Source: an uncultured delta proteobacterium (GTDB lineage: Bacteria; Desulfobacterota; BSN033; UBA1163). Taken from it: a DNA stretch of 16,635 nt. The stretch spans positions 1-16,635 of the forward strand of contig CAVPSJ010000010.1 in assembly GCA_963708295.1 (NCBI GenBank), written 5' to 3'. Below are positions 1-16,635 of the stretch, one piece after another. The notes below the pieces were generated by a model that saw only the letters and a list, made by a program, of their open reading frames with translations, did no database searches and was not told the DNA's origin. The position numbers and the translations under genes were made by a program. Every line of letters starts with the position of its first letter. Position 1 is the first letter of the stretch.

Positions 1-1299
1 GCTGCCATACGAAGAATCGCAAATCCGTTGTCGAACCAAAGCGGAGAGTCATTACCGGCTGAAGACGTCGACGTTCTCGTGGTGGGAGGCGGGATGGCAG
101 GCGCGGGCGCAGCCGTCGCAGCCGGAAGGATGGGGTTGAAGACACTTCTCGTGGAGTCCTTTGGATGTCTGGGCGGAAATGGAACTTCGGGGATGGTAAA
201 CAATTTCTGCGGCTATACGACAAGCGGGCCCAATAAGGTTCAAATCGTGCAAGGGATCGGTGGAGAGATACATAAGAAGTTGTTTCAAAGGAATGGGGTC
301 GGCTCGATGACGAGTTACACCTTGAATCCGGAGATTCTGAAGATGGTGTTGGATGAAGAGATGGCCGAAGCAAACGTCAAGCTTCTGTACTATTCGCAAG
401 TGGTTGATTCGATTCTAGAAAAGAACATTATCAAGGGAGTATTCATTGAGAATAAGGGAGGGCGTCAGGCTATCCTGGCAAAAAGGGTTCTGGATTGCAG
501 CGGGGATGGTGACGTATGTGCTTCAGCCGGCGTCCCCTTTGAGTTGGGAGACGGAAAGGGCGGATTTCTGGCCTGCGACATGGTTTTCCATGTCATAAAC
601 GTCGGCCCAAATTTCAACGCCAGTACGGTCAATGCGGCGGCAGCGGAGGCCATAAAATCGGGAGAATACAAGATCACCAGGCCACAAGCCATTATCCAGA
701 ATATCATGATCCCGGGGGCATTCTGGGTCAACTGGGCCGGGGTTCCAAAGACAGTGAATGGCATTGATCCATACAATCTTACTCAAGCTTCCATTGAGGG
801 AAGAAAAGTTGTCCTTGAATTACGGAGGTTTCTCAGAGAGAAGATAGCTGGCATGGAGAGCGCGGAGGTCGTTGATACTGCGCCGAAAATAGGTTTAAGA
901 GAGACCCGAAGAGTGATGGGGGGACATTTGTTGACGGGTGAGGAAGTATTAGCGGGGGCAAAGTTCAAAGATGGGATTGGAGCATGTGCCTGGCCCGTTG
1001 AGTTCGTTGACCCCGTGAAGGGAAGAAAGTTTGTTTTTCTGAAGGATGGCGATTTTTATACGATTCCGTATCGATGCTTAATCCCCAAGAAAGTAGAAAA
1101 CTTACTGATGGCCGGAAGATTTGTCAGCTGTAATCACGAGGCTCAGGCGTCGGCCCGGGTCATGGGACCGGCGGTCGTCATGGGTCAGGCGATCGGCATC
1201 GCTGCAGCACTTTCCATTAAAAAGGGAGTGTCGCCAAGAGACCTGGATGTTAGTCTTTTGCAGCAGGAATTGGCAACGGCTGGAGCTTTCCTGGGGTGA
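1..1299 (+). CDS. FAD-dependent oxidoreductase (FAD_oxidored / PF12831-like); 5' end may lie outside the window
   Basis: Rossmann motif DVLVVGGGMAG, then LGGNGTSG, DCSGDGD, GLRETRR, YTIPYRCLIP..VENLLMAGRFVS and ASARVMGPAVVMGQAIG. Frame is open from position 1 (ORF track start is a TTG at 28); stop TGA at 1297-1299. Confidence 0.9.
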   Translation, partial: AAIRRIANPLSNQSGESLPAEDVDVLVVGGGMAGAGAAVAAGRMGLKTLLVESFGCLGGNGTSGMVNNFCGYTTSGPNKVQIVQGIGGEIHKKLFQRNGVGSMTSYTLNPEILKMVLDEEMAEANVKLLYYSQVVDSILEKNIIKGVFIENKGGRQAILAKRVLDCSGDGDVCASAGVPFELGDGKGGFLACDMVFHVINVGPNFNASTVNAAAAEAIKSGEYKITRPQAIIQNIMIPGAFWVNWAGVPKTVNGIDPYNLTQASIEGRKVVLELRRFLREKIAGMESAEVVDTAPKIGLRETRRVMGGHLLTGEEVLAGAKFKDGIGACAWPVEFVDPVKGRKFVFLKDGDFYTIPYRCLIPKKVENLLMAGRFVSCNHEAQASARVMGPAVVMGQAIGIAAALSIKKGVSPRDLDVSLLQQELATAGAFLG

Positions 1300-1355
1300 C
1301 GAAGCGATCTGTCATAATGGAGAATCTCAGAATGTATTCTTGAAAGGAGAAGATC

Positions 1356-2295
1356 ATGAGACGGTTTGCTCTTGTCGTTGGCTTATTTTTAGTCGTTTAT
1401 GGATGGAGTGTGGCAATCCCCCCTGTTCAGGCGCAACCTTACCCTAATCACCCCATTCAGCTGGTCATCCCCGGCGCCGCCGGTCTCATGCAGGATATCC
1501 CCGGCAGGCTTCTATCCGAGGAAGTGGGAAAGCTTATTAAACCGCAGATTGTCGTGCTGAACAAACCGGGTGCCTCGATGACCCTGGCACGGACACTGTG
1601 GCAAAGAGTAGAAAGGATGGTTACACATTGCTTTTCACTGCCACGGCCCCTCTTTCTATCCGCGCGTTTTTGATCCCAAGCCGTTCCTTCGATCCGGACA
1701 AGGAGCTGGAACATTTGGGCGGGCGTGCACTGATTTCCTTAGGTGACCGTTCGGAAAGTTCCCCCTGGAAAACGTTTGGTGAATTAATAGGCTCTGCCAA
1801 GAAGAATCCCGAGAAACTTGGTAGGCACTCCGGGCGTTGAGACGCTGCGAACTTAGACCCTCAAATCATTCAGAGGTTAACCAATACCCGGTTCATTCGC
1901 ATCCCCATCACCAAAGGCCCTGCGTGTCTTTCTCGGGGGACACATTGAAGTCATGGTGCTCCCCATTATGGAGGTCATTTCCTATGCCGAGGCTAAGAAG
2001 TTGAGGATCCTTTTGGTGGCAACAAAATGCGGGGATCCCCAATGTTCCCACACCCCGGGATTTGGGCTACACAACGGACCTCCTCCCAACCTCGTTCGGA
2101 TTTTCTGGGCCATCCGCAATGCCGGAGGAGGTGAAGAAAGTCTTAGTGCCGACTATTGAGCAAGTGATACGAATCCCCGAGATGAACACCAAACTCGAAA
2201 GGATGCATTTCGTCGTTGACTATAAGTCTCCTGCAGAGATGAAGAAATTGGTCACGGAAGAATCTGGAACCTTCAACGGCATGGCCAAGACATAG
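1356..2295 (+). CDS. Bug/TctC-family tripartite tricarboxylate transporter substrate-binding protein; multiply frameshifted (sequencing error or pseudogene)
   Basis: Signal peptide then AQPYPNHPIQLVIPGAAG, IVVLNKPGAS, KDGYTLL, SPWKTFGEL..AKKNP, GGHIEV, P..MPEEVKKVL, KSPAEMKK, spread over ORFs 1356..1673, 1598..1840, 1953..2159 and 2062..2295. Purine-rich RBS (GAAAGGAGAAG) before ATG 1356. Confidence 0.85.
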
Positions 2296-2707
2296 GCCGG
2301 GCAAGTGATTTTGATTTCATGAGGAGGGGCATGATACAAGCTTTCTATCTTCCTCCTATGATTTCAAAAAGTACTGGAGATAAGTACGGGGGGAGAGACT
2401 TTATTTTCGTTGCGGCTGTCTGAAGATGAAGACAAGCAGATTTGACAAGTTTCCTTCTCGGGTCGCGATCCTGGCGGGTGGAGGCTGTATCGTGTCCGTC
2501 TTTCGAATCGCCTTACACTATTGTTTCCAGATTGTGCATTCGCCTGAGCAGGACATTGGAACGCGTTATTTTCGCTTCAGTATTTTTATTTTCATTGTTC
2601 CTCGCATTGGATACCTGCATGGTGCACCATTCAAGTTGAGTTCGGCAGTTTCATTGTCTCCATAAATCTTGACGAAATGGTTTTGAAGTTTCCGTCGCCC
2701 TATCGGC

Positions 2708-2801
2708 TCGATTGTGTCGTTCCCCGTGACGGAATCGAGAACCGGAAACCGATCCCTGCTGGAGTTTATCCCGGTGAACATGGGGCAGGAAAGACAATCG
2801 A
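2708..2801. repeat. Degenerate REP-like palindromic element
   Basis: TCGATTGT (2708-2715) pairs with ACAATCGA (2794-2801); TGTCGTTCC with GGAAAGACA (8/9); inner CCTGC (2755-2759) with GCAGG (2785-2789). Resembles GTCATTCCCG...GGAATC...GATTCCYGC...GCRGGAATGAC repeats. Confidence 0.5.
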
Positions 2802-2832
2802 TAATACCAGCTTTAGGGGCTCAAATTTTTAT

Positions 2833-2861
2833 TTGGCAAATCGGTTGATCCATAATATACT
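2833..2861 (+). promoter_or_regulatory. Putative sigma70 promoter for the ABC ATPase
   Basis: TTGGCA (2833-2838), 17-nt spacer, TATACT (2856-2861); about 90 nt upstream of ATG 2951. Confidence 0.5.
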
Positions 2862-2915
2862 CTTCTCTATTATGGGTTCAGAATCCGGAATTCGGATGAA
2901 GTGTCTCTCTTTTTA

Positions 2916-2950
2916 ATTCCGCACTCTGCATTCCGCAATCCGCAATCTAA
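2916..2950 (+). repeat. Heptamer tandem array (A[T/A/C]TC[C/T]GC type)
   Basis: ATTCCGC ACTCTGC ATTCCGC AATCCGC AATCTAA, directly abutting ATG 2951. Confidence 0.8.
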
Positions 2951-3924
2951 ATGACAATGGCCTACGCAATCAACGCAAAAGGGATATTTAAGACCTTCCA
3001 TTCGGGTTGGTGGAAGAAGCGGCATAAGGAAGCCCTGAAGGGGGTCGACCTCCAGGTCGAAGAAAGGGAAATTTTCGGCATCCTGGGGCCCAACAGGCGC
3101 GGGAAGACGACGCTTTATCGATTTTCTGCACCTTACTGCTTCCAGATCGGGGCGATGTTCGCTTTTGGGCATGAATGGTCTCTCTGACGGACATCAAATC
3201 AGGAAACGAGTGAACTTCGTGAGCGGAAATGCCAACTTTCTCTGGAGCCTGACCGTAAAGGAGAATCTTCACTACTATGGCATGCTTACGGGTTGGCGAG
3301 AAAAGAGCGAGAGAAAAAGGTTGAAACATTGATCGATATTTTCAACCTGGCAGAGCACAGAAATATTCCTTTTGACGAGCTTTCAACCGGGACGAAGCAG
3401 CGACTCACCCTTGCAAAATCCCTTATTAACGACCCCGATGTTCTCTTTTTGGATGAACCCACCGTCGGACTCGATCCGGACATTTCGATTCGGATTCGGG
3501 AGGAGATTCTCTCGATTCATAAAGAAAGGGGTATGACTGTCCTCGTCACCACGCATAATATGAAGGAGGCGGAATATCTTTGCGGTCGCATCGCTTTCTT
3601 GAAAGAGGGAAAGATCCTTACTACCGGAACAGCAGATGCCTTGAAACGAATGGTTCGAATCGGGGATCGGATAAAGATCGAATTTAGGGGGAGGATATCC
3701 AGGAAGACGAATTGCTCCGCGCCGAAGGTGTGATCAATTTTACGGTTTCCGATAGCTTATGTGAAATCGTGGTGGATGACGGAGAGAGAAGGTTAGGGAG
3801 CTTAATCGCCTTGCTTTCGCAGGGCGACGTTCAGATCAAAAGGGTCACGCTAGGGCAGACCGATCTGGAAGATGTGTTCGTCGAATTTGCAAAGAAAGAG
3901 CAGAGTTCTGATTTCGAGAGATGA
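2951..3924 (+). CDS. ABC transporter ATP-binding protein (ABC-2/DrrA-type exporter), frameshifted
   Basis: EALKGVDLQVEEREIFGILGPNxxGKTT (Walker A), signature LSTGTKQRL, Walker B VLFLDEPTVGLDP, H-loop TTHNMKEAE, C-terminal TDLEDVF. Pieces in ORFs 2951..3187, 3293..3733 and 3712..3924, plus a bridging frame (IRKRVNFVSGNANFLWSLTVKENL). Confidence 0.9.
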
Positions 3925-3970
3925 TAAGACTGACTCATCGGGCCATCATTGAGAAAAAATAAGTTGCGAA

Positions 3971-4096
3971 AATCTCCCCATACCCCTCTCCTTCGATAAG
4001 CTCAGGATGGTGAGCAAGTCGAACCATTTGCTAAAGAGGGGTAAATTCCATCCTTGGTAAGCTTGCCCGCCGGTAAGCAGGGAGGGGAAGAGGGAT
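3971..4096. repeat. Composite nested palindromic (REP-like) element
   Basis: TACCCCTCT (3981-3989) / AGAGGGGTA (4035-4043), interrupted by the hairpin CCTTCGATAAGCTCAGGATGGTGAGCAAGTCGAACCA (3990-4026). A second insert GCTTGCCCGCCGGTAAGCAGG lies at about 4061-4081. Confidence 0.7.
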
Positions 4097-4107
4097 CGTG
4101 GTGGATT

Positions 4108-5662
4108 ATGAACGGGGCTGAACTGCTTATAAAGACTGCGATCGGGGCAGGGGTGAAGGTCTGTTTTGCTAATCCGGGGACGACAGAACTACCCATCGTT
4201 ACAGCGCTTGACAGAGTGCCGGGGATCAGAGCCTATCTAGGCCTCTTCGAGGGTGTTTGTACCGGCGCTGCCGACGGATACGGGCGGATGCTGGATAAGC
4301 CAGCGATGGTGCTGCTTCACCTGGGGCCCGGTTTTGCCAATGGGATAGCGAATCTGCACAACGCACGGCGTGCCAAATCGCCGGTGCTGAACGTCGTCGG
4401 CGAACATGCGACCTGGCACCGGGATGCGGACCCGCCGCTCGCCATGGATATTGAAAGCCTTGCCAGGACGGTCTCAGGATGGTGGCGAACGAGCAAATCA
4501 GCTCAGAACATTCCGTCGGACATCGCGCACGCTGTGACTGCGACTCGGCTGGGTCAGGTTGCAACCCTGATCGTACCCCATGATTTTCAACTGGCTGAAT
4601 CCGATGGGTACAAGGTGATGGAGCTTGGAAGACCATTTGACCCCCTTGAAACCAATTCTCTAGAAGCAATAGCCTCTCGGTTGAAAACCTTTCGTAAGGT
4701 GGCGGTGATGCTTGGCGGAAGGGGATTGCGAGAGCGTGGCCTGAAAGCAGCCGCCCGCATCCGGAAGAGAATAGGATGCGATCTTCTAGCCCCGACCCTT
4801 CCTGGATATATGGAACGTGGTCCAGGACTGCCCATGGTCGAGCGCATTCCATATTTTCCGGAGCGGGCAGTTGACATGGTTTCGCGTTATGAGATAGTCC
4901 TCTTTGCCGGGGCCTCGGAGCCCGTGACCTTCTTCGGGTACCCTGGTGTCAGGAGCCAAATCTTATCCGATGACCAGGAGAGAATTAATCTATGCACAGA
5001 CAAGCAGAATGTCGTGGAGGCGCTCGAGTCCCCTGGCGGATGTTCTGAATGCGCCTTCGGATTTGACCGTTGAGGGTAATCTCACAAAGCCGAAGCGGCC
5101 GGGAATACCGGAGGGAGAGCTTACAGCCGAAAAGGTCTGCCTCACCCTGGCAGCAATGCAGCCGGAGAATGCCATCATTGTCGACGAAGCCGTGACGACA
5201 GGATTGTCTTATTTCCTTCTCCCAACCGCGCTCCCGGCCCATAGCGTCGTGAATGTCTCGGGTGGCTCCATCGGGCAAGGCATGCCCTGTGCCACCGGTG
5301 CTGCAATCGCCTGTCCCGATCGGCCGGTGATTGACCTGCAGGCGGATGGGAGTGCCCTGTACACCGTTCAGGCCCTGTGGACACAAGCTCGTGAGGCCTT
5401 GAACGTTACCACCCTGATCTGCTCGAACCGGAGTTACCGCATATTGCAGATGGAGCTATCCCGTTCCGGTATCGAGCCCTATGGTCCCAATACCCGGGTA
5501 CTGACAGAGCTGACAAACCCCCCGATCGATTGGGTGAGAATCGCTCAGGGGTTTGGAGTCCCGGGGGTTACTGTTAGCACCGCCAAAGACCTTGCACGGG
5601 AGCTGGGTAGAGCCCTTTCTGAGCCGGGCCCCCATCTGATCGAGATGTTATTGCCAAGATGA
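4108..5662 (+). CDS. Acetolactate synthase large subunit-like ThDP-dependent enzyme; one frameshift near 5030
   Basis: MNGAELL...VCFANPGTTE, LGLFEGVCTGAADGYGRM, LLHLGPGFANGIANLHNARRA; C-terminal ThDP motif GGSIGQGMP..ADGSALYT..NRSYRIL, GPHLIE. ORFs 4054..5073 and 4946..5662 join by removing one C in GAGTCCCCTG. Confidence 0.9.
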
Positions 5663-5744
5663 GAGATTTTGGCGGGATCAGGCTACCCAGCTTTAGAATG
5701 CGGTCATTTATGGGCAATGACACAGCTTCCTTGGGAGGGAAGGG

Positions 5745-6554
5745 ATGTTGGAGGTTTCATTGGATTTGCAAAAAGGACTGATTCAAACATGGGCCTTCGT
5801 GTTTAAGAACTGGATCATCGCGAAACGAAACATCTTCAGCCTCTTCGAGATCCTTTTCTGGCCGGTGGTGGGCTTTTTTTCCGTGGGTTTTTTAACGAGC
5901 TTTCTGGAACTGGACCCTAACAAGACCGGCTTCATTCTTCTCGGTATTATCGCCATGAGTGTGATTCAGGTCTGCCAGATTGATGTGGCCTATGTGTTGC
6001 TCTACGACCTCTGGTCAAAATCTCTCAAACATACATTCATTGCCCCGGTCCAATCCTTCCAGCTGATTTTGGGCTCCTGGCTGATCGGGGTGGTTCGTTC
6101 GTTCTTCGTCTTTTTGGTACTTTCGGTTTGCAGCAGCCTTGTCTTTGGGTTCGACTTTTGGCGGCCGGGGCTGGGTCCTCTTATCCTTTTTCTTTTAGGC
6201 ATCTTCCTCACCGCTGCCTCGGTGGGGATGAGCGTTTGTATTTTGGTTCTCCTCTTCGGATATATGGCTGACATCGCGGCCTGGTCCTTGAGCAGCCTGA
6301 TGGCCCTGGTTTGTGGGATCTACTATCCTGTCTTCATCCTTCCTTTTCCCTTCCCGGAAATAGCCCAGGCCATTCCCCTGACGTATTTTCTGGCATACTT
6401 CCGTTCTTTTTATGGTTTCGACGAGGGGTTTAAGAACGTTCTAAGTTGGGGGTTCGGTTTGGCTGGATTTTATGTTGTCGTTGAAGCAATCCTTTTCAAG
6501 GCTGTGCTGCAGCGAGCGAGAAGGACCGGCGCCCTGATTAAGCTTTCGGAGTAA
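5745..6554 (+). CDS. ABC-2 type transporter permease
   Basis: 269 aa with about 6 hydrophobic segments and the ABC-2 motif GIYYPVFILP..IAQAIPLTY; GGAGG upstream. Confidence 0.88.
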   Translation: MLEVSLDLQKGLIQTWAFVFKNWIIAKRNIFSLFEILFWPVVGFFSVGFLTSFLELDPNKTGFILLGIIAMSVIQVCQIDVAYVLLYDLWSKSLKHTFIAPVQSFQLILGSWLIGVVRSFFVFLVLSVCSSLVFGFDFWRPGLGPLILFLLGIFLTAASVGMSVCILVLLFGYMADIAAWSLSSLMALVCGIYYPVFILPFPFPEIAQAIPLTYFLAYFRSFYGFDEGFKNVLSWGFGLAGFYVVVEAILFKAVLQRARRTGALIKLSE

Positions 6555-6558
6555 CCGC

Positions 6559-6614
6559 GCTCAAAGCTGAAGGGTGAAAGCTGAAAGCTCAAAGCTCAAA
6601 GCTCAAAGCTCAAA
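6559..6614 (+). repeat. Heptamer tandem array (GCTSAAA), 8 units
   Basis: GCTCAAA GCTGAAG GGTGAAA GCTGAAA GCTCAAA x4, between two convergent stop codons. A second heptamer type (GTCCTGC ACTCCGC ATTCCCA) follows at 6635-6655. Confidence 0.9.
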
Positions 6615-6657
6615 GATTCAAACCTTAATGATTCGTCCTGCACTCCGCATTCCCAGA

Positions 6658-7452
6658 TTATAATGTTTCCCACATTCGCTTTATCTTCTCTTTGCTGATC
6701 TTGAGGTAATCCCTGTCTTTGGAGAAGACTTCGAGGGTGATGGTCTCATCATACTGGACCTGTTTGAGTTCTTTGATAATCTTTTCGAAATCGATCATCC
6801 CGGCACCGATCGGCAAATGAGCATCTTCCTTTCCGAAGTTATCGTTGGCGTGGACATGGCCAATTCGGTAACCATGGAGGCGGATAAACTCCGAGGATCT
6901 GTTCTTCCCAGCGCCGAGATTGGCATGGCCAACATCCAGGGCAAGCTGAATTTCCGGAAAAGTATCGAAGACGGCCTGGAACTCATGAGGTTGCGAGAGA
7001 AAGCGAGCCTGGGGAAACATGTTTTCAATGCAGAGGGTGATATTGAGGCTCACGGCCTTCCTCAAGATGGCTTCGAGAGATTCCATTGCATATCCCTTTG
7101 CCCTGTCCAGGACGAATTTCCCCATACCGGTGATGAAAGCAGGGTGAAGCACGGCTTTTTCGATTCCCAATTCCGCCGAGGCCTCGAGGGCTGCAAAATT
7201 TTCCTGAAGAGAGGCCTTCCTTAGACTCTCGTAGAGGTCGGAGGTCCAGACAAACGTGGGAAGGTGTGTCATGATACCCATTGGATATCGATCCAAAAGG
7301 CCGAGGATCGCCCGTTTTTGTCCCAGGATTTTTTGTGGAAATGCCTCAGGAGGATCCATGGTCAGTTCCACATAATCGAAACCCATCTCTCCGATCTCTT
7401 CTATCTCCCTCAGCAGTGGCTTGATCGGAAAATTCATCGCCCCGTATCTCAT
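6658..7452 (-). CDS. Sugar phosphate isomerase/epimerase family protein (xylose isomerase-like/AP endonuclease 2 TIM barrel)
   Basis: GFDYVEL, VLHP, CIENM, LDVGHA, HVHANDN..EDAHLPIGAG.IDF, TLEVF metal-binding pattern; intact 264 aa ORF. Confidence 0.88.
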   Translation of the reverse strand: MRYGAMNFPIKPLLREIEEIGEMGFDYVELTMDPPEAFPQKILGQKRAILGLLDRYPMGIMTHLPTFVWTSDLYESLRKASLQENFAALEASAELGIEKAVLHPAFITGMGKFVLDRAKGYAMESLEAILRKAVSLNITLCIENMFPQARFLSQPHEFQAVFDTFPEIQLALDVGHANLGAGKNRSSEFIRLHGYRIGHVHANDNFGKEDAHLPIGAGMIDFEKIIKELKQVQYDETITLEVFSKDRDYLKISKEKIKRMWETL

Positions 7453-7514
7453 GATGAACTCCCATTCGGTAGATCAAAAGTGGTAAAGCGGAAATTGTGT
7501 TTCCGAGGACTCTC

Positions 7515-7608
7515 TTCGAACTTTGGGCTTTCAGCTTTGAGCCTTCAGCCTTGGATCTCATAGCTCTTGATTCTTAACTCTGAACTCCTTACTCCGAACT
7601 CCGAACTT
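7515..7608 (-). repeat. Two heptamer arrays: inverted GCTSAAA type and AACTCCG type
   Basis: + strand TTCGAAC TTTGGGC TTTCAGC TTTGAGC CTTCAGC (7515-7549), and AACTCTG AACTCCT TACTCCG AACTCCG AACTT (7576-7608). Confidence 0.8.
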
Positions 7609-8931
7609 GTTTTTTAGCTTCTCTCACCCAAATCCTAATCTTTGCTTTTTGGGGAGGAGCCCCTTCCCCCGGGACACCTGCTCGATCTTATCATAAAGGA
7701 TTTCAGGATTCTCCTTTGCAAGCGAAGAAATCGAATCGATGCCCACTCCTTCTAATGAGCGAAGGTTCCCGACCCCGAGTCCTTTTAACCGAACCAGGCG
7801 GGCTTTCTCGACCCATTGAATGAGTGATTCCTTGGGAATAAGGAGGCGAAGCGCCAGTTCGTCCATTTCTCTCTTTTCTCTGGTTTTTGAAAGAAGGTCG
7901 CCCAAGGTTGCGATCCCTACTTTCGGAAGCTCTTTTCGGTAGTGAGGCTCTATCCAATAAGCATCCTCGATTCTGGGATAATAGGAGTCAACGGTATTTG
8001 AGTCGATGGCCCTGAACATAAAGACGCAGAAAATTCCAATGAGAATGGCCGTCAAGATGATCGTCATGGGTCTCGTCTTTTTCTGCTGATGCAGGCGACA
8101 GGTGGATTCTTCCCAACCCCTCCCAGACCGAAACAGAGAGATGAAGTTATACATCACATAAGCTTGAACCGCAAAAGGAGGAAAGCCGAGAAAACCGAGG
8201 AAAGGCATTTCAAACCCTTTTGGCCTTTCAAAGAAAGGGACCGTGTAAACCCATTTCGACAGGGCCCAAAAATTCCACAGCTCCCAGAGAAAGCCGCAGA
8301 TCAGTCCAGCAACGAGCAAAAGGTATATTTTTTGCGGACTTCCTTCTTCCAGATCTTTCAAGAGAGATTTGTTCCCGAGCCTGTAATTTAAGGGGTCCAG
8401 GAGAAAGATGAATCCGACCCAGATCAGGGGAAACAAATATTCAGGGACGAGCACGGATGACGCCAGGCAGAAGATTCCCAGGAGAATCAGAATGAAATGT
8501 CCTCCGGGCGAAAGGGCCGTTTTCTTGATCCTACATTTCCTAAACAATCCCAAAGACTCCAATAATTCAGTCGTCTCGAACATCCCCGGGAGGACGGTCC
8601 CATAGGCAACCGCGTAGCCCAACCATCTCTCGACCGTAGAGTGGGGAAGGTTGATATAAAACCAATTTTCTAAAGAGAGATTGGCAGCTTCGAAGATCAA
8701 CCAGATGAAGATGGACCAGGGAATCATGAGAAGAAACTCTTTGTTTCGATTCATGATGAGAGAATTTCCTTTTAAACGATAAATGACTGCGTCGACAGTG
8801 AGGATATAAGACCACCAGGCAAAGGAATAAAACCAGCTGTAAAAGGGATCGATCTTTTTGAAAACAGCGATTTCAGAAACCAGGAGGAGAAGGATCCCGA
8901 AAATGCCATGAAGGGGAAGGTTCTTTTTCAT
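7589..8931 (-). CDS. Multi-pass membrane protein with C-terminal DUF4332-like (helix-hairpin-helix) domain; probable frameshift near 7660
   Basis: Likely start MKKNLPLHG at 8931. About 9 hydrophobic segments, then YRKELPKVGIATLGDLL...WVEKARLVRLKGLG...LEGVGIDSISSLAKENP. An alternative frame after the G-runs gives APPQKAKIRIWVREAKKQVRSSE* (stop 7589-7591), matching the usual DUF4332 end better than the ORF-track stop at 7624. Confidence 0.78.
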
Positions 8932-9005
8932 CAAGCCTAATTTAGCATATTCGCAATCTTCAGACAATTGCGATGAAGTTTCTTGAAGCTCCGCCCGTTC
9001 ATCCC

Positions 9006-9221
9006 TCCGAGGCCGTGTTGTCATGTTCATTGCGAGGGAGAAAAACGACGAAAGCAATCTCATCACGAGTTAAAAACGAAGAGATTGCCACGCCTGCTTG
9101 CGGAAACATTTGTCTGCACAAACCGCTTGGGTTGAGAGAGGCACTCCGGCGTGCAGGCACTCTCTCCCGCTAAAGCGGGGTCGCTCGCAATGACAAGGAG
9201 GGATTGAGACACAGTCTCGGA
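9006..9221. mobile_element. MITE-like nested palindromic element with imperfect terminal inverted repeats
   Basis: TCCGAGGCCGTGT (9006-9018) / ACACAGTCTCGGA (9209-9221), 11/13; TCATTGCGAG (9027-9036) / CTCGCAATGA (9184-9193); GCAATCTC (9054-9061) / GAGATTGC (9081-9088); GAGAGAG (9134-9140) / CTCTCTC (9160-9166); CCCGC-TAAA-GCGGG (9166-9179). Confidence 0.65.
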
Positions 9222-9312
9222 TAAGACCGAGTGGGAGAGAAAAGACAGGTGGGTTATAATGAAAAATCTTATTGCCCCTGGATAAGCAAGCGCTTTAGAA
9301 TTTCATAGGGTT

Positions 9313-9321
9313 TGGTATAAT
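9313..9321 (+). promoter_or_regulatory. Extended -10 promoter element for the DUF4301 gene
   Basis: TGGTATAAT (TGn-TATAAT) 25 nt upstream of ATG 9347; a second TATAAT at 9255-9260. Confidence 0.5.
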
Positions 9322-9346
9322 GGGGTCGAGAAGGAAAGGGAATGGA

Positions 9347-10917
9347 ATGAGGGGTTTCGAATTCAGCCGGGATGATCGTCTCCAGATGCAGCGTCTGGGT
9401 GTTTCGGAAGACCAGGTGAGAGCGCAGATTCAGGTATTCCGGAAGCCCTTGTTCTTCGCGCGACTCCGCCGGCCCTGTACTCTTGGAGACGGGATTCAAC
9501 AGATTTCCCCGGATGCATTGGAATACTATACCCATTTGCACGAAGAGGCTGCCCAGAAGGGTCGTTTCACAAAATTTGTCCCGGCCTCCGGGGCAGCGAG
9601 CCGAATGTTTAAACTCCTCTTCGAAATCTATGGCCAGAGGCCACTTCCCTCCATGAAAGAATTCCGTGAGCAGGCCGACAGAGGAGACCGGAAGGCAAAG
9701 GATTTTCTTTGTTTTTGCGATGGAATTCGAAAGTTGGCCTTTTTCGATGATTTGAAATCGATGCTAGACAAGAAAGGCCTTTCGGTGGATAAACTATTAG
9801 AGGATCGATGGCAGAAAATTCTAGAATGCCTGCTGAGCGAGCAGGGCTTGAATTACGGGGTCCTTCCCAAGGGGTTATTGGAGTTTCACCGATATTCGTC
9901 TGGAAATCGCACGGCGCTGGAAGAACATTTGGTTGAGGCCATTCATACGGTTCGAGATAGGGAAGGAGTTTGCCGCATCACTTGTTTGTCTCGCCGGAGC
10001 AAGAAGGACCTTCCCGCCGATATTTTGAAAAGATAAAGTCTGGGTACGAGCAACAGTTTCAGTGCCTCTTGGAATCTCACTTTTTCGATTCAAAAACATT
10101 CGACCGATACGATTGCCGTGGATTTGGAAAATCGGCCCTTTCGAGAAGGGGACGGACGCCTTCTCTTCAGCCCGGAGGCCACGGGGCGATTCTCTCGAAT
10201 CTGGCGGAGGTGCAGGGGGATCTTATCTATCTCAAAAATATTGACAACATCTTGCCGGACCGGCTCAGAGGGCCTACGATCATTTGGAAGAAGGCGTTAG
10301 GTGGACTTCTGGTAGAAATCCAGAAAAGGATTTACGAATACGTGGGGCGGTTGACAGAGGGTTCGAAAGACGCTGGGCTGCTTGAAACGGTCATAGACTT
10401 TGCCAGGAAAAGGCTTCTGATACCGGAGCCGCAAGCTTTTAAACAATCGACCGTTGAAAGAAAAGGGGTTACCTTCTGAAGGGACTGAACCGTCCCCTGA
10501 GGGTGTGCGGGATGGTTAGGAATGAAGGGGAGCCCGGGGGAGGGCCTTTCTGGGTGGAAGGGAAGGATGGGAATTTATCTCTGCAAATCGTTGAAAGCGC
10601 CGAGGTGGATCCCCAATCATCTGAACAACAGGCGATTTGGGGCTCTTCAACCCATTTCAACCCCGTTGACCTTGTCTGCGCTGTCAAAGATTTCCGGGGG
10701 AATCCGTTTCCCCTAAAAACTACGTCAAACCGGACGGCTGTTTTCATTTCTCAAAAGTCCGAAGACGGCCGGGATCTCAAGTCGCTGGAATTACCCGGCT
10801 TATGGACACGGGGCCATGGCGGAGTGGATGACCCTCTTTGTAGAGGTGCCAATCGCTACTTTTAACCCAGTTAAAACGGTCAATGACTTGCTCAAATCCG
10901 AACATCAAGCTGGGTAA
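9347..10917 (+). CDS. DUF4301 family protein (nucleotide-diphospho-sugar transferase-like fold); at least 5 frameshifts
   Basis: KFVPASGAASRMFK, GLNYGVLPKGLLEFH, TALEEHLVE, QKHSTDTIAVD, PGGHGAIL, LKNIDN, LNRPLRVCGMVRNEGEPGGGPFWV, STHFNPVDLVC, LELPGLW, VEVPIATFNPVKTVNDLLKSEHQ*. Shifts near 9980, 10080, 10170, 10465 and 10806. Confidence 0.88.
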
Positions 10918-11037
10918 CAAAGTCTACCAATTGACCTGTAGTCCTTTTTTCTTCAGATAATCCTTGACTTCCCTGAATGCTTAAGATGCGGTAGTGAAAA
11001 ACCGACGCAGCGAGTAGAATCTGAGCGCCGCCCTAAC

Positions 11038-11069
11038 AAAGCCCCTCCTTAATAGAAGGAGGGGCTTTT
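11038..11069. terminator. Bidirectional intrinsic terminator between convergent genes
   Basis: Perfect 13-bp stem AAAGCCCCTCCTT / AAGGAGGGGCTTT with AATAG loop and short A/T tails on both sides. Confidence 0.8.
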
Positions 11070-11094
11070 GAGGTTTATAAATCTGCAGACACAC

Positions 11095-13442
11095 TTAAGA
11101 TGTTTTTAAGTTAAACGAAACAGTGGCAGTTACTTTGTCAGAACCTTCTGGTGCTGGGAAAGTTAATTCCTTGATCTTTTGGATGATGCATTGTTCCAGA
11201 TTCTTATCATTGAGTTTGCTTGAAACCAAATTTACCTTTGTGACACGGCCTTTCGAATCAATCATCAGTTGAAAGGTGGCTTCGCCTTGGATATTCGGTT
11301 TCTTCTCCAAAGCCTTTTGATAGCAGAGTTCAATAGACGGGGATCTGTTGTTTGAGCACCTTCTGAATATGTTTCTTTGGATAGACCTCTGTTGTGGAGA
11401 TTTCTCCCAATTCAACAGACACACGTACTGGTTTAGAAACGAAACGCTCATCTTTGCATCTCTTCTCTAACTTGGCTCCTCTCGACCTCGGTGAATCTAA
11501 AAGTGGCAAGGGGGGACATCGCTTTTTGGGCGACGCTTCCTCTTCCCACTGCATAATCAGAGACACCTTCAGGCAGTGGAAGCGGTTGTTTGACGGTTAC
11601 GGCTTGACCGTCGACGAGTCTTACTTCCGTATCAATGGCTACGAATGATGTGTAAGCGGTCAGCAAATTATAAGTCAGACCGAGTTGGGTCACTTCCTTG
11701 ATTCGATCGGCATCCTGATGCAGAGAGTTGTAATCAGAGAGGAGGGTTATTCGATGGCGGGCCCAGAGGTATTGGAGGGCAGAATTGGACTTGAGCGGTC
11801 TTTCTTTTCGTATATCAATTTTATTCACATAGGGAGCGCTGCTTGTCATTCCACTTAGAGTAATTTCACCCACTGGCTTGCCACGCCATTTTCCAAAGAC
11901 AATGACAGGCCTCTCAGCAAACACATCAGGAATGCTGAGCGGTTCCACATCATAGACATTGAACTTTCCAAAGTCCACCTTGATCTTTGTTAATACAGGT
12001 GACTCAATCATTTTTCTAAATTTCTCTGCTTTTTCTCGAATTTCTTCAGGTTTGCTAATCACAAATGGTTCACCCATTCCCACCCTGGCCATCCCCTCCA
12101 GGAGATGGCGATTAACGGCTGAACCGATGCCGAAGGTAAACATATTGGCATCACCAAGATTTTTACGGATCAGGTCAAACACTTCCTCTTCAACCATGAC
12201 ATATCCGTCCGTTGCGATAACGACTGTTCGTGAGAATCCCTCAGATCTTGTCAAGGAGAGGGCCCGTTTCAGAGCCGGCAGAAGTTCTGTTCCACCGCCT
12301 CCACGCTGTTTGTCAATGAGGTTGATTGCACGATGAATGTTTTCGGAAGTGGCGGGTAGGGATTGTTCTGACATTAAAGAGGAGCCACCAGAAAACAGAA
12401 GCACATTGAACTTATCGGTGGGGCGAAGGTTGCCAATCAAATCTTTAAGAAGTTTTTTGGATATATCCAACGGGAAACCATACATGGAGCCGGAGACATC
12501 GACAATGAAGATATACTCACGGGGAGGAATCTGGCTGACATTTACTCGTTTCGGAGGCTGAACCATGAGCAAGAAAAAGTTTTCTTTCTCACCTTCGAAT
12601 AGAAGAAGTCCGGATTGTACCTTACCACCGGCGAGTTGGTATTTCAGAATGAAATCACGGTTTCCGCCGTTCTTGTCTGAAGGATCGAGTTTGATGGACG
12701 CGCGGGAAGGGCCATCGTAATGGATGTTTACCTTGTGGGAGGTGCAGGCGACATTCTGAATCGGAAGGCCAGCGGCAAGATTGGCAGTTATTTCAAAAGT
12801 GTAGGTTGGAGGTTCGCCCTGATGGAGGTAGGGGTTCTCAACCCACTTCTGCGAGGGACGGGCTGTTTCTGCAGGCGGGTTGGAATAACGCGGTCCCACA
12901 ACCGTTGGATAAACAAATTCATAAATCCCATCTGTGGGAACCAGGAGCTCTGTATATTTCAGCTCCACCTGAATCACATCCCCCGGCAGGATGTTGGCAA
13001 CATTCATCTGGAAGACATTAGGTCTGTGTTGCTCTAACAGGGATGCACTTTTCCCCTGTTGTTTTGCCTCTTCGTATTGACGCCGTGCTTCTTTACGTTC
13101 TTGAATCTTGGCAATGATGGTTCGTTTTCCAATGGTCATTTTCATTCCGTAAACAGCGGCACGGGTCGATGCCGGGAAAATGTAGATCGCCTCCAGAGGT
13201 GTTTTGCCTTCATTCTTATAGACTTGTGTCACGATGACATCAGCAATCACACCAACCACTTTTACATCGGCGGATGTTGATTTGAGAGGGAGTTGATCCA
13301 CACTGGGGTCGTCGCTCTTAACGAAGAAGTAGGGGGAGAGTGTTTTATTGGCTTCCTCCATAGGTTGTGCCTGCGTAACGGCGGCGATGAGTACCAACAT
13401 TGCAAAAATAAACGGCAAAAAGATTTTGTTTATTGGGTGCAT
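11095..13442 (-). CDS. Exported VIT + vWA domain protein with C-terminal AgmX/PglI-like (TonB-C fold) domain; frameshifts at about 11340-11480
   Basis: GGAGG RBS, then MHPINKIFLPFIFAMLVLIAAVTQA (signal peptide). VIT: LPLKST..IADVIVTQVYKN..LEAIYIFP..ASLLEQ.RPNVFQMNVANILPG. vWA MIDAS: IVDVSGSM, GGGTE, TDG. LLTAYTSFVAID. The tail reads across frames as GLSKE..IQKVLKQQIPSIELCYQKALEKKPNIQG..IDSKGRV..EQCIIQKIKELTFPAP. Confidence 0.87.
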
Positions 13443-13483
13443 CTCGGTTTCCTCCTTTTCACTGGGTTTTGTTTTCACCTCAA

Positions 13484-13510
13484 TAGACAAGGAAGAAACA
13501 AAAAAGTTCC
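13484..13510 (-). promoter_or_regulatory. Putative ECF sigma factor promoter of the VIT-vWA gene
   Basis: Minus strand GGAACT (13510-13505), 16-nt spacer, GTCTA (13488-13484); about 40 nt upstream of ATG 13442. Confidence 0.6.
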
Positions 13511-13599
13511 AAAATTCAAAGAATAATTTGGAAGGGATCTAAAGATAGCCCTGAAACAAGGGAAGGAAGCGAGTCAATTCTGGCTGGATACGAGATTGC

Positions 13600-14343
13600 T
13601 TAGGAGATTCTGAATCGAGACTGTAGGTTGGACCGGCGCTTACTTATTTTTCCGCGAAGCTTCATCCTAAGGAATCGATTTGCAATGGACCCCATCTCTA
13701 AGTGCTTCAGGGGACGGGTGACAACCTCCACTCTGTTTCCGCGGATGGCTGCAAAAATAGATTCAAGGTTCTTCTCTGCATAGATCAATGAATAGGTGGT
13801 TCCCATTTGAGAGAGGAAATGAGCGTCTGAGTTTCCGACTAATGGGAATCCAAGAGATTGGCATACTTCCAAAGCCCTTTGGTTGAAGTTGATCATTGAA
13901 GAATAGAAATGGCAATATTCGAGGGCATCGAAGAGATTCAGGTGTTTTAAAAGGTGTCCGTTTAAAGAATAGCTACCGGGGAAATAGGGGTGCGGAGCAA
14001 TGATCAAGGTTTCCGGACGGCGCAATTTTGAAAGAGAGAGAAAATCCGAGCACATTTTATACGGGGGAGGGTTGAGAACCAGGACATGACGTCTCTGAAT
14101 CGTCATCTCTACGCCAGGGATGAGGAGGACACCCCTCTCCTGCGCGTAGGACAACAGGTCGTGATTGAAGGTCATCTGGTGATGATTGGTGATGGAAATC
14201 ACGTCAAAGTCTTGATCAGCAGCTTTTGAGATAAGCTCTTTGGCCGTGTATCGTACACGATCAAGAGGATCTTCCGCTGTGTGAAGATGCAAGTCAGCCT
14301 TAAGGGGTCTCCGTCTCTTAGTTTTGGTAATGGATTCTTTCAA
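13600..14343 (-). CDS. PHP domain metal-dependent phosphoesterase
   Basis: KADLHLHT, ISITNHH, IPGVEM, HVLVL, IIAPHP, DALE, GNSDAH; TTG start with AGGA upstream. Confidence 0.88.
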   Translation of the reverse strand: MKESITKTKRRRPLKADLHLHTAEDPLDRVRYTAKELISKAADQDFDVISITNHHQMTFNHDLLSYAQERGVLLIPGVEMTIQRRHVLVLNPPPYKMCSDFLSLSKLRRPETLIIAPHPYFPGSYSLNGHLLKHLNLFDALEYCHFYSSMINFNQRALEVCQSLGFPLVGNSDAHFLSQMGTTYSLIYAEKNLESIFAAIRGNRVEVVTRPLKHLEMGSIANRFLRMKLRGKISKRRSNLQSRFRIS

Positions 14344-14382
14344 TATTTCCTAATCCCACCCGGGTGTTTCAGCCAGCACCTA

Positions 14383-14411
14383 ACTATAAGATTTCACAAG
14401 CGTCATGTCAA
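14383..14411 (-). promoter_or_regulatory. Near-consensus sigma70 promoter of the PHP gene
   Basis: Minus strand TTGACA (14411-14406), 17-nt spacer, TATAGT (14388-14383); about 40 nt upstream of the start codon. Confidence 0.7.
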
Positions 14412-14465
14412 ATTTCTGGAAGAATGGTTAATGATAACACTTTTTGGAATGACATTCTTCTGCAT

Positions 14466-14499
14466 CCAGGAACAAAATGTGTCGCTCCTGGTACAAAAT
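14466..14499. promoter_or_regulatory. Direct repeat with 21-bp period; candidate transcription-factor/enhancer site
   Basis: CCAGGAACAAAAT (14466-14478) and CCTGGTACAAAAT (14487-14499), 11/13 identical; CCAGGA/TCCTGG also form an inverted pair. Confidence 0.45.
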
Positions 14500-14613
14500 A
14501 AGCTGGCAAATCCTCGTCTCAGAAAAATCGGTTTGCCTTCAAATCTGAAGAAAAATATTATGATATTAAGGTGTTAAGAAATTTTCATAATTTTTCGGAC
14601 GCCTCCAAAAACC

Positions 14614-14630
14614 TGGCATTAAATATGCCA
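14614..14630. promoter_or_regulatory. Putative sigma54 (-24/-12) promoter, self-complementary
   Basis: TGGCATTAAATATGCCA gives TGGCA...TGC with GG-N10-GC spacing on both strands; AT-rich tract upstream. Confidence 0.55.
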
Positions 14631-14727
14631 ACGATACCAACAGTTAAACATCTACTATGATCGCGAAGGGGCTCGGTACTGGGTTTGAATAAATACTAGA
14701 TTGATTAAGACGGATAAGGCTGAGAAA

Positions 14728-15054
14728 ATGACAATTCCTGGTTTAAGTTTCATTTCACATTTGCGCAAGTCTCGTTCTAAACAGATACCCGAGCGCCCCC
14801 ATTTGTTTATGGCTGGTCTCAATCAAAAGGTTTTTCTTACCGAGTGGGGTGAACCGGAAACTCAGGTTAGCCTTAACCAGCTGGGCAAATTGAGCAACCT
14901 GGGAACAATGTTCTTAGTTGCCGAACCTGCCGAAAAGGCTCATACCTCTGTCTGGATATATAAGAAGAAGAATAGTATTCTCCTCTTTACAAGGGAGAAA
15001 CTGGTTTCTCATTTTAGTTTCAATAGATTCAGATATGAATTAGAACAAGGATAA
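14728..15054 (+). CDS. Hypothetical protein (about 108 aa)
   Basis: Only sizeable ORF downstream of the sigma54-like site (TTG 14701 or ATG 14728). GLNQKVFLTEWGEP...VWIY...LLF pattern is loosely reminiscent of BamE/SmpA-like folds; not firmly recognised. Confidence 0.6.
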   Translation: MTIPGLSFISHLRKSRSKQIPERPHLFMAGLNQKVFLTEWGEPETQVSLNQLGKLSNLGTMFLVAEPAEKAHTSVWIYKKKNSILLFTREKLVSHFSFNRFRYELEQG

Positions 15055-15171
15055 GAGAACCATCCTCGAACAGACCCCTGAAATTACCCGCAGAGATTTC
15101 CAGTCTGTGATAACGCAAGACTTGGCCCCATTTCACGCGGCGGCCCCATCGTTCTTTCAGCAGAATGAATA

Positions 15172-16381
15172 TTACTGGATCACCCCTTGCTCTCTAAATT
15201 TGGCGATTTCGTCCCTTCTATAGCCAACCTCTAGTAAAATCTCTTCGGTGTGTTGTCCCAATGCGGGGGCTTCCCGGCGCCACGATGCCGGAGTCTCGCT
15301 GAAGTCCCAGGGAAAGCCAACCATCTTCATTCTGCCCCAGGCCGGGTGCTGGGCATCGATGAAGTATTGATTGGCCAAGGCCTGTGGGTCATTCGATACC
15401 TCTAAAGGCGTTTGAATCGGGGTAAAGATGCAGCCCTCTTCCGTAAGAATCTTCGTCCATTCATCTCTGGATTTTACGGCAAACTGCCGATCCAGAATGG
15501 CGACCAACTCTTCTGCGTTCTGTCCCCTGGCCTCAATACTATCGAATCTTGGGTCATGCTGTAATTCCTGAATGCCGACGGCCTTACAGATTTTTGGCCA
15601 GTATCTGTCCGGATCGAGGTGGGCAATAGCAATCCATTTGCCATCCTTGCACCGATAGTGATTATACAAAGGGTTCCCGGCCGCTGCCCTGATTTCCCTG
15701 GGGAATTCTTGGCCGAGTATGGCCGGGGCTGCCATGATAAATCCGAGCATAGCAATCAGGCTTCCCATCAGGGAAGTGTCGACCACCTGACCTTTGCCCG
15801 TTTTCTCCCGCGCGTAAAGGGCTGCCGTCACCCCCCAAGCACACATCAGTCCGCCTATTTCATCGCCAATTCCCGGCAGGATTTGACTCGGGGGAGTTCC
15901 CCGTTCGCCGCAGGACATCATCATCCCGGAGCGGGCTATCCCCGTATAGTCAAAGGAAAGCTCATTGGCTTCGGGTCCCTTTCGTCCCCAGCCTGAAGCC
16001 TGAGCATAGATAAGCCGCGGGTTGCGGGCCAGCAGGGTCTCGGGCCCGATGCCCAATTTTATCGGGGCTTCTATGCTCATGTTATTCAGAAACACATCCG
16101 CCGTCGATCAGTTTGAGAAAAATTTCTATCCCCTTTTTGTTCTTAAGATCTAAGACGATGCTTCTCTTGTTCCGGTTATGGTGCTCAAAGTAGTAATTCC
16201 GGCCCTTCAGCCCGGTCATCGCACCAATAATTTTCATGAATCCTCTTCCAGGATCCCCTGTCTTCGCTTCAACCTTGATGACATCCGCGCCGAGATCTCC
16301 CAGCCTCATTCCAGCCACAGGTCCCTGCTGAAACATCGTAATCTCCACAACCTTAACTCCTTTTAATGGTCCTGCCGTCAT
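15172..16381 (-). CDS. CaiB/BaiF family III CoA-transferase; one frameshift near 16100
   Basis: GGAGG RBS; MTAGPLKGVKVVE..QGP..LGDLGADVIKVE..GDP.R, NRNKRSIVLDLK, NPRLIYAQASGWG..GP, catalytic Asp region PGIGDEIGG, TGKGQVVDTSL, APALGQHTEEIL. ORFs 16082..16489 and 15172..16095 join at (A)DVFLNN. Confidence 0.92.
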
Positions 16382-16473
16382 TTCAAAACCTCCTTGAAGA
16401 AAATTAATGAACGGTTGGTCCTCAATTTTATGCAAGTAAATGATTTGGAGAGAGTGATTGTTGTCTCTCCTCC

Positions 16474-16508
16474 AAAAAAAAAGGGCCATGGGTTTAACCC
16501 ATGGCCCT
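16474..16508 (-). terminator. Intrinsic terminator in the 5' leader of the CoA-transferase gene
   Basis: Inverted repeat AGGGCCATGGGTT / AACCCATGGCCCT (16482-16508), running into a 9-U tract on the minus strand (A-run 16474-16482). Confidence 0.85.
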
Positions 16509-16635
16509 CATATTGCTGAACGAAATCCATGGGCAGCTTTTATGGTCTGCCCATGGCCTCTTCTCAGTTAATTGCGTCTTCTGAGAGAGGAGGGCAGCCC
16601 TTTGTTAAAGCTAAAAAAGCCAAGGTTAAGGAAAC
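16474..16635 (-). promoter_or_regulatory. Attenuator-like leader with mutually exclusive hairpins
   Basis: Segment 1 CCATGGGCAG (16556-16547) pairs with segment 2 CTGCCCATGG (16536-16527). Segment 2 can instead pair with CCATGGG in the terminator's 5' arm. Two open frames end just upstream of segment 1. Confidence 0.6.

Follow-up and report, generated by a model that had tools for sequence, protein, structure and literature searches.

In the pheL attenuator, a short leader ORF carrying a run of Phe codons precedes alternative hairpins and a terminator with a U tract, and RNA polymerase reads through when the charging of tRNA-Phe is low. The his operon attenuator consists of six segments (A to F), and TnaC-like control relies on a conserved arrest peptide and on Rho-dependent rather than intrinsic termination. 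In gamma-proteobacteria, leader-peptide attenuators of the pheL kind belong to pheA and pheST (PMC3082878). Leaderless leader peptides serving attenuation, with the 5' end of the transcript at the start codon or 1 nt before it, are reported for Deinococcus deserti in the pertinent passages of PMC4007540. In the same broad lineage as the organism studied here, passages of the Geobacter metallireducens genome paper (PMC2700814) mention an unexplained "short RNA element" in Geobacteraceae, located 5' of the Thermotoga-type DAHP synthase gene aroG-2 (Gmet_R0069 = GSUR082), and attach no leader-peptide interpretation to it. Searches of open-access full text returned no leader-peptide attenuators described in the Thermodesulfobacteriota lineage and nothing combining CoA-transferase, leader peptide, attenuation, and phenylalanine; the remark of a preliminary description of this DNA, that no such control was known for CaiB/BaiF genes, agrees with this outcome.

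Here we describe a leader upstream of a family III CoA-transferase gene in the genome of an uncultured delta-proteobacterium, and argue that it is a ribosome-mediated attenuator which senses charged tRNA-Phe and controls this gene by trp/his logic. From comparative analysis and folding models we give this reading a probability of roughly 0.75. The mechanism proposed is textbook; what is new is the RNA family, together with its host range and several of the genes it precedes. With pheA and pheST the locus shares a short ORF with a Phe run, alternative hairpins, and an intrinsic terminator ending in a U tract; the response to be expected of it is also the same. It differs from them in having no sequence or structure match to them (Rfam), in its five relay segments with two hairpins sharing a CCATGG core, against four segments there, in a promoter that ends 8 nt from the ATG, in its target, a CoA-transferase gene (elsewhere a GNAT-CoA-transferase operon), and in its host, a Thermodesulfobacteriota MAG. 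As in the his attenuator, more than four successive segments, of which only neighbours pair, would relay the position of the ribosome to the terminator; unlike there, a protector helix is at best weak (Z:A, 63% paired) and the regulatory codons stand upstream of the first strong segment, not within it. The likeness to the D. deserti leaders lies in the −10 box, whose 8-nt distance from the ATG would place the start of the transcript, as read from sequence, close to the start codon. The Geobacteraceae element, likened here by description only, is likewise conserved and placed before a DAHP synthase gene, and may be a member of the family described below.

The window, by which we mean the whole 16,635-nt stretch of DNA analysed, is the entire contig C10 of a 20-contig, 4.95-Mb metagenome-assembled genome (G000) that is 91% complete. 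On its minus strand, next to the contig end, are four CCATGG sites (16551-16556, 16527-16532, 16499-16504, and 16486-16491); 4 of the 9 CCATGG sites of the window are thus packed into 71 nt, the expectation for the full 16.6-kb window being 5.2 +/- 2.3. Hairpins of the CCATGG type number only 10 in the whole 4.95-Mb genome, and three of the ten lie inside attenuators of what we term the CCATGG-core family. The preliminary description had called attention to the four CCATGG segments (its segments 1 to 4, our B to E), to two strong hairpins, a run of nine T, and two frames entering from the contig edge, all of which were recovered at the same minus-strand positions.

The visible 3' part of the leader ORF (16568..16633, minus strand) comprises 21 sense codons and the TAA at 16570-16568, with Phe codons at 16633-16631, 16618-16613, and 16609-16607. 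Segment A (16581..16600), in the last third of the ORF, is the 5' half of the putative antiterminator and pairs with B. Segment B (16544..16567, core 16556-16547) has either A or C as its partner, and segment C (16527..16537) either B, over 10 bp, or D, over 7-8 bp. Segment D (16496..16509) is the 5' half of the terminator stem; together with segment E (16494-16483) and the T9 run (16482-16474) it makes up an intrinsic terminator, which accordingly stands between the leader ORF and the CoA-transferase gene. From the T run to the ATG of that gene (16381-16379) there are 92 nt, a spacer (16382..16473) that holds a Shine-Dalgarno-like AAGGAGG at 16395-16389.

The first 9 codons of the ORF and the promoter lie beyond the contig end, and both the ORF start and the promoter were read not from the window but from a near-identical metagenome contig, L046, the one contig retrieved with an exact 24-base leader pattern. 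L046 is identical to the minus strand of the window over the first 355 nt and about 99% identical thereafter, and reaches 1630 nt farther upstream. The complete ORF on this contig has 30 codons from the ATG to the TAA at 16570-16568, in the Phe frame of the preliminary description; Phe occupies codons 10, 15, 16, and 18, only four codons compared with 5-9 in other CoA-transferase leaders. It is preceded by a sigma-70-like promoter (TTGACA-16-TAAAAT, 11/12 matches, ending 8 nt from the ATG) and by a divergent gene on the opposite strand, so that the possibility of its being the 3' end of a long ordinary gene, raised at the outset, falls away. Two frames run in from the contig edge and stop at 16570-16568 and 16566-16564; both had been put forward as candidate leader peptides, and the Phe-rich one proved to be conserved, but the Leu-rich one is not the conserved frame.

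With the promoter ending 8 nt from the ATG, the transcript would be leaderless or nearly so, probably starting at the ATG or within a few bases of it. The spacing from −10 box to ATG is similar in four relatives (L002, L004, L022, and L026), and other members of the family have longer 5' leaders with Shine-Dalgarno-like sequences. The upstream part of the leader is simply missing from the assembly: the last 335 nt of the window have no second match among the contigs of the genome, and contigs of three public runs extend 231-389 nt beyond the contig end. The left end of another contig of the genome, C12, had seemed by eye to be a possible continuation of the contig end and was dropped, since the neighbours of homologous loci show no synteny and the upstream 1640 nt of L046 match nothing anywhere in G000.

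Folding of the full-length leader gives a z-score of −5.04, with equally good folds in 0 of 200 shuffles. The B:C hairpin joins 16556-16547 with 16536-16527 (10 bp, −18.9 kcal/mol), and the D:E hairpin joins 16509-16496 with 16494-16483 (−21.7 kcal/mol), directly followed by T9; in a terminator scan of L046, where the sequence is the same, D:E scores as 13 pairs with a T run. The pairing of C with D, proposed earlier as a 2:3 antiterminator, is possible over 7-8 bp, with −17.9 kcal/mol when folded in isolation. Segment A, which the preliminary description did not see, is complementary to B on either side of the CCATGG of B, with the stop codon falling in the A-B loop, and the resulting A:B fold (−24.8 kcal/mol) is stronger than B:C.

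These pairings were followed through 25 aligned homologues. The model used in fitting the alignment contained B:C, D:E, and an A/B flank helix, so that the alignment is biased toward those helices; A1:B, C:D, and Z:A were absent from the model. The three modelled helices together (30 pairs) are 92.1% paired, with two-sided changes at 14 pairs in 43 cells, a level reached in 0 of 500 shuffles; D:E alone is 96% paired, with two-sided changes at 5 pairs. Over the 15 pairs of A:B, 90.7% of the cells are paired, against 28-52% in slid-partner controls, and two-sided changes affect 6 pairs in 23 cells, again as high in 0 of 500 shuffles. A:B and B:C are mutually exclusive, and the competition between them is therefore backed by covariation. 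Compensatory changes occur even within the CCATGG core (column pair 152:187). The hairpins are conserved, with such changes; a lack of conservation would, according to the preliminary description, have spoken against its reading. C:D, the link to the terminator, is 85.4% paired as compared with 85.1% in shuffles: its 7-8 bases are complementary without covariation, and the central pair is broken in 5 of the 25 sequences. A candidate protector helix upstream of A (Z:A) is paired in 63% of cells, hardly above slid controls, and is not claimed.

Homologous leaders are widely spread. When the 254 nt preceding the gene were used as a DNA query against 41 genomes (40 relatives and G000), the element was detected in 8 other genomes, which belong to other genera, families, and classes, and in 0 of the 14 genomes of the same genus. 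In the aligned homologues the same hairpins recur, along with a promoter-like stretch and a Phe-, Tyr-, or Trp-rich short ORF. In a second DNA search, over 401 genomes from the phylum, 42 had matches at E<=0.01, some of these matches covering one hairpin only. A covariance model built from 9 sequences and run over the fetched loci yielded 36 forward-strand matches, which were parsed; in all parsed matches with a clear ORF that ORF is rich in Phe, Tyr, or Trp, as are ORFs at 13 further loci from the CoA-transferase scan described below. By record title, the carriers are delta-proteobacterial or Thermodesulfobacteriota MAGs (e.g., Syntrophorhabdaceae, Desulfatiglans, and Desulfobacteraceae). All four strands keep the CCATGG core, even between very distant relatives and before differing target genes, and the element always has a gene downstream of it in the same orientation. 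Rfam holds nothing comparable: with the window region, the best matches were unrelated families far below their gathering scores, none of them leader-like at E<=10, and with 10 full-length family members only two tRNAs were found, none of the leader families reaching gathering score.

The genes behind the 36 matches, identified by Pfam/NCBIfam for representatives and from N-terminal sequences for the remainder, encode a GNAT-type protein of about 500 aa (17), DAHP synthase (8), a family III CoA-transferase (5, the window included), an aminotransferase (2), TrpD (2), a TrpB-like protein (1), and an ABC binding protein (1). The regulatory codons vary with the target: leaders before trpD and the trpB-like gene are rich in Trp, those before DAHP synthase genes mix Phe and Tyr, and Tyr is present in all 17 GNAT-type leaders with a clear ORF. 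Members of the family occur in 15 of 15 genomes of the window's own genus, where the 11 parsed loci precede genes for an aminotransferase (6), ADH synthase (3, an assignment resting on an NCBIfam score of 412 bits with a cut-off of 241), DAHP synthase (1), and a metallo-beta-lactamase-like protein (1, assigned by eye). The window's genome has a second member before an aminotransferase gene (C8:88729-88898) and a third (C4:339841-340005) before a molybdopterin oxidoreductase gene followed by one for an Fe-S flavoprotein.

One could instead regard the element as a stand-alone gene for a small protein or small RNA, with two tandem terminators and uncoupled from the adjoining CoA-transferase gene. 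A promoter of its own, a short ORF, and a strong terminator, all present at this locus, would be expected of such a gene as well, and in several relatives the first hairpin, too, is trailed by a U run. We nonetheless judge this improbable, for the peptide is conserved in composition (its aromatic run) and not in sequence, and its C-terminal third varies freely; A:B, which competes with the first of the supposed terminators, covaries; the element is invariably found upstream of a gene on the same strand; its codons track the pathway (Trp before trp genes, Phe before the CoA-transferase); and the leader is kept at 13 of 23 orthologous CoA-transferase loci.

Under the attenuation reading, a sigma-70 promoter would give rise to a transcript starting at or near the ATG of the 30-codon Phe-rich ORF, followed by five successive RNA segments, A to E, in which only neighbours pair (A:B, B:C, C:D, and D:E) and D:E with U9 acts as the terminator. 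When Phe is scarce, the ribosome would stall on the Phe codons upstream of A, leaving A free to capture the nascent B; with A:B formed, C would take D, E would be left without a partner, and RNA polymerase would read into the CoA-transferase gene. When Phe is plentiful, the ribosome would pass over A to the stop codon, so that B:C forms and D is left free; D:E could then form, and transcription would end at the U tract. The segments and their conservation, the covariation of A:B, B:C, and D:E, the ORFs rich in Phe, Tyr, or Trp, and the associated genes are observed; where transcription starts, the relay through C:D, the kinetics, and the sense in which the switch responds are the parts of this scheme that we infer.

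The direction was modelled by folding the leader with a ribosome mask, a footprint of 28 nt kept unpaired and assumed to reach from −12 to +15 nt around the first P-site base. At equilibrium, the complete transcript folds into the terminator at every ribosome position (P 0.92-0.97), so that the model rests on kinetic trapping; the full transcripts of textbook attenuators also fold into the terminator at equilibrium. Folding of the full transcript was replaced by stage-wise minimum-energy folding with D already out and E not yet, and a looser criterion, D sequestered by any upstream partner, by partner-specific states. When Phe codon 10, 15, or 16 occupies the A site, the minimum-energy fold of the window's leader is A:B with C:D, and from Phe codon 18 through the stop it is B:C with D free; the predicted switch, in silico and by minimum energy only, thus falls between Phe codons 16 and 18. 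The leader without a ribosome is also predicted to adopt A:B and C:D, which would mean that in the absence of translation it reads through, unlike trp.

The 25 homologues gave a more mixed prediction. With the stop codon in the A site, termination was predicted in 20 of 25 and readthrough in 5, and with an aromatic codon there, readthrough in 88 of 171 cases and termination in 81, 2 being unclear. The terminated aromatic-codon cases are mostly the last aromatic codons, beside A, together with about seven sequences; about 7 of the 25 homologues are predicted to be terminated at nearly every ribosome position. In the absence of a ribosome, 11 were predicted to read through and 14 to terminate. 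It is this stage-wise modelling, taken together with the biosynthetic targets of the family, that leads us to the classical logic.

The preliminary description had arrived at the reverse of trp logic: a ribosome at the stop codon would mask segment 1 and favour antitermination, which would suit the induction of a catabolic gene by amino-acid abundance or a TnaC-like arrest. In such a scheme the same attenuator would be antiterminated by translation to the stop or by arrest there, inducing a catabolic CoA-transferase. We consider this very unlikely, even though family III CoA-transferases are, by their names, often catabolic, the window's leader is predicted to read through when free of ribosomes, and readthrough is predicted at the stop position in 5 of 25 homologues. 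The stop codon precedes the core of segment B by 14 nt, so that a 28-nt footprint ends short of the core and B:C still forms; moreover, a ribosome heading for the stop covers A, the competitor of C for B, and the reversal argued from the position of the stop had been drawn with this competitor out of sight. Induction by abundance would also make no sense for DAHP synthase, ADH synthase, trpD, and trpB-like targets, which homologous leaders precede with matching codons. As to a TnaC-like arrest, the C-terminal third of the peptide is variable, with no arrest motif apparent, and the terminator, a hairpin followed by a U tract, is of the intrinsic and not of the Rho type found in tna.

A factor-dependent switch, in which the CCATGG palindromes bind an RNA- or DNA-binding protein and the short ORF is incidental or secondary, would suit a core kept in four strands beyond what hairpins alone require and a C:D pairing devoid of covariation, but is hard to credit when no candidate protein is linked to the loci, the core itself contains the compensatory changes at 152:187, the regulation is already accounted for by the aromatic ORF together with A:B competition, and the shared core also serves to let C pair with either B or D.

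The attenuation reading ties the leader to the CoA-transferase gene, and this association extends beyond the window: the anatomy seen on L046 and the homologous leaders support the original suggestion of an attenuator-like leader with a short ORF in front of a family III CoA-transferase. A scan of species-representative genomes for orthologues gave 23 loci, the products sharing 66-98% identity with the query, and at 13 of them the covariance model detects an upstream leader in the same orientation as the gene. The leader is directly upstream in 9 of the 13, 46-207 nt before the gene; in the other 4 it lies about 1.6 kb upstream, with a gene for a GNAT protein of 526-530 aa in between (GNAT domain confirmed for two). 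The 10 loci without a leader include records from Acidobacteriota and Dehalococcoidales, and one locus at which just 32 nt are available upstream. By-eye counts on the longest ORFs of 12 distinct leaders directly before the CoA-transferase gave 83 Phe, 3 Tyr, and 1 Trp, with no Tyr in the aromatic run. Phe is thus almost alone in these leaders, from which the CoA-transferase would appear to answer specifically to Phe.

The window's leader is most like those of the leader-GNAT-CoA-transferase operons, and the query used for the GNAT gene failed to find one in the window's genome, which is 91% complete; the two observations make it likely that the GNAT gene was lost in the window's lineage. In the Protein Atlas, the GNAT protein returned an unnamed cluster as the sole result, commonest in Thermodesulfobacteriota. 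In two relatives (G233 and G290), a CoA-binding, succinyl-CoA-ligase-like protein is encoded downstream of the CoA-transferase; a conserved downstream partner gene was rejected, as the window's genome has only paralogues of 30-37% identity elsewhere and the other loci differ.

The CoA-transferase itself is no obvious enzyme of Phe biosynthesis. No NCBIfam equivalog reaches its cut-off for this protein; among solved structures, the closest are those of succinate-hydroxymethylglutarate CoA-transferase (E 3e-52), a formyl-CoA transferase, and a subunit of benzylsuccinate CoA-transferase. The proposed control by Phe starvation would point to a role in the supply of Phe. Rumen microbes make Phe from phenylacetate and phenylpyruvate, according to the pertinent part of PMC7356843, and one may speculate that the CoA-transferase activates the acid for Phe synthesis.

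Taken further, these associations point, tentatively, to the CoA-transferase being part of an undescribed Phe-starvation response of anaerobic Thermodesulfobacteriota, to the co-transcribed GNAT protein (~527 aa) of many relatives belonging to the same response, and to the CCATGG-core family marking an aromatic-amino-acid regulon; we hold this wider picture to be possible, at odds well short of even. If it were true, a form of aryl-acid salvage could be envisaged in which phenylacetate or a related acid is converted to its CoA thioester and then, by carboxylation and transamination, to Phe, and the regulon would also take in the molybdopterin oxidoreductase, the ABC binding protein, and the protein with a metallo-beta-lactamase fold. 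The CCATGG-core leaders form a well-conserved family, absent from Rfam and present in many families of Thermodesulfobacteriota, whose regulatory codons would show to which amino acid each target gene responds. This furnishes leads to function from sequence for the CoA-transferase (Phe), the GNAT protein of about 527 aa (Phe/Tyr), and the molybdopterin oxidoreductase (Phe/Tyr), of which those for the CoA-transferase and its GNAT partner are the main value of the finding. It should also allow better annotation of MAGs from peat and sediment, where leader ORFs of 30 codons go uncalled.

In this assembly, the CoA-transferase gene is frameshifted, being 2 nt short of its relatives, which may reflect either an error of assembly or a true pseudogene. 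Its N-terminal part (16085..16381, minus strand; PF02515, 2.7e-27) is in frame until a premature stop, and its C-terminal part (15172..16095, minus strand; PF02515, 2.9e-79) continues in another frame. The two halves are 78% and 73% identical, respectively, to an intact 403-aa orthologue in G233, which likewise stands behind a homologous leader. Relatives, namely L046 and contigs from the three public runs, have two additional bases at this point, between 16098 and 16099, and with them a single frame; the frame-restoring contigs are 95-99% alike and hence come from other strains. Other genes of the window are also split.

The commonest target of the attenuator family, that is, of leaders with a CCATGG core and a short ORF rich in Phe, Tyr or Trp codons, is the gene of an uncharacterised protein of 526-530 aa, which follows the leader at loci L002-L009, L053, L054, L057 and L059. 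This protein has a GNAT domain at residues ~75-160, no other Pfam domain was found in it, and its Atlas cluster carries no name. In four genomes, the GNAT gene and the family III CoA-transferase gene are putatively co-transcribed.

The genome from which the window derives (G000) has two more leader-peptide attenuators of this family with Phe/Tyr codons, one preceding a PLP aminotransferase (contig C8:88729-88898, minus strand) and one preceding a molybdopterin oxidoreductase (contig C4:339841-340005, plus strand). The latter enzyme, of 720 aa and followed by a 694-aa Fe-S flavoprotein, is an unexpected target for this family. On contig C15 of the same genome, a CCATGG-type hairpin with a T run (130199-130218) lies downstream of a short ORF with two Trp codons, and could be an additional attenuator. 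Trp codons also occur within the same architecture at L025, L029 and L040, upstream of a trpB-like gene and trpD.

Leader ORFs before the aminotransferase (L020, L036, L080, L086-L089 and the C8 locus) end in His-Pro-stop, mostly Gly-His-Pro, with the stop codon immediately 3' of segment A, the 5' half of the antiterminator. Proline ahead of a stop codon slows peptide release, and the terminal Pro in these leaders could keep the ribosome on the antiterminator half. Within the window's own subgroup, the end of the -10 box lies 4-8 nt upstream of the start codon of the leader ORF (L002, L004, L022, L026, and positions 1570-1608 of L046, a metagenome contig near-identical to the minus strand of the window), so translation of the leader peptide may start on a leaderless transcript.

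The CoA-transferase gene behind the window's leader (15172-16381, minus strand) is frameshifted at 16098-16099, where contigs from three public runs, as well as L046, have two additional bases and a single open frame. In two relatives (G233 and G290), the gene after the CoA-transferase gene encodes a 471-aa protein with CoA-binding and succinyl-CoA-ligase-like flavodoxin domains (L047:2495-3910 and L048:6215-7630, both minus strand); this neighbour is not kept at other CoA-transferase loci.

Elsewhere in the window, a thiamine-pyrophosphate enzyme gene is broken into N-domain and C-domain ORFs (4054-5662, plus strand), a DUF4301 gene into at least two ORFs (9320-10479, plus strand), and an ABC ATPase is present as a fragment (3293-3733), which suggests either an indel-rich assembly or numerous pseudogenes. 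The contig start (12-400) holds sequence of an FAD-dependent oxidoreductase (PF12831), of which an 89.6% identical copy lies at positions 2733-3120 of contig C9.
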